From SAR324 cluster bacterium (GTDB lineage Bacteria; SAR324; NAC60-12): DNA of 64,000 nt. The stretch is taken from the NCBI GenBank assembly GCA_015231885.1, contig JADGAT010000005.1, positions 38,381 to 102,380 of the forward strand. The letters run 5' to 3'. The translations under genes and the position numbers were made by a program. Position 1 is the first letter of the stretch. Every line of letters starts with the position of its first letter. Under the pieces are notes generated by a model. The model searched no databases. It saw only the letters and a list, made by a program, of their open reading frames with translations, and was not told where the DNA came from. Below are positions 1-64,000 of this stretch, in pieces.

Positions 1-2
1 TG

Positions 3-1412
3 AATCAGAGGGACGAACACATTGGCCAGATTTTAACAAATCTGGAGGAGGCCAATGTCGAACTGGCCGAGGCTAATCAACTCAAAGAAGAATATAATAA
101 AATCCTGGAGCAAAAAGTATCAGAACGGACCCATGAATTGAAAGTGGAGAAGCAATACACAGAACAACAGCTTTTTGAATTACAGGCCAGTTACAACAAG
201 CTGGAAGATCTGGACAATCTCAAGGAACGATTCCTGGAGCAGATGAATTCCTTGAGCCAGACCCATTTTCCTTATTTGCGGGAAAAGCTGGAAACATTGC
301 TGGATCACCCTGCTGATGATCCCCAAAAACTGATCTCACAGGCAGTCCGGGAAATGCACACGATTGATGAAACACTGGTGCCGTTCCAATCCTTGTATTT
401 GTCAGAGCAGGCCATTCAAAGTAAAAATGTACTGTTGGCAGATACCGAAAAGAAACAGCAGATTATTGCTAAAATGGCCCTGGGAGGCACTGGGGTGGAG
501 CTTGATATTGCTTCAAGCCTGGAAGAGGGTCTGCAGCTTCTCGAAGAAAAAGTGTATGACATCATCTGCACCAATGCAGAAATGATTGAGTTGAGTGAAA
601 GAGCTGTTGAGCAATACCCTGAAATCAAATCGGTTTTCATGACTTCAGATGATGCGTCAACCTACCTGGCAACACTGCAGCAGTATCCGTTTTTGTCCAA
701 TATTGTTTCACGGATTGATGAAGACCGAACCTTCACCTTGAAAAATATCACCACCACGATTCGTAAGTTGATCACCAACGATTATTTTGGATTGGAAAAA
801 TATTTGAACTGGGGTGTGGAAGTCCATGAAATCCCTGTGACCGGCAGCAAAACCCGTTCAGATTTAGTAGATCAAATGGAAGAGGATTTCCAGAAGCTTG
901 GAGTGAGGAAGCAGATCATTAATAAATGTTCGGCAGTTGCAGAGGAACTGATGATGAATGCCATTTATGATGCTCCTATTGATGCTGAAGGAAATTCGCT
1001 GTATAACCATTTGCCCAGAACCACGGAAGTGGTGTTGAATGCAGAAGAGCAAGGGGTTTTTCGTTATGCCTGTGACGGTCTGTTGGTGGCTATTTCGGTC
1101 AAAGATCCGTTTGGTGCGTTTGGGCGGGATACCATCCTCCATTATCTGGAAAGCTGCTATAAAGGGAGATCCGGATCATTGCAAGAGGGCAAAGGAGGAG
1201 CAGGCAGGGGACTTTTTTATATTATGGAAACAGCAGATCTGATGGTATTCAATATCAAACCTAAAATACAAACAGAAGTGATTGCCATTTTTAATATAGA
1301 CCCCAACAAGCCAAAGCGCACCAAAGGCACTTCTTTCCATTATTTTTATCAAGAGAAACAGAAAGCGTCTCCTTCGTTTCAAGCAGACAATACATTCTCT
1401 ACTGATTTGTAA
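3..1412 (+). CDS. Signal transduction protein (5' partial): coiled coil, degenerate receiver-like domain, C-terminal RsbW/HATPase-like domain
   Basis: The frame is open from position 3 (NQRDEHIGQ...LEQKVSERTHEL), so the gene starts before the window. Receiver-like VLLAD...YDII segment; GHKL-type motifs ELMMNAIYD, VKDPFG, GAGRGLF. Confidence 0.6.
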   Translation, partial: NQRDEHIGQILTNLEEANVELAEANQLKEEYNKILEQKVSERTHELKVEKQYTEQQLFELQASYNKLEDLDNLKERFLEQMNSLSQTHFPYLREKLETLLDHPADDPQKLISQAVREMHTIDETLVPFQSLYLSEQAIQSKNVLLADTEKKQQIIAKMALGGTGVELDIASSLEEGLQLLEEKVYDIICTNAEMIELSERAVEQYPEIKSVFMTSDDASTYLATLQQYPFLSNIVSRIDEDRTFTLKNITTTIRKLITNDYFGLEKYLNWGVEVHEIPVTGSKTRSDLVDQMEEDFQKLGVRKQIINKCSAVAEELMMNAIYDAPIDAEGNSLYNHLPRTTEVVLNAEEQGVFRYACDGLLVAISVKDPFGAFGRDTILHYLESCYKGRSGSLQEGKGGAGRGLFYIMETADLMVFNIKPKIQTEVIAIFNIDPNKPKRTKGTSFHYFYQEKQKASPSFQADNTFSTDL

Positions 1413-1510
1413 TCGTATCCCAGGTCGTTTGCGACTGCTTCATGAGTGATCTCACCGCGATGGACATGCAGTCCGTTTCGGAGGTGTTCACTGTCCAGTA
1501 ACGTCTGACG
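1379..1510 (-). pseudogene. Orphan 3' fragment of alanine dehydrogenase
   Basis: The reverse strand translates RQTLLDSEHLRNGLHVHRGEITHEAVANDLGYDYKSVENVLSA*, resembling the Ald C-terminus (HLRNGLNVH.G.IT..AVA..LG). In-frame stops lie just upstream and there is no start codon. Confidence 0.7.
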
Positions 1511-1549
1511 AGTTGTACTTATCTGTCACCCTCATAGGCATATATTTTC

Positions 1550-2959
1550 TTATTTACGAGTCATTTTTTGTTTGATGGCATTCACTTCAGCTGCTTCAAG
1601 TCCCGGGATGGTCTCGGTTTCTGTAAGGCCCAGTGCTTTTTCCTGTGCTTTGCGCCATTGAGCGAGGCGGTCTTTGATCACTTTTTCATGACCTTCTGAG
1701 GAAGGTGCATAAAAATAGGTTCCCAACAGTGAATCTGGCAGATATTGTTGTCCAGTGTGATGGCCTGCTTCGTTATGGGGATAGAGGTAGCCTTCTCCAT
1801 GCCCCAGCGGTTTTTCGTCACGACTCGGGTCTTTCAGATGGTCAGGCACTTCCACCTTGCCGTCTTTTTCGATTTTGGAATAGGCAGAAAAATAGGCCCC
1901 CGCACTGTTGGATTTTGGTGCTGTTGCCAGGTACAGTGTGGCCTCCACAATCGAATAAATCCCTTCGGGCAACCCTATGTATTCAAAGCTTTGTGCGGCT
2001 GCATTGGCAACAACCAGCCCCATAGGAGATGCCAGCCCCACATCTTCTCCTGCCAAAATGAGCAGTCGGCGTAAAATAAAGCGAGGACTTTCTCCGGCAT
2101 ACAGCATCTTGGCCAGCCAGTACAACGCAGCGTCCGGGTCGGAGCCGCGAATGGATTTAATGAAAGCACTGATGGTGTCGTAATGGGCATCGCCATCCTT
2201 GTCATAAAGAACGGCTCGCTGCTGAATGGACTCCTGGGCTACTTCAAGGTTGAGCCGCAGAATGCCTTCTTCATTTGATGCAGTGGATTCGATAGCCAAC
2301 TCCAAAGCATTTAAGGCGTTGCGTGCATCGCCGCCTGCTACATTGACCAAATGCGCCAATGCTTTGGGATCGGCCTGGACTTCTCGTTTTCCATAGCCTC
2401 GCTCTGTATCAGTCAATGCACTTTTTAAAATTGCCTGGATGTCTTCATTTTCCAAAGCCTTGAGTTGAAAAATCCGTGAACGGGACACCAGGGCAGAGTT
2501 GACTTCAAAATAAGGGTTTTCGGTAGTAGCGCCAATCAAGGTGATGGTTCCATCTTCTACATGAGGAAGCAAGGCATCCTGCTGTGCTTTGTTCCAGCGA
2601 TGTACTTCATCGACAAACAAAATAGTTTGCTTTTGATACAGCCTGTTTCGCTCTTTGGCTTCTTTAATCAACTGCCGTAATTCGGCAGTTCCGGAGAGCA
2701 CCGCACTGATCATCTGAAAATGAGAGAGGGTCGAATTGGCGACAATCTGGGCCAAGGTCGTCTTTCCTGTTCCAGGAGGTCCCCAGAGGAGGATTGAGGA
2801 AAAAAGGCGGTCTGCTTCAATGACACGTCGTAATAAGCATCCAGGGCCGATAATGTGCTCCTGCCCAATAAACTGGTCCAGGGTTCGTGGGCGCATGCGT
2901 GCGGCCAGTGGTGCTTCATGTGTGAAATGCTGATTGACGGCATGGTCAAAAAGATCCAT
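1550..2959 (-). CDS. rarA: Replication-associated recombination protein A (MgsA/RarA AAA+ ATPase)
   Basis: PLAARMRP, Walker A GPPGTGKTT, FVDEVHR, GATTENP, YDTISAFIKSIRGSDPDAA. Confidence 0.95.
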   Translation of the reverse strand: MDLFDHAVNQHFTHEAPLAARMRPRTLDQFIGQEHIIGPGCLLRRVIEADRLFSSILLWGPPGTGKTTLAQIVANSTLSHFQMISAVLSGTAELRQLIKEAKERNRLYQKQTILFVDEVHRWNKAQQDALLPHVEDGTITLIGATTENPYFEVNSALVSRSRIFQLKALENEDIQAILKSALTDTERGYGKREVQADPKALAHLVNVAGGDARNALNALELAIESTASNEEGILRLNLEVAQESIQQRAVLYDKDGDAHYDTISAFIKSIRGSDPDAALYWLAKMLYAGESPRFILRRLLILAGEDVGLASPMGLVVANAAAQSFEYIGLPEGIYSIVEATLYLATAPKSNSAGAYFSAYSKIEKDGKVEVPDHLKDPSRDEKPLGHGEGYLYPHNEAGHHTGQQYLPDSLLGTYFYAPSSEGHEKVIKDRLAQWRKAQEKALGLTETETIPGLEAAEVNAIKQKMTRK

Positions 2960-4345
2960 TTAAAGAGAACTCCCTGGATTTCTGTGGATGTAACGGCCAG
3001 CTCCTCTTTCAACGTTCAGGTTCCCTTCGTCCCATTGGACTTTCCCATTGACAATGACCCAAGTGGGAGCACCTTTGGTCTGAAACCCTTCAAAAATACT
3101 GGTATCGCAGCGATGATGACAGGTTTTCGCAGAGATGGTATTCTCTGTGTCAGGATTCCAAATGACCAGGTCAGCATCAGCACCAGCACAGATGGTTCCT
3201 TTTTGAGGGTACATGCCAAATAGCTGCGCAGGGCGGGTGGAATTGACTTCAACAAACTGTTTTAAGGTGAGTTTTTGTTCCAAGACGCCATAGGTATACA
3301 TCAATGCCAGTCGGTTTTCGATGCCTGCAGCCCCATTCGGAATGTTGCGAAAATCATCCTTTCCCATGTCTTTCTGACCATGCAACTGAAAAGGACAATG
3401 GTCGGTAGCGACTGTTTGGATCTGTCCCGCTTTCAAGGCTTCCCAAAGGGACTTTTGGTGTCCCTTCGGACGAATGGGGGGACTCATGACATAGGCGGCA
3501 CTCTGGAAACCAGGTTTGTCGTAGACGCTGTCGTCCAGTAATAGATACTGGGGGCAGGTTTCTCCAAAGACCGTTTGCCCGGCAGCCCGTGCTTTTATAA
3601 TGGTTTCTACAGCTTCCCGACATGTGACGTGAACAATATAAAGTGGCACTCCAACGGTTCGAGCAAAGGTGATGGCTTTGTGGGTGCCTTCTTCTTCGAT
3701 AAATGAGGGCCGGGATTGGGCATGGTATTGAGGATCTGTTTTTCCGACATCAATCAGCTGCTTCTGTAATTCTGGAATGAGATCTCCATTTTCACAATGG
3801 GAGGTGACCAGAGCGCCCAGTTTTTTAGCAGTTTTCATCACCTCAATCAGTGCCTGGTCCTCAATACCGATGGTTTCTTTGTAGGCCAGAAATGTTTTGA
3901 AAGACGGGATTCCCTCATTGATCACACACTGTTCCATTTCCTGGGCTGTGTGCGGGTCAAATCCAATGACAGCCATATGGAACGCGTAATCAGAGACTGC
4001 TTTTCTGGCAGCATCTTTGCGTTCATGCAAAGCCCCCAATAAGGATTGGCCTCGGTTTGGAGTAACAAAATCAATAATAGAGGTGGTCCCTCCTGCAATT
4101 CCGGCAGCAGTGCCTGTTTCAAAATCATCTGCAGAAACAGTATCCATCACGGGCAATTCCAAATGCACATGAGCATCAATCGCACCTGGAAAAACATAAT
4201 GTCCCTGCGCATCGATCTGCCTGTCGGCAGAAAAGTCCAAATCCTTTCCAATGGCTTGGATTAATCCATTTTCAATGTAAATATCGGCATTCAATTGATC
4301 AATGGCCGTGACAATGTCACCATTTTTAATGAGTAAGGATTCCAT
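2960..4345 (-). CDS. hydA: Dihydropyrimidinase (D-hydantoinase)
   Basis: PGAIDAHVH, GGTTSIID, SFKTFLAY, HCENG, GETCPQYL, ATDHCPF, IPNG. The stop codon abuts the rarA ATG. Confidence 0.93.
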   Translation of the reverse strand: MESLLIKNGDIVTAIDQLNADIYIENGLIQAIGKDLDFSADRQIDAQGHYVFPGAIDAHVHLELPVMDTVSADDFETGTAAGIAGGTTSIIDFVTPNRGQSLLGALHERKDAARKAVSDYAFHMAVIGFDPHTAQEMEQCVINEGIPSFKTFLAYKETIGIEDQALIEVMKTAKKLGALVTSHCENGDLIPELQKQLIDVGKTDPQYHAQSRPSFIEEEGTHKAITFARTVGVPLYIVHVTCREAVETIIKARAAGQTVFGETCPQYLLLDDSVYDKPGFQSAAYVMSPPIRPKGHQKSLWEALKAGQIQTVATDHCPFQLHGQKDMGKDDFRNIPNGAAGIENRLALMYTYGVLEQKLTLKQFVEVNSTRPAQLFGMYPQKGTICAGADADLVIWNPDTENTISAKTCHHRCDTSIFEGFQTKGAPTWVIVNGKVQWDEGNLNVERGAGRYIHRNPGSSL

Positions 4346-4435
4346 ATCAACAAACCTCTTTCAATAACTATGGAACAGGAAAGAAAAAAATAACCATGGC
4401 CTTTTGGTCGTTGCCTCCGAATACAACATCAAAAA

Positions 4436-4597
4436 TTAGGAATGCTCAAACAATTATTTAGCAAATCTACTTGTCTTTTCAACGATCTTCTGCGTTGCTT
4501 TACCGGTTGTATAGCAGGCTATGCGCCCGATAAAACGCCTTGAATCTCGATGAAAATCCTGCGTAACTTTCGCATGTTATTATTTTCGCTTTCCTAA
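4436..4597 (+). repeat. ~160-bp ERIC/MITE-like interspersed element, copy 1
   Basis: TTAGGAA...TTCCTAA ends. Near-identical to the copies at 47075, 52599 (reversed) and 54376. Confidence 0.9.
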
Positions 4598-5163
4598 GCA
4601 TGCAATGTTAACTCATTCTTGTCGGTATGTTCGAAGATTTTTCCATATATTTCAAGCGTTGTTGTTTCTGAATAGGAAAGTTTATTACCACTGATGGTAA
4701 TATTATGCTGGAACTCGATTGTACGGGCATTGTCACGCATAAAAGGAGATTGAAGGATTCCCCAATCAGAATCTCCAAGTTTTGCTGTAACATTTAGAGA
4801 GACTACACCACTTGGATCATTTTCAGGAATATATTTGGATCCAGCAAGAAGGCAAACGCCTCTGGGGATCACTAATGAATGCATCACTACTTTTTCTTGA
4901 GCATCCCACATCCAATAACCTGTTTCGTCATGAAAAATCTCATCATCTTTTTTTCGGCTCACAACTTGATGATAGCGCACCACGGCCAATATCTGAGTTT
5001 CGGCATTTTTTGCATTGCCCGCTGCTTCAAAAACAATTGTTTCATAAAAAGGGTTCTCTTCTGAACCATCAGGCTCGGGTGCTATATCCAATCCGTTGTT
5101 TCCTGTCCATTTTCCAATTAAACCAGACAAAGGTCCATAATTTATATCGGTTTTTTTTGTCAT
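4594..5163 (-). CDS. Heme-binding beta-barrel (nitrobindin/DUF1794-like) protein
   Basis: YGPL..LIGKW.G..G, FHDETGYWMWD, C-terminal HTDKNEL. Confidence 0.75.
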   Translation of the reverse strand: MTKKTDINYGPLSGLIGKWTGNNGLDIAPEPDGSEENPFYETIVFEAAGNAKNAETQILAVVRYHQVVSRKKDDEIFHDETGYWMWDAQEKVVMHSLVIPRGVCLLAGSKYIPENDPSGVVSLNVTAKLGDSDWGILQSPFMRDNARTIEFQHNITISGNKLSYSETTTLEIYGKIFEHTDKNELTLHA

Positions 5164-5293
5164 ACTTCACCTTCTCAAATCAATGACTTTTCATCATTTT
5201 TACACAACTAATCCAACCCTTTCAGCCTAGCACAACGATGCTGATGAAGGAATGAAAAAATAGATCATTTTCTCTTAAAAACGCAGAACTCTA

Positions 5294-6541
5294 TCATGGC
5301 TCCTTCTTGATTTCGGCTCTGGGATCCAGTTCAAAAGTTTCTGGAGCAATACGTGATACAGGAACCACAACAAAACCAGAACGTTCCTCCGGAGGGACCA
5401 TTCGGTGGAGGGTCAATTGTGAGAGTACATAGAAGGCATAAATAGTATGGAATGCAGCAGAGAAGATAAAAATCACACCAGTCCCCAGACTAATCATTGC
5501 AATCGAAGCAATGGCTGGCCCTATGATAGCACCGATAGAAAAACTCAAGAGCAGCCCACCGGAAACTGAAACAAAATCCCCTTCCTTTGTATGGTCGTTC
5601 GCCTGGGCAATACAGACTGGATAAAGCGTGAGTGAGAACGCACCGAAGCAGAAGGTCACTAGCAAGAGCCCCGTTTGAGATAGAATTTCTGCAACAGACA
5701 CAAGCCAAACTTCACCTATAACGGCTCCAAGACTAACAAAAATAATAACTTTACGCCGGTCAATGACATCCGATAAACGGCCAATTGGCCACTGAGCAAC
5801 CGCACCGCCAAAAATAGCGGCTGTCATGAAAAAGGAGATCGCCCGGACATCCATACCTATTTCCCTGGCAAAAACAGGTGCTAACGTCCAAAAGGGACCG
5901 TTGGTAAGACCTACAACAAAGCAACCAACCAAACCGATTGAAGACGTCTGCCATAACCTTCTTAGATCAAGCTTTACCCGTTGAATGGGTTTTGGTTGGC
6001 TAGAGTTGCTCAAAGCAACCGGAAGGAGCGCAAACGAGGCTAGAATGGAAGCCAACACGAACAAAATCATGCTTCCCGGAGATGCCAGGTTGATCAGTAG
6101 TTGTCCGACTGTAATGGATATTAGATTGACAGCAAGGTAAATGCTGAAAACACGTCCCCTCATTTCACTGCTTGCTTCTTCATTGATCCAACTTTCAATA
6201 ATCATAAAAAGTCCGCAAAAACAATATCCCGTTACGACACGAAAGAAAATCCAGACAATCTCACTTGGTATCAATGCATGAATTAAAGGAGTAACCGAGG
6301 CCAGTGAGGCAAAGGCTGCAAACGCCCGAATATGTCCGGATCGCTGTACAATGACCGGACAATGAAGGCAGCCTAGTATGAAACCAATATAATAAGCAGT
6401 GCCGATTAATCCGATGATCGTCCCGGAAAAGGCTTCAATGTCTCCTCGGATAGGGATCAATGTCCCTTGCAGGCCATGACCTGTCAGCACAATGGCGGTA
6501 GCCAGCAACAAAGAAAATAAAGAAACAAATGTTTTACCCAA
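5294..6541 (-). CDS. MFS transporter (YcaD-like)
   Basis: About 12 hydrophobic segments; GHIRAF, IIESWIN, RGRVFSIY, QWPIGRLSD.IDRR. Confidence 0.9.
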   Translation of the reverse strand: MGKTFVSLFSLLLATAIVLTGHGLQGTLIPIRGDIEAFSGTIIGLIGTAYYIGFILGCLHCPVIVQRSGHIRAFAAFASLASVTPLIHALIPSEIVWIFFRVVTGYCFCGLFMIIESWINEEASSEMRGRVFSIYLAVNLISITVGQLLINLASPGSMILFVLASILASFALLPVALSNSSQPKPIQRVKLDLRRLWQTSSIGLVGCFVVGLTNGPFWTLAPVFAREIGMDVRAISFFMTAAIFGGAVAQWPIGRLSDVIDRRKVIIFVSLGAVIGEVWLVSVAEILSQTGLLLVTFCFGAFSLTLYPVCIAQANDHTKEGDFVSVSGGLLLSFSIGAIIGPAIASIAMISLGTGVIFIFSAAFHTIYAFYVLSQLTLHRMVPPEERSGFVVVPVSRIAPETFELDPRAEIKKEP

Positions 6542-6860
6542 AGTTCTTTCTCCTTATAAAGTCTTCGTCCATACTTGTGGAAAAGCAATGGTTGTCATCT
6601 TACACTGTTATGGTCAGGGATGAGCTGCAGATTCAATTAGAAATCCAAGCTATCAAAAAGAAATAATGCAGTTTTGTGAACTCCTCAATGAGAAGTCAGA
6701 ATCTCAATCAATAAAAAATTGATGATCTTGTTGAATTGACTGGTGTCCACAATTGATTCAGAATACCCTTCTCTTAATGGGAAGACAAATTGTTAAACCT
6801 GAGTAACTCCCTTTCCCTAAAACGGTCAAATCAAAATTTTCAATATCAACACAAGTTGCA

Positions 6861-7580
6861 ATGGGGTTGGAGCACATACGAATCATCCTGGTAGAGCCTG
6901 CAGGCGCATTGAATGTGGGTGCCATTGCGCGAGTGATGAAAAACTTTGGATTGAAGACACTGGTTTTAGTCAACCCCCAATGCAGCCCACTATCCAAAGA
7001 CGCCCAGAAAATGGCTGTACACGCACAGGATGTCCTGGAGTGCTCTCAACAGTTTCCTTCTTTACAGAAAGCCTTGGCTAACTGTTCTCAAGCTGTGGCA
7101 ACAACTGCCAGAAATCGCAATTTTTTCAAGCCCTTAGACTTTCCAAAGGCCGCATTATCCAGACTTCTGGAAATTAGTGAGCCGGTTGCATTGATTTTTG
7201 GTTCAGAAGAAAGCGGATTGAGTAATGCCGATCTGCAACTGGCTCAGTACTGGATGCAAATTCCTGCCAACCCCGAATACCCCACCCTCAATTTAGCACA
7301 GTCCGTAGCCTTGTGCTGTTATGAACTTTTTCAGCAATCGACCTCGAACGCCCCAGAAAAAACGGTGGAAAAATCTGCAACATTAGGTGAAATGGATGCC
7401 TACCTGAATCAGATGGCTTCTCTTTTGTTAGAAATAGGTTATCTGCACCCTCATACAGAAACTTCTCGCATGAATAAGTTCCGCCAGCTCTTGTATCGCT
7501 CTACTCCAGGGTCTTCTGAAATTGATATGCTGCGTGGAGTGCTAACCCAAATGCAATGGGCATTGAAAAATAAGAAATGA
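6861..7580 (+). CDS. trmJ: tRNA 2'-O-methyltransferase, TrmJ/LasT family (SPOUT)
   Basis: IILVEP...NVGAIARVMKNFG, LIFGSEESGL, YPTLNLAQSV. Confidence 0.9.
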   Translation: MGLEHIRIILVEPAGALNVGAIARVMKNFGLKTLVLVNPQCSPLSKDAQKMAVHAQDVLECSQQFPSLQKALANCSQAVATTARNRNFFKPLDFPKAALSRLLEISEPVALIFGSEESGLSNADLQLAQYWMQIPANPEYPTLNLAQSVALCCYELFQQSTSNAPEKTVEKSATLGEMDAYLNQMASLLLEIGYLHPHTETSRMNKFRQLLYRSTPGSSEIDMLRGVLTQMQWALKNKK

Positions 7581-7587
7581 AGTGTAT

Positions 7588-8694
7588 TCATACAATTGCA
7601 TAAAATAAGGCTATCAGCAGCGCAAGACACCAGCTGTAGAGAATCCATTGACTTGAGCGCCGGAAGTGCTGGCTGGGAGGTAAAAGCAGCGGCAGATCCA
7701 TTCCCTGTAACCCCTGGTTCCAAAGCAGCGTTTGTTCACCGAGGAGTTCGATAAAACGAGGATGGGTCTCCACAGCAGGGACACGGTAAGGGGTCAATCC
7801 TTCTGAACGGGCAAGTTCAAAATAGGTATGATCTATTTCAAATAATGTTTCCAGATGGTCGTTCACAAAACTAAGAGCAACAAAAAGAACCGAACGAACT
7901 CCTTGTTTTGCTAGCTCTGGGAGCAGTTCATCCGTGTAGGGCTGTAGCCATTTGGCAGGCCCTACACGACTCTGAAAACAAAGTTGAAATTTCCATTCAG
8001 GAAATTGCTTGCGTAAACTTTCTACAGTAGACCACAATTCCATCAAATAGGGGTCCCCTTTGTCTACATAAGATTGAGGAAGACCATGGGCAGAACACAA
8101 AATCAACGTTTCTTGAGGCACCAATGTATGCTGCGAAAGCTCCTTTTTTAATAAATCAGAAAGAGCTTCAATATAGTAAGGGTGATTGGGATAAGAGCGC
8201 AATACCTGGATTGTACAGGCATAACCTTGCTTTTTTAATAAACCATCAAGCTGTTCCAGTGAAGATCCCGTAGTGGCATAAGAGAAATGAGGATACATGG
8301 GAATGGCATATAGTTGCTCAATCTGATCCTCTATTATTTGTTTCACCACACTTTCGGCATTGCCGGCGAGATAGCGATGAGCCACATATATTTTGCATCC
8401 CCCTTTCTGTTTTTGTAGAATTTTCTCCAACTGAGCACGTTGCTGTTCTGTGGCTTCTACAATTGGAGACTTCCCCCCAATCTGCTGATACTGTTCAGCG
8501 ACCTCAACTGCGCGCTTTTTCGATATTTTCCTGGCGAAACGGTTTTGCAGCCAATGAGGAAATGGCAGTTGGATCACATTGGGATCTCTCAAAATTTCAT
8601 ATAAAAAATCAGCGACTTCCTCCAGATGGCGAGGCCCTCCAAAATTTAGCAGCACTACTGCCTTTTGGGCAGATGGAACATTATTTTCTTGCAT
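7588..8694 (-). CDS. hemH: Ferrochelatase
   Basis: VLLNFGGP, YQQIGGKSP, MYPHFS..T, SAHGLP, GDPY, FQSRVGP..WLQP, DHLETLFEID. Confidence 0.95.
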   Translation of the reverse strand: MQENNVPSAQKAVVLLNFGGPRHLEEVADFLYEILRDPNVIQLPFPHWLQNRFARKISKKRAVEVAEQYQQIGGKSPIVEATEQQRAQLEKILQKQKGGCKIYVAHRYLAGNAESVVKQIIEDQIEQLYAIPMYPHFSYATTGSSLEQLDGLLKKQGYACTIQVLRSYPNHPYYIEALSDLLKKELSQHTLVPQETLILCSAHGLPQSYVDKGDPYLMELWSTVESLRKQFPEWKFQLCFQSRVGPAKWLQPYTDELLPELAKQGVRSVLFVALSFVNDHLETLFEIDHTYFELARSEGLTPYRVPAVETHPRFIELLGEQTLLWNQGLQGMDLPLLLPPSQHFRRSSQWILYSWCLALLIALFYAIV

Positions 8695-8788
8695 AATATT
8701 TTATAAAAGATAGCTTGAGAAAGCCCCTCACCCATTATAGGTTCGGCTATTCAAAGAAACACCTTACCAAAAGTCCGTTAAGAATGGA

Positions 8789-9157
8789 ATGGGAGATATG
8801 TTGATTAAACAACTTGAATGCTGCAAAGAATTCATCGCAGGCGATTTAACGGTTTTACGAGAAATATTACATCCCAGCAAAGAGAATCTGAAAATTCATT
8901 ACAGCCTCGCACATGCTAAGGTTTCGCCAGGAAAAAGTTCGGTGGACCATAAGCTGAAAACATCGGAAGTTTACTACATTCTGGAAGGGAAAGGGATTAT
9001 GTATATTGATGGAAAAGCCGCAGAAGTAGCAGCTGGCGCAACCATTTATATTCCTCCTGGTGCCGTTCAGCGCATCCATAATACTGAAAATTCGGAACTA
9101 ATGTTCTTATGTATTGTTGATCCGCCATGGCGAGAGGAAGAAGAAGAAATAATATGA
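8789..9157 (+). CDS. Cupin domain protein
   Basis: H.LKTSEVYYILEGKG, IYIPPG..QRI.N. Confidence 0.85.
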   Translation: MGDMLIKQLECCKEFIAGDLTVLREILHPSKENLKIHYSLAHAKVSPGKSSVDHKLKTSEVYYILEGKGIMYIDGKAAEVAAGATIYIPPGAVQRIHNTENSELMFLCIVDPPWREEEEEII

Positions 9158-10522
9158 TCAAACAGGGATATCGGTAAAAGTTAGAGTAATCGATAAATAA
9201 ACGATCACCCCCAATAGATCATTAGCTGTGGTGATAAAGGGCCCTGTTGCCAAAGCAGGGTCAATATTAACCCGTTTTAACAACATCGGAACCGCAGAAC
9301 CAACTACAGTGGCTAGAACAACAACTGCGATCAAAGCACACCCAGCAACAATTCCCATGGTCAGATTATCTGTCAAAAGCAATACCATCCCAAACAAAAT
9401 GATCGCACACACAGGACCATTCAAAAAACTAACTCGTAATTCTTTCCAGAGCCGAACAAACAAATCGGTTGCTTGAATCTCTCCTGTTCCCAGTCCGCGA
9501 ACAATAATCGAAGAAGACTGAATTGCAATATTTCCTCCGAGTGCTGCAATGAGTGGTATAAAATACATAACTTCAGGTAATTTTTCTAAATATACCGCAA
9601 ACGATTCCATTGCCAGTGCCGCACCAAAGCCTCCAACCAAACCTAAGATCAGCCATGGAATACGATCCTTTGAAGTACGAAAAACTGAGGTTTCCAGGAC
9701 TTCTTCATCTCCTGTTCCTGCAATATGGCCCAAGTCTTCGTAAAATTCTTCATTCAACACATCCATCACATCATCGATGGTAATTCTGCCGATTAGTTTT
9801 AAGTACTTATCAATGACAGGCACAACTACCAAATCATACTCACGGACAATATTAGCAACATGCTCCTGATCCATCTCCACATCCACAGCAACGACATTTG
9901 GATCCATTAAATCTTTGATAAATGCAGTAGCTTCTGTCAATAACAGCTTGTGGATATCAACAAAGCCAATCAGATGCTGGAACTCATCAATAACATACAC
10001 TATATAGAATTTTTCAATGTCTTCTTTGACCGTATATTTTCGAATTTCCTGAATTGCTTTTGCCACAGTATGCTCTTTTTGGACAGCAACCACATCAGGA
10101 TCCATAATCCCGCCAGCACTTTCGCTGTCATATTTCATCAAGTTCGTGATTTCTTCACGCTCTTTCAAAGGCAAACTGCCCAGAATTTCGTCAGCCTTTT
10201 CTTCATCCAGGACAGCAACCACATCAGCGGCATCATCACCGTCCATTTCTTCAATGAGTCCTCCTAAGGTCTCCGCATTCATTTGCTCCACAACTTCTGT
10301 AAAAACGGGAGAATAATTGTGCAGCTGAGCAAGAACATCCGAAGCAATTTCTTTAGGTAAGGCTTCGAGCAAATCCAACTGGTATTTCAGCTTTAACTGT
10401 AAGAAGCTGTTCATGATCTCAACCACATCAAGGTCTTTTAGTAAACCTCGTAATGCTTCAGTCCTTTGTGTATTGATCAGTTTCTTAATCAGTTTATGAT
10501 GAGATTTTTTTTCAATGCCCAT
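9158..10522 (-). CDS. mgtE: Magnesium transporter MgtE
   Basis: DDAAD, SAGGIM, CBS pair, GRITIDD, R.PWL, GGN..IQSS, IDPALATGPFITT..D. Confidence 0.95.
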   Translation of the reverse strand: MGIEKKSHHKLIKKLINTQRTEALRGLLKDLDVVEIMNSFLQLKLKYQLDLLEALPKEIASDVLAQLHNYSPVFTEVVEQMNAETLGGLIEEMDGDDAADVVAVLDEEKADEILGSLPLKEREEITNLMKYDSESAGGIMDPDVVAVQKEHTVAKAIQEIRKYTVKEDIEKFYIVYVIDEFQHLIGFVDIHKLLLTEATAFIKDLMDPNVVAVDVEMDQEHVANIVREYDLVVVPVIDKYLKLIGRITIDDVMDVLNEEFYEDLGHIAGTGDEEVLETSVFRTSKDRIPWLILGLVGGFGAALAMESFAVYLEKLPEVMYFIPLIAALGGNIAIQSSSIIVRGLGTGEIQATDLFVRLWKELRVSFLNGPVCAIILFGMVLLLTDNLTMGIVAGCALIAVVVLATVVGSAVPMLLKRVNIDPALATGPFITTANDLLGVIVYLSITLTFTDIPV

Positions 10523-10530
10523 AAAAAATT

Positions 10531-11433
10531 TTATGATAAAATTCTTAATTCTTTCATTGTTGCGATCAATGAATGAGAGTGATGTCTGATCTTCACAACT
10601 TCATCGTCAGTCAAATTCAAAGTATCTGCCAAACGGTCCATGAATTGTATTTCCCGATCTGATATATCCCCATCAATGGCAGCCAACAAAAAAGCAGAAG
10701 AAAACACATCAAATTTTGCGCTCTTTTCTGTAATGGAGGTCAACAAGACTTGAAATAAACGGTCCATGTTGTTTGCATACTCTTCAAAGCTACTCTGGAT
10801 TTCCTGAAAGTCCAGTTTTTCCCCACTCCTGTCAAACGAATACAATGCCCTCATTAACCCCAATTCTCGACTGACATCCGACTTTTCATCAGAATGAATG
10901 ACGGCGAGCATCGCTAAAATCCTGGCTTTACTGAGAGATATTTCTGTCGAGGATGATTCAACGGTTTCATGATCCAGCAAATGGTATTTGTTCAAAGTAT
11001 CTGTAATATACTTGGAATGCTCTTCTACCGTCTGGATATCTTCTAATGTCATTCTCAGCGTTTTAGCCAGTCTGTGCAATATTTGAGTTTCTTCTTTGGA
11101 AATATAGCCATCAATGGATGCCAATAAATAGACTGAGGCCAATAAATCCATTTTATCATCTCGGCTGAGCATGGAGTCCTCCAGTTTTTCAAATAAAAAA
11201 TCTAAATCTTTCCCATACTCTGTAAATTGTTTAACATAATCTGGAATCGCAATCCCTGCCAATCGCTGATCAAAAGCACACAGGGCCTCCATTAAGCCCA
11301 TTTCCCGTTTCATTTCATCCTTTTCATCAGAATGAATAACGGCGAGCATTGCCAAGACCTTTGCGTCAGAAAATGTTAACTCCGGAGCCAAAACATTTTC
11401 TTTGAATCGATCGACCATTTTTTTGAAAAACAT
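10531..11433 (-). CDS. Tandem TerB-like domain protein
   Basis: Two internal repeats (LAMLAVIHSDEK...L(A/S).IDG.IS..E). Start taken at MFFKK; the ORF extends to 11481. Confidence 0.65.
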   Translation of the reverse strand: MFFKKMVDRFKENVLAPELTFSDAKVLAMLAVIHSDEKDEMKREMGLMEALCAFDQRLAGIAIPDYVKQFTEYGKDLDFLFEKLEDSMLSRDDKMDLLASVYLLASIDGYISKEETQILHRLAKTLRMTLEDIQTVEEHSKYITDTLNKYHLLDHETVESSSTEISLSKARILAMLAVIHSDEKSDVSRELGLMRALYSFDRSGEKLDFQEIQSSFEEYANNMDRLFQVLLTSITEKSAKFDVFSSAFLLAAIDGDISDREIQFMDRLADTLNLTDDEVVKIRHHSHSLIATMKELRILS

Positions 11434-11628
11434 GCACTTCCTTTTTCTGGAAAATAGTACAATTCTGATCACCCCAGTCACTAAATGGAATAAACAATAT
11501 GCTGCTTAAATAGAAGAATTTTGTTATAAAAGCAACAAAGAATTGAAATAAATGTTGACGAAAATGTTAAAAATAGAGTACAAAGTAAGTTTATTTTTTT
11601 AATCAATATACTCAATAAGGAGTTCTGG

Positions 11629-12255
11629 ATGTCACAAGAAACACTGACAGCAAAAGTACGTCATTCCAGTGGAAAAAAAATTACCCGCAAATTGAGAAAA
11701 TTAGATAAAATTCCTGCAATTCTTTATGGTTCTGGCCAAGCTACGATGCTAGAAATGGATGAAGTGCCCACACGACAATCCATTGAGAAAATGTATGGAG
11801 CTCATCAGCTGGTTCCCTTGCAAATCATAGAAAACGATAAAGATCCTGTAGAGCATCAGGTTCTCATCCAAGAAATTCAAAAGCACCCTTACAAGCGTAA
11901 AATCGTTCATTTGGATTTGCGTCAACTGGATGCTGATAAACACATCATATTAAATATACCTCTACGGATAACTGGAGTTGCTCCTGGAATCAAAAAAGGA
12001 GGCTCACTGCAACTCATTGTACGCGAAGTTCCTATTCGTTGTCTACCTTCTAATATTCCAGAATATATTGAAGTCGATGTATCTGATCTGGATTTCAATG
12101 AAACCATACGAGTCCAAGAAGCCAAATACCCAGAAGCTATATCTTGTTGTGCCAAAGAAAATTATACGATTGTGACTATCATTGGTAGAAAAGCAGAAAC
12201 AGAACTGGAACAAGAACAAGAAGAGGAAACCGTCGAAGAACAGCCGGAAGAATGA
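11629..12255 (+). CDS. rplY: 50S ribosomal protein L25 (Ctc form)
   Basis: RKLR...IPAILYG, IQKHP, GIKKGG, LP.NIPE.IEVDVS. AGGAG RBS. Confidence 0.93.
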   Translation: MSQETLTAKVRHSSGKKITRKLRKLDKIPAILYGSGQATMLEMDEVPTRQSIEKMYGAHQLVPLQIIENDKDPVEHQVLIQEIQKHPYKRKIVHLDLRQLDADKHIILNIPLRITGVAPGIKKGGSLQLIVREVPIRCLPSNIPEYIEVDVSDLDFNETIRVQEAKYPEAISCCAKENYTIVTIIGRKAETELEQEQEEETVEEQPEE

Positions 12256-12824
12256 AATTAATTGTAGGACTGGGCAACCCTGGTGCAGGTTACGAACAGA
12301 ATCGGCATAATATTGGTTTTTTGGTTCTAGATCAGCTTGCTAAACACTTGGGGGGGGCCTCTTTTCGCGAAAAATTTCATGCTCTCATTGCAAAATCCAG
12401 CGTTGGCAGTGAAAATTTTATTTTGATGAAGCCTCTGACTTTTATGAATAACAGTGGGCAAGCGGTTGTTGCCTGCATGAATTTTTTTAAAATTTCAGTA
12501 AACGAGGTTGCCATTATCTACGATGATCTGGATTTGCCGACAGGAAAAGTCAGATTTCGTGTAAGTGGAGGACATGGGGGGCACAATGGAATCCGATCCA
12601 TTATCCAGCATCTAAAAACACAGGATTTTAAACGAATTCGTTTTGGCATTGGCCGCCCTCCTCAAGGAATGGCACCACGCGATTATGTCCTGAGTAATTG
12701 GAATGAGTCCGATAAGCAGCAGATCAACCAGGTTCAGGAAGAAACCATACCGCATCTGATGCGATTTATAAGCCATTCCGAATTCAAAGATACATCCCTT
12801 CATGCTATCCATGAGGAGAACTAG
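12252..12824 (+). CDS. pth: Peptidyl-tRNA hydrolase
   Basis: LIVGLGNPG..Y..RHNIGF, KP.TFMN.SG, GGHNG. Confidence 0.97.
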   Translation: MKLIVGLGNPGAGYEQNRHNIGFLVLDQLAKHLGGASFREKFHALIAKSSVGSENFILMKPLTFMNNSGQAVVACMNFFKISVNEVAIIYDDLDLPTGKVRFRVSGGHGGHNGIRSIIQHLKTQDFKRIRFGIGRPPQGMAPRDYVLSNWNESDKQQINQVQEETIPHLMRFISHSEFKDTSLHAIHEEN

Positions 12825-12852
12825 TATCAAATGTATTTATTGATTATTGCAT

Positions 12853-12878
12853 TTGAATCAGCCCGGTTGCTGATTCAA
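12853..12878. other. Perfect 10-bp hairpin between pth and rpsF
   Basis: TTGAATCAGC-ccggtt-GCTGATTCAA. Confidence 0.6.
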
Positions 12879-12887
12879 CAGTAATTT

Positions 12888-12924
12888 TTCCTTGTCTGCA
12901 AGAGCAGGCTTAACTCGAAAGGAA
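12888..12924 (+). promoter_or_regulatory. S6:S18 ribosomal-protein leader RNA
   Basis: TTCCTT-GTCTGC-aaga-GCAGGC-ttaactcg-AAAGGAA directly upstream of rpsF. It has the architecture of the E. coli rpsF leader (TTCCTTG...stem...CCGTAAGGAG), with CUCG in place of UCCG. Confidence 0.65.
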
Positions 12925-12934
12925 ATGGAACCTT

Positions 12935-13459
12935 ATGGAAGGATATGAATCCGTTATCATTACAGACCCTGACTTAACAGAAGAAGATACGTCAGGCATT
13001 CTTGACAAAGTCAAAGATACGATTACCAGCCATGGTGGAGAAGTACAGAAATACCATTTATGGGGACGACGTCGATTGGCATACTTAATCAATAAAAAAA
13101 ATTATGGTGTCTATCACATTTTCTATTTCACTGGAGATGGAGAACTATTAAATGATCTCAACCAATATTATCGTTACTCAGAAAATATTCTGCGTTTTCA
13201 AACAATAAAAGTTGAAAATATCCAGGAAGAATTTGATAGATTTCTTGAATACTTAAAAGCCGCTGCGGCCCCCCAGAACCCCAAACGTCATAACGAGAGA
13301 GCGAACACTCCTGCTCAAAAAGTAGGGGATCAAACAGTAGAAACAGAAATAGCGGCAGAAGGAGCAGCAGATGCTCCTGAAGAAAAAGAACCTGAAACAG
13401 AGCTAGAAGCAGTCACCTCAGAGGAAGATACAACCATGAACAGCGAAGAGGAGAAATAA
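12935..13459 (+). CDS. rpsF: 30S ribosomal protein S6 with acidic C-terminal tail
   Basis: [20 protein letters not shown]. Confidence 0.93.
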
Positions 13460-13460
13460 C

Positions 13461-13721
13461 ATGTCATATAAAAGCCAGCGTCGAAAAATTCTTGCTCGAA
13501 AACGCAAATTCTGTCCTTTTCGAGAAGCAGGTGTCCAATCCATCAATTACAAAGATATCAATACACTCAAAGATTATATAACAGAGTGTGGAAAAATCAT
13601 TCCAAGCCGAATTTCAGGTGTGTCGGTTCCTTATCAGCGTATGCTAAAAAGAGAAGTCAAACGCGCACGTAATTTAGCCTTATTATCCTATACAGAAGGA
13701 TATATTTCTCCTGATGCTTAG
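13461..13721 (+). CDS. rpsR: 30S ribosomal protein S18
   Basis: [21 protein letters not shown]...QR...VKRAR.LALL. Confidence 0.96.
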
Positions 13722-13791
13722 AAACCAACAGTAAGCGTGCCATTTTCTCCAGTATTTTGTTTATGAAAAACTGTTTATTAAGAGAAGTACC

Positions 13792-14340
13792 GTGAAAATC
13801 ATATTAACTCAAGATGTTCCTAATTTAGGGGTAGTTGGCGACCAGATTCAAGTCAAGCCTGGGTATGCGCGTAATTATCTAATACCCCAAAGTAAAGCAA
13901 TATTAGCAACAAGTAAAAAATCAAAAGAATTGCAGCACCGCATGAAATTCTTCGAAAAATTGCGGCAAGCTGCTATAGAAGCTGCCAAAGGGGAAGCTGA
14001 GAAGCTAAAAGAGCTTCAATTGGAAATTACTAAAAAGTCTGGCTCTGGTGGACGCTTATTTGGTTCCGTCACCAGCAAGGATATCTCAGAATTACTGCAA
14101 GAAAAAGGATTTGAAATCGCTCGCCGTGATATCGTATCATACGAACCAATCAAGACGGTTGGTACTCACACTGTTAGCGTGAAATTACATACCACTGTCA
14201 AAGTGGATGTAACTATCCAGGTACAGGGCGATGCAGTAGAGTCAAAGCTCGCTCCTCCGCAAGAAGATGAAGCCTTGCAAACCGAAATACCATCTACAGA
14301 GACAGAAACCGTGGATGTCGAAGATTCTACAGAATCGTAA
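13792..14340 (+). CDS. rplI: 50S ribosomal protein L9
   Basis: IIL.QDV..LG..GD...VKPGYARNYLIP, GRLFGSVT. Confidence 0.96.
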   Translation: MKIILTQDVPNLGVVGDQIQVKPGYARNYLIPQSKAILATSKKSKELQHRMKFFEKLRQAAIEAAKGEAEKLKELQLEITKKSGSGGRLFGSVTSKDISELLQEKGFEIARRDIVSYEPIKTVGTHTVSVKLHTTVKVDVTIQVQGDAVESKLAPPQEDEALQTEIPSTETETVDVEDSTES

Positions 14341-14400
14341 GCTGATCATTATCAAGACGTAGATGCATGAGTGCCTGAGCACTCCTCCTTGTTGGTTTGT

Positions 14401-15747
14401 ATGGCTTCTCAGACACTTCCTTCAGAAATATTGCCCCACGATAAGCTTGCAGAACAAGCTGTTTTAGGGGCAATTATTCTCAAAAATGAACTTCTGCTCG
14501 AGTTGGCAGACATCCTCTCTCCCAACGACTTTTTTGCACCGGCACATCAAAAAATTTATCAAATAGCCCTAGAGCTCCACACGAACAAAGAACCTATTGA
14601 TGAGGTCACGCTAGGAACGCTTCTTAAAGACCGCAACCTTCTCGACCAAACAGGAGGAGCACATTACTTGGTTGAATTAGCACAATCGACTCCAATCATC
14701 GACAATGTGACTCACTATGCGCAAATGATCCGAAAAAAAGGAAAGTTGCGTGAGTTGATCACTACAGCAAATGAGATCGCAACCGGTAGTGTCGAATCGG
14801 CCAAGGATGTGGAAGAACTGATTCGGGAGGCGACAGAAAAAATCAGCGGCATCGAAGGCGACAATGCAGAACGGCAATATGAAAGCATAGAACAAATATT
14901 TCATGGCTATTTTGAAGCATTAGAACAGCGATCTTTATCACCAGAAACTGTAACAGGACTGCCAACAGGATTCACCGAACTGGATGAACTGACACACGGC
15001 CTGCAAAAAGGAGATCTTATTATTGTAGCAGCTCGCCCATCCATGGGAAAAACTGCTTTTGCTATGAATGTCGGTTTTTATGCGGCCATACAAACCAAAG
15101 CACCTGTCCTGATTTTTAGCTTAGAGATGCCAAAAGCACACATTGCCATGCGTTTATTATGCAGCCAAGGGCAAGTAGACACTCATAAACTGCAAACAGG
15201 GCATCTGGAACAGCAAGATTGGGACAATCTATCCGTGGCTGCCGCAAAAATAATGGATGCTCCCCTCTTCGTTGATGATCAGGGAGGGATTACTTCTAGT
15301 CATGTTCGACGGATTGCAAAACAAGTAGAGTTTGAAAAAGGGCCACTGGGATTGATTGTTATTGATTATTTGCAACTGATGCAGGGAGCATCTCGGACCA
15401 ACTCCAGAGAACAGGAAATTTCTGAAATTTCCAGAAACCTGAAAACTATTGCAAAAGAGTTCAATACTCCTATTGTTGCACTGTCCCAATTAAATCGAGA
15501 TTTGGAAAGACGAACAGATAAAAGGCCCATGATGGCAGATTTGAGAGAATCAGGAGCTATTGAACAAGATGCAGATATTATTATGTTTATTTATCGAGAT
15601 GAGGTGTACCATGAAGAAACAGAAGATCAGGGAATTGCAGAAATCATTGTGGCAAAACACCGTAATGGAGAAATAGGCACCAAGCGATTGGCATTTATTG
15701 GAAAGTATACCAAATTTGCTAATTTGACACTTCGGGAAAACACTTAA
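14401..15747 (+). CDS. dnaB: Replicative DNA helicase
   Basis: AEQAVLG, AARPSMGKT, FSLEM, IDYLQL, LSQLNR, DLRESGAIEQDAD, KHRNG. The ATG at 14401 is preferred over the GTG at 14371. Confidence 0.97.
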   Translation: MASQTLPSEILPHDKLAEQAVLGAIILKNELLLELADILSPNDFFAPAHQKIYQIALELHTNKEPIDEVTLGTLLKDRNLLDQTGGAHYLVELAQSTPIIDNVTHYAQMIRKKGKLRELITTANEIATGSVESAKDVEELIREATEKISGIEGDNAERQYESIEQIFHGYFEALEQRSLSPETVTGLPTGFTELDELTHGLQKGDLIIVAARPSMGKTAFAMNVGFYAAIQTKAPVLIFSLEMPKAHIAMRLLCSQGQVDTHKLQTGHLEQQDWDNLSVAAAKIMDAPLFVDDQGGITSSHVRRIAKQVEFEKGPLGLIVIDYLQLMQGASRTNSREQEISEISRNLKTIAKEFNTPIVALSQLNRDLERRTDKRPMMADLRESGAIEQDADIIMFIYRDEVYHEETEDQGIAEIIVAKHRNGEIGTKRLAFIGKYTKFANLTLRENT

Positions 15748-15790
15748 AATTTGAAACGTTTTCCTTCATTCCCCTATATAGAGAGACCTC

Positions 15791-16795
15791 ATGGCATCGT
15801 TATCATCCTTGGATTTAGGCAACGAGCTCGGAGATTTATTAGAAGATGGAAAGCTTGTTGAATCAGCAGTACTCCTGGTTCCACCTAACATTCCATTGAC
15901 TTGTTTTCCAGCCATCATTGAAAAATTACTATCTCTCTTACTCACAAGAGAATGGGAGCAATTGAGTGAAAGAGCACAAAATTATTTAAAATGGATTTCG
16001 GTCAAAGCTGAGTCTATTGACGTATTGGTTCCCATAGATGTCTATCCTCCAACCAAGGGTTTTGAAATGTTGTCCATTGATCGCGAAGGTAGAAGCTTTG
16101 GAGGCATCCTGGAGCAATGTAAAGCTTTAGAAATTCCACCCGTATTACTCCGATTTGCCTCTTTAATCGTTGTTTTAATTACTCTCAGGCTATTGAGACG
16201 GCAAACCGTCCTGTCTCATGAAAACCTTGCCTCTCTCAAGTTCACACAAAATGTAGATGCGGATTACCTAAACTATCCCATGGCCCTAAAGTTGCTTCTC
16301 CGATTATTTCCTGAATATATACGTATGTTTTACCTGGAGGTCAATGAGGGGATTACCAAAGATTATTTAAAAACTCTACGGGCATTATCAGAGGATCTGG
16401 AAATTGGGTTTGTGCTGGACGATTCCAATAAAATGGATGTTGATGTGCATTGGGAATTGCTGGATTTGTCTGATTGGATTAAAATTGATTTTCAGGCAAC
16501 TCGATCGCTTGAGCGTCATTTGGAAGCAGATAGAGGAGAGGAAATTATTTCACACTTTGAAAAATATGCCACTGGATCCGGTTCCCGGGTTATCGTTTTG
16601 GAAGGGTTGGGAGAAAGTTCTCCTTTGAAAACCTTCCTCCAGGAAAATTGGCAATATGCTGAAACGGCACTCTATTATCAAAGTAGAGAAAGGCTTCCAG
16701 TCCCTCCTTGGGATCGATACTTTGGATTGATCCAGGATTACGAACCAAGCGAATTTGGATTATTTTTTAAAGGATTACTCACAAAAGAGAAATGA
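15791..16795 (+). CDS. Highly diverged EAL-domain-like protein
   Basis: Motifs occur in EAL order: GFEML, TQNV, LEVNE, VLDDS, IKIDF, VLEG, YYQ. Confidence 0.55.
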   Translation: MASLSSLDLGNELGDLLEDGKLVESAVLLVPPNIPLTCFPAIIEKLLSLLLTREWEQLSERAQNYLKWISVKAESIDVLVPIDVYPPTKGFEMLSIDREGRSFGGILEQCKALEIPPVLLRFASLIVVLITLRLLRRQTVLSHENLASLKFTQNVDADYLNYPMALKLLLRLFPEYIRMFYLEVNEGITKDYLKTLRALSEDLEIGFVLDDSNKMDVDVHWELLDLSDWIKIDFQATRSLERHLEADRGEEIISHFEKYATGSGSRVIVLEGLGESSPLKTFLQENWQYAETALYYQSRERLPVPPWDRYFGLIQDYEPSEFGLFFKGLLTKEK

Positions 16796-17586
16796 GTGCT
16801 GAATTAGTCCGTTTGAAAAAACTAAGCATATTGGCAGATGAGCTCACCTCTTCTGGAAAAATCGAAGCATCCCGGAATAAGATAATTGACGGGTTGGAAC
16901 TCGCAATCGAAATTGAGGAGCAACCATATTTTTATTTTTTTCAAGGGGAACTCAACTATTTAGACGAGCATTTATTGGCAGCAGTTGAGTATTATCGTGT
17001 CGCTTCTGAACTGGAACCCAGAAGTCCCTTCATTCTGCGAGGTTTAGGAGTTGCCTATAGTAAACAGAATTGTGTCAGAAAAGCCATTGCAATTTTTGAT
17101 CGTGCCTCAAAAATGAATCCTTATGACCACCGACTGTGGAGACAGAAAGGCGTGACTCTTTCTAAGATGAAAGAATTCGACAAAGCCTTGAAATGTTTTG
17201 ATCGTGCAATAAAATTAGATGCTAACGACTATCATTCCTATCGGCAACGTGGTGTCACCCTCATCAATGCAGGACAATACGAAGAAGCCATATATATGTT
17301 CTCTAAGACGCTGCTCCTGAACCCTAATGATTTCCGTGCATTATACGAAAAAGGCAAGGCACTGAACTACGCAGGCCATGGTGCAGAAGCCCTTCGAGCC
17401 CACAGTCTTTCCGTTGAAATCGAGAAAAGAGTCACTCACGTTCCATCTCGAGAATCACTTCTTGCACGCATCAAAATGAATCGTATCCGCAAAAATCAAA
17501 TACGCATTCTAGGAGAATTTCGTTCAGCCATTCAAGAAGAATCTATCCCTCTTTTTAAGAAACGATCCACTCATCTTGCTAAATAA
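16792..17586 (+). CDS. Tetratricopeptide repeat protein
   Basis: Repeated 34-aa units (e.g. WRQKGVTL..M.EF.KA..CFDRAI.LD). Overlaps the upstream stop (ATGA). Confidence 0.9.
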   Translation: MSAELVRLKKLSILADELTSSGKIEASRNKIIDGLELAIEIEEQPYFYFFQGELNYLDEHLLAAVEYYRVASELEPRSPFILRGLGVAYSKQNCVRKAIAIFDRASKMNPYDHRLWRQKGVTLSKMKEFDKALKCFDRAIKLDANDYHSYRQRGVTLINAGQYEEAIYMFSKTLLLNPNDFRALYEKGKALNYAGHGAEALRAHSLSVEIEKRVTHVPSRESLLARIKMNRIRKNQIRILGEFRSAIQEESIPLFKKRSTHLAK

Positions 17587-17599
17587 AACGACACTACTT

Positions 17600-18670
17600 T
17601 CACTGCTTCCAGGTAAATGTTTTGTTGGCCAAATAATTCCAACTGATTCCAACCCAAATTCCCAACATACTAGCCAACCACCAGGAATGTCCCTGTAACA
17701 CCAAATACCATGCAATGGCCAAGTTATACAGACTCCCTAATGAGCAGGCAGCATTATACCGGACCAGGCCTTTCCACCATTCTGATTTTAAGAAGCGCTG
17801 CCTGGCAAAAGTCCACTGATTGTTCCAGATATAATTGGAGAGCAGTGCAATTTCAATAGCAAACACGAGAGACACTCCATAATGCCATCCCCACTTGACA
17901 TAGAGCAGATAAAGTGCAGCAAAATGAACGGCTACCCCAGAGGCTCCAATAATACCATAATGAATAAACTGCAGGCTGAAACGTGCAAAAAATGTTTGGG
18001 AGATCAGCAAATCAATAAAATCAAGGACCACTTTTGTATCCATTTTGCTGGTTCCGTGGAGACGTTTTCCAAATTCATAATGCAGTTCCTTGATTTTTGC
18101 ACGAGGACATTTCAACAGGAGGTCTAACAAAATTTTAAACCCTTCACTGTATAAATCAGGAGCCACTTCATGAACTATGGATCGCTTCAACATAAAAAAT
18201 CCACTAAGGGGATCGGTGACCTCTCTTTTTAAAAAATGACATGCCAGTTGCGTAGCCAGCCTACTGCCCCAAAGACGCAACCGATTCCAGCCTGGTATGG
18301 ACTTTTGCTCGAGATATCGTGAACCAATCACAATATCGTACTCGCCCATGTGCTCTAACATCACAGGCAAAAGTCGTAAATCATGCTGCATGTCTGCATC
18401 TACGACGGCCACAGACTCTCCCTTACCCAACAAAAACCCTTCAATCACAGCAGATGTTAAACCTTTCCGATGAATCCTTCGGATCAGTTGTATATTTTGA
18501 TGCTGCAGTGACATCTCCTTTGCCAACTGCCAGGTACCATCTTCTGAGTTGTCATCAACGATGATGATTTCATACAGATGTCCTTTCAATATTTGCTGGA
18601 GCTGCTCTACAATAAGAGGAAGGTTGGGGCACTCGTTATAAGTGGGAATGATAATGGATAGCTGAGTCAT
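17600..18670 (-). CDS. Polyprenol-phosphate glycosyltransferase (GT2, DPM1-like) fused to a GtrA domain
   Basis: SIIIPTYNE, IVDDNS.DGT, DADMQHD, VIGSRY, DPLSGFF; hydrophobic GtrA-like tail (NY.WN..WTF). Confidence 0.9.
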   Translation of the reverse strand: MTQLSIIIPTYNECPNLPLIVEQLQQILKGHLYEIIIVDDNSEDGTWQLAKEMSLQHQNIQLIRRIHRKGLTSAVIEGFLLGKGESVAVVDADMQHDLRLLPVMLEHMGEYDIVIGSRYLEQKSIPGWNRLRLWGSRLATQLACHFLKREVTDPLSGFFMLKRSIVHEVAPDLYSEGFKILLDLLLKCPRAKIKELHYEFGKRLHGTSKMDTKVVLDFIDLLISQTFFARFSLQFIHYGIIGASGVAVHFAALYLLYVKWGWHYGVSLVFAIEIALLSNYIWNNQWTFARQRFLKSEWWKGLVRYNAACSLGSLYNLAIAWYLVLQGHSWWLASMLGIWVGISWNYLANKTFTWKQ

Positions 18671-18693
18671 TGCTGTGATATGGGATGAAGGAG

Positions 18694-19443
18694 TTAGAAA
18701 GTATAAAAACCTTGAAACGATGCTGTAGACCAAACAGAAGTATCAAAAGTGTCTTGACCAATCATGATCTTACGAAAATAAGGACCTTTTTTGTCCAATG
18801 TATGATGTGATACATTAGGAATAATAGGAAGCGTGGCTGACGGAACCGAATAAAAATGAGTGTGCTTCCAGTGAAACTCAAATTCGTAATGAATGTGTCC
18901 AAAAAATATATGCAAAGGACTGACACTCTCTGACAAAATCTGGTAAAATGAATCTCTCCAGGGCAGTACACATTCCTCATCAAAAAAACGATAGCCTACG
19001 GCAATAGGAGGATAGTGTGTAAAAAGGTAGACTGGATGGCTACTTTGGCTTAAAAAATCTTTTAATGCTTGCAGGTCGATTTGTGGAAGCGATTCGGCAG
19101 AAGTATCAAAAAACAGAATCGATGCATAACTCCACTCTTTCCAACATTGAAATCCTGTAGAGAAGTTATCTGCAAAAACGGCATCAAACATTGTGCCGCG
19201 ATCATGATTACCTTTGAGTGCCACCCATGGAATGCCTAAATTACTCAATGTTTGTTTTAAATACCTGTAAGAATTGAGTTCTGGTACTTTAGCAGCAAGG
19301 TCACCACTGACGATCAGTAAATCAGGAGATTCTTTTTGAATACAAGGGATCAACTTTTCAAACTCCTGGCACACATTGGCACGATCCTCACTCTCTGTAA
19401 GAGCGAGACTGATATGCAGGTCAGAAATTTGAATGATATACAT
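18694..19443 (-). CDS. Metallophosphoesterase, CpdA/Icc-like
   Basis: ISDLH, SGDL, GNHD, THYPP, GHIH. Confidence 0.85.
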   Translation of the reverse strand: MYIIQISDLHISLALTESEDRANVCQEFEKLIPCIQKESPDLLIVSGDLAAKVPELNSYRYLKQTLSNLGIPWVALKGNHDRGTMFDAVFADNFSTGFQCWKEWSYASILFFDTSAESLPQIDLQALKDFLSQSSHPVYLFTHYPPIAVGYRFFDEECVLPWRDSFYQILSESVSPLHIFFGHIHYEFEFHWKHTHFYSVPSATLPIIPNVSHHTLDKKGPYFRKIMIGQDTFDTSVWSTASFQGFYTF

Positions 19444-19469
19444 CTTCTTCTTGCATGAAGAACTGCCGA

Positions 19470-19859
19470 TTAAGCTTCAGGAATAAGCTCTTCGAGGACG
19501 GTCACTTCATTCCGGACCGTATTTTGTTGTTCTTGCGTAATATTCACAAATTGCAGCCCTGTTTCCCAAGAAGAATAGTCATCTTCGGACAAAGCATTTC
19601 TCCAAACCACCTGAGCTTTAACTTTCAAAGGATCCTGATCAATAAAGTCAAAGACATTAGCCCTCTGAAAGTACACTTCTAAGGTAACCAGAGAATTTAT
19701 CGGAAGCTTGACTCCAATCTCAATGTGAATGCCATAAAGAGAAATATCCCGGGAATGCCCTGCTAAATGGGGTAAATCTTCTCGGATATAAATTTGAATA
19801 GGAGTTTGAAGCTCCCAGCGTCTTTCTTCTCCAACTTCTATGTAGCGCTCTGGTTCCAT
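19470..19859 (-). CDS. PilZ domain protein
   Basis: DISLYG (DxSxxG), A.VVW, GLQF. The RxxxR motif appears incomplete. Confidence 0.8.
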   Translation of the reverse strand: MEPERYIEVGEERRWELQTPIQIYIREDLPHLAGHSRDISLYGIHIEIGVKLPINSLVTLEVYFQRANVFDFIDQDPLKVKAQVVWRNALSEDDYSSWETGLQFVNITQEQQNTVRNEVTVLEELIPEA

Positions 19860-19978
19860 CGTTTTTTAAATGTAGTAAAAATTTACAATGGGCAGCAGTC
19901 CAAATAGTTTGGTGCTCCTCATGTTTCTCAGAGTAGTCGACGGACTGCTTATCGAAGGCGGTCTGTCGTCATTTATTA

Positions 19979-21961
19979 TCAATGCATTGGGCGAGCAACA
20001 ATTTGATACAATTGTGCTTCGATAAATAATTCTAGTAAATCGTTATCAATATGGTTATCTTTTGCCTCGAACTCCAGGATATTTAATGCACGATCTGGTG
20101 GGATTGCTTTTTTATAAGGGCGATCATATGCAGTTAACGCGTCATAAATGTCGGCGATTGTCATTATCTTAGATTGCAGTGGAATTTGATCACCTTCTAA
20201 TTGTTGCGGGTATCCCTTACCATTGAGTTTTTCATGATGCGCATAAGCTATTTTTGGCACTTCACGTAAATTTTTTGTCCAGGGAATGATACTCAAAAAT
20301 TTATAAGTATGGGTTACATGAGATTCAATTTCACGACGATCTTTATCATTCAAAGATCCTTTTGGGACAGACAAAGAAGCCACTTCTGGGACATTGAGAT
20401 AGGGAGTGGAAATCAGAGAGTTATCATTGACCAGCAGCTGGCTGATTTCCTGCAACCTTTCAAAGCCTCCCTGTGCCAGAACAGTGGGTTCATTACATCG
20501 AATAATGAATTTGATATAATCATCGATTTCATCCAGGCGCGCCTTCAGGGTTTGGTTACTTTCTGCAATAAAGGCCAAGGATTCTTCATGAGATTTCTCT
20601 AGCGAATATTCTAACTGCTTCTTCGTTATTTCAAATTCCAGGCTCATTCGAATCAGCTTAAAACGATCGGCAACCGCTTGCTGTTCATGGGGGTACAATT
20701 TTTTCGATTTGACCAAAACCTGCTCACGTACTCCAATCTTACCAAAATCATGCAATAACGAGGCATAGCGGATTTCATTCATTTCTTCTGCAGTAAAAAA
20801 AACTCCAGCGAAACGTCCTGTCTGATTCCGGTTGAGTGCTTCCGCCAAACCGACCGTTAATGCCGCAACCCTACTTGAATGCCCCGATGTCGTAGGATCT
20901 CTGGATTCGATGGCCTTCACACTAGCATTAATGAATCCGTCAAAAAGCGTTTGGATCGAATCAATCAGCTTTTTGTTCTGCAGTGCTACTGCTGCTTGTG
21001 ATGCAATAGACTGAATAGCTTTGGCATGTTGAGGAGTGAAGGGAATGACCTGATCCAAAATTTCTTTTGGACTCCCCAAGGAGGTATGGTATTTTTTTTT
21101 GCAGTTGATCAATTGGATCACACCAATCACCGTATCCTCATGCCCCAGCATCGGGATAGTCAACATCGATTTTGTACGATAATTGATAGTGATATCAAAT
21201 TCACGACCTCCCCAACTGTATTCCCGCTCTGGCTCAATATAGTAAGCGTCTTCGATGAGTAATGGCCGATTGGTCAACGCTACATAGCCATAGATAGATT
21301 TTTTGCTAATATCCAGTACAAAAGATTGGAATGGCACATTACGAGACTCATTTTTTGCCACCTCAAACCGAAATCGTTTGTTTACAAAATAGTCATTTTC
21401 ATTTTCTGGAACTCCTGGGATTTCTTCAATCAGGTAAAGGCTGCCCGCATCGGCATGGGTCAGTTCCATCGAATTTGTGATAATGAGATCTAACAGAGAT
21501 TCCAGACTCTTTTCTGCAGAAAGCGCAATCCCAATTTCATGCAATTGATCGACTTCAAGCTTTCGGTATTCAACATCTTGCTCCAGTTGGCTAATAGCAA
21601 TGAGGTTATCAAAAGAGCGAACGGCTTCTGTAATGACAAATTCCCACCGCTTTGGGGAAATCTCAGGATCAATCCAGGACAAAATACGATGATTTGCATT
21701 ACAATCAATTGAAGTCTCACTCCCTTCTTCAACAACGATGATGCCTATTTCAGAAATTCTCTCGGTTGATTGCTGTTTGAACCATGGAATATAATCCGAT
21801 TCTGTTAAAACCATCAGTAACGGCGAATCACTCTGATCCACCGTCATCTCTTGATGACTTTTGTAAAATTCTGTAGAGAGCTCGAATGGATGCTCTTTTA
21901 AGGCAGGAGCTTCTTTTAAATGCCGCAGAGATTCAGGAATTGCCAAGCGTAGTTGATCCAT
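19979..21961 (-). CDS. GAF + HD-GYP cyclic-dinucleotide phosphodiesterase
   Basis: GAF (YRTKSMLTIPM), ESRDPTTSGHS.RV, LLHDFGKIG, HHEKLNGKGYP, ADIYDALT..RPYK. Confidence 0.93.
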   Translation of the reverse strand: MDQLRLAIPESLRHLKEAPALKEHPFELSTEFYKSHQEMTVDQSDSPLLMVLTESDYIPWFKQQSTERISEIGIIVVEEGSETSIDCNANHRILSWIDPEISPKRWEFVITEAVRSFDNLIAISQLEQDVEYRKLEVDQLHEIGIALSAEKSLESLLDLIITNSMELTHADAGSLYLIEEIPGVPENENDYFVNKRFRFEVAKNESRNVPFQSFVLDISKKSIYGYVALTNRPLLIEDAYYIEPEREYSWGGREFDITINYRTKSMLTIPMLGHEDTVIGVIQLINCKKKYHTSLGSPKEILDQVIPFTPQHAKAIQSIASQAAVALQNKKLIDSIQTLFDGFINASVKAIESRDPTTSGHSSRVAALTVGLAEALNRNQTGRFAGVFFTAEEMNEIRYASLLHDFGKIGVREQVLVKSKKLYPHEQQAVADRFKLIRMSLEFEITKKQLEYSLEKSHEESLAFIAESNQTLKARLDEIDDYIKFIIRCNEPTVLAQGGFERLQEISQLLVNDNSLISTPYLNVPEVASLSVPKGSLNDKDRREIESHVTHTYKFLSIIPWTKNLREVPKIAYAHHEKLNGKGYPQQLEGDQIPLQSKIMTIADIYDALTAYDRPYKKAIPPDRALNILEFEAKDNHIDNDLLELFIEAQLYQIVARPMH

Positions 21962-22061
21962 ACCACCATCTGTATAGTTGGTGAAGTAGTAAGCCTGTTT
22001 AAATGATAACTTAAAATAATTTCATGAACTCAAAAATACTTCAAGATAATACTGTTAATGC

Positions 22062-23303
22062 TCAAGCAAAGACAGCGCTTGACCAGAATTTCAACTGATA
22101 TTGCCAATGGAGAAATTCTTCATAATTTTGTAATCCATTAAACACACTCAAGAACGTTTTCCGATGAGCAGGTTTCTGATTCAGGAGCACAATCACATGT
22201 TCCAACAATCCAGGACGTTTTAAAAAAAATCTCATCAGCTTTATAAATCTGTCTAATTCATGGACTCTTTTTAAATAATCCTGTTCCCATTGGGCGAAGT
22301 CCCATTGTTCTTCATGACGGCGGATCAAAACTTTCAGCAAATCATCGATTCCTTGCAAACCCATCAGCAGGCCGGAAGAACCTATAGGATCCATACAACG
22401 GGCGGCATCTCCCATCAGGACAACACCAGGTGACTGGAGTTGGGTACTGTAGTTTCCCCGTAAAGAAACGATTCTCCAATCATCAATCGGGGAAGCCCCC
22501 TTCATCGCATCTGCAAAATTTTCAGAACGAGACAATATCTGTTGGAATAAATTTTCCAGATTATCTTTATGAGAGGTTACCTTCACTGACGGATGATTCA
22601 AATCCGTTTCCAACTCAACATACGCACACCCTTCACCTCTTTCATCTGCAGAAAAAGTCAACAGGATTTGTCCGCGTCGGGGTTGCAGAAACAAAGCAGT
22701 ATGGTGACCAGTAAATTGCGTATTAGCATACATTCGCCCCTGGTAAAGGCGATTAAAGCTAGGCCTCTCTGATCGAAACCCCAATGTCTTTGCTAGTTTA
22801 GATTGAGACCCATCACAAACAATGACTTGTTTACAAAAAAACTGCAGCTTTTTCTCCTGGTGTACACACTGGATTCCAATCACCCGTTGATTTTTCCAAA
22901 GTGGAGCAACTGCCTGCACATGATCCAAGCAGTCAACATCCATATCCGCAATGCCATGGCGTAATTTCACATCAAATTCTTCTCTACAAAAAAATATTCG
23001 ACGACCTCGTTCCTCCCATTCTTCGTGAAGTGCAGTTCCTGTTTCTGTGGTGATGCTCAACCGTTTTCCTTCATTAATTTGTGTTTCCTTGACCAATGAA
23101 TCCACACGTAACTTATGCAGCAACGGAAAAAAAACTTCGCTGATTCCATTCAAATAAGGACCATTGACACTGTGCCAGTCATTTTTTTCCAGAATCAAAA
23201 CACGGAAACCATGATGATAAAGATTCATAGCCAGAATACATCCAACAGGACCCGCACCAGCAATAATAAAATCATAGCTATTATTTTTTTGATTTTGGAG
23301 CAT
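22062..23303 (-). CDS. FAD-dependent oxidoreductase (geranylgeranyl-reductase/aromatic hydroxylase fold)
   Basis: IIAGAGPVG, ILEK, R.EFD, CDG..S, LMGDAA...DP...SG. Confidence 0.8.
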   Translation of the reverse strand: MLQNQKNNSYDFIIAGAGPVGCILAMNLYHHGFRVLILEKNDWHSVNGPYLNGISEVFFPLLHKLRVDSLVKETQINEGKRLSITTETGTALHEEWEERGRRIFFCREEFDVKLRHGIADMDVDCLDHVQAVAPLWKNQRVIGIQCVHQEKKLQFFCKQVIVCDGSQSKLAKTLGFRSERPSFNRLYQGRMYANTQFTGHHTALFLQPRRGQILLTFSADERGEGCAYVELETDLNHPSVKVTSHKDNLENLFQQILSRSENFADAMKGASPIDDWRIVSLRGNYSTQLQSPGVVLMGDAARCMDPIGSSGLLMGLQGIDDLLKVLIRRHEEQWDFAQWEQDYLKRVHELDRFIKLMRFFLKRPGLLEHVIVLLNQKPAHRKTFLSVFNGLQNYEEFLHWQYQLKFWSSAVFA

Positions 23304-25116
23304 GAGACATATTCCACAAACTTTTAACAGCAGACATTCCTGATTGCAGTACGAGCTTACCTGCCCCTATGTATTCAGGCTTGCGTATTGTTTTTAATTT
23401 ACCCTGCAAATAAGCATCCAGAGTATCCTGATGACGCAGCTTCCCACTAGAAGTACGCAGGAGTGTATATTTTTCCAGCAAAATGACATAATCGACCTGA
23501 ACACCATGTTCTGCAAGCAATTGTGCTGTTATTTCAATTTCCACGCCTGCCAATTTCTCTTTAGCAGCCAGTATGGAGTCCGTTACTTCCACAAAGCAGT
23601 AAATCTCTTCAATCACATTTTCTGCTGTATTCGTGATCAAACAAGAAACAGCCAGGCAATTCCCGGTGCGTACTCCTTGAACATTCCCCATCGTATTTTC
23701 TAACTCATGGGGATAAATATTTCGACCATTGCGAATAATGAGGTTTTTGTTTCGTCCACAGACGTACAATTTATTATCGTGGATGAAACCTAAATCTCCT
23801 GTCAATAACCAATCTGACGTTGTCAGTTCAATGGTCCCATCCGGCTGGAGATACCCTTTCATGACGGAATCACTCTTTATTAAAATATTGCCCACGAGTC
23901 CCTGCGGCTGTACAAATGATGGATCTTCTATGGAGCCAATACGAATAGAGGTCCCCAGAATGGGGTCTCCTGCCGGAACAATTTCACAACCTCCTTTTTC
24001 ATAAACAGCTTGATGTTGTTCCAAAGCTTTTTTTTGGAACACACCACTTCTCAATCCCTGTTGAGCTTTTCCAATTGTCGCAGCCAGCGCTATTTCTGCC
24101 AAACCGTATGCAGGAACAATTGTTCCTTTTTTCAGTCCCCATTTGGCAAAACGGGATTCAAAGGCATCAACTATTTTAGGATTGATGGGCTCGGCTCCAT
24201 TCAATGCCGAATGCCAGCAAGTCAAGTCAACATTTTCCATGTGTTCTTCTTTGATTCGTTTCAGACACAGGGAATAAGCAAAATTGGGAGCCGAAGAAAA
24301 TGTTGCATGAGTTTCACTGATGAGCTGCGGCCATCTCCAAGGACGAGCAACAAAATCCTGAGGGGGCATCAGCACATTGGGGCAGTCCCAGGCCATGGGA
24401 ACCAGCATATTTCCAATCAACCCCATATCGTGATACAAGGGCAGCCAGGATAGGTTTATTGGTTCAGTAGTATCACTTTCTAAATACCGCAGTCCAATTG
24501 CTGTTATATTTGCCATCAAATTCCGATGGGAAAGCGCAACAGGCTTTGGCGAAACAGTAGTACCTGAAGAAAATTGAACCAATGCAATATCATCAGGATG
24601 AGTCTGTGGAGTCCTCAAGTCTTGTTGATCACTGAACAATTCCTCAACCTCATACAATCCCAAAAATCCTGGATGGAAGGGAACCATGGCAGGCAATAAC
24701 TTTTTTAAGCGGGGAATTGTAACCAGCAGACGAGGCTGCAATGTAACAATCATTTCTCGGGTGCGAATGCTGTAAGCATTCAGCCCATGTAATCCCATTG
24801 GAGGATAAAGCGGTGCTGGAATCGCTTCTACCAGGAGAGCCGCAAAATAAATCAGGATGAATTCTGGAGAGGTGGGTAGAACAATCGCAACACGATCCCC
24901 ACGGCCAACTCCAAGCACCTGCAAACCTGCTGCGACTTTTTTGGATTGAGAGAATAAGCTCGCATAACTGCAAAAATCAGATGTTTTATTTAAATGATGA
25001 AACGAAATGCCAACTTCATCATTTTCTTCCGTGTGAAGCCAAGCATCTGTTACTGTGGAAAAGACAGGAGGGGGTAATGGATCTGCGTGGATTTCAGCAA
25101 GTGGAGAATCATTCAT
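23281..25116 (-). CDS. Fatty acyl-AMP ligase (FAAL)
   Basis: QFSSGTT..PK, SWLPLYHDMGLIG, APNFAY, NGAEP, YGLAE, TGDLGF, RTSSGKLR. Confidence 0.92.
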   Translation of the reverse strand: MNDSPLAEIHADPLPPPVFSTVTDAWLHTEENDEVGISFHHLNKTSDFCSYASLFSQSKKVAAGLQVLGVGRGDRVAIVLPTSPEFILIYFAALLVEAIPAPLYPPMGLHGLNAYSIRTREMIVTLQPRLLVTIPRLKKLLPAMVPFHPGFLGLYEVEELFSDQQDLRTPQTHPDDIALVQFSSGTTVSPKPVALSHRNLMANITAIGLRYLESDTTEPINLSWLPLYHDMGLIGNMLVPMAWDCPNVLMPPQDFVARPWRWPQLISETHATFSSAPNFAYSLCLKRIKEEHMENVDLTCWHSALNGAEPINPKIVDAFESRFAKWGLKKGTIVPAYGLAEIALAATIGKAQQGLRSGVFQKKALEQHQAVYEKGGCEIVPAGDPILGTSIRIGSIEDPSFVQPQGLVGNILIKSDSVMKGYLQPDGTIELTTSDWLLTGDLGFIHDNKLYVCGRNKNLIIRNGRNIYPHELENTMGNVQGVRTGNCLAVSCLITNTAENVIEEIYCFVEVTDSILAAKEKLAGVEIEITAQLLAEHGVQVDYVILLEKYTLLRTSSGKLRHQDTLDAYLQGKLKTIRKPEYIGAGKLVLQSGMSAVKSLWNMSHAPKSKK

Positions 25117-25354
25117 GAGCTATTACATTTGTTTTAATATAATCAACGATATCTCCAACGGTATGGATATTTGAATCTTCTGTGATTTCAAATACCATTT
25201 GATAATGATTTTCTAATTCTGTCAGAAGGGTGAGTAGATAGATTGACTCTAATTCCAAATCTTTGACCAGGTGGGTATGCTCTGCAATGTTTCCTTCACA
25301 CTCACATTGCTCTGTTAAAATTTTTCTAATGATTTCAAGAGGAGTTGGTGTCAT
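25109..25354 (-). CDS. Acyl carrier protein
   Basis: 81 aa, acidic. DLELESI (Ppant Ser), ELE, TVGDIVDYI. Overlaps the FAAL start. Confidence 0.85.
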   Translation of the reverse strand: MTPTPLEIIRKILTEQCECEGNIAEHTHLVKDLELESIYLLTLLTELENHYQMVFEITEDSNIHTVGDIVDYIKTNVIAHE

Positions 25355-25356
25355 TT

Positions 25357-26931
25357 TTAGATTTTGAATCGTTGCACCTGTCCACTCAAATTATCAGACA
25401 ATTGAGTTAAATTTTCAACCGTGGCAGCGAGTTGATTGGTGCGCTCGGAAATTTCATGAATCGAGTCCGTATTTTTTTCTCCGGCCTCGCTTAATACATC
25501 AGAAATTTCAGCAATTTCCTGAATACCTATATTTTGTTCGGCCATAGCGGCGCTAGCTGAATTAATACGAACCGATATGTCTTCTACCTTGGTAATGATT
25601 CCCCGCAAAATATGTTCTGTTCTCTCTATGACTTGGTGACTTTCTCTGACATTAGAAGAGCTTTGTTCAATCAGATTACGAATTTCTATTACGGAAGAAG
25701 CACTGCGTTCTGCTAGGCGACGGACTTCTTCTGCTACAACCGCAAACCCTTTTCCACTTTCTCCCGCCTTAGCCGCCTCAATCGCAGCATTCAGAGAGAG
25801 CAAGTTGGTTTGATTGGCAATTTCAGTAATAACTTCAATGATTCCTTCAATCTGTCGGCTGCTCTCATCCAACCGTTTCATGGATTGATTGGTCGCAATC
25901 AAGGCTTCTGTTGCCTCATTGGTTTGTGTTTCTGCCTGTTTGGCTACTTTTTCAATTTCCTTGACTTGCAGGTCGGTTTCTTTAACGGTTGCCGACATTT
26001 GCTGAATCGTTGCTGCGGTACGGGCAAGAGTACTGGAAGCTTCATCGATGTCATTCCTTGCTGTTTCTAACGTAATATTATTCTCTTGAGCATTAGCAGA
26101 GAGATCTTCACTAGAGCGAGCCAGCCTCTGTGAATCGTCATTAATGCTCATAATAATATCCCGGATATTTTTAACAAAAGTATTGAAGTATTTTGCTAAT
26201 TCTTCAATCTCCTTAAGGTTGGAAACCTGTAGTTCTTTTGTCAAATCGCCTTCACCATCGACAATATCTTTCAAAGCAAAGCTTACTTTTTGAATAGGAT
26301 TGGCAATATTACCAGCAATGATCCAAACACCAATCCCTCCCAACAGCATGAATCCGGCCAATAGCCCAAACATTGTCGTCATCAGTTGATTGCGCTGCTG
26401 TAAAAATTGTTTATTGGAATAGGTGAGCATAATGCCGCCCATGAATTTATCACGAAACGTGAACGGCATGAACGAAACAAATTGATTGCCAATTTCCATG
26501 AAAGATTGTTTGTTTTGGGAAACCATCGCCAAAAATTGCTTGTCTACTTTGGTTCCCACCTTGTCTTTTACTGCATGAGATATAATCGTCCCTTTTGGAC
26601 TGACATAGTGCAGGTCCTCCAGTTTTTTCTGGATCTTCATGAGAGCAGGAAACGCATCCCATCCCATAAACGCCGCATAGACTTCCAAAGTTACCGCAAT
26701 CGTATCTTCCTCGTCACTGGTATCTTCCGGCTCTTTTGCGGGAAAGTGAGAATCCAGTTTTTTGGAGAGAGCTACAAACAGTGGCGCCGAAATATTTACG
26801 GCCTCGCTAAAAAGGCCCTCAATCAAAATATCGCGAACCTGGACAAACTGAAAAAATGCTGAAATTACCTGAATGACCAGGATCAATGGCAACACCGTAA
26901 ACATCAATCGACTTTTAATCGTCTGTAACAT
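25357..26931 (-). CDS. Methyl-accepting chemotaxis protein
   Basis: Two TM segments, HAMP (GEGDLT), [34 protein letters not shown]. Confidence 0.95.
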
Positions 26932-27026
26932 CGCCCTCCTTCAGCTTTTACTTGGTTTTGTATGAGCAAACATTTTCTGTAATTGCTATTCATCAGTTAG
27001 CATAGCAATAAACGTATTACAATGCT

Positions 27027-29867
27027 TTATTTACTATTCGATGAACGGCTGCACTGATCAACAAGGTATACAATGGATCGGTAGTACCGATTGCTGTGAA
27101 CAGACAAGCCTATTTCACAGGTTTTGCTATTTGAATATCCTTCTTGACATTCAGAGGGAAGAGACGACTCAAGAGTTTGAAGCGCAGAAGCATTCAATTC
27201 AGGATATTGAAATCCTCGGTCACCAGCAAATCCACAACATCCTACATCCTCAGGCACAATCACGTTTTCAACACAGGACTGAGCCACTTCTACTATTTTC
27301 TTCTCTAAACCCATTTTTCTGAGACTGCAAGTAGGATGCAGGGCTACAGTGCGGGGTTGTTTCTCGAACTCCAGTTGCGACATCAAATATTCATGGATGA
27401 ATTCCACAGGTTCATATAATTTTAAACGCGCATCCATGTCCTGCCTCATTAGATACAAACATGGACTCGTGTCACACAACACAGGATATTCTCCTTCTTT
27501 TGTTGCCTCCAGCAAGGCCTTCTCCAATTCTCTTCGTTTGGCATGTCCCTGCTTTTCCATTCCCTTGCTCTCAAACGCCAGGCCACAACAGAGATTGGAT
27601 AGATTGGCAGGATATAGAATTTCATAATTAGCTTTACGCAGCAATGCTTGTATTTTTTCCGACAAAGATACTTTTTCTGAATCGCCTTTTGCGGCTCCGC
27701 CCATCATACGACTTAGACAGCTCGGAAAATAAACGACCTTCAGGGGATTGGCCTCATTGATGGAATGAGCTACAATGGGTGCTCCAGGTTTAGGAAAATA
27801 GCGATTCCAAAGAGGGATACGGTTGCCGGATACAGACCTCACCTTTGTCGCAATCCATTCCATATTATTGGATCCCAGGATCTGGTGTACTCCATGAACC
27901 GCATACAACCCTATTCTTGCTATCTGAGAAACCATCGCAAAATTATTGGCCACCCAATCAGCCTGTTTGTTAAATTTAGAACCATACTGGTCAGCTCGAA
28001 TGGCTTTGGTCAATTTGCCAGTATCAATCGAAACAGGGCAACCTGTCGCACACAAACCATCTGCAGCACAAGTGGCTTCACCCTGATATTGATAAAGCGA
28101 TTCAAATGCCTGTAAACGTTTTGGATCCTCCCCGGTTTCTTTCAATCGCGCAATTTCTCTCCAGGAAACAATTCGTTGACGCGGAGTCAATGTTAAGCTT
28201 CTTGAGGGGCAATAGACTTCACAAAAACCGCACTCAATGCATTTGTCAACAAGCGGATGAGCCTGCGGCAGGGGTTTTAGGTTGCGGAGGTGTATTTTAT
28301 TATCGTTATTGAGAATAACTCCAGGATTGAGCAAATTGTCAGGATCAAAAATTTGCTTGATGTGCTGCATCAGTTCGTATGCCTCTTTACCCCATTCCAA
28401 TTCGACAAAAGGTGCCATATTCCGCCCTGTGCCATGCTCTGCTTTTAAGGACCCCTGGTAATCACCAACCACCATCCGGCAAACCTCATCCATGAAATTT
28501 TCATAACGGGATACTTCTGACGGCTGCTGAAAATCCTGCGTAAACACAAAATGAACATTCCCTTCGAGTGCATGCCCAAAGATAATGGCCTCATGGTAGC
28601 CATACTTTTGAAACAATTGATGCAGCTTTGTCATGGCCTGTGCCAGGTCAGGCACTGGAACAGCAATATCTTCAATAACAACCGTAGTGCCTGTTTTCCG
28701 AACCGCTCCAACGGCAGGAAACAACCCCTTACGAATATTCCATAGCAAACTGTATTCGGCTTCTATGTTTGTAAACTCAGCAGGCATGATCGTGCGATCC
28801 TGCCCTACTTTTTTTGTGATGTCATCGATTTGCTGTTGAAGTGATTTTTTATCGGAAGCCCTGGTTTCTACCAGCAAAGCTGTGGTCTCCTCAGGTATCG
28901 TTTTCAGGTACCCAGGCATACCCGGTTTATCTTGCACCGAACGAAGTGCTGCCTGATCCATCAATTCTACGGCAGACACAGGAGTGGATTTTAATTCGGC
29001 TACTGCTTGACAAGCTTCTTTAAGATTGGGAAACAGCATCAGAGAGGACGCCTTATGGAGGTGATCTTCCACAGTATTGTAGGTAATTTCAGACATGAAT
29101 CCCAATGTCCCTTCAGAGCCAATCATTAAATGCTGAATGATCTCAAAAGGATCGTCAAAATCGATAAGGGCGTTCAGGCTATATCCGGTTGTGTTTTTCA
29201 ATCGGTATTTGTGCTGAATCAGGTCGAATAAATTTTTATTATCTTTGACTTGTTTAGCAAGTGTCTCCACTTGGGACAGCATCTCCTGGCGGGAAGCGGT
29301 AAACGCTTTTTTACTTTCAGAGTCTCCCGTATCCAGTGTACTGCCGTCAGCAAAAATAATTTTCATACTTTTTAGAGTACGGTAACTATTTTGTGCTGTA
29401 CCACAACACATGCCGCTGGCATTATTTGCAGCAATTCCTCCAATCATTGCAGAATTAATAGATGCTGGATCCGGCCCTATTTTTCTGCCAAATGAAATAA
29501 GATGACGATTGGCATTTGAACCTACCACACCTGGCTGTAGTGAAATCTGCCTGCCATCCTGCATAATGCGGTGACCTTGCCAGGTATTTGCCAGTAAAAC
29601 AAGCACAGAATCCGTAATGGACTGCCCTGAAAGGCTTGTGCCTGCCGCACGAAAAGTCACCGGTATTTTGCGATTTTCAGTTTGTTTCAGTACACCAATG
29701 ACTTCTTCTTCTGTTTCCACTTTAACAACCAGCTGAGGAATCAGCCTGTAAAAACTGGCATCTGTTCCATAGGCCAATGTCCGCAGAGGATCGTGGATCA
29801 ACCTGGTTTTAGGAATGAAAGATGATAACGCTTCATACAGTTCCAGATAATGAGATGAAAGATCCAT
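27027..29867 (-). CDS. FAD/Fe-S D-lactate dehydrogenase (Dld-II type)
   Basis: YGTDASFYRL.P, TFRAAGTSLSGQ, NNASGMCCG, GSEGTL, LKAEHGTGRNMAPF, CIECGFCE..CP, two CCG domains. Confidence 0.9.
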   Translation of the reverse strand: MDLSSHYLELYEALSSFIPKTRLIHDPLRTLAYGTDASFYRLIPQLVVKVETEEEVIGVLKQTENRKIPVTFRAAGTSLSGQSITDSVLVLLANTWQGHRIMQDGRQISLQPGVVGSNANRHLISFGRKIGPDPASINSAMIGGIAANNASGMCCGTAQNSYRTLKSMKIIFADGSTLDTGDSESKKAFTASRQEMLSQVETLAKQVKDNKNLFDLIQHKYRLKNTTGYSLNALIDFDDPFEIIQHLMIGSEGTLGFMSEITYNTVEDHLHKASSLMLFPNLKEACQAVAELKSTPVSAVELMDQAALRSVQDKPGMPGYLKTIPEETTALLVETRASDKKSLQQQIDDITKKVGQDRTIMPAEFTNIEAEYSLLWNIRKGLFPAVGAVRKTGTTVVIEDIAVPVPDLAQAMTKLHQLFQKYGYHEAIIFGHALEGNVHFVFTQDFQQPSEVSRYENFMDEVCRMVVGDYQGSLKAEHGTGRNMAPFVELEWGKEAYELMQHIKQIFDPDNLLNPGVILNNDNKIHLRNLKPLPQAHPLVDKCIECGFCEVYCPSRSLTLTPRQRIVSWREIARLKETGEDPKRLQAFESLYQYQGEATCAADGLCATGCPVSIDTGKLTKAIRADQYGSKFNKQADWVANNFAMVSQIARIGLYAVHGVHQILGSNNMEWIATKVRSVSGNRIPLWNRYFPKPGAPIVAHSINEANPLKVVYFPSCLSRMMGGAAKGDSEKVSLSEKIQALLRKANYEILYPANLSNLCCGLAFESKGMEKQGHAKRRELEKALLEATKEGEYPVLCDTSPCLYLMRQDMDARLKLYEPVEFIHEYLMSQLEFEKQPRTVALHPTCSLRKMGLEKKIVEVAQSCVENVIVPEDVGCCGFAGDRGFQYPELNASALQTLESSLPSECQEGYSNSKTCEIGLSVHSNRYYRSIVYLVDQCSRSSNSK

Positions 29868-29915
29868 GTTTTTCCTTTCTACAGACGTGCGAGAGTAAAT
29901 CGAAGTTTTCTACAA

Positions 29916-29993
29916 TCATTCATAGGCCATGGCACCCAGCCAAGTCATCAGGTTTGGAAAGAATATGACAAAAAGAAGACCCATCAGTTGAAG
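29916..29993 (-). pseudogene. Orphan 3' fragment of a TRAP DctM permease
   Basis: Translates LQLMGLLFVIFFPNLMTWLGAMAYE*, comparable to the last helix of the DctM at 48074 (IQLIGLAMMILFPQIITYLP). Confidence 0.6.
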
Positions 29994-30284
29994 ATGGTAT
30001 GATCGAAATGATAACAAGCAATTTCATTTTCAACGACCTTTTCATCACGACTTAAACTGCATATTCTCTCAATGTTCTTAACACAGAAAATGGAAAATTC
30101 CTAACAGTAATTTCATGTTTGTAATGATGAGTTTCAACTGAATGGAGTTAAACAATTTTCGATAATACTCCATACACTCGGTCTCTGAATAAAGAATGGC
30201 AAGAGGCGTGTTTTCTAAAATGAGGTAAGAGTTTTGAGTAGAAGGGGTTGGGCAAGCTTATTTGGAAAAATAAAACAAGGACTT

Positions 30285-30863
30285 TTAAAAATCAGTTTCC
30301 TCCAGTTCAAAGGTCTCATACAACCTGTTGTTGATTGATTGTCGCAAGAGGAGATATTTTTGATACCTAGCAGAATTCTCACGATTTGCTGCTGTATCAA
30401 TTGATGTTTTTCGTTCTTGTACGTTCCTGCCCTTCTGTGATTTAATTTCATCGGCAGAACTAAATATTCCAACAGCCTGGCGAAAAGCACGCAAGCGAGC
30501 GGCTTTATCCTTGTTTTGGATTGCTTGCCAACGTTGGTTAACATGAGTGATATCTTCCATATATCCGCGGTAGATCGGCCCTCGTTCTTCATCCGTCTGC
30601 ATCCAGGCTTTTTGTTTCTTTACAAATTCATCAGAACGTTCCTGCTTCTTACTGTGTCCTGCTACCCATTCTTGATATTCTTTTTGTGCCCTGGGGTCTT
30701 CATATGGGTTATTGTAGTATTTTGGTGAACTGCTGCACCCCATCAACAAAAAACCAATAATCATCAATACAACAAAGTCTGGATATATTTTTAAATTTCT
30801 TTGAAACACGATCACTCTGGGGCCTAATAAAAAGTTAGTATCAGAGGCAGTCAAATTATACAA
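30285..30863 (-). CDS. Hypothetical lipoprotein
   Basis: Lipobox-like LLMGC after a hydrophobic stretch. The true start is uncertain. Confidence 0.55.
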   Translation of the reverse strand: MYNLTASDTNFLLGPRVIVFQRNLKIYPDFVVLMIIGFLLMGCSSSPKYYNNPYEDPRAQKEYQEWVAGHSKKQERSDEFVKKQKAWMQTDEERGPIYRGYMEDITHVNQRWQAIQNKDKAARLRAFRQAVGIFSSADEIKSQKGRNVQERKTSIDTAANRENSARYQKYLLLRQSINNRLYETFELEETDF

Positions 30864-30960
30864 TGAAACCCGCCTATATTCTTAATCGGCGATTTTTTGG
30901 AATACTTTAGTCTCACATTGATAATTTTTAAAGATAATACAACAAATCAATAGAGAAAAA

Positions 30961-31320
30961 TTATTCTAAATTAGAGGAATGAGCGGATTGTTCGCTACAA
31001 TAATAGTAGCCATCGGGGAGAACGGGCTGGTAGTGATTTAATGAAAAAACTTCACCCGTGTTTTGTTTTTTCAATAATACCGTCTGATCTTTTATAACAA
31101 AATGTGTAATTCCCAAACGCCGACAAGTTCGATCCACTTTTTTCTGGACTTTTAAAGGATATCCCCGATAGGTATACGTATCAGGACTATCAGTAGCCAA
31201 ACCGCTACATCCGGAATTCGAAACCATGAGGATGAAACCAATCCAAATGCACCAGTCAGTTCGCTGATTACCATTAATTGGCTTCTGAAATAAGGCGAGG
31301 AATTTCTGATGGATTGACAA
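30961..31320 (-). CDS. Hypothetical small (lipo)protein
   Basis: Hydrophobic stretch then SGC. Directly follows the dnaA-like gene. Confidence 0.5.
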   Translation of the reverse strand: MSIHQKFLALFQKPINGNQRTDWCIWIGFILMVSNSGCSGLATDSPDTYTYRGYPLKVQKKVDRTCRRLGITHFVIKDQTVLLKKQNTGEVFSLNHYQPVLPDGYYYCSEQSAHSSNLE

Positions 31321-32791
31321 ACTTTTTCTCAGATAGGTCGTCTTTCAAGGAGAGAATTTGCTGACGCAGCAGATCATCTGTTTCCATTTTTTTCTCAACT
31401 TGCTTTAAGGAATTGTGAATTGCAGAATGGGTTCGATTGCCAAATTGTTTTCCAATTTCTGAAAGCTTCATATCGGTCAGTTCTCTCAATAGATACATCC
31501 CCATCTGCCTGGCGCGAACAACTTTATTTGCACGGCCAGCTGATTGTAAATCAGATCGAGATACTTGAGACATGGTACAAATTTTTTGCAAAATAGCTTC
31601 TGCTTTGTCATCAGGCATCGCATCTGATGAAAATTCTGTCAGGTGGGTAGTTTCCAAAAGGTCAACCAGTCGAGATTTGGCGAAGTCGAGTGAGATCTTT
31701 TGACGTAAAAGAGAAGCATAGGCACCTAAACGTATCAGGGCTCCTACCATTTTGCTGACATTTGAATAAATGTGTTTTGCAATATAGTAACACACTTCAG
31801 GTGGTAAGAGAATATGATCCTGCTTTGCGCGGCTTTGCAAAATCGCCATACGCATCTCCAAGTCAGGCACACCGATATCAGTGACTAGCCCTGATTGCAG
31901 ACGCGAACAAAGCATTTCATTCAAATTATCAATATTACTTGGTAACTGATTGCAGGTCACTACAATCTGCTTTTTTCTTTTCAGCAGAGCATCGATTGTA
32001 TGCAATAGCTCTTCCTGACTCCGGGCACCAGAAATTGTCTGAACATTTCGAATAAGAAGCAAATCTGTCAAACGATAACGCTGACGAAATACATCCATTT
32101 TCTTTTGGTTCAGGTGCACTAAGAAATCATTCAAAAACCCCTCTCCTGTCGTATATACGATATTGGCAGTGGGGTGCAATTGAGAAAAAGCCTGCCCAAT
32201 CGCTTCTAACAAATGAGTTTTTCCCAACCCAATGCCACCATATATGAACAAAGGGTTATACAATATTCCAGACTCATGAATAATCCGACAACCCGCTTCA
32301 TAAGCCAGTTGATTGTGGCTGCCAATCACTAATGAATTCAAGCAGTGTTTCGCCTCAAATGAGGCCGTTTTGAGAGGAATAATTTTTTGAGACTCATCCA
32401 AGACCTCCTGGTTCTTTTCCGGAAATGAACCAGAAGCATCAGGGAATCCTTCAGAGGCAGTGGACAAATCGTTCGAAGCGTCATCAAAAGCAAACTCTGT
32501 TTGAATGGAGTCTTGTTGTACAAAATGATGCACTCCCACACGGTACTTTACTTTTTTCTTATGAAATGGAGCATACTCTGGAAAGAGTTCTGTCAGGAGA
32601 GATCGGAACAAATGATCGTGGTTTTTAGCAATATCGTCCCGAAACATTGGATGTGAAATACCAGCAATAATCGTTTTTTTAGATGAAATCTCGACGAGTG
32701 CCAGATCATCAAGCCAAGCTTCGAATTCTTCAGGCTCAAGCTCTTGCTGAATTTTTTCTTTGAATAATGACCATCTATGGTTTAGATCCAT
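31274..32791 (-). CDS. DnaA-family protein, divergent
   Basis: Domain I (F.AWL), YNPLFIYGGIGLGKTHLL, QEELLHT, SRLQSGL, domain IV ARQMGMYL.RELT...IG..FG.R.H. Walker B is degenerate (LLLIRN). ATG at 32791 with a GGAAAAGAG RBS. Confidence 0.85.
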   Translation of the reverse strand: MDLNHRWSLFKEKIQQELEPEEFEAWLDDLALVEISSKKTIIAGISHPMFRDDIAKNHDHLFRSLLTELFPEYAPFHKKKVKYRVGVHHFVQQDSIQTEFAFDDASNDLSTASEGFPDASGSFPEKNQEVLDESQKIIPLKTASFEAKHCLNSLVIGSHNQLAYEAGCRIIHESGILYNPLFIYGGIGLGKTHLLEAIGQAFSQLHPTANIVYTTGEGFLNDFLVHLNQKKMDVFRQRYRLTDLLLIRNVQTISGARSQEELLHTIDALLKRKKQIVVTCNQLPSNIDNLNEMLCSRLQSGLVTDIGVPDLEMRMAILQSRAKQDHILLPPEVCYYIAKHIYSNVSKMVGALIRLGAYASLLRQKISLDFAKSRLVDLLETTHLTEFSSDAMPDDKAEAILQKICTMSQVSRSDLQSAGRANKVVRARQMGMYLLRELTDMKLSEIGKQFGNRTHSAIHNSLKQVEKKMETDDLLRQQILSLKDDLSEKKFVNPSEIPRLISEAN

Positions 32792-33130
32792 CTCTTTTCC
32801 TAAATCCAATTCCGTTTGGATTGATTAACCGTGTATCAACTGAAAAAAGATCCTTCTTTCCAGGCACGATTGAAGTCGATAACCAGTGACCAATTATAAA
32901 AAGATCCTTCTTTTTTTAAATCCAATTCCCTTTGGATCGATTTTTCAGGCTACTATTTTGTATTGCCCATTGAAAAATTAATATTGAAGAATTCAATTTT
33001 GTCTTCAAACGAAGCATAGAATAAAAAATCCTGAGTAGGAAAGCAACAGAAAAGATCTTCTTAAAAATTAGCTTATTAGCCCCAAGTCGTTGATTCAAAA
33101 TCTTAAAAATCCGAAAAAAAGATCTGTCAT
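32786..33130. repeat. AT-rich intergenic region with repeated AAAGATC(C/T)T motifs and a duplicated AAATCCAATTCCnTTTGGAT unit
   Basis: aaagatccttcttt at ~32846 and ~32900; aaagatct at ~33051 and ~33118; aaatccaattccgtttggat at ~32802 and aaatccaattccctttggat at ~32918. Confidence 0.6.
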
Positions 33131-33335
33131 GAAATCATAAAGTTACAAAACAAATTACTGATTTTATTAATTTATTATTGTAGAAAAAACATACTATTCT
33201 ATTTTTTTCAAACCCATAGCAATCATCACCGACAGGATTGTAACCAGAAAATCTTCCATTTACATGAAGAACAGCACATGGTAATATTTGCGAAATAGAA
33301 GTTGAATCTTTTCATGTCAAATAGGGGGTAAATAG

Positions 33336-33878
33336 ATGGGAAGGAAGAAAAAGGAAAAATCGGTAAAGCCGAATAAAAAAAATGAAACAACGGCACAAGA
33401 ACCAAAACACAAAGGAATCAGCCGCATTGATTCGAAAGATACCCATGGTTGGTTCGTTCGGGTATATAACGAAAGTATTACTTATTCCAAACTATTCAGT
33501 GATCGCAAATGCGGTGGACGTCAAATCGCTTTGGAAAAAGCACTCGCATTTCAGGATAATCTGATTCAGGAAATTGGAAAAACCTATCCTGCCCGCCGTA
33601 TTGTAAGACGGGATAAAAGAAATAAAACTGGAGTAATTGGAGTTTGCAGAACAAGAAAAAAGAGTCGAAACGGAACTTACAGTGACTATTTTTCGGTCTC
33701 TTGGAGTCCAGAATATGGCACGCACAAGTGTCGTATGTTTTCAATCAACAAACATGGAGAAAAGAAAGCATTCCACATGGCTTGTGACTGGCGGAAAAGA
33801 ATGGAGGAGGACATTCATGGACAGTCATGGGCAAAAAAACCACGTAAAGTGCCTCAATATCTGTTGAAAAAAAAATAA
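33336..33878 (+). CDS. Basic DNA-binding protein with two AP2-like domains
   Basis: KGISRID...GWFVRV...SKLFSDRKCGG...AL..A and NKTGVIGV...SW...FSINKHGEKKAFHMAC.WR. Confidence 0.7.
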   Translation: MGRKKKEKSVKPNKKNETTAQEPKHKGISRIDSKDTHGWFVRVYNESITYSKLFSDRKCGGRQIALEKALAFQDNLIQEIGKTYPARRIVRRDKRNKTGVIGVCRTRKKSRNGTYSDYFSVSWSPEYGTHKCRMFSINKHGEKKAFHMACDWRKRMEEDIHGQSWAKKPRKVPQYLLKKK

Positions 33879-33886
33879 GAGAACCA

Positions 33887-36394
33887 TTACTCTGTGGGTT
33901 CCGGATCTGGACTTTCTGCCACTACTTCCTCTTCATGTGTTTCAACATCCGCGTCGTCGGTTACCTCTTCGTCAGGATCTTCTTCAAACCCTGCCAGATC
34001 GATTACCTGTTCTCCTGTATCGAGATTAAAAAGACGCACTCCTTGAGTAATTCGGCCAATGGTGGGGATATTATCTGTTTTGATACGGATTAATTTGCCA
34101 AATTGAGTCACCAGGAATACTTGAAAATCTTCTTCAATCTGTAGTGCTCCCACCACCAATCCATTACGATCAGAAGTTTTGATAACCCGCACTCCCTGAT
34201 TGCCTCGATTCCTGGAAAGCGGGTAATCTTCCAAAAGCGTTTTTTTCCCATAACCATTCTGGGTCACTGTCAGAATATTGCCCTCCCCTTGTAAGACTTC
34301 CATGGTCACAACCTGATCATTTGTTTTCAGGCGCATACCAATTACCCCACGTGCTTCTCTTCCCATTGGACGAATTTGTTCCTCATGAAAACGCAAACTC
34401 ATTCCTTGTTGAGAGACAATGAAGATTTCCTGATTGCCATCTGTTAAACGGACCGACAACATTTTATCACTATCATCCAGCGTAATTGCTCGAATACCTG
34501 ATGAACGGACTTTACGAAATGCCTGCAGATCCGTCTTTTTACAAATCCCATTCATCGTGCACATTAAAATGTACATCCCTTCTGTAAATTCTGGAACACT
34601 CAAATAGGCACAAACTTTTTCTTCTGGCCGTAATGGTAAAACATTGATAATAGCTTTACCCTTGCTGGCAGGACCTGCTTGAGGCAGTTCATGGACCTTC
34701 ATTGAAAACACCTGACCAAAGGTGGTGAAAATCAGAAGATGATCATGCGTAGAAGCAACAAACATTTTCTCGACAAAATCAGCATCTTTCATACTCATAC
34801 CGATTCGACCCTTTCCTCCACGTCGTTGCAGTCGATATTCGCTGGTAGGACTTCGCTTAATGTAGCCACTATGAGTGATCGTGACCACCATATCCTCACG
34901 GGTGATCAGCTCTTCTATCGAAATGGAACTTTCTTCTTCTGAGATCTGTGTGCGGCGAGCGTCACCATACTTTTCACGAATTTCTATACATTCTTCGCGT
35001 ATGATATCTAAAATCAGGTTCTCATCAGCAAGAGTTTTCTGATAGTCGGCAATCGACTGTTTTAATTGCTCATAATCTTCCAAGATTTTATTTTGTTCCA
35101 TCCCGGTCAAACGCTGCAGTCTCATATCAAGAATCGCCTGAGCTTGCTTTTCTGTGAGCTGATGGTGCTCCATCAAAATTTTTCTGGCAGCCGCCCCATT
35201 TTCAGCCTCTCGAATTTCTTCAATCACTGTATCCAGGTTGGAAAGTGCGATAGTCAACCCTTGTAAAATATGAGCCTTCGCTTGTGCCTGCTCCAGCTCA
35301 TACTCCAGCCTGCGGGTCACAATAACAAGTCGATGGTCTAAAAACAGCCTTAGTACTTCCATTATTGGCAGAACCCTGGGTTGCTTATCCACAATCGCCA
35401 GCATGATCACACCAAAGGATGATTGCATGGCCGTGTGCTTATAAAGATTACTCAACACCACTTCTGGATTTTCATTTCTTTTTACCTGAATATATATGCG
35501 CATTCCTTTACGGTCCGATTCATCGCGCAAATCTGAAATACCTTCGATTCTTTTCTCCCGTACCAGTCCAGCTATCCTTTCTATCAGAGTTGCTTTATTG
35601 ACCATGTAGGGCAGCTCTGTCACAATAATGCACTCTCGATCCCCAGTTTCTGTTTCAACATGAGCCTGAGCTCGGATACTAACGATTCCGCGACCTGTGC
35701 TATACGCACTATAAATCCCAGCCCTTCCCATAATACAACCCCCAGTCGGAAAATCAGGCCCTGGAATGTGTTCCATCAACTCCGGTAAGGACGAGTGGTG
35801 TCTATTGTCGATGTAGTACAGCAAGCCTGCCATGACTTCGCTGATATTATGGGGAGGGATATTACAAGCCATACCAACCGCAATACCTGTTGAACCATTG
35901 ATCAATAAATTTGGAATTTTTGCAGGCAGTACTGATGGTTCATCAAGGGATTCATCGTAATTAGGAAGAAACTCTACCGTGTTTTTTTCCAGGTCCACCA
36001 GCAATTCATGGGCAAGACGCTGCATTCGGATTTCTGTGTAACGCATTGCGGCAGCAGCATCCCCATCAACCGAACCAAAGTTACCTTGTCCATCAACCAG
36101 CGGATAGCGCATCGAAAAATCCTGTGTCAATCGCACAATGGTGTCATAGACAGCAGAATCTCCGTGTGGGTGATATTTTCCAATCACGTCTCCTACCACG
36201 CGGGCTGATTTACGATACGGCTTATTGTAGTCGTTCCCTTGCTCCGACATGGAAAACAGGGTCCGGCGGTGTACCGGTTTCAGCCCATCACGTACATCTG
36301 GCAAGGCACGCCCGATGATAACACTCATGGCGTATTCCAGATAGGATTCGCGCATCTCTACAGAAATATCCGTTTCTATAATCTTTTCAGGCAT
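33887..36394 (-). CDS. gyrA: DNA gyrase subunit A
   Basis: YAMSVI.GRALPDVRDGLKPVHRR, YHPHGD, AAMRYTE, GyrA-box QRRGGKG. Confidence 0.98.
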   Translation of the reverse strand: MPEKIIETDISVEMRESYLEYAMSVIIGRALPDVRDGLKPVHRRTLFSMSEQGNDYNKPYRKSARVVGDVIGKYHPHGDSAVYDTIVRLTQDFSMRYPLVDGQGNFGSVDGDAAAAMRYTEIRMQRLAHELLVDLEKNTVEFLPNYDESLDEPSVLPAKIPNLLINGSTGIAVGMACNIPPHNISEVMAGLLYYIDNRHHSSLPELMEHIPGPDFPTGGCIMGRAGIYSAYSTGRGIVSIRAQAHVETETGDRECIIVTELPYMVNKATLIERIAGLVREKRIEGISDLRDESDRKGMRIYIQVKRNENPEVVLSNLYKHTAMQSSFGVIMLAIVDKQPRVLPIMEVLRLFLDHRLVIVTRRLEYELEQAQAKAHILQGLTIALSNLDTVIEEIREAENGAAARKILMEHHQLTEKQAQAILDMRLQRLTGMEQNKILEDYEQLKQSIADYQKTLADENLILDIIREECIEIREKYGDARRTQISEEESSISIEELITREDMVVTITHSGYIKRSPTSEYRLQRRGGKGRIGMSMKDADFVEKMFVASTHDHLLIFTTFGQVFSMKVHELPQAGPASKGKAIINVLPLRPEEKVCAYLSVPEFTEGMYILMCTMNGICKKTDLQAFRKVRSSGIRAITLDDSDKMLSVRLTDGNQEIFIVSQQGMSLRFHEEQIRPMGREARGVIGMRLKTNDQVVTMEVLQGEGNILTVTQNGYGKKTLLEDYPLSRNRGNQGVRVIKTSDRNGLVVGALQIEEDFQVFLVTQFGKLIRIKTDNIPTIGRITQGVRLFNLDTGEQVIDLAGFEEDPDEEVTDDADVETHEEEVVAESPDPEPTE

Positions 36395-36451
36395 AAATGT
36401 TTTGTTTGTTAAGGTTTATAAAACGTTCCTTGTTTTCAAAAAGACCTCGGT

Positions 36452-37384
36452 TTACAGTTTGTTGACTTCATAGGAATGACTGCGTTTTTGCTGTACAATG
36501 ACTTGTTTGATCAAATCCCCTTGCACGATGGAATTGACCACATCCATGCCTTCGGTCACTTTTCCAAAAACAGTATGCTTTCCATCTAAATGAGGAGTAG
36601 GGCCATGAGTAATAAAAAACTGGCTCCCATTGGTATTTGGGCCTGCATTGGCCATAGAAAGGATACCGGCATCATCGTGCTTACGGTCTGAAATCTCATC
36701 AGCAAAACGATAACCAGGACCTCCTGTGCCTGTTCCTTCAGGACAACCTCCCTGAATCATGAAATTACTAATCACGCGATGGAATGCTAAACCATCATAG
36801 AACTTTCCTTCAATCAAGGAGATGAAGCTTGCTACCGTATTGGGAGCATCATCTTCATAAAGTTCCAGACGAATATCGCCTTTTTCTGTCTCAAAACAAA
36901 CAATCGGCAATCCGTCTTCTACTATTTCAACTGCATTTTCTGGTGTTTCTGACTCCATTTTTTCCTCATTTGTCTGTTCTTGATTATCGGATGCTTCATC
37001 TGTCGGAGCATGTTCATCCTTCACTTCATCAGCATCTACTTCATCCACTGTTTCTCCATCCACTTCTATCACCTGATCATCCTCATTATCGAGGGTATCA
37101 CCCATCAAAGCAGAGCTATCAAAGGAACCGCCCATCAAGGCAGAGGGATCCAAACCCAAGGACGATAAGTCAAAATTCGGAGAACCACTTTCTGCATTGA
37201 CCCATTTCTCATTTTCAAAAAAGAATAACTGTGCAATCCCTCGAAAAGGGGAATATACTTTGAGGTAAGAATCTTCATCCTCTCCTTCAATCGTGATTTC
37301 CGAATCAGTTTCGCTGATGATCTTGCCAGCATACTTAACTTCCAGTGTCTTAGAAAAAGTAAGCTGTTTGTCTTCAATTTTCAT
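36452..37384 (-). CDS. Cyclophilin-type peptidyl-prolyl isomerase with N-terminal extra domain and acidic linker
   Basis: [54 protein letters not shown]. Confidence 0.92.
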
Positions 37385-37509
37385 GTATCCTCTTCAATGA
37401 ATGTAGGTAAGGTAAGAATGGCAGTAATTTGCAACGGGATTAAATCAAGTGGAAATGTTAAAACGCCTACCGTGAGCAATAACAGGTATGGCATGAAATC
37501 ATATCACGA

Positions 37510-37764
37510 TCACTCTGTTAATGTTTTTAAGCGATCTACCGCATGAATTGGCGCGTCAGGGCCTGACATGAATGGAGTGATGGCAGAATAAACCATCCTT
37601 TGTTTCTCCAACAGCCCTTTGCCTTCAAATAAGGGCGAAGTGACGGTGATCTCAAAATGATTGCCATTGCTTTGCACGTGCACCCGTGACTCAGGAATAG
37701 CTGATTGGATCGCTTTTGTGACTTGATCTTCGATGGATTCACCAGACCATGATGGTACGCTCAT
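37510..37764 (-). CDS. BolA/IbaG family protein
   Basis: HFEI.VTS..FEGK.LL.KQRMVY, IHA. Confidence 0.9.
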   Translation of the reverse strand: MSVPSWSGESIEDQVTKAIQSAIPESRVHVQSNGNHFEITVTSPLFEGKGLLEKQRMVYSAITPFMSGPDAPIHAVDRLKTLTE

Positions 37765-37808
37765 TTGAAATTTGCCTGTTAAAATTTTGAAATGAAAATG
37801 AAATAGAG

Positions 37809-38210
37809 TTATTTCCAGGGAGTTGGCATGGCTCCCACTTCTTCAGGGGGCTCATACATGAAGGATGTTTTGCAGCCGCAAGAGCCTTTTGCTCCAGGGT
37901 TGTTGAACTTCAATCCTCTGTCCATGAGGCTATTGCTCCAGTCAATTTCCGTTCCCTTGATATATAGATGACTTTTTTTATCTGTGAGAATTTTTAATCC
38001 TTCTGATTCAAACTCTAAGTCAAATTTGTTTTTTTTGCCATCAAACTCAAAAGTATATGTAAAACCAGCGCATCCACCGCCTTTTACACCCACACGAATA
38101 CCGACTTCGTCAGGAACATTTTGTTCGGCCATAATTTTCTTTATTTCTTTTGCCGCTACAGGAGTTAAGGTAATCATAAATTTTTCACTCACAACAGGTT
38201 GGGTTTCCAT
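37809..38210 (-). CDS. iscA: A-type Fe-S cluster carrier (IscA/ErpA family)
   Basis: RVGVKGGGCAG, F.NP..KGSCGC..SF. Confidence 0.9.
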   Translation of the reverse strand: METQPVVSEKFMITLTPVAAKEIKKIMAEQNVPDEVGIRVGVKGGGCAGFTYTFEFDGKKNKFDLEFESEGLKILTDKKSHLYIKGTEIDWSNSLMDRGLKFNNPGAKGSCGCKTSFMYEPPEEVGAMPTPWK

Positions 38211-38557
38211 GGAATTAAGGTCATCCTACAAATGTAATCACTCTAAATATGAATTTTCTAGTTTATCAGAAATTATAGGCACTGTCCACGAAATATAAAG
38301 TTTCTGTATCAAGCAAAATAGCTGCAATTCGGAGGTCTAAGAAAAATTAATCAACACTGTTTATTTTAATAAAATAATACAGAGATAAGGCGTTTATTGA
38401 AAAAATAGATCATTAATTCTTAATGATATTCTTGACCTAATACCAGAAGCATATTATACCCATTCTGAACGATCACATGATAAGTGTTCTTAACAATAAA
38501 ACTCACAGAAGAAAAGATAAGCCAGAAAAATTTTCCTAATCAACTCATCATATTTCA

Positions 38558-39205
38558 TTGACTGGAGACACCGTGTTGTATCAAAGAATAAAAAACACCT
38601 TTAGTTCTTTTGCAATAATACTGCTGTTGTGGGCATTAACGGGTTGTGCTGAAACAGCACCAACGACGCATTACTATTTTATGGAATCCCCCTCGCATTC
38701 TCTTTACAAACAAGGCAAGCCCACGAAATACCCAGCCCTTATGTTGTTCAAAAAAGTCAGCAGCATGTCTCCGTATAACACGGTCAATTTTGCCGTAAAA
38801 ATACGGCCATCTGAAGTAAAATTTTACAACTATGCCAAATGGGTCTCCCCTCCTCATGAATTGTTGTATCATTATTTCCTGAAATCACTCACCTTCAGCC
38901 AATTAATTGAGTTGGCAGCCAGCAGTATTGGGCAAAAAGATGTGTATCATCTAGAAATGGAGATTCAAGAATTTGGACAAAAACTGGAAAAAAATCGCCC
39001 TTATGCAGGAATATCTCTCTTTGTTGGAATAAGGCATGCAAGGTCAAAGACATACAGCTGGTACACCATATATCATCACCAAGAGCCTTCTCAATCGGAA
39101 CAACCTTATCATGTAGTAGTCGCGTTAAACAAAACTGTGGAAACAATCAATCAGAAACTTTTAAAGGACTTGGACACTTTTTTTGCAGCTGAGTATTCAA
39201 AATAG
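38558..39205 (+). CDS. PqiC-like ABC-transport auxiliary lipoprotein
   Basis: Lipobox LTGC, HYY, Y.YAKW..PP..L. Confidence 0.7.
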   Translation: MTGDTVLYQRIKNTFSSFAIILLLWALTGCAETAPTTHYYFMESPSHSLYKQGKPTKYPALMLFKKVSSMSPYNTVNFAVKIRPSEVKFYNYAKWVSPPHELLYHYFLKSLTFSQLIELAASSIGQKDVYHLEMEIQEFGQKLEKNRPYAGISLFVGIRHARSKTYSWYTIYHHQEPSQSEQPYHVVVALNKTVETINQKLLKDLDTFFAAEYSK

Positions 39206-39278
39206 TCTATAGTCAATCAATTTTGTATGTACCTTTAACTATCTATGGCTGACTGGTAACTGAAAGAGAAAGGAAAAT

Positions 39279-39680
39279 ATGCCAAATCAATACAGTGAAC
39301 TAATTTCAGATTTTTTGGAAAATTGTGGAGAAGCAGAAAAAGGATTTATCAATGAGACAGAGTGGTGGATTATTAATGGCTCTGTAAAAGTTCAGATCTT
39401 TTTAACCTCAGAGGACGACGATGCCGAATTGATTGTCGCCTCCAATATATGTCGTCTGGAAAAAGACGTTCATACGGTATACAAGTATGTCTTACAATTG
39501 AATGGAAGTTTTAAATTAAAAGGGGCGTCCTTTGGCATTCGAAATAAGCAGCTCATTCTTAGTTTTGTTCGTCCAGTAGAAGGCTTGGACCCAGAAGAAC
39601 TGGAATGGATGATTGCCTGTATTGCTATCCTTGCTGATGAATATGATGACTTTTTGATTAGCAAATTTCAAATAGAGTAA
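39279..39680 (+). CDS. YbjN/CesT-like chaperone-fold protein
   Basis: Acidic 133 aa; GS..V.I, L.LN, R..EGLD..E, ADEYDD.L. Confidence 0.7.
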   Translation: MPNQYSELISDFLENCGEAEKGFINETEWWIINGSVKVQIFLTSEDDDAELIVASNICRLEKDVHTVYKYVLQLNGSFKLKGASFGIRNKQLILSFVRPVEGLDPEELEWMIACIAILADEYDDFLISKFQIE

Positions 39681-39756
39681 TTTTTTAGACACTGACACAT
39701 GTACTTTATGGAATTTCACCCAAGAAATTCATTCAATGTATAGAAAGGATTGATCC

Positions 39757-42363
39757 ATGCAATGGGTCACGAATCAATATTATCCGCTCGTTAAATCACA
39801 AACAGGGGCAATACCTGCCGTTTCATCGCTTTTGCATGCCTATCCGCTCACAGGATCGTGCCTGGAAACTTTAGGAAACAAACTGCTGCAAAGAGTTGAA
39901 TTTGGTTTTTTTACGACAGGAGCTGAAATCATTCGACAGGGAGAATCAGGAAAAGATCTCTTTTTGTTATGCAGTGGTATTGTGGATGTATTGGTTAATG
40001 GCCAAGTGGTGGTGGATATGGAATCCCCTGCACTTTTAGGAGACAAAGCGATTGTTGAGCCAGAATCAAAGCGTTCAGCAACCATTCGTGTGGGCAAGGG
40101 GGAAGATGTGCTCGTCATTAAAATTCCGATGGGATTGTTTATCCGAAATTTCAATGATTCAACAATCCCTGATAAAGAATTCAGCCAGGAACTCAGTATT
40201 TTTTGTAACGTGTTCATGGGCATCCAAGAACGGCTGTTTCACTATATTTATCTTCAGCAAAATCTTTGGGAGGAGGTCAATACGACCCTCGGTTTACTCA
40301 ATGGACAGCTCATTGCCAAAGGGCTTGACAACAAAAAAGACATGAATTGGGATGCTGAAATATGGAATATGGTGAAAGAATATATAGCTAAAAATATCAA
40401 ATTTGTGCTGCCTGACCATATTCCACTCAATGCCAATACGTTTCGGGATATTCTCTGGCAGATTGTAGAAAATAAATTTCCCCGGAATGCATTTAAAGGA
40501 AAAGATGCGGATTACCTGACAAGTAAGCACTTGCTGATGAGAAGCTGGCTCACCCAGATTGGGGAATACGTCGCAAAAGAACTGCCGCCCGACAAATTGC
40601 CGTTCCACATAGGAGATATTGAGCTGTTCAATCCACGTAATTATCACATGAGGATGAGTAAATTGCTTCGCAGCGCAGAAAATAAATTTCCTCCGAAACA
40701 GACCAGTTCAGCCACAGTTGTAGAAAGCAAATCAGCTGCCATTCCTGCGATCAGTAGCTTTTTTGGAAAAGGAGAACGCTCCAACGAGTTTGAAATCACA
40801 CGATATTTTTCTTCTTTCGAACAAATTTTTTCTATCAAACACCCAAATCGTATGATGTCCCAAATTGGACAGCGCACGGCTTTGATTACAGCAGAGTGTG
40901 AAAATCAGTTCAATGCGTCTGTTGCCACAATGCAAAAGTTTCTGGAAAAAGCAAAAAGTAAATCTATTGCTCCTGCACCAAAGCAAGAAGTGGATACCGA
41001 AGCCGTAAACCGCCAAATTCAGAAACACACAAGCGCATTGCTCCGGGGATTCACTGCCTATAACCGGCAGCCTCATATGATTACAGACAAACATCTGGGA
41101 GAAACCATGTACGTCCAGGGGATGGTGCCCACGATTGACGAACTCATTAAGTGCTCTGCCGCACGATCAACTAGAGCAGAATTGGAGCGTGCTTTTCAGT
41201 TTTTGCAAAAAATGTTTGTGACAGGAAATCTGCCTCCCCGCTTCATCAAGCGCAATATGTTCATATGCGAGTCTCAGCAGTCGGATATCATTCCTTACAA
41301 AGAGTTGAAAAAACACTATTGGATGCCTATTTCACGAGATATCCGATTGATGAACCATTCCGATCCAATGGCAACGCTCGAACCAGGAACATTAATAGGT
41401 GGCCCCGGATGGGAACGGGAACAACTCGACTCTGACGAATCAGGGGATGACTTTTATCTCAAAATGCCGGAACGCCGTAAAAATTCTCCGGGAGATCATG
41501 TTTTCTTATTATTTCTTTTTCCCTCTACAGAATTTGGATGGGAGCTTGATAACGAAACTTCCCCTGAACGATTTCTCAAAGAATACCTGCCTCCGATGCA
41601 GTGGTTCCTCAATAAACATGTTGAATACCTCTCAATTCTTCTCAAACATAGAGATCATGATTTTCAGCAATGGTTTGAAATCGTACAAGTGGTCCACTTA
41701 GAGAAAATGATCAAAGAGTTTGAAAACACTCAAACTCTGTTGACTCCCCAACAAGTCCAAGGTGTCGGTAATTTGCTGAAGACATCCATTGGGCTTGAAC
41801 TCGATCCCCAAACCAAGGTATATTCCAGTCAATTGTCTAAAAAAATCTATAACCATATTTTACGAAAAATGGGGGAAGATTTTCCACAAATGGCTGTAGA
41901 AGAACGGAGCAACAAATCGTACACAAAATGGAGATTTGTACTCAGTGAAATCACCAAAAGCATGGATCAGTTTGGATCAGGAAAAAATGATGCAGGTGTT
42001 TATACCCCGAAACCTATTTTTGATATTATTAGCACTGAGCTGCAATATTTAGCTGCAACTTATTTAGGAGAACAGGATAATAAATTCACTAAAATAACTG
42101 AACAACATCCTGATTTCAACTTTACTGGTATGCTGCAATCAGCATCAAATATGGCATCGCAAAAGAAAATAGCAATTTTTCGTCTGGCAACCAAAATATT
42201 TGAAGAACATATCTGTCAGCTAATACAGGAAGCCAAAGAATGCCACATGCGCTTAGAAAAGATCAAGGCACAGCGTCCGCAGTCAGGAGGAGAAGCGGAT
42301 AAATTAGAAATGATTAAAGGAGAAATAGAAAAACTTACACAAATACTCAAGCCTGCCCGTTAA
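39757..42363 (+). CDS. Large cyclic-nucleotide-binding domain protein
   Basis: N-terminal cNMP domain (IIRQGE.G..LFLL.SG.V.V, LGD.A, RSATI). The remainder is unrecognised. Confidence 0.7.
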   Translation: MQWVTNQYYPLVKSQTGAIPAVSSLLHAYPLTGSCLETLGNKLLQRVEFGFFTTGAEIIRQGESGKDLFLLCSGIVDVLVNGQVVVDMESPALLGDKAIVEPESKRSATIRVGKGEDVLVIKIPMGLFIRNFNDSTIPDKEFSQELSIFCNVFMGIQERLFHYIYLQQNLWEEVNTTLGLLNGQLIAKGLDNKKDMNWDAEIWNMVKEYIAKNIKFVLPDHIPLNANTFRDILWQIVENKFPRNAFKGKDADYLTSKHLLMRSWLTQIGEYVAKELPPDKLPFHIGDIELFNPRNYHMRMSKLLRSAENKFPPKQTSSATVVESKSAAIPAISSFFGKGERSNEFEITRYFSSFEQIFSIKHPNRMMSQIGQRTALITAECENQFNASVATMQKFLEKAKSKSIAPAPKQEVDTEAVNRQIQKHTSALLRGFTAYNRQPHMITDKHLGETMYVQGMVPTIDELIKCSAARSTRAELERAFQFLQKMFVTGNLPPRFIKRNMFICESQQSDIIPYKELKKHYWMPISRDIRLMNHSDPMATLEPGTLIGGPGWEREQLDSDESGDDFYLKMPERRKNSPGDHVFLLFLFPSTEFGWELDNETSPERFLKEYLPPMQWFLNKHVEYLSILLKHRDHDFQQWFEIVQVVHLEKMIKEFENTQTLLTPQQVQGVGNLLKTSIGLELDPQTKVYSSQLSKKIYNHILRKMGEDFPQMAVEERSNKSYTKWRFVLSEITKSMDQFGSGKNDAGVYTPKPIFDIISTELQYLAATYLGEQDNKFTKITEQHPDFNFTGMLQSASNMASQKKIAIFRLATKIFEEHICQLIQEAKECHMRLEKIKAQRPQSGGEADKLEMIKGEIEKLTQILKPAR

Positions 42364-42487
42364 ACTTGCTCTTGTTTTTTTACCGCAATTGGTCCGAGAA
42401 ATGTATTCCTTTGAACCAGATTGCCATCAACCTTGTCCTTAATTTTCGAGTAACTTTTCTCAACGATATATAGAAGAAAGTAAAATT

Positions 42488-43525
42488 ATGAAATATAAGC
42501 ATTTCTGGAAAATTGGATGGATCGGTTTGATCGGCAGCTTGATTTTAATCATCTGGGGATGTGGGGACATTGTACCAGAAGATGAAGCCACTTCAGGGTG
42601 TTCCAGCGCACTCAATGACAGGGATTATGACACAGCCATCAGTAAGTGTTCAGGCCGAGCTGATTTGGCAGCCGCCTACATGGGAAAAGCTGGATACGAT
42701 ATCATCAATCTACTGGATGCTTCTGGAAAATCGGTAAAGGCCATTACGGATACCAGTGCTACGAATGTATTGGGTTCTGAAAATGTAGGATTTGCTTTCA
42801 GTATCAACGCTTTGAAACTCAGTGAAAGTGATATTCCTGATGAGACACAACGGCAAACTGCAATGGAGGATTCCAAAGAAGCTCTGGAAGAAGTGATCGA
42901 TTTGTTTGATGGAGCAACGGATCAATCAGGCAGTGAGCTGGTGTTAGAAACATTTGCCACCATGTTTGCCGTGAGCCTGGAAATGGTGCTGTTGCTGGAT
43001 ATAGGAATTGCAACCACCCTCTCCATTTCTGATGGCAGTTTGGCAACAACCTTTATCGCCAACACCGGAAACCATCTGATTACCGATGACAGTTCCATCA
43101 CTTCTTACGTAGATACGACAAGTTTGGCAGATAGCTCCAACACCGTAGGAGTTGTGATGAAAAAATTAGATGGCCGTATCTGGGAAAAAGAACAAAACCT
43201 GGCTCTATTCTACGATTCCTTCAATCTTTCTGCAACAACCAAAGCAGCACTTGGAACCAGTGATGACACGTTGGACATGCACGGCAATTTGTCTGCTGTG
43301 TGCCGGAGTTTCAGCGATACCAAAAATTCAACAGATCCTCCTGGCCGGGGTGTGCTGACACTGATCGGAAAATTGTCATCAGTTGCCACAAAATTTGCAG
43401 CAGCGTTTTCAGATGCCGAATCTGATGCGGCAGGAGAAGTGGATGACTTGACCACTACAGTTGATGCACTGGAGGATACAATTAATACGGCATGTACACT
43501 GAAAGATTCGATAACAGAAATTTAA
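42488..43525 (+). CDS. Hypothetical lipoprotein
   Basis: Signal peptide ending IWGC; acidic, S/T-rich. Confidence 0.65.
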   Translation: MKYKHFWKIGWIGLIGSLILIIWGCGDIVPEDEATSGCSSALNDRDYDTAISKCSGRADLAAAYMGKAGYDIINLLDASGKSVKAITDTSATNVLGSENVGFAFSINALKLSESDIPDETQRQTAMEDSKEALEEVIDLFDGATDQSGSELVLETFATMFAVSLEMVLLLDIGIATTLSISDGSLATTFIANTGNHLITDDSSITSYVDTTSLADSSNTVGVVMKKLDGRIWEKEQNLALFYDSFNLSATTKAALGTSDDTLDMHGNLSAVCRSFSDTKNSTDPPGRGVLTLIGKLSSVATKFAAAFSDAESDAAGEVDDLTTTVDALEDTINTACTLKDSITEI

Positions 43526-43531
43526 ATCGCT

Positions 43532-45532
43532 TTGGACCAACTGATTTTATCAATAAAAAAACACGCTTTCGTGTTTTTCAGCTTAACCTTTCTCTGGATT
43601 TCTGAAGACCTTCCTGATTTTTTACTAACACACGAATGGAATCGTCTGTTTTATTTTTCAACCTTACTCTATAGTTTGAGTATGGTATGGAGCATTATTT
43701 ATACAGGCGAAATGCTTCGGCAGTTCATTCTACGTCGTCATTGGATAAATAACTTCTATCCCGGAATGAATTGGGTCATCTCCCAACTTCTTGGTATTGT
43801 GTTATTTGGCAACGTCGCCATCATTGGGGCAATATTATTTATTGCAAATCCTCTAAGCTATAAATTATTTTTTACAGGCACTGTCCTGTTGGCAACTTTC
43901 TCTGTCACACCAAAACAAATCACTCTTCCTTTTCGCAGGCTTCATCGTTTTTATAAACAACAATCCATCCCTAGCTGGATTTGGTGGTTGCCGGTACTTA
44001 CTTTTAGTTTCCGATACTTGACCACATTTCTTCCAGTGAATGGAACAGAGCAGCTTCATAATACCCTTCCCTTTGCCAAGTATTTGTTTCGAGGCATTGA
44101 TTTCAATCAGTATAATCTGGATACACATTTTTTATTATTAGGCACTTACGAAACATTTGGTGTATTCATTCGGGCCTTTTTAATGAACGATTTTGCCTAC
44201 CACATTGTTGCACAACAGATTACTTTTTCCTTAACCATTGGAGGCATGGTTCTGTTATTAGGAACCGTTCCTTGGATATTGAGAAAAATTCCAGGATTGG
44301 CTGTATGTTTTTTAGCATGGCCCACCATGCTGAATTTCGCACCAAGTGATACCATCGCTTTTAAACCAGATTGGATTGGCGTGATTGCTGCGGGCGTTGC
44401 AACGGCCGCACTTATCCGGCAGTGGCTGAGTCCCCACCCAGCAACACAAAAAAATTGCATGATTGCTGTCGTCATGTTTTCCTCGTTTGCCATCAGCTCC
44501 AAATTGACAGCTTTGCCTTACATCATGTTTCTATTGCCCACTTCTGTCTTACTGTCGATGCAGCAGCAAAAAAAAATTACTTTTTCCCATTTTTTGATGC
44601 CAGCTTTATTTTTCTTGTTATGCCTGCCATTTTTAGGAAAAAATTTTCTTTGGCTTGGCAACCCTGTATTTCCAGGTTTTCAACACATGTTTCCCAAACT
44701 GGAGCGATTGGCAGACACCATGAACTTCAACACCTTTCAAATCAATAAAAATACACAAAAAATTCCAGAACTCATGGACTATCTGCAAGGATATTTACGA
44801 TTTTGGCGCTACCACCCGGAATTTTCAGTACCCCTTGTGATGTTTATCGTTTTATTAAAGAAAACACTGTGGAATAAGCCTGCTCTGACCACATTAGGAT
44901 TCTTTTGTGTCTACATCACGTTCATGTCATTTTTCTTTTACCCGGGAATTTATCAGAGGTATGTGGCCTTTGCCTACATTCTGCTCATCACATTGAGTGT
45001 TTTTGTATTCCTCCAATTTTACCAGCATGAACCAGTCCAATGGATACGCCGAACTCTTATAGGATTTGCCTTGTTGATGGCAACCCATTCCTATGTGGAT
45101 GCAAACCTTCAAAGAGCGTTGCCATTGTGGTGGACAGGCATCTCTCCAAAAGAATACAGAATACAGCACGATTCTGTGGATCATATGTATTTTGAACTCA
45201 ATGAACGGTGTACCGATATCGGTCGGGTATTTAATTACAAGTGGCGTAATTATTTTTATGCAAACTTTGATGTCGTCAATTTGGAAGATTTGATGGGCTG
45301 GGCTTCTATTCACAAACCTGGATTTTACAATAAATACAATGTCAACTTTCTCATCACCCCCAATGCGGGCCCCAAATATAAATACCTGATGAGTTTTTCA
45401 GATCCCTGGTTCATAGAAAATTTTTCTGTAGTTTATCAATTCAAAGACCTGCTATTGTGGCAACGCAATCATTTCAATAACTGCCACACTCCGTTTCAGA
45501 AGGTAGTTTCTGACAGTTTTCCAGTAGAATAA
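43532..45532 (+). CDS. Multi-pass membrane protein, possibly a GT-C/ArnT-like glycosyltransferase
   Basis: Many TM segments; KPD, SSKLT, KN..W.GNPVFP, QRY motifs. Confidence 0.55.
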   Translation: MDQLILSIKKHAFVFFSLTFLWISEDLPDFLLTHEWNRLFYFSTLLYSLSMVWSIIYTGEMLRQFILRRHWINNFYPGMNWVISQLLGIVLFGNVAIIGAILFIANPLSYKLFFTGTVLLATFSVTPKQITLPFRRLHRFYKQQSIPSWIWWLPVLTFSFRYLTTFLPVNGTEQLHNTLPFAKYLFRGIDFNQYNLDTHFLLLGTYETFGVFIRAFLMNDFAYHIVAQQITFSLTIGGMVLLLGTVPWILRKIPGLAVCFLAWPTMLNFAPSDTIAFKPDWIGVIAAGVATAALIRQWLSPHPATQKNCMIAVVMFSSFAISSKLTALPYIMFLLPTSVLLSMQQQKKITFSHFLMPALFFLLCLPFLGKNFLWLGNPVFPGFQHMFPKLERLADTMNFNTFQINKNTQKIPELMDYLQGYLRFWRYHPEFSVPLVMFIVLLKKTLWNKPALTTLGFFCVYITFMSFFFYPGIYQRYVAFAYILLITLSVFVFLQFYQHEPVQWIRRTLIGFALLMATHSYVDANLQRALPLWWTGISPKEYRIQHDSVDHMYFELNERCTDIGRVFNYKWRNYFYANFDVVNLEDLMGWASIHKPGFYNKYNVNFLITPNAGPKYKYLMSFSDPWFIENFSVVYQFKDLLLWQRNHFNNCHTPFQKVVSDSFPVE

Positions 45533-46671
45533 ATTAAAGGAACTACCAGCAATGTCGCACAAAAAGCAATGATTCCGATAATTGATATCCCATGAATGAC
45601 TCCATTTTTTAGGGTCAACAGCGGTGTGGACCATATCCCCCCCAATCCCATGGAAAGGTTCATGACAATCATACTCATGGACATCAAGCGGCCACGCATG
45701 TAAATGGGCACCGTTTCTGTTAACATCAATTGAAACGCAGGCATCCGGAAAGATCCACCAAACATCAAACATGCCATAAAAACCCATGAGAATGCGACCG
45801 GATAAGAAAGATTGGTAAACAGCAGCAAAGTAATCCCCATAATTATCGAACCCAGGCTCACCACACCAGGCTTGGAAATATACTTCAACGCCTGAGGAGA
45901 GAGCTGATTTCCAATAATTCCTCCTACCCCTCCCAGCATATAACAAAAACCCACCTGCGTTGTGCTCATCCCCATGTTTATGGTCAGCCACGGACCAAGG
46001 TTCGGAACCAGTCCAAAGAGTCCTGCCAGCATAAAAAAACTGGTATAAAAAAGCTTTCTAATTTCTTTAAATTTCCACAATTTGAGCAGTTCCACATATT
46101 GGGGAAAAATAAGGCCATGCTCTATTCCTGTCTCAACAGGGCGCATCCTGTAAATCCCAAACCAGCAAAACAGAGCGGCAAAAGCCACTGCATAAAAAGA
46201 AGCCTCCCATGAAAAAAAATCTCCAATCCAGGCACCAAAAGGCACACCCAGAATCGAGGAAATCGCAAAACCCAGCATTACCAGTGTAATGGCCTTGGCT
46301 CGTTTTTCCCCATCAAACAGATCGCCTGTATAGGCTATTGCATTGGGCATGATCGGACCACCAAAAAAGCCCGACAAAATGCGAAATGTGAACATGGTGA
46401 ACACATCAAACGAAAGAGCACATCCAAGGGTGGAAAGAAAAAAACCGCCAGCCAGTACAAGCAATATCTTTTTGCGCCCCCATCGGTCAGAAAAAGGAGC
46501 TGTGATAAAAGCCGAGCATGCTGCTGTCAAGGGATAGACGGCGATGAGATACCCACTGTTTTCCAAAGACAGCCCAATGGACTCCGAGATAGTCGGGCTC
46601 AATGGCACCATCATCAGATGGTCCATAAACACGAGGAAAAGGACCAAAAAAACTGGCAATATTTGAAACAA
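45496..46671 (-). CDS. MFS transporter
   Basis: FSDRWGRK, FRILSGFFGG, R.KA, G.P.G. Start codon uncertain. Confidence 0.88.
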   Translation of the reverse strand: MFQILPVFLVLFLVFMDHLMMVPLSPTISESIGLSLENSGYLIAVYPLTAACSAFITAPFSDRWGRKKILLVLAGGFFLSTLGCALSFDVFTMFTFRILSGFFGGPIMPNAIAYTGDLFDGEKRAKAITLVMLGFAISSILGVPFGAWIGDFFSWEASFYAVAFAALFCWFGIYRMRPVETGIEHGLIFPQYVELLKLWKFKEIRKLFYTSFFMLAGLFGLVPNLGPWLTINMGMSTTQVGFCYMLGGVGGIIGNQLSPQALKYISKPGVVSLGSIIMGITLLLFTNLSYPVAFSWVFMACLMFGGSFRMPAFQLMLTETVPIYMRGRLMSMSMIVMNLSMGLGGIWSTPLLTLKNGVIHGISIIGIIAFCATLLVVPLIYSTGKLSETTF

Positions 46672-46705
46672 TTTACTCCTGTAGCAGGCAAAGAGGGGGA
46701 ATATT

Positions 46706-47056
46706 TTATGAATTTTTTTGTCTGAGATGCTCCAATGCTTCTATTTCTGTCTGAAAAATAGAAAACATCTGATCCATGCTGACTGCTGTCAAAACATTGG
46801 AAACAACGATACTTGGTTGACAAATCGCAAATCCGATTTGTTTTTGGAGGGTCGTTTGATAAAGCAATTTGACCGTTCCTAATCCAGAAGAAGCAATGCT
46901 CGTTACTTGCTCCAAATTCAATATCAAGCCTGCAGGATGCATTTCATCAAATGATGTCGCCATGAATGAAACCAACTCTTCTATCTCTTGATGTGCAAAA
47001 TTACCTTCTACTGATATCATGCAAATATCATCTTGCATTCGATATTGAACTCCCAT
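46706..47056 (-). CDS. STAS domain (anti-sigma-factor antagonist) protein
   Basis: LNLEQVTSIASSGLG. ATG at 47056 with an AGGA RBS; the longer ORF (to 47212) runs through the repeat element. Confidence 0.8.
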   Translation of the reverse strand: MGVQYRMQDDICMISVEGNFAHQEIEELVSFMATSFDEMHPAGLILNLEQVTSIASSGLGTVKLLYQTTLQKQIGFAICQPSIVVSNVLTAVSMDQMFSIFQTEIEALEHLRQKNS

Positions 47057-47074
47057 ATATCCTACATAATTGAT

Positions 47075-47235
47075 TAAGGAATGCTCAAACAATAACTTAG
47101 CAAATCTACTTGTCTTTTCAACGATCTTCTGCGTTGCTTTACCAGTGACATAGCAAGCTATGCGCCCGATAAAACGCCTTGAACCTCGATGAAAATCCTG
47201 CGTAACTTTCACATGTTATTATTTTCATTTTCCTA
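47075..47235 (+). repeat. ~160-bp ERIC/MITE-like element, copy 2
   Basis: TAAGGAATGCTCAAAC...TTCCTA; near-identical to copies 1 and 4. Confidence 0.9.
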
Positions 47236-47348
47236 TAGTTTATTGAAAACGATGCTCAGTTGAAATCATGAACCATCTTAGCTGATATATATTTTCCGTC
47301 AAGCGATTCCACGCTATAATGACGACATCATCATCAAAAGAGTTACCA

Positions 47349-47897
47349 ATGGGTCTCATTTCATCCGTATTCATTGCAACCAGCCTGGATGGTTTCATTG
47401 CCAGAACCGATGGTAGCCTCGATTGGCTGGATAAAGCAAATGCTAACGTTCCCGCAGGAGAAGACTGCGGTTATCATGTTTTCATGGAATCGATCGATGT
47501 TCTGGTGATGGGCCGAAACACATACGAAAAAGTACGTTCTTTCGGAGGGTGGCCTTACGGCAGCAAGCCCGTAGTCGTGCTAAGCAGCAATACCATTAAA
47601 ATTCCCGAGGACCTGTCACAAACAGTTTCATGTTCTTCCGAATCCCCCAAAGCATTATGTGAGTGCTTAACTCAAGAGGGAGCAAAACGGCTGTATGTTG
47701 ATGGCGGAATCACCATTCAACGCTTCCTTGCTGAAAACCTGATCAATGATTTCACCATTACGGTCATTCCTGTCATTCTAGGCAATGGCATCTCTTTATT
47801 TGGAAAATTGGAGGCCGATATTTCGCTCAGGCATATCACAACAAAAGCCTACGATTGGGGTTTTGTTCAATCAACCTATGAGGTTGTGAGAACTTAA
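47349..47897 (+). CDS. Dihydrofolate reductase/RibD C-terminal family protein
   Basis: FIATSLDGFIA..DG.LDWL, MGRNTYE, YVDGG..IQ.FL, P.ILG.GI.LF. Confidence 0.9.
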   Translation: MGLISSVFIATSLDGFIARTDGSLDWLDKANANVPAGEDCGYHVFMESIDVLVMGRNTYEKVRSFGGWPYGSKPVVVLSSNTIKIPEDLSQTVSCSSESPKALCECLTQEGAKRLYVDGGITIQRFLAENLINDFTITVIPVILGNGISLFGKLEADISLRHITTKAYDWGFVQSTYEVVRT

Positions 47898-47920
47898 AAA
47901 GGGAATTGGCCTGGATGAAT

Positions 47921-47959
47921 AGTATGGTACTCAGTGGAGACCCGGCTGAGTACCATACT
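47921..47959. terminator. 14-bp inverted repeat between convergent genes
   Basis: AGTATGGTACTCAG...CTGAGTACCATACT. No clear U-tract. Confidence 0.55.
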
Positions 47960-48073
47960 TGGAGGAAAGTCTGGTTCAAATGATTAGGAGTGAATCAAAT
48001 GATGTTGTCTACTTGTTAGTAACACCTCCGAGAATAAAGTTCATATTTTTTTGAAAAAACCTCTGGGTCTTGG

Positions 48074-49414
48074 TTATCTGCCAAAGAACAAGTCAGGCAG
48101 GTAAGTGATGATCTGCGGAAATAATATCATCATGGCCAAGCCGATCAACTGAATGGCGACAAACGGCAGAATCCCCTTATAGATATCCCCCATGGTGTAC
48201 TCCGGCGGAGCCACCCCTTTGAAATAGAACAGGGCGTAACCGAAGGGTGGTGTTAAAAAGGACGTCTGCAGGTTGACGCAAACCAGCATGGCGAACCAGA
48301 GAGGGTCGAACCCGAGATCGCTGGCGATCGGGGTGAAAATCGGTACTACAACCAGCAGGATGGCCGCCCAGTCGATAAACATTCCCATCATGAACACCAC
48401 CAGCATCATGATCGCCAGGACAACGTATTCGTGGACATCCATGCCGAGCAGATGATCGGCGACCACGTCACCGCCACCAACCGACAAGAAAACCACGGAG
48501 AACAGTTTGCCTCCAACGAACAGCAGCATAATCATCGCTGTGGTGCGCAGGGTCGCCTCGCAGGCCAGACTCAAAACCTCAAAGTTTAATTTTTTGTTGA
48601 ACAGTGCCAGTACCATGGCGCCGATACAGCCGAGAGCGGCTGCTTCGGTCGGAGTGGCGACACCGGCCAAGATGGTTCCCATGACCGTCAAAATTAGACC
48701 GAAAGGAGGGACAAAGTTCTTGGCCGTCATCATCACTTTTTCGGCGGTAGTTGCAGTGCGTTCGTTCTCGGGAATCGGGGGGCCTAGTTTTGGGTTGATG
48801 GTGCAGCGAATTGAGACATAGCCGAGATAAAGGCTGGAGAGTAAAATTCCGGGTAAAATGGCGCCTGCAAACAGGTTGCCGACCGATGTTTCTTTCATTC
48901 CAGTCAGGCCCCCGTAAACCACCAGCATGATACTTGGTGGAATTAGAATGCCGAGGGTGCCGGAAGAGCAGATGATGCCCGACGCCATACCTCGATTATA
49001 ACCGCGTCGCAGCAGCGCCGGACCGGCCATCAGTCCCATAGCGACAACAGAAGCGCCAATGATCCCGGTTGTTGCAGCAAATACTGTCGAAACGACGATG
49101 ACTGCCATTCCAAGGCCGCCGCGCAGTCCGCCGAGTACAATGTAAAGAGCATCGAACAAGCCTTCGGAGACCTTTGATCGATCAAGTATCTGTGCCATAA
49201 AAATAAACAGCGGTATCGCCACCAGGACATAGTTCTGGAAAATGCCCCAGCTGTTGTTGACGAACAGATCGAGAAGCGAGGCGACTTGAAAGCCATTGTC
49301 GATCAGACCGTAAATGGTGGCGACTCCGGCCAGGGTAATTGCCAGGGGATGGCCTAGGGCAATCGAAGCCATCAGTGTAACGAACATCAGTGTTGTAAGG
49401 ATTTCTGCTGACAT
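48074..49414 (-). CDS. dctM: TRAP transporter large permease DctM
   Basis: AIPLFIFM, GTLGILIPPS, GVATPTEAAA, LQTSFLTPPFG. Confidence 0.95.
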   Translation of the reverse strand: MSAEILTTLMFVTLMASIALGHPLAITLAGVATIYGLIDNGFQVASLLDLFVNNSWGIFQNYVLVAIPLFIFMAQILDRSKVSEGLFDALYIVLGGLRGGLGMAVIVVSTVFAATTGIIGASVVAMGLMAGPALLRRGYNRGMASGIICSSGTLGILIPPSIMLVVYGGLTGMKETSVGNLFAGAILPGILLSSLYLGYVSIRCTINPKLGPPIPENERTATTAEKVMMTAKNFVPPFGLILTVMGTILAGVATPTEAAALGCIGAMVLALFNKKLNFEVLSLACEATLRTTAMIMLLFVGGKLFSVVFLSVGGGDVVADHLLGMDVHEYVVLAIMMLVVFMMGMFIDWAAILLVVVPIFTPIASDLGFDPLWFAMLVCVNLQTSFLTPPFGYALFYFKGVAPPEYTMGDIYKGILPFVAIQLIGLAMMILFPQIITYLPDLFFGR

Positions 49415-49465
49415 ACTAACTCCGGGAGTTTCGCGAAATGGTTTCCATTTGGCCAATCAGGACGG

Positions 49466-49539
49466 GTAGAGGCGACGCATCTGCCACCTTACGTTAACGC
49501 ATGCTCCGCTTTGCTGAGAAGTACATGCCTCGCCCCTAC
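49466..49539. repeat. GTAG-type REP-like inverted repeat
   Basis: GTAGAGGCGACGCAT...ATGCCTCGCCCCTAC, between dctQ and dctM. Confidence 0.6.
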
Positions 49540-49546
49540 GGTAAAA

Positions 49547-50041
49547 TTATTTGCCGCCGAGACTTTTGAAGTCTTCGATCAATTTGGCAATCCCCTGCAA
49601 GAACATCAGTAGAAACCCTATCGCCAGAACAGTTTTGAACGGATAGAGCGGTGGTGCCCAGGAAGTTGATGCCAGTTCCCAGTTCTGCCATGATGCCAAT
49701 GCGTAACGGGCACCATAGAAAGACATCAGACCCATGGTCGATACAAAAAACAGTAGATTGACGCCAATGCGTAGAATGGTTCGGGGACGCTCCGAAAGTT
49801 TTGCTTCAAAAACATCAATGGCAACATGACCGTTGTGCTGATGGGTATAGCCGAATCCGAGGGCAAAGTGACAGCCGTACATTAGCGTGGTTGCCTCAAA
49901 GGCCCACACAGTCGGAGCATTGAAGACGTAGCGCATGAAAACCTCGTAAACGACCACAATAATCAGGGGGAGGGCTATGTAGGAAGCCAGACGACCGGTG
50001 GTTCTATTCAGGACGTTGATACCTGATGCCAATGCGAGCAT
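49547..50041 (-). CDS. dctQ: TRAP transporter small permease DctQ
   Basis: YEV.MRYVFNAPT.WAFE, HV.IDV; four TM segments. Confidence 0.92.
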   Translation of the reverse strand: MLALASGINVLNRTTGRLASYIALPLIIVVVYEVFMRYVFNAPTVWAFEATTLMYGCHFALGFGYTHQHNGHVAIDVFEAKLSERPRTILRIGVNLLFFVSTMGLMSFYGARYALASWQNWELASTSWAPPLYPFKTVLAIGFLLMFLQGIAKLIEDFKSLGGK

Positions 50042-50111
50042 AAAAACCTCACGTGAAACAGTGAAAAAGGCGGGCGAGGTAACCCTCGCCTGCATGGTTT
50101 CTATTGTTCAA

Positions 50112-51266
50112 TTAATCCTGCTTGCCGCCGATGTAATCGTCAATCGGCCAGGGGGCAACGCCGCTGCGCTGTGTGCGCCACTCGGCAAAATCAACCTTGA
50201 ATTGCTCCTGAGAGTCGAGGGTTTTCTTGACGTCAGGATGTTTGGCTTTCAAGCCTTCCAGGTATTCCTTGGTCTTTTTGGCGAAGGCACTGCGGGTTTC
50301 TTTGTCCATCCGTACAAACTCAATCTTTTCCTTGAATTTGTTGATTGCCTGTACGTTCAGGTTCTCAATCCAGGCGGTCGACCAAAGCTGGGTTTCTTTG
50401 GCGGAAATATTGACAATCCACTTCAGGTCGTCCGGCAGTTCATTCCAGGCGTCCATGTTGAAGAACAGGCCGCACTGGATACCCGGCTGGTGCACACCAG
50501 GCTCGATGACATACTTGGTGATTTCATCAAAACCCATCGGGTAGTTGATGGCGGGGGAGGAAAATTCGGCGGCATCAATAACTCCACGTTCCAGGGCTAG
50601 GTAAACTTCACCGCCCGGAAGAGGGGAGACCGAAGCACCAAGTTCATTCATGATATCCATAAACCAGCCCGGAGTCCGCAGGCGCATGCCTTTGAAATCT
50701 TCCATTTTGCTGGCTTTTTTGTTGGAGAACAAGCCCATCTCCTGGCCACCCTGGCCACCGGGGAGAACGTACAGGTTGTATCGGCCGTAGAGTTCTTGCA
50801 TCTGCTCGAGACCACCACGCTCGTAAAGCCAGATGTTGTACCCTTCAGCATCGAGACCAAAAGGAACTGAGGCAAAGGAAACGAAGTTTTCATTTTTGCC
50901 TTTCCAGTAGCCGGGCCAATCATGACCAACCTGGGCGGAACCTTTGGAAACGGCATCAAAGGATTCCATAGCGCCAACCAGTTCGCCAGCCGAAAAGAGC
51001 TTAATGTCCAGGCGACCCCCCGAGGCGAGCTTTACGCTGTCAGCAAAATGCTGTGCCATATCGTAGAAGAGCAGCCCTTTACTCCAGGGCATGACCATTT
51101 TCCATCTGAATTTCTTGTCCGAGGTTTTGATGGTGCGCAGTTCTTTTTTAACTGCTTCGTGTCGTTGATCGGTTCCGAACTTCTCCCGCTTGGCAGCAAA
51201 GGTACTCGGAGCCAGTACCAAGGTGAGGATTAGAGACAGTCCGATGAACATTCTAAGCTTCTTCAT
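50112..51266 (-). CDS. dctP: TRAP substrate-binding protein DctP (TakP/lactate-type)
   Basis: Signal peptide, SGGRL.I, FDAVS.G, YW.GK, G.RLR.PG, GEVY.ALERG.IDAAEF. GGAGG RBS. Confidence 0.92.
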   Translation of the reverse strand: MKKLRMFIGLSLILTLVLAPSTFAAKREKFGTDQRHEAVKKELRTIKTSDKKFRWKMVMPWSKGLLFYDMAQHFADSVKLASGGRLDIKLFSAGELVGAMESFDAVSKGSAQVGHDWPGYWKGKNENFVSFASVPFGLDAEGYNIWLYERGGLEQMQELYGRYNLYVLPGGQGGQEMGLFSNKKASKMEDFKGMRLRTPGWFMDIMNELGASVSPLPGGEVYLALERGVIDAAEFSSPAINYPMGFDEITKYVIEPGVHQPGIQCGLFFNMDAWNELPDDLKWIVNISAKETQLWSTAWIENLNVQAINKFKEKIEFVRMDKETRSAFAKKTKEYLEGLKAKHPDVKKTLDSQEQFKVDFAEWRTQRSGVAPWPIDDYIGGKQD

Positions 51267-51318
51267 TCGTTCCTCCATTATAATGGGTTGACAAAACATA
51301 TTGGATGGGTTGTCCACC

Positions 51319-51370
51319 AAATGGTTAAACCAGCTAAGCTACTGCGAGCGTTAAATTGGTAAAACCAGTG
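51319..51370. promoter_or_regulatory. Two FadR-subfamily (LldR/PdhR-type) operator-like palindromes
   Basis: AAATGGTtaaACCAGCT (51319-51335) and AATTGGTaaaACCAGTG (51354-51370), against the consensus AATTGGTnnnACCAATT. Confidence 0.65.
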
Positions 51371-51378
51371 TGTTTGGA

Positions 51379-51407
51379 ACAGTAATTAAACTGTTTACGC
51401 ATGTCAA
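51379..51407 (-). promoter_or_regulatory. Sigma70-like promoter for dctPQM
   Basis: Reverse strand TTGACA-17 nt-TACTGT, just upstream of the operators. Confidence 0.6.
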
Positions 51408-51897
51408 GAAAAATAACCAGCGATTCAGAAAGACTTGCTCAGGCAGAATACTAGGCTTGAGTTCCAATGCTGAGAACACAGTCCTGCCTTTAGTTCCTTT
51501 GAACGGTCTAGGATTAAATATGTCAGAGGGGCCCCAGCCTTTGTTGGAGAAGCTAATTTTTTGCCTTATGAATTTGGGAAAACTTTTTTAACATTCGATG
51601 TGTCACTGGCAGACCAGGTAGGCAGTGAAAAGAGAAATTTCTATCAAATGATGATACGACCCGAAGATATCAGTTCCAACCTTCCAGTTCATCAGAAGCC
51701 AATGGTTATGATTCGATATATTGATTTCACCATTGCACTCTTTTTCCTAACATAACCGAATTTTCCTAAAACAAGCTGCCATTTTTCAATTTTGGGATAA
51801 AAATTGATTATAAAATGAAAATTGGTCAAAATTTTGCTTACAACCATTTAGAGACCACTGATGTCCCCAACTAACACTGAACAACTGTCTTAGAGCT

Positions 51898-52602
51898 ATG
51901 AGTATTCATCACAAAGAATGCGACAATTATTATCAAGTACTCAATGTACCAACGGATGCAACAACGGAAGAAATTAGGAAAGCATATAAAGAGGCTTCCG
52001 AAAAAATCCAGGCCAATGCTGAAGAATCTCATTCCTCATTTGCTAATGAAGAAAACGAGCAAATTTTACGCAATGTCACCAAGGCTTATATGGTGTTGGT
52101 GGATCCACCAAGCCGTGCCCAACACGATACAAATCTCAAGCAGCAACAGGCCTTTTCCCCACCACGAACTGATGACACACCAGGGAAAAAATTTTCCTCA
52201 ATTGAAACATCAAAAAACAAATCCGACCTTTTGGGAAACCATCTGGCTCAACGCTCAGAAATCCGCAATAAAATTTCCCAAAAAAATAAAATTTCTCTTG
52301 AAACAGTTAATGATTTTTTGACATCTGTCGAACACTACAATGGAAAAATTCTTCAAGAAATTCGCAAAATAAAATCCATTGAGTTGGAAGAAATAGCTCA
52401 GGAAACTTGTATCCGGCAAACATACCTGGTTGCCATCGAAAATGACGACTATTTGAAATTGCCTTCCGCCGCCGTTTATGTCAGAAGTTTTGTCAATAAT
52501 TACGCTCGCTGTCTTGACCTACCCGTAGAAAAAGTGACGGAGGATTACATCCAAAATTTTAAACAACACCAGCAACCCAAACAGTCTAAAGGAATTTTTT
52601 AA
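51898..52602 (+). CDS. J-like domain + RodZ-type HTH protein
   Basis: YYQVL.V...AT.EEIRKAY...AY.VL.DP..R, with no HPD. C-terminal L.EIR...I.LEEIA.ET.I...YL.AIE...YVRSF...YA..L.L. Confidence 0.8.
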   Translation: MSIHHKECDNYYQVLNVPTDATTEEIRKAYKEASEKIQANAEESHSSFANEENEQILRNVTKAYMVLVDPPSRAQHDTNLKQQQAFSPPRTDDTPGKKFSSIETSKNKSDLLGNHLAQRSEIRNKISQKNKISLETVNDFLTSVEHYNGKILQEIRKIKSIELEEIAQETCIRQTYLVAIENDDYLKLPSAAVYVRSFVNNYARCLDLPVEKVTEDYIQNFKQHQQPKQSKGIF

Positions 52603-52743
52603 GGAAGGCGAAAATTACGCAGGATTTTTATCGAGATTCGGGGCGTTTTATCGGGAACATAGTAAGCTATGTCAATGGTAAAACAACGCAGAAGATCGTT
52701 GAAAAGACAAGTAGATTTGCTAAGTCGTTTGAGGATTCCTTAA
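52599..52743 (-). repeat. ERIC/MITE-like element, copy 3 (reversed, small internal deletions)
   Basis: TTAAGGAAGGCGAAAAT...CAACGCAGAAGATCGTTGAAAAGACAAGTAGATTTGCTAAG...TTCCTTAA. Confidence 0.85.
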
Positions 52744-52780
52744 CATCTCATGTTTCCATCCATTACTTTCCAAAAAAATA

Positions 52781-54301
52781 TCAGGAGGATGTTCGTTGAG
52801 AATCTTTTCTGGTTGCTCCTAATTCTTGTTGAAATTGTCCTAAGAACGGAATGATCTGGCAGTTGACACATCCTTGATCAAAACTTTGGCAAAAATTATG
52901 ATGCATCTGAATCAATCCTTGCTCAATACGAAGGGTCCTGGGCTTCAATTCCGCAAGAGGAAACGGCAGAAGGCGCTTCTCCATAAAATGGGTACGGTAA
53001 TTGGAAGGTTCTGGCGGCAAAACAATAAACAGACGATACAACAGTTTTTCCAACTCCACCCATTTTTCCAAACGGGCATAGGTCAAAAAAAACGGAATAA
53101 TGGCATTAGCCCAAATAATGATCTGACGGTCCTTTCCAATCAATTGCGCACCGGCAGCGCGTGGAGACTTAGACAAGGAAAAGCAGGCCTGCCAGACTTC
53201 CCATTCTGGTGTGACAAATAAATTCTGTGTTTGCTTTAGGGCTGTCCTCTTCAATGTTTTCTCAGCAGCAACTTTCTCCAGTTCCATCAGCAATCGCAGC
53301 CATCGCTTTAACAATCCGTCCGCATTCAAATGATAAAGATGGTGAAACATGCCAACCAATCGACGTTCTGGAGAATTCTGCGGACGGTAATTTTTTGAAA
53401 ACTTTTCAGAAACACGGCAGGGATTAGGAACTTGCTTCCATTCTTCGAGCCATTGATGGTACTCTTTGCGCAGGCTAGGATGTTTCAGGGCAGGAATATT
53501 GTCTGACAAGAGTCCACACGCACCAAACCACCTGGCAAGAATTGCTGTTCGAGCAACACGATAAGGTTGCTGTAATAAAGGATACAGAGCCGAGAGCGGA
53601 TACAACTGAGCTATTTCTTCAAAGGCATGGTGGTAGGCGCTATAACCCAATGTCTTAAAAATCAACTGAAATAGCAACTGTTCGGGGTCTTGCGTTTCCC
53701 ATTGTTCGCGGATTCTCTCCGTTTTTTGTTCCATCCGGTTTTCTGCAGCATGTCCCAGCAGCTTCTTTAAAGGTGCGGCTCCCCATTTAGCAATCAAAAG
53801 ACCACACTGTCCCGGAAGACGATCATAGTCGCTGAGTAACTCTGATTCTTCCCCTAAAAGAGCCAGCATGTTCTCATCCAACAAAGGACGTAATTCAATT
53901 TCTGGAACGGACATCCCATCTTCCCGAATGGTAGTCCTCGAGGCACTGCCATCCAGCACCACATGCAACACCACTGCGTTATACACAGGATTGAGATGAT
54001 GCTGGTGGGAGTACCAGGAAGACGATTGGAGATGAATTTCCACAGCACCGTGGTATTCGCAATCCCCCACCATGATATGAGCATCAATAAAATCCGGCCC
54101 AGTCCCTTTGTTGAGCCATCCTGGAAACAGGATTTCGATTTTCTCTCCATCGGTGCATTGTAAAATCTGCGAGGGGAGTACCTGATGCGACCAAATCGCT
54201 TGAACCCAACTTTCCCGTTGCTGCATGATTTTATGAATATGGGTTGATTTGGTCATAGCAACATCCCTCACAGGCATTGATAGAGTTTCATTTCCTATCA
54301 A
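52781..54301 (-). CDS. DUF2851 family protein
   Basis: PG.LN...GPDF.DA, G.VEIH...S.W..H.H...P.Y..VVLHVV, RPQN.P.RR, GLIQ.H..FC...C..C. Start uncertain. Confidence 0.8.
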   Translation of the reverse strand: MIGNETLSMPVRDVAMTKSTHIHKIMQQRESWVQAIWSHQVLPSQILQCTDGEKIEILFPGWLNKGTGPDFIDAHIMVGDCEYHGAVEIHLQSSSWYSHQHHLNPVYNAVVLHVVLDGSASRTTIREDGMSVPEIELRPLLDENMLALLGEESELLSDYDRLPGQCGLLIAKWGAAPLKKLLGHAAENRMEQKTERIREQWETQDPEQLLFQLIFKTLGYSAYHHAFEEIAQLYPLSALYPLLQQPYRVARTAILARWFGACGLLSDNIPALKHPSLRKEYHQWLEEWKQVPNPCRVSEKFSKNYRPQNSPERRLVGMFHHLYHLNADGLLKRWLRLLMELEKVAAEKTLKRTALKQTQNLFVTPEWEVWQACFSLSKSPRAAGAQLIGKDRQIIIWANAIIPFFLTYARLEKWVELEKLLYRLFIVLPPEPSNYRTHFMEKRLLPFPLAELKPRTLRIEQGLIQMHHNFCQSFDQGCVNCQIIPFLGQFQQELGATRKDSQRTSS

Positions 54302-54375
54302 AATTTACCAAGTAACATTAATGTGACTGGGGCTACCCACTATAGTAACCAGTGGTGCTAGTTTGAAAAATTGAC

Positions 54376-54537
54376 TAAGGAATGCTCAAACAATAACTTA
54401 GCAAATCTACTTGTCTTTTCAACGATCTTCTGCTTTGCTTTACCAGTGACATAGCAAGCTATGCGCCCGATAAAACGCCTTGAACTTCGATGAAAATCCT
54501 GCGTAACTTTCACATGTTATTATTTTCGCCTTCCTAA
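54376..54537 (+). repeat. ~160-bp ERIC/MITE-like element, copy 4
   Basis: TAAGGAATGCTCAAAC...TTCCTAA. Confidence 0.9.
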
Positions 54538-54607
54538 ATCATGCGATTTTTCCATATAAAGAAAGGTAACAATACCTCTATTGATAACCTTTTTTGGAGA
54601 AAATCGC

Positions 54608-54810
54608 ATGAACACAGAATTATTTATCATAGAATTATTTGATCTTGTAGGCAATAGTATGAAAGGTGTAAAAAAACATAGCCAATCGTCTCTTTATCCA
54701 AGTGAAATTACGACATTAGCACTATTGTGCCCCATCAAAGGAGTCGGTGGGAGAGCTTTTTATCGTTGGTTAAAACGTGACTGGTTATAATTGTTTCCTC
54801 GTTTTCCTTT
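54608..54810 (+). pseudogene. Truncated transposase N-terminus (IS982-like)
   Basis: MNTELFIIELF...KKHSQSSLYPSEITTLALL..IKGVG.RAFYRWL.RDWL*LFPR.P: premature TAA, then decay. Confidence 0.6.
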
Positions 54811-54916
54811 TTCAATTTTTTGTAAGCGAAAAGAGAATTTTACCTTACAATAGACTCCAGTTAAAGTGCCATACTTTGTCGTACAGTACCGGTAAACGCA
54901 TCATCAGCTTTCAGAA

Positions 54917-56617
54917 TCAGGGTTTTCCATGGTTGGGTTCGATCTGTTCGAGACTCCTGGAATAATCCTGGTAGACCGGATCGTTTGGTTCATGGCACTC
55001 CAGGCAGTCTCCCACACGCCGGATACGTCGTATTTCCTGTCGGTTGAAACTGCGTGCTCCAGGCTGGAGGGCCTTGCCAGGCTGCATTGCGTCTTTTTCG
55101 ATCCAACCGACTGGCGTTTTCCAGGCAGGGTTTTTAGGGGCACTCACCCACTCTGTGATGAGACCAAGGGCCAAATCGCTTTGGTGACAGCTTTTACAGC
55201 TTCTTCCTTTTTGGGTAATAGTGTGTGGTGATGTCTGGGCATAGACTTCGTGTTTGATCGGGGCTGCTTCTTTATCCTTTTCTAAAATCAAGTTCATTCC
55301 TGGCACAAATGGAGTGATTTTGTTGCTGGCAGTAACCCCCAAGGCCGGCAATCCGCTTTTAACATGCCAGCGGGTTTCCAGCCATTTTCCTTTTGTTTTT
55401 TTGCGCAGCAGATGATCCCATTGCGTTTTTTCAGGATCATGGGAGATGTGGCAGCCATAACATTGAGGGGCCCAGCCCGAATGGCAGCTTTCGCAGCTGA
55501 GACGGTCATGACCTTCTTGTGCATGGTGCTCCCCTGCACGCATCATGGGAATTTCGAGTTTTTGCCGGGAAAGCTTCTTTTGCAGCCAGTACCTGCCTCC
55601 TTTTTCCTGAATATGGAACAAAGGAGACTGCAGTTTTTCTGTCGCAACCACCTCTCCTGCTGCAGAAACGTGGTACTGTCCTGGATAAAGGGAGGCATAA
55701 ATAGCTTCTCTTTTTGTCAACGTGGCAACGGCTTTCTTGTGCAAAGGTAGTCTGTGGCAATCAGTGCATTGAACATCCAGCTGTTCCCTCATCCAGGCTG
55801 CCCGTTTTCCTGTCCCCATCAAACCATTGGCAGTATGACAGTCAATACAAGCCATCCCTGCCTTACTGTGAATGTCGGGAGGTTTCCTTTCCACTAAACG
55901 CTTATCTGGCAGATAACCAAAATCCTCAATTCGGGCAATGTCGAGCTGTTCGGATTCTGCTAATCCAACATAGTTTAAGGAAATGCGGCCAGATCGACTG
56001 TGGCACCCAAAACAGCGATCATTGTGGATACGAACACTCAGCTGCGGATGGATTTTTTTGATTTGACCTGCTGATGTTTTGGCAGGGTACGTGATCAGAT
56101 GACAGGCAACACAACCGCCACCCCGATCACGCAGAGATTGCTGATGATGCTGACGTTCTGATCCCAGGTGACAGGAAACGCAAAGTTTTCTCAGGTAAGA
56201 ATCAGCTCCTTCTTCAGAAAGACGCTGATGCAGAGAAGTGTTTTTTTCCTGATGAGCTTTCTGACTTTCTCCAAATATGTTCCTGGTGCCAGAGATCATA
56301 CCATCCAGTGTATGCATGATTGAGTTTTCGACCAGGGGGACCAGTGTTTCGTGACAATTGCTTTGCCCACAGGATTTGGCTGAAGTTTTCATATTGCCAG
56401 GAAATGCTTCCATGCCCTGATGTGCCGTTTTTTCATGAGAGCTGTCAGGGTTTCCCTGGTGGCAGATGACACAACCAGTCTGCCGGGGATCATGAAAAGG
56501 GGAAAAACGCGGTTCTTCCTGGTGACACTGCATACATTTTTCGACAGCATGGGTCTGCAGCGACAACCAAACCGTTAACATGAATACGGCTCCAATGCGC
56601 CGCAATATTTTTTGCAT
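54917..56617 (-). CDS. Multiheme cytochrome c (11 CxxCH + 1 CX4CH)
   Basis: CMQCH, CVICH, CGQSNCH, CVSCH, CVACH, CFGCH, CIDCH, CTDCH, CESCH, CYGCH, CKSCH, CLECH. Sec-pathway signal peptide from MQKILRR. Confidence 0.92.
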   Translation of the reverse strand: MQKILRRIGAVFMLTVWLSLQTHAVEKCMQCHQEEPRFSPFHDPRQTGCVICHQGNPDSSHEKTAHQGMEAFPGNMKTSAKSCGQSNCHETLVPLVENSIMHTLDGMISGTRNIFGESQKAHQEKNTSLHQRLSEEGADSYLRKLCVSCHLGSERQHHQQSLRDRGGGCVACHLITYPAKTSAGQIKKIHPQLSVRIHNDRCFGCHSRSGRISLNYVGLAESEQLDIARIEDFGYLPDKRLVERKPPDIHSKAGMACIDCHTANGLMGTGKRAAWMREQLDVQCTDCHRLPLHKKAVATLTKREAIYASLYPGQYHVSAAGEVVATEKLQSPLFHIQEKGGRYWLQKKLSRQKLEIPMMRAGEHHAQEGHDRLSCESCHSGWAPQCYGCHISHDPEKTQWDHLLRKKTKGKWLETRWHVKSGLPALGVTASNKITPFVPGMNLILEKDKEAAPIKHEVYAQTSPHTITQKGRSCKSCHQSDLALGLITEWVSAPKNPAWKTPVGWIEKDAMQPGKALQPGARSFNRQEIRRIRRVGDCLECHEPNDPVYQDYSRSLEQIEPNHGKP

Positions 56618-56954
56618 AATCTTACCGCTTTTAAAATCATGGATTGGTTCTAGATTGTATCTGATCTTGCTGAGACGTACCACATCAATCTGAAAACTTG
56701 CAGACCAATCGCAAGTTTAAGTTCTTTTTGGTCATACTGTTAAATTTACGGGGTTTTCCTCTCATCGGCCTAAGTATATTCAAAAAATCATATAAGTAAC
56801 GTAGGACAACGAGTCTTTTTTCCATCCAAGCAGGCAAAAACAAGGGAAAATCGCCCCTCTCTTTGCGCACAACTGGGGCTTCTGCTGGTGTTGAAGATTG
56901 TGTCCCCGCGGATATCATTCATAAAACAAAGGCCAATGGTGTGGCCATGGGAGT

Positions 56955-57086
56955 GCCCAGGAAATGATGACCGAAGTCAAAGGTAAAAAAATTCTAAATG
57001 GAGTGCGTGGTGAAGCGCCTGCTGATTTAGAGGCAATCCAGGAATGCATTGAACGCCTTTCTCAGTTGGTTAAGGAGGATCTCTGA
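56955..57086 (+). pseudogene. Fragment of the ATP-grasp domain of an ADP-forming acetate/acyl-CoA ligase
   Basis: AQEMMTEVKGKKILNGVRGEAPADLEAIQECIERLSQLV. Confidence 0.6.
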
Positions 57087-57585
57087 TAATTCTTTCCAAA
57101 ATACTCGTAGATTTACCAGGGTACCTCTTCCTCATCTGCTCGTTTTTTTCATAAAATTTTAAAAAAACACGTAAATCTACGAGTAGACACAATAGACATG
57201 GATGTCTATAGTGAAAGAAGTTTATTCTCCATTTTAAACTATTTCTTCCACACGACAGTAACGCTTGTGCGTGGTCCAATCGAAGCATGATCGGACTGAT
57301 TGTCGTGAAACTATAATATCCAGAGTGGTTTTTCTGAATCCCCCTGATTCCCTTTGATAAAAAGGGAAATTTTCCAAGAAAAATTACTCTGGATATGCAG
57401 TATCTTTTTTATTTATCGAATTAAATATTTAGTTATAAATATATTTAAATTAAAAAATTTACTTTTTTTTCCTCAATGGCAGTACTCTTGGAAGGCTGTG
57501 CATGCAAACACCATCCACTTCCAAGAGCTGCTGTCATTAGCTGCGGAAATAGAAACATCAAGAAGCATTCATCAGAGGATCAACG

Positions 57586-59799
57586 ATGGCACAGGTGAAC
57601 CGACGAAAATTTTTGAAAATTTCTTCAGCATTTTTGGCTTCTTCAGCAGCTGGCCTGGGATGGCCTCTAATCACAAAAACTTCAAAAGCCCAAGGAATCG
57701 CTGAGCCAGACAGAATTGTTTCTACCACCTGCGAGATATGTTTTTGGCGTTGTGGAGTGGATGCTTATGTCCGTGATGAAAAAGTTTACAAACTGGCTGG
57801 ACACAAGGATCACCCATTGAGTAATGGAAAATTGTGTCCTCGTGGAAATGGCGGCCAGGGGCTTCTTTACGATCCAAATCGACTGAAACACCCTTTGATT
57901 CGGGAAACGGTCAATGGTAAGGAACAATTTCGCAAAGCAAGTTGGGATGAAGCAACCAGTTTGATAGCAGAGCGCTTTGGGAAAATAACGAAACAGTATG
58001 GGACAGAATCCGTGGTGATGTTTTCTCACGGGTTTGGCGCCTCGTTTTTTAAAACCCTGTTTTCGGCTTATGGGATTCACACCTTTTCTGCCCCTTCTTA
58101 TGCACAATGCCGGGGTCCAAGGAGCGAAGCTTTCAAATTAACATTTGGGCATGCCATTGGCAGCCCGGAAGGATTGGATATTGCCAATAGCAGATACTTG
58201 GTTTTGCTCGGATCACACCTTGGCGAAAACATGCACAACACTGCTGTTCAGGATTTTTCTTCAGCCATATCAAAAGGCTGCGAGGTCGTAGTAGTCGATC
58301 CTCGTTTTTCAGTTGCAGCCGGCAAGGCAAAACATTGGTTGCCCATCAAGCCGGGAACCGATTTAGCTCTGCTGCGAGGGTGGATCCATATATTGCTTAA
58401 AGAAAAAAGATACGATATCGAGTTTATTGAACAGAACGCCGTAGGGCTGGAAGAGCTATGGCAAGGAGTAAAGTACGCGACTCCTGAGCAGACGTACGCC
58501 ATTACAGGGATTCCGGTAGAGCAAATCGTACAGGTAGCCAGAGACCTGGGGCGTTATGGTTCCAGTGCCCTGGTTCATCCGGGCAGGCATGTGACCTGGT
58601 ATGGAGACGATACTCAGAGAGAACGGGCTATTGCGATTCTCAATGCACTGATCGGTAATTACCGGATGCCTGGCGGAATCATCAGGCAGGAAAAATTCAC
58701 TCCCATCAAAGCTACTTTGAACCAGGAAAAGTTCAAGCCTTACAAAGCCGATTTTCCGGTAACCCAAAATGCGTCACACACCTTCCAGTCCAGGTACCCA
58801 TTTGCCAGTCAAGTCCCAGCCAATGAAATAGTAGACCAGACTATTTCAGGAAGCCCCTATCCTGTCAAATCCTGGTTTGTCTATGGAACCAACCTGATAC
58901 AGTCTTTAGGCAATCAGCCTGCTACTCTAAAAGCATTGCAACAGCTTGATTTTGTAGTAGCCGTGGATGTCCTGCCGGCTGAAATCACGGGGTATGCAGA
59001 TGTGATTTTGCCTGAATGTACGTACCTGGAACGCTATGATGATCTCGACAACAGAACCTATCGCACTCCCTATGTTGCCATTCGACAACCAGTGGTGGAA
59101 CCGCTCTATGAGTCCAAGCCGGGTCATGAAATCGCAAGGCTGCTCTCCGAAAAAATGGGCATGCCTGACTTATTCAAAGACGATATAGAGACTTACCTGA
59201 ATAAGCAATTGAAGCAGATGGACAGTTCCCTGGACGAGTTAAAAAAAGTGGGAGTGCTGAAAGTCTCAGAAAAGAACTTGTACCGCCAGCCAGGGGAAGC
59301 CCTGCAGTTCAAAACCCCCTCAGGAAAAATAGAACTGGCCTCCAGTCGGCTGCGTGAAGCAGGATTTGATGCAGTCCCCCAATACCAGCCCCCTCCTGAA
59401 AACCCACCCGGGTATTTTCGGTTGCTGTATGGACGAGCCCCCATGCACACTTTTGGGCGCACGGCCAACAATCGGGTGCTGGGAGAATTGATGCCGGAAA
59501 ATGAACTGTGGGTCAACCAAGTGGCAGGACGTGATATGAAACTCAAACATGGAGAATATGTGTACCTGGTCAACCAGGATGGGGTCAAGAGTACAACCAA
59601 AATCAAGATTCGACTGACTGAGCGCATTCGTCCCGATGCTGTTTACATGGTTCATGGATTTGGACACACCGATGCCCGGCTCGAGTTTGCCTATCAGCGA
59701 GGTGTGAATTCCTCTGATATGATCACGCAGCTCAGTACGGACCCCATCATGGGGGCAACCGGCATGAACAATAATTTTGTCACTTTTACCAGAAGTTGA
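57586..59799 (+). CDS. psrA: Polysulfide/thiosulfate reductase-type molybdopterin catalytic subunit (PsrA/PhsA)
   Basis: Tat signal NRRKFLK; CEICFWRC...LCPRG Fe-S motif; putative Mo-ligand Cys in SYAQCRGPR; GENMHN; ADVILPE.TYLERYD. Confidence 0.88.
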
Positions 59800-59810
59800 A
59801 AAGAGGGGCT

Positions 59811-60356
59811 ATGTCAAGAAAAAGAAATTATGCCATGGTGATCGATACTCATGTCTGTGTGGGATGCTCAGCCTGTGTGTATGCCTGTAAGGCAGAAAAT
59901 GAGGTCCCCGAAGGATTTTGCAGAGACTGGATAGAACAAAAAGTTGAAGGCCATTTTCCAAAGTTGACCATGGAAATCCGATCCAATCGCTGCCAACACT
60001 GTGAGGAGGCCCCCTGTGTGACTTACTGCCCAACAGGCTCGTCCCACTATGCAGGAGACGGGACGGTGCAAATTGACCGAAACTGGTGTACAGGCTGCAA
60101 AGCCTGTCTGGCAGCCTGTCCCTACGATGCCCGTTATGTTCACCCTGAAGGCTTTGTTGACAAATGCTCTTTTTGCCAGCACCGTTTGAAACAGGGATTA
60201 CAGCCTGCCTGCGTGACCACGTGCCCAACCAGCGCATTGAAATTAGTCGATTTGAACAGCAATGATGGTTTGTACAGACAGTTAATCGAAGGGCGCACAG
60301 TAACACAAGATAAGGTTCCGGCCGGAACACAACCCAAGTTGTTTTGGCTTCATTAA
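59811..60356 (+). CDS. psrB: 4Fe-4S electron-transfer subunit (PsrB/NrfC)
   Basis: [43 protein letters not shown]...PACVTTCP. Confidence 0.9.
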
Positions 60357-60369
60357 AAGGAGAACACCC

Positions 60370-61320
60370 ATGACTGAGCTTGTTACTAATAAAATCAATC
60401 CCAATGTGATACCCCACTTACACATTTGGGGATGGGATGTTGCCATTTATTTGTTTTTAGGGGGGATCGCAGGAGGATTGCTCATCATCAGCGCTGCGAT
60501 GATATTACTGCAGAAGGGCGGTATTTTCAGTCCAGAGGAGCAGACCGCAGAATACAGCAGACAAATTCAAGTAGCATCTTTACTGGCTCCGGTTTTGCTG
60601 GGGGTGGGGATGTTCTTTTTGTTCTTGGATTTAGAATTCAAAATGCACGTCTGGCGTTTTTACACCAACTTCAATTTAACATCTCCCATGTCCTGGGGAA
60701 GCTGGGCCTTGTTGATTTTTTTCCCATTTTCCGTGTTTCAGGCAATAGTCGTGTGTCAATTTTCCCAAATACCCCGGTTTTTATTTTTGGCAAGCTGGGA
60801 AAGCACACTGAAGCCTTATTTGAACAAAATTGCTGCTGTCAATGTGCATGTTGGTATGGGTATTGGGGTGTACACCGGAATTCTTCTTTCCACTTACTAT
60901 GCACGTCCCCTGTGGTCGAATACAGTGCTGGGTTTTGTTTTTCTGCTGTCAGGGCTTTCCTCAGCGGCTGCTCTGCTGCTGCTCATTGCTCCTTCCCGAG
61001 AAAAACAGCTTTATTCTAAAATCGACATGTACATCATTGCAGCAGAAGGATTTGCCACCACTCTGTTCATTCTAGGTGGAATCACAGGTACTGAAAACAT
61101 GAAAAATGCGATGCTGTACTTGATTGCAGGCCCATATGCCCCCTGGTTCTGGATTTTGTTTGTGCTGGCCGGACTGATCATTCCTCTCGTTTTAGAGACC
61201 CTTGAGGCCATTGGAAAAATTCGATTTTCTCCATTTGTGCCGCTGCTGGTACTGATAGGAAGTATTTCTCTCCGATTTATTATTGTCTATGCAGGCCAGG
61301 AAATTCCGACATTTTCTTAA
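60370..61320 (+). CDS. psrC: NrfD/PsrC membrane anchor
   Basis: W...VAIYLFLGGIAGG, L.LDL, SPMSWGSW, YTG.LL, RPLW, LRF..V.AGQ. Confidence 0.9.
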   Translation: MTELVTNKINPNVIPHLHIWGWDVAIYLFLGGIAGGLLIISAAMILLQKGGIFSPEEQTAEYSRQIQVASLLAPVLLGVGMFFLFLDLEFKMHVWRFYTNFNLTSPMSWGSWALLIFFPFSVFQAIVVCQFSQIPRFLFLASWESTLKPYLNKIAAVNVHVGMGIGVYTGILLSTYYARPLWSNTVLGFVFLLSGLSSAAALLLLIAPSREKQLYSKIDMYIIAAEGFATTLFILGGITGTENMKNAMLYLIAGPYAPWFWILFVLAGLIIPLVLETLEAIGKIRFSPFVPLLVLIGSISLRFIIVYAGQEIPTFS

Positions 61321-61333
61321 CTATACTCCCCCC

Positions 61334-61386
61334 TAAGCCCTTTTTGAAAAGGCCGGCATTTCTTGCAGCTTTTTGAGGAGGGCTTA
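61334..61386. other. Imperfect stem-loop between psrC and the first yeeE-like gene
   Basis: TAAGCCCT...AGGGCTTA closing stem. Confidence 0.45.
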
Positions 61387-61418
61387 AAAGACAGGTGACG
61401 GTGATTAAATAGGTAACT

Positions 61419-61946
61419 ATGGAAAATATAGAAATCAAGCAACAGCCTTATTGGCCTAATATTCTTGCTGGAATCGGATTGGGGCTGGTCTTATTGCTGG
61501 CCTATTACGTAGCAGGGAGAGGTTTGGGAGGATCTGGAGCTTTAGCCAGAGCTTCAGCGGGATTAGCTCACTTGCTGGCCCCTGAGCACACAGAAGGATT
61601 GACCTATTACTCCCGATATTTTGAAAACGGAAAAGTTGATTTCAATGACTGGCTTGTCTTTCAGCTGTTTGGTGTCTTTCTAGGAGGGTTATTTGGTGCC
61701 GTTACCGCAGGCCGATTTGGAAAAGCCGTAGACAAAGGAAAACGGATTACCAATGGACAGCGCTTCTTCTTTGCCACCATTGGAGGTATACTCATGGGTT
61801 GGGGCGCACGCCTGGCAAAAGGCTGTACCAGCGGACAGGCATTGAGCGGCGGCGCAACACTGGCTGTCGGAAGCTGGGCATTTATGCTGGCTTTATTTGC
61901 TGGCGGGTTCATTACTGCATTTTTTGTCAGGAGATTATGGATATGA
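61419..61946 (+). CDS. YeeE/YedE sulfur-compound transporter subunit
   Basis: W...AGI.LG, GLG.SG, GGILMG.GARLA.GCTSG..LSG. Confidence 0.88.
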   Translation: MENIEIKQQPYWPNILAGIGLGLVLLLAYYVAGRGLGGSGALARASAGLAHLLAPEHTEGLTYYSRYFENGKVDFNDWLVFQLFGVFLGGLFGAVTAGRFGKAVDKGKRITNGQRFFFATIGGILMGWGARLAKGCTSGQALSGGATLAVGSWAFMLALFAGGFITAFFVRRLWI

Positions 61947-62527
61947 ATACAGCTCCCCTTGCAAAATTAGGAATGATTTCAGCTGATGTCAATCTGGTTC
62001 TGGCCGGATTGATTGGATTCGGCTTTGGCTTCATGCTCGAAAGAGCAGGTTTTGGCTCTGCAATTCGTTTGACGGGACAATGGTATGGTAAGGACTGGAG
62101 CGTGTTTCGTGTGATGTTTACGGCAATTGTGACCGCAATGTTTGGGATCATTGCCCTCGACAGCATGAATTTGATGGCTACCGAGCAGCTGTATATCAAC
62201 AAAACCTTTCTTTATCCTCAAATTATTGGAGGTTTACTGATGGGAGGCGGCTTTGCCATTGGAGGGTACTGTCCGGGAACGTCGTTTGTCGGATTGGCAA
62301 CAGGCAAGCTGGATGCCATCTTCTATATTTCAGGTTTGATGTTTGGTGCCTTTTTATTTGCAGAAGGCTGGCCCCTTCTGGAACAATTTTCAACTGCCGG
62401 GGCAATGGGGACCATTACCCTTCCTGAGCTATTTGGCTGGAGTCCTTGGCTGGTTGGAGCAGTTGTGTTGTTGATTGCGGTAGTTGGTACATTGGGTGCT
62501 AATTATCTAGAAAAGAAATTGGCTTAA
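61943..62527 (+). CDS. YeeE/YedE sulfur-compound transporter subunit
   Basis: GFGFGF.LERAGF, D..V..VMF.AI, GG.L.G.GF..GGYCPGT. The ATG overlaps the upstream stop. Confidence 0.88.
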   Translation: MNTAPLAKLGMISADVNLVLAGLIGFGFGFMLERAGFGSAIRLTGQWYGKDWSVFRVMFTAIVTAMFGIIALDSMNLMATEQLYINKTFLYPQIIGGLLMGGGFAIGGYCPGTSFVGLATGKLDAIFYISGLMFGAFLFAEGWPLLEQFSTAGAMGTITLPELFGWSPWLVGAVVLLIAVVGTLGANYLEKKLA

Positions 62528-62548
62528 TTCATAAATTCAGGAGGTTCT

Positions 62549-63853
62549 ATGAAGCCGTTTATCAAAATGTTTGCATTGCTTCTGTTGCTGCCTGTCATGC
62601 TGGCAGGCCTTGCAACAGCAGCTCAGCTCAAAGGAAAAATCCAAAATATTTCCAATAAAGCAAAGACCATCCAGGTGGTCAATCCGAAGAATAAAAAAGT
62701 AACGGTGATTCGATTTGGGAAAAAGACACAGTTTGTCAATGCCAAATCGATGAAAGAGTTCATTGTCAATGATGTCATTGTGGCAGATTATGAACCAGGG
62801 CAACCAGCCACTAAAATCAAGCGAGTACTGGTAGAAGTGCCTGCCGACCAGCTCATTTCCACCAAAGAAGTCGCAGCCCTGGCTCCTGATTCTTATGTAC
62901 TGGTCGATGCCCGTCCTGCCGCAAGATACAACGAAGGACACATGCCCAGCGCCATCTCGATTCCTGCTGATAAGTTTTCTGAAAAGATGGATCTTTTACC
63001 CAAGGACAAAGACAAAAAACTTGTTTTTTATTGTGGAGGGCCTACCTGAGGCCTCAGCACTAAAGCTGCCAGGTTGGCAGCAAAAGCAGGATACAAGAAC
63101 ATAAAAATCTACACGGCAGGGATACCTGCATGGAAAAAAGCAAAGCAGCTGGTTGTCGTTAAAAATTCATGGCTGGCAAAAAACCTGGATATCCATCATG
63201 TCATTGTGGATGTACGACCAACTCAACAAAGTCGACCTTCTGGAATAAAAACATCCCTTTCTTTTGAAACCGCCCAGCTTGAAACCATGAGTCAGCAATT
63301 CAAGCAGAAGAAGGTGAAATCCAGCCATAAGAATCTGCCTAACTTGGTTGACAAAAAAGCTCCCATCATCCTGTACAGCGAAAAAACCGACAGTGCTGAT
63401 GTCGTAAAAGCCTATCAGACGCTGCGCAGCTGGAAGTATAAAAACGTTACCATTTTAGATGGCGGTTTCAAAGAGTGGACTCACAAACAGCTGCCCGTTC
63501 AAAATAATGTACGGCTGACCAAAATAAACTTTGTTAAGAAACTGGTCAAGGGAGCCATCTCACCTGAGAATTTTAAACAGTTCCATGACTCAAATGAGGG
63601 TCTTGTCCTGGATGTCCGCACCAAAAAAGAAGCGAAAGCAGGAAAGCTCAATGGATCCATGAATGTTCCGCTGGATACGCTGGAAGCTAATTTAGCAAGC
63701 GTCCCCAAAAATAAAGAGGTGGCCATCCACTGTGTATCCGGAACACGTGCTAATATTGCCTATAATCTTTTGAAAAGCAAAGGCTACCAAAAAGTGCGTT
63801 TCCTGAATAATAATATTACCATCGATAAAGACGGTGATTATAAAATCGATTGA
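62549..63853 (+). CDS. Secreted multi-domain rhodanese, probable selenoprotein (Sec at codon 167; 434 aa)
   Basis: ORFs 62549..63049 and 63074..63853 share one frame, separated only by TGA 63047-63049 (FYCGGPT-U-GLSTKAARLAAKAGY). A hairpin follows. Signal peptide; third rhodanese domain with HCVSGTRA. Confidence 0.85.
63047..63081 (+). promoter_or_regulatory. Bacterial SECIS-like element
   Basis: TGA, 15 nt, then GCTGCC-AGGTT-GGCAGC. The loop resembles the E. coli fdhF SECIS (UUGC-AGGUCU-GCA). Confidence 0.75.
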
Positions 63854-63882
63854 ATCATTTAATTTGTGAGATTGAGGTAAAG

Positions 63883-64000
63883 ATGACGACAATAGATCAA
63901 AAGTGGGTGCTTCCTCTTTTTATAGCAGGCTTTCTGGTTTTGATTGGACTGACCAACCTTCCAGCCTCATCCTACTGGTATGATTCAGTAGAAGATTATC
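63883..64000 (+). CDS. Next gene of the operon (3' partial), exported or membrane protein
   Basis: GAGGT RBS; MTTIDQKWVLPLFIAGFLVLIGL...; open to the window end. Confidence 0.55.
   Translation, partial: MTTIDQKWVLPLFIAGFLVLIGLTNLPASSYWYDSVEDY

What the first reader, a model, noticed from the sequence alone, without database searches (positions are those of the whole stretch)
62549..63853. Hidden selenoprotein: one multi-rhodanese split by an in-frame UGA in a CGGPT-U active-site loop, with a SECIS hairpin
Seen: the two 'ORFs' share a frame, and the only interruption is TGA at 63047, in the middle of a rhodanese fold (VDARP...GH.P.AISIP...LVFYCGGPT*GLS.KAA...GY.N...Y..G...W). The downstream 'ORF' has only a TTG start and no obvious RBS. 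A GCTGCC-AGGTT-GGCAGC hairpin begins 15 nt after the UGA. Known: bacterial Sec insertion uses a hairpin just 3' of the UGA with an apical G/GU, and many rhodaneses have a Cys at this position (CGGxxC). Inference: a 434-aa exported protein with an N-terminal beta-rich domain, a Cys-X4-Sec rhodanese, a Cys-less rhodanese and a CVSGTR rhodanese, probably a sulfur or selenium carrier. Standard annotation would miss it.
Basis: partly seen in the sequence, partly recalled or inferred. Interest (0 to 1): 0.9.

Follow-up and report, generated by a model that had tools for sequence, protein, structure and literature searches.

The report
Mis-split selenocysteine triple-rhodanese gene
The two adjacent reading frames are one gene for an exported three-rhodanese protein whose internal UGA most likely encodes selenocysteine; the catch is right, but this kind of selenoprotein appears to be catalogued already and is simply cut in two by routine gene callers.

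Summary

**One gene.** Window 62549-63853 (+) is a single 434-codon gene, interrupted only by TGA at 63047-63049.

**Why the TGA is selenocysteine:**
- 107 of the 110 homologues that cover that column have Cys there (CGGPTC).
- 17 distinct genomes carry TGA at exactly this codon.
- A hairpin 15 nt downstream (63065-63081, loop AGGUU) is kept by compensatory changes in 4 of 7 pairs. 91.6% of cells are paired, against 25-57% when the partners are slid.
- The hairpin meets all four published bacterial SECIS criteria.
- The genome has selA, selB, a Sec-containing selD and tRNA-Sec.
- TGA is otherwise an ordinary stop, including this gene's own.

**The protein.** It has a signal peptide, a beta domain, a rhodanese with a C162-x4-U167 loop, a Cys-less rhodanese and a CVSGTR rhodanese. 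The AF2 model has pLDDT 95.

**Context.** The gene sits in a conserved cluster with a Tat-exported PhsA/PsrA-like molybdoenzyme, its FeS and NrfD subunits, and two half-size YeeE proteins. This suggests a periplasmic sulfur (possibly selenium) relay.

**Novelty.** Rhodanese selenoproteins are catalogued, including a "UxxS" form from Geobacter. A Geobacter-like genome carries this same C-x4-U-x-x-S family. Gene callers truncate it almost everywhere: 110 of 120 listed short hits end at the UGA. This is a new member of a known kind.

The parts
62539..62544 (+). Shine-Dalgarno-like AGGAGG, 4 nt upstream of the ATG
   Evidence: Read directly.
62549..63853 (+). Single coding sequence of the triple-rhodanese selenoprotein: 434 codons plus terminal TGA, with Sec at codon 167
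   Evidence: Full-length homologues of about 430 aa. TGA-bearing orthologues with an open frame across the TGA.
62549..62620 (+). Probable Sec-type signal peptide (residues 1-24: hydrophobic helix, then A-T-A before A25)
   Evidence: Inference by eye. AF2 helix at residues 4-18. No signal-peptide predictor was run.
62621..62833 (+). N-terminal beta-rich domain (about residues 25-95), no Pfam family
   Evidence: AF2 strands E25-35, 40-44, 51-55, 61-63, 76-81 and 89-92. No Pfam hit for residues 1-104.
62873..63142 (+). Rhodanese domain 1 (Pfam best stretch, residues 109-198), with active-site loop C162-G-G-P-T-U167
   Evidence: C162, T166 and C167 are at least 90% conserved in alignment A2.
63032..63034 (+). 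TGT codon of Cys162, the canonical catalytic position of the rhodanese loop
63047..63049 (+). In-frame UGA read as selenocysteine (residue 167, position +5 of the loop)
   Evidence: Cys in 107 of 110 homologues. TGA at the same codon in 17 distinct genomes.
63065..63081 (+). bSECIS hairpin GCUGCC-AGGUU-GGCAGC: 6 bp, loop begins 21 nt after the UGA
   Evidence: covariation, RNAalifold consensus. Criteria taken.
63161..63508 (+). Rhodanese domain 2 (about residues 205-320), Cys-less and so presumably inactive; boundaries approximate
   Evidence: Three PF00581 stretches. AF2 elements 206-319. No Cys in this stretch.
63554..63820 (+). Rhodanese domain 3 (about residues 336-424) with the classical loop C395-V-S-G-T-R400; the Cys codon is at 63731-63733
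   Evidence: stretch 336-424. C395 and R400 are at least 90% conserved.
57586..59799 (+). PhsA/PsrA-like molybdopterin oxidoreductase with a twin-arginine leader (NRRKFLK); same operon direction
   Evidence: (PhsA model 472.9 bits, below the 694 cut-off).
59796..60356 (+). 4Fe-4S electron-transfer subunit (PhsB/PsrB/NrfC-like)
60370..61320 (+). NrfD/PsrC-type membrane quinol subunit
61419..62527 (+). Two half-size YeeE/YedE (Sulf_transp, PF04143) membrane proteins (61419-61946 and 61943-62527)
54917..56683 (-). Divergent multihaem cytochrome c, ExtM-like (216.9 bits, below the 800 cut-off)
   Evidence: Next to the cluster in 5 of 7 loci; the other two are cut by contig ends.
63883..64000 (+). 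Start of a conserved downstream gene (215 aa; runs off the window): membrane-anchored, probably a Cys-less rhodanese-like protein
   Evidence: present in 7 of 7 loci; no Pfam; Atlas lead: PF00581 clusters, score 0.90.

Best explanation
Window 62549-63853 is one gene for an exported (probably periplasmic) selenoprotein of 434 residues.

**Reading the UGA.** SelB with Sec-tRNA(Sec) reads the UGA at 63047 as selenocysteine. It is directed by the hairpin at 63065-63081 inside the coding sequence. The same triplet at 63851 has no such hairpin and terminates the protein.

**Domain order.** Signal peptide, small beta domain, rhodanese 1 with active-site loop C162-G-G-P-T-U167, a Cys-less rhodanese 2, and rhodanese 3 with a classical C395-V-S-G-T-R loop.

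**What Sec replaces.** Sec does not replace the catalytic Cys. It replaces a second, family-conserved Cys at loop position +5.

**Inferred mechanism.** C162 takes up sulfane sulfur as a persulfide. U167 then acts as the neighbouring nucleophile. It either resolves the persulfide, releasing sulfide and forming a Cys-S-Se-Sec bond that a periplasmic thiol:disulfide oxidoreductase re-reduces, or it holds a short S(n) bridge. The protein would then pass sulfur (possibly selenium) to or from the Tat-exported PhsA/PsrA-like molybdoenzyme encoded just upstream, in the way Sud serves polysulfide reductase.

**Shown:** one gene; Cys/Sec pair; conserved and covarying SECIS; Sec machinery in the genome; three-rhodanese fold; conserved gene neighbourhood.

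**Inferred:** export, the chemistry of the C-x4-U pair, the substrate, and the partnership with the molybdoenzyme.

**My odds:** about 0.93 that it is a real selenoprotein gene, and about 0.5 that it is a sulfur or chalcogen relay or redox partner of the Phs/Psr-like enzyme.
For: **Cys/Sec pair.** 107 of the 110 homologues that cover the column have Cys.

**Split annotation.**
- All 10 homologues that lack the column are C-terminal pieces. Seven of them start at the same spurious 'MA.K.GY' start as the window's downstream ORF.
- 110 of 120 listed short hits end at YC-x4.

**TGA at the same codon elsewhere.**
- 15 of the 88 genomes searched in the phylum carry it.
- Two Desulfobacterota-type MAG loci carry it (L005 and L006). 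L007 is the same genome as G072.
- One ExtH-bearing genome, G192, carries it.

**Hairpin.**
- In 18 rows (17 distinct), 91.6% of cells are paired, against 25-57% when the partners are slid.
- 4 of 7 pairs show changes on both sides.
- 0 of 500 shuffles reach the covariation score.
- The loop G (alignment column 32) is invariant.
- RNAalifold recovers the same stem.
- Some compensatory changes are non-synonymous (KAARLAAK versus KSARLAEK).

**Non-Sec homologues.** At the same columns they form 5, 4, 3, 3, 1, 7, 2, 3 and 2 of 7 pairs (9 loci).

**bSECIS criteria** from the review's Fig. 2 legend are all met here: 5-nt loop AGGUU, 6-bp stem, 21 nt spacing, -12.0 kcal/mol.

**In-genome comparators.** selD and a Prx-like UxxC gene have similar hairpins 10-11 nt after their UGA.

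**Sec machinery.**
- selA, 469.6 bits.
- SelB wing domain, 52.8 bits.
- selD, 373.9 bits, with one in-frame TGA.
- tRNA-SeC with anticodon tca.

**Genetic code.** TGA ends 13 of the 33 ORFs of at least 250 codons in the window, including PhsA, YeeE-a and this gene.

**Fold.** AF2 pLDDT 95.1, pTM 0.89.

**Context.**
- PhsABC-like genes are adjacent in 7 of 7 loci of the family, although the rhodanese gene sits on either side of them.
- Both YeeE halves are present in 6 of 7 loci.
- The downstream 215-aa gene is present in 7 of 7.
- PhsA has an RRxFLK leader.
Against: - There is no direct evidence of selenium in the protein or of expression.
- The single-sequence fold is not distinctive (z -0.91), and its MFE is a competing structure that pairs the UGA region with the 3' arm.
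- In 3 of the 17 distinct TGA-bearing sequences the local 33-nt fold (G082 -5.3; G079 and G076 -6.8 kcal/mol) is weaker than the -7.5 of the bSECIS model.
- One Cys form (G069) keeps a perfect 7 of 7 hairpin, so the hairpin alone is not diagnostic. The tree places it inside a Sec clade, which fits a recent Sec-to-Cys change.
- The link to Phs/Psr is seen only in the SAR324-type clade. No Phs genes lie within the fetched flanks of L005 or L006, and L007 shows only a weak PhsB-like hit at its edge. I ran no Phs-specific search of the G192 locus (one search lists ORFs only).
- The molybdoenzyme scores below the PhsA cut-off (472.9 versus 694), so its substrate is open.
- I could not measure the Cys-Sec distance in the model.
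Confidence: 0.85

Rival explanations
1. The UGA is a true stop. The locus is either two separate genes (a 166-aa fragment and a 259-aa protein started at TTG 63074) or a pseudogene.
For: Gene callers annotate it this way: the window's own products P0123 (166 aa) and P0002 (259 aa) appear as separate proteins. The single-sequence fold of the region is not better than shuffles.
Against: - The break falls in the middle of a rhodanese fold, inside the active-site loop.
- There is no SD before the TTG.
- Frame and sequence stay conserved across the TGA in 17 distinct genomes, down to 33% identity.
- The TGA column is Cys in 107 of 110 homologues.
- The downstream hairpin covaries.
Confidence: 0.03
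2. The UGA is decoded, but not as Sec: either a reassigned code (TGA = Trp or Gly) or near-cognate read-through giving Cys or Trp.
For: Read-through alone would also keep the frame open. No selenium measurement exists.
Against: - TGA terminates 13 of the 33 long ORFs in the window, including this gene.
- The genome has a complete Sec set and tRNA-Sec.
- The position pairs with Cys, which is typical of Sec.
- The SECIS criteria are met.
Confidence: 0.03
3. It is the same selenoprotein, but its job is selenium handling rather than sulfur handling. It would serve as a carrier or reductase partner for a respiratory selenite/tellurite-type reductase. Precedents are the SrrABC selenite reductase operon of Bacillus selenitireducens, which encodes two rhodanese-domain proteins (SrrE, SrrF), and the ExtH rhodanese of the Geobacter selenite/tellurite cluster.
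For: - A review passage describes srrA-F, with a Tat-exported 80-kDa molybdoenzyme, FeS and anchor subunits, and 38- and 45-kDa rhodanese-domain proteins.
- The divergent neighbour is an ExtM-like multihaem cytochrome (216.9 bits).
- The two YeeE halves give weak hits to YedE selenium-transporter models as well as to TsuA (34.1 and 31.2 bits, far below cut-offs).
- P0001 gives faint hits to ExtH and ExtJ (E 3e-4 and 7e-4).
Against: - All these matches fall below the family cut-offs.
- The best-scoring model for the catalytic subunit is thiosulfate reductase PhsA.
- Named relatives come from sulfur-disproportionating or sulfur-cycling Desulfobulbales such as Desulfocapsa sulfexigens.
- No Srr sequence was available to compare.
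Confidence: 0.15
4. It is the same selenoprotein acting on its own as a periplasmic redox-defence or sulfane-sulfur detoxifying enzyme. The Phs-like neighbourhood would be only a lineage-specific accident.
For: Clade-B members (L005, L006) have no Phs genes within about 6 kb. No obvious neighbour of that kind appears in the ORF list for G192. Periplasmic rhodaneses are reported as highly expressed in Desulfobulbales irrespective of Phs/Psr (passages of PMC13047784).
Against: In the SAR324-type clade the association survives a rearrangement. The rhodanese gene lies before phsA in 4 loci and after the YeeE position in 3, which argues for selection on the linkage.
Confidence: 0.2

Closest known systems
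Rhodanese-like domain-containing selenoprotein 'form 1' (PF00581, motif UxxS, exemplar WP_010941598.1). The 2026 review (PMC13188914) and the 2022 review (PMC9312934) list it and credit it to the 2005 bSECISearch paper.
   Same: It has only a PF00581 domain, one Sec, and the motif U-x-x-S. Here the motif is U167-G-L-S170, and all 18 TGA forms read U-x-L-S or U-G-F-S. An ExtH-bearing (Geobacter-like) genome, G192, has exactly one TGA-interrupted rhodanese gene. That gene belongs to this family: YFCAGVT-U-ALS, 35% identity over residues 95-433, with a hairpin at the same offset. A Cys homologue of it (53% identity) is named 'sulfur transferase selenocysteine-containing protein' by NCBI.
   Different: I could not fetch the exemplar sequence, so identity of the families is inferred (about 0.75). 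The G192-type members carry an N-terminal CxxCH haem motif that the window protein lacks. The SAR324 members sit in a Phs/Psr-like operon.
TsoB, the rhodanese/DsbD fusion-like selenoprotein (NF045694, motif UxxxxU; 'form 5')
   Same: Its Sec lies at loop position +5 of a rhodanese domain, with the same five-residue spacing as here. The model matches residues 101-200.
   Different: The score is 80.1 bits against a cut-off of 805. TsoB is listed with two Sec in a UxxxxU motif, so its first loop position would be Sec where this protein has Cys. It also has a DsbD-like fusion, and the architecture differs (572-position model versus beta domain plus three rhodaneses).
Rhodanese_LYCAU (NF041203; 'form 3', motif CxU)
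   Same: It is a rhodanese selenoprotein whose Sec follows the loop Cys. It was the second-best NCBIfam hit. Such genes (YCA-TGA-P) occur in 3 of the 5 ExtH-bearing genomes searched.
   Different: The score is 90.5 bits against a cut-off of 115. The spacing is C-x-U, not C-x4-U, and it is a single-domain model of 126 positions.
BH2092 of Bacillus halodurans (PDB 3NHV, 3O3W), a structural-genomics rhodanese
   Same: It is the closest solved structure to domain 1 (E 4e-14; Foldseek TMt 0.70, rmsd 1.7 over 111 columns). It has the same two-Cys loop, YCWGPAC.
   Different: It is single-domain, has Cys rather than Sec, and its function is unknown.
Sud, the periplasmic polysulfide-sulfur transferase that serves polysulfide reductase PsrABC in Wolinella succinogenes. 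Its role is recalled from memory. The paper search for it gave only listings, and the passages I read cite rhodaneses as sulfur suppliers to sulfur-reducing enzymes in Aquifex.
   Same: It is a periplasmic rhodanese-fold sulfur carrier next to a Psr/Phs-type molybdoenzyme. PDB 1qxn matches domain 3 at E 5.8e-11. The entry is titled 'sulfide dehydrogenase'; that it is Sud is recalled.
   Different: Sud is a small single-domain homodimer with one Cys and no Sec. Nothing here was tested functionally.
SrrE/SrrF rhodanese-domain proteins of the respiratory selenite reductase operon (Bacillus selenitireducens), and ExtH of the Geobacter ext cluster
   Same: These are multi-domain rhodanese proteins of 38-49 kDa encoded beside Tat-exported molybdoenzymes or multihaem cytochromes that act on chalcogens.
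   Different: The ExtH model gives only 19.9 bits (cut-off 200). No Srr sequence was compared. The passages I read do not report Sec for either.
YnjE, the three-rhodanese sulfurtransferase of E. coli (PDB 2WLR, 3IPO)
   Same: It has three tandem rhodanese domains and is of similar length.
   Different: The match is weak (E 3e-12 on one domain; TMq 0.25). It has no C-x4-C/U loop, no Sec and no N-terminal beta domain.

Membership tests
Bacterial selenoprotein gene (SelB/SECIS-dependent UGA recoding) | In-frame UGA aligned with Cys in homologues (Cys/Sec pair) | tested here: met
   107 of the 110 homologues that cover the column have Cys.
Bacterial selenoprotein gene (SelB/SECIS-dependent UGA recoding) | TGA-containing orthologues in other organisms | tested here: met
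   17 distinct genomes in alignment A1, plus G192, all at the same codon.
Bacterial selenoprotein gene (SelB/SECIS-dependent UGA recoding) | bSECIS model: 3-9 nt loop, 4-16 bp stem, G in the first two loop positions, 16-37 nt from the UGA, MFE <= -7.5 kcal/mol (criteria from PMC13188914, Fig. 2 legend) | tested here: met
   Loop AGGUU, 6 bp, 21 nt spacing, -12.0 kcal/mol for the 33-nt region. Covariation. bSECISearch itself was not available.
Bacterial selenoprotein gene (SelB/SECIS-dependent UGA recoding) | selA, selB, selC and selD present in the genome | tested here: met
   (tRNA-SeC, anticodon tca).
Bacterial selenoprotein gene (SelB/SECIS-dependent UGA recoding) | Selenium actually incorporated at the UGA | not testable with these tools
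   This needs 75Se labelling or mass spectrometry. No sequencing run was listed for the locus.
Rhodanese-like selenoprotein form 1 (UxxS) | PF00581 domain with Sec in a U-x-x-S motif | tested here: met
   U167-G-L-S170. PF00581 at E 8.7e-47.
Rhodanese-like selenoprotein form 1 (UxxS) | Homology to the exemplar WP_010941598.1 | tested here: inconclusive
   The exemplar could not be fetched. Indirect support comes from the orthologue in the ExtH-bearing genome G192 and from the NCBI name of its Cys homologue P0250.
NF041203 rhodanese_LYCAU | Score above the curated cut-off, and a C-x-U motif | tested here: not met
   90.5 bits against 115. The motif here is C-x4-U.
NF045694 TsoB | Score above the cut-off; rhodanese/DsbD-like fusion; two Sec (UxxxxU) | tested here: not met
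   80.1 bits against 805. One Sec, and no DsbD-like part.
NF040901 ExtH | Score above the cut-off | tested here: not met
   19.9 bits against 200.
Sud-type periplasmic sulfur carrier for Psr/Phs | Exported rhodanese encoded with, and serving, a periplasmic Psr/Phs molybdoenzyme | tested here: inconclusive
   Adjacency holds in 7 of 7 loci of the clade, and PhsA has a Tat leader. Export of the rhodanese is judged by eye only, and sulfur transfer was not tested.

The most novel reading that the evidence does not exclude
The C-x4-U loop would turn a rhodanese from a plain sulfur carrier into a selenium-dependent persulfide or polysulfide-resolving redox site. Sec at loop position +5 would attack the persulfide on the catalytic Cys and form a selenenylsulfide. 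That bond would be recycled in the periplasm, for example by the Prx/TlpA-like UxxC selenoprotein encoded two genes downstream in G000 and G001. Together with the Phs/Psr-like enzyme, the two half-YeeE proteins and a membrane-anchored rhodanese-like protein, this would form a so far uncharacterised selenium-dependent periplasmic sulfur relay. Such a relay would matter for sulfur cycling by SAR324-type bacteria and by sulfur-disproportionating Desulfobulbales, where the gene is routinely annotated as a truncated 'rhodanese'.
Probability: 0.25. Interest if true: 0.6.

Novelty: new member of a known kind. Interest (0 to 1): 0.3.

Why it matters
- **Annotation.** The gene is split in the public gene calls of this genome, and the same thing happens very widely. 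110 of 120 listed short database relatives stop at the UGA. One of them is the 'Rhodanese-related sulfurtransferase' of the cultured sulfur disproportionator Desulfocapsa sulfexigens. Surveys of sulfur metabolism that count 'periplasmic rhodaneses' may therefore be working with half-proteins. One recent survey, PMC13047784, never mentions selenocysteine (0 occurrences).
- **Biochemistry.** Sec sits beside the catalytic Cys rather than replacing it. This points to a two-residue redox chemistry in a fold usually treated as a one-Cys transferase, and it is directly testable with U167C and C162S variants.
- **Ecology.** The conserved link to a Phs/Psr-like enzyme gives a concrete candidate for a selenium-dependent step in the sulfur metabolism of this lineage.
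- **Limit.** None of this overturns current knowledge. The family appears already to be in the selenoprotein catalogues.

Tried and rejected
- **Single-sequence folding of 63040-63110.** It is not better than shuffles, and its MFE differs from the proposed hairpin. I set it aside in favour of the comparative evidence.
- **Sequence error at the TGA.** Rejected, because 17 distinct genomes share the TGA.
- **Reassigned genetic code.** Rejected.
- **Whole-protein fold search.** It returned only generic multi-rhodanese proteins (TMq about 0.2), so no solved structure has this architecture.
- **Sequence search of PDB.** No family member is solved. BH2092 is the nearest to domain 1.
- **Pfam gaps.** Pfam finds nothing for the N-terminal beta domain, the downstream 215-aa protein or the 143-aa ORF beyond it.
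- **Atlas search for the 215-aa protein.** It gives a rhodanese lead only.
- **Sequencing runs.** None was listed and no RNA holder was listed, so I made no read-level or expression check and did not use read laying.
- **The search of earlier findings.** It was closed.
- **Papers not held.**
  - Kryukov & Gladyshev 2004, tried by DOI and by PMC id.
  - Haft & Tolstoy 2025.
  - I did not try to fetch the 2005 bSECISearch paper that first reported the Geobacter rhodanese selenoprotein; I assumed it was not open. What I say about 'form 1' rests on table rows in two reviews.
- **Supplements.** Supplementary tables are closed. Those of PMC8318568 and of the selenoproteome surveys may list this very family.
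- **Literature searches.**
  - A search for 'sulfur transferase' + 'selenocysteine-containing' + Geobacter returned one paper, with nothing relevant in the passages read.
  - I found no paper text describing a C-x4-U rhodanese loop. The searches were made, and 'CxxxxU' has 0 occurrences in the 2026 review.
- **Not used.** Complex prediction, because I claim no tested binding. The search of protein representatives and the second structure job were also not used.
- **Rows dropped.**
  - For alignment A2 I used 78 of the 121 proteins then held. I left out the short fragments and some near-duplicates by hand.
  - In the tree L007 was left out as a duplicate of G072, and G192 enters with residues 95-433 only.
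Full report
**What is in the sequence.**
- On the + strand, an ATG at 62549 is preceded by AGGAGG at 62539-62544. It opens a frame that runs to a TGA at 63851-63853.
- The only interruption is a TGA at 63047-63049.
- Mechanical ORF listing splits this into a 166-aa ORF and a 259-aa ORF. The second starts at a TTG (63074) with no Shine-Dalgarno-like run before it.
- Read through, the product (P0001, 434 residues) carries three Rhodanese stretches (PF00581, E 8.7e-47).
- The break lies inside the first rhodanese, in its active-site loop: ...VFYC162-G-G-P-T-[TGA]-G-L-S...
- The hairpin GCTGCC-AGGTT-GGCAGC is at 63065-63081, 15 nt after the TGA.

**Is UGA = Sec plausible in this organism?**
- The window is contig C197 of a 5.13-Mb, 241-contig genome (92.6% complete).
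- That genome has selA (469.6 bits) and a SelB winged-helix domain in a 662-aa frame (52.8 bits).
- It has selD (373.9 bits), itself with one in-frame TGA, and a tRNA-SeC with anticodon tca.
- TGA is not reassigned. It ends 13 of the 33 ORFs of at least 250 codons in the window, including the neighbouring PhsA-like and YeeE-a genes and this gene itself. TAA ends the other 20.
- No hairpin follows the terminal TGA: 3 of 7 pairs form at the equivalent columns.

**Cys/Sec pair and mis-annotation.**
- A search with P0001 listed 120 relatives. Of these, 110 cover the UGA column, and 107 have Cys there (CGGPTC and variants). The other three have G, G and R (the script's count of 108 included the query).
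- The other 10 relatives are C-terminal pieces. Seven of them begin at the same spurious 'MA.K.GY' start as the window's own downstream ORF.
- I then searched with domain 1 alone among proteins of 63-203 aa. This gave 158 hits at E <= 1e-5, of which 120 were listed. Of those 120, 110 end exactly at YC-x4 (CGGPT, CGGFR, CGGYT, CGGRT and others). They are N-terminal halves cut at a stop codon in the same place.
- Named examples include Desulfocapsa sulfexigens DSM 10523 and MAGs labelled Desulfobulbaceae, Desulfocapsaceae, Nitrospirota and Spirochaetales.
- The Sec form is therefore common, and gene callers split it routinely.

**Independent TGA-bearing orthologues.**
- Whole-genome searches read through stops. 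Among 41 relatives, six genomes (G000, G001, G004, G005, G021, G011) have a full-length match with exactly one TGA.
- Among all 88 genomes held for the phylum, 20 have a match at E <= 1e-40, and 15 of those carry a one-TGA form.
- Three named MAG loci (L005 Desulfopila sp.; L006 and L007 labelled as delta proteobacteria) also carry the TGA. L007 proved to be the same genome as G072.
- In every case the TGA is the codon after C-x4.
- Two clades appear. Clade A is 50-77% identical to the window protein and reads CGGPT-U-G[LF]S. Clade B is 33-38% identical and reads C[GA]G.T-U-[RQH]LS.

**The hairpin is selected as RNA.**
- I aligned 18 sixty-nucleotide segments (17 distinct) gaplessly.
- For the 7-pair helix at alignment columns 24-30 and 36-42 (window 63064-63082), 91.6% of cells are standard pairs. 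With the 3' partners slid by 1-3 columns the figure is 25-57%.
- Four of the 7 pairs show changes on both sides: UA/GC/GU, UA/CG/GU, CG/AU/UA and UA/AU. Three pairs never vary.
- None of 500 shuffles reaches the observed covariation score or the paired fraction. The tool warns that related sequences inflate the shuffle test, so the slid control is the fairer one.
- RNAalifold independently returns the 6-pair core.
- Some compensatory changes cost amino-acid replacements. GCU...AGC (Ala...Ala) becomes UCC...GGA (Ser...Glu), which is KAARLAAK against KSARLAEK.
- The second loop base, G, is invariant.
- The published bSECIS model asks for a loop of 3-9 nt, a stem of 4-16 bp, a G in the first two loop positions, 16-37 nt between the UGA and the loop, and MFE <= -7.5 kcal/mol (Fig. 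2 legend of PMC13188914).
- The window's element has loop AGGUU, 6 bp, 21 nt spacing and -12.0 kcal/mol.
- Three of the 17 distinct sequences are weaker than -7.5 in the 33-nt fold (G082 -5.3; G079 and G076 -6.8).
- Two other Sec genes of the same genome have similar elements. selD has AAGUCC-GGUC-GGGCUU 11 nt after its UGA. A Prx-like UxxC gene has GGCGGGA-GUU-UCCCGUC 10 nt after its UGA.

**Contrast with non-Sec relatives.**
- Nine loci whose homologue has Cys, Ser, Asp or Gln at the column form 5, 4, 3, 3, 1, 7, 2, 3 and 2 of the 7 pairs.
- The exception is G069, a Cys form with 7 of 7 pairs.
- In a maximum-likelihood tree of 27 rows it sits inside Sec clade B with 100/99 support. It looks like a recent Sec-to-Cys change with a relic SECIS.
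- The tree needs at least three Sec/Cys changes that starred branches force.

**The protein.**
- AlphaFold2 on a 78-sequence alignment gives pLDDT 95.1 and pTM 0.89.
- The model shows an N-terminal helix (residues 4-18, taken as a signal peptide with A-T-A before A25; inference, no predictor run).
- A beta domain follows (strands between residues 25 and 92; no Pfam family), and then three alpha/beta rhodanese units.
- Columns conserved at 90% or more include C162, T166 and C/U167 in domain 1, and C395 and R400 in domain 3.
- Domain 2 has no Cys.
- In rhodaneses the first loop residue is the catalytic Cys. Here Sec occupies position +5, where classical enzymes have Arg, Thr or Ser (established knowledge of the fold; domain 3 shows it as CVSGTR).
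- The nearest solved structure to domain 1 is BH2092 of Bacillus halodurans (3NHV, 3O3W; E 4e-14; Foldseek TMt 0.70, rmsd 1.7). It has the same two-Cys loop, YCWGPAC, and no assigned function.
- No solved protein has the whole architecture. The best whole-chain TMq values are about 0.2-0.25, for 1YT8, 6MXV, EanB and YnjE.

**Neighbourhood.** Upstream on the same strand lie:
- a PhsA/PsrA-like molybdopterin oxidoreductase (57586-59799; best model thiosulfate reductase PhsA, 472.9 bits, below its 694 cut-off) with a twin-arginine leader NRRKFLK;
- a four-cluster FeS subunit (59796-60356);
- an NrfD/PsrC-type membrane subunit (60370-61320);
- two half-size YeeE/YedE 'sulphur transport' proteins (61419-62527).

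An ExtM-like multihaem cytochrome c is divergently transcribed (54917-56683; 216.9 bits, below the cut-off).

Downstream lie:
- a 215-aa membrane-anchored protein with no Pfam hit, for which the ESM Atlas gives a rhodanese lead;
- beyond the window, a signal-peptide-bearing AhpC-TSA/redoxin protein with WATW-TGA-PSC. This is a second selenoprotein, of the known Prx-like UxxC kind.

Across seven loci of the clade (six Sec forms and the Cys form of G013):
- The PhsABC-like genes are adjacent to the rhodanese gene in 7 of 7.
- The 215-aa gene is present in 7 of 7.
- Both YeeE halves are present in 6 of 7. G001 keeps only a 58-residue remnant.
- The cytochrome is present in 5 of 7. The other two loci are cut by contig ends.
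- The UxxC redoxin is present only in G000 and G001.
- The rhodanese gene lies after the YeeE position in three loci and before phsA in four. The linkage has therefore survived a rearrangement.
- The clade-B loci L005 and L006 show no Phs genes in their flanks.

**How it most likely works.**
- Shown: a SelB/SECIS-type recoding signal in a gene whose product is a three-rhodanese protein.
- Inferred: the protein is exported to the periplasm, where the catalytic subunit of the neighbouring molybdoenzyme also resides.
- Inferred: C162 accepts sulfane sulfur as a persulfide. U167, five residues on in the same loop, is a better nucleophile and leaving group than Cys.
- U167 then either resolves the persulfide to sulfide plus a Cys-S-Se-Sec bond, which a periplasmic thiol:disulfide oxidoreductase re-reduces, or it clamps a short sulfur chain.
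- Domain 3 acts as an ordinary transferase site.
- The whole protein would feed or drain the Phs/Psr-like enzyme as Sud does for polysulfide reductase (role recalled). Passages of PMC6378623 cite rhodaneses as sulfur suppliers to sulfur-reducing enzymes.
- A selenium-handling role is a live rival. The only known respiratory selenite reductase operon encodes a similar Tat-exported molybdoenzyme plus two rhodanese-domain proteins (passage of PMC12481199). Geobacter's ext cluster also links a rhodanese (ExtH) with selenite and tellurite reduction and with a polysulfide-reducing multihaem selenoprotein.

**Comparison with what is known.**
- The 2026 review of prokaryotic selenoproteomes lists five rhodanese selenoprotein forms: UxxS (WP_010941598.1), UxxG, CxU (NF041203), UxxG, and UxxxxU (TsoB, NF045694). 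The 2022 review lists the first three.
- P0001 falls below the cut-offs of NF041203 (90.5 against 115) and NF045694 (80.1 against 805).
- Its motif is U-G-L-S, that is UxxS.
- To test the link to form 1 I looked for Geobacter-like genomes. Of 401 genomes sampled from the phylum of L005's genome (G088), 9 have an ExtH equivalog above the cut-off.
- I searched five of those nine for rhodanese domains.
- One of them, G192 (best ExtH score, 544.6 bits), has a single TGA-interrupted rhodanese match, in a three-rhodanese gene.
- That gene reads YFCAGVT-TGA-ALS and is 35% identical to P0001 over residues 95-433. It has a hairpin CUCCGCC-CGUGA-GGCGGAG at the same offset and an N-terminal CAICH haem motif.
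- TGA-interrupted rhodaneses in three of the other four are of the YCA-TGA-P (CxU) type. The one in G189 did not match P0001.
- A search with the G192 protein found 858 relatives at E <= 1e-30. Among the 120 listed is P0250, a Cys form at 53% identity, which NCBI names 'sulfur transferase selenocysteine-containing protein' (GAB4297419.1). Such a name is most simply explained by transfer from a reference member annotated as a selenoprotein.
- I therefore judge, at about 0.75, that this is the long-catalogued form 1. I could not see the exemplar sequence or the 2005 paper.

**Verdict.**
The gene is a selenoprotein gene that annotation splits.
- It is not a new kind of selenoprotein. It is a new member, in a SAR324-type genome and in a Phs/Psr-YeeE operon, of a predicted but biochemically uncharacterised family.
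- I did not find these features described in the text I could search: the position of Sec beside rather than in place of the catalytic Cys, the conserved operon, the relic SECIS in a Cys descendant, and the scale of mis-annotation.
- They are of moderate interest.

**Limits.**
- There is no selenium or expression evidence.
- No sequencing run was listed.
- Supplementary tables and three key papers were not available.
- The structure model's coordinates could not be measured.
- The function is inferred from fold, motif and neighbourhood only.

Noticed in passing
Outside the window, same contig: L029 7972-8442 (G000:C197 about 102971-103441), + strand: This is a second split selenoprotein gene. 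It encodes a signal-peptide-bearing AhpC-TSA/redoxin protein (PF00578, E 1.5e-26) with WATW-TGA-PSC, that is UxxC. A 7-bp hairpin (loop GUU) starts 10 nt after the UGA. It matches the known 'Prx-like thiol:disulfide oxidoreductase' selenoprotein family. It is present next to the cluster only in G000 and G001.
   Followed up: partly
window 63883-64000 and onward (L029 7264-7911): A conserved 215-aa gene follows the rhodanese or YeeE genes in 7 of 7 loci. It has an N-terminal membrane helix, no Pfam hit and an acidic tail ending in ...EEEEGC. The ESM Atlas points to rhodanese clusters (score 0.90) and to Rhodanese + Sulf_transp fusion proteins, so it may be a Cys-less rhodanese partner of the YeeE halves.
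   Followed up: partly
L044 (G069:C88), homologue of the window gene: This Cys-form homologue (YCAGDTC) keeps a perfect 7 of 7 hairpin at the SECIS position and nests inside a Sec clade (100/99 support). It looks like a relic SECIS left after a Sec-to-Cys replacement.
   Followed up: yes
L054 5623-7014 (G192) and proteins P0243, P0250, P0326: Members of the family from the Geobacter-like/Desulfuromonadia-type branch carry a CxxCH haem-c motif (CAICH, CMGCH, CTNCH) just after the signal peptide. The window protein lacks it. This suggests a haem-linked version of the same rhodanese.
   Followed up: no
window 54917-56683 (-): This 588-aa multihaem cytochrome c is most similar to ExtM of the Geobacter selenite/tellurite (ext) cluster (216.9 bits, below the 800 cut-off). 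It is divergently transcribed from the Phs-like operon and is conserved beside it in 5 of 7 loci.
   Followed up: partly
L040/L041 (G078, G077), L042 (G070), L050 (G072): Paralogues or relatives of the family have lost both loop residues (YSHGVTS, YGEGPTD, YGDGPTQ). The G072 copy also has an in-frame TAG. They look like degenerate, non-catalytic first domains.
   Followed up: no
G088 and G089 (genomes of L005 and L006): These genomes each carry two or three separate TGA-bearing copies of the family. G088 has three matches with one TGA each, and G089 has two.
   Followed up: no
L030 7128-7301 (G001): In the same-genus genome, only a 58-residue remnant of the second YeeE half was detected between the NrfD-like and rhodanese genes. 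No match to the first half was found.
   Followed up: no
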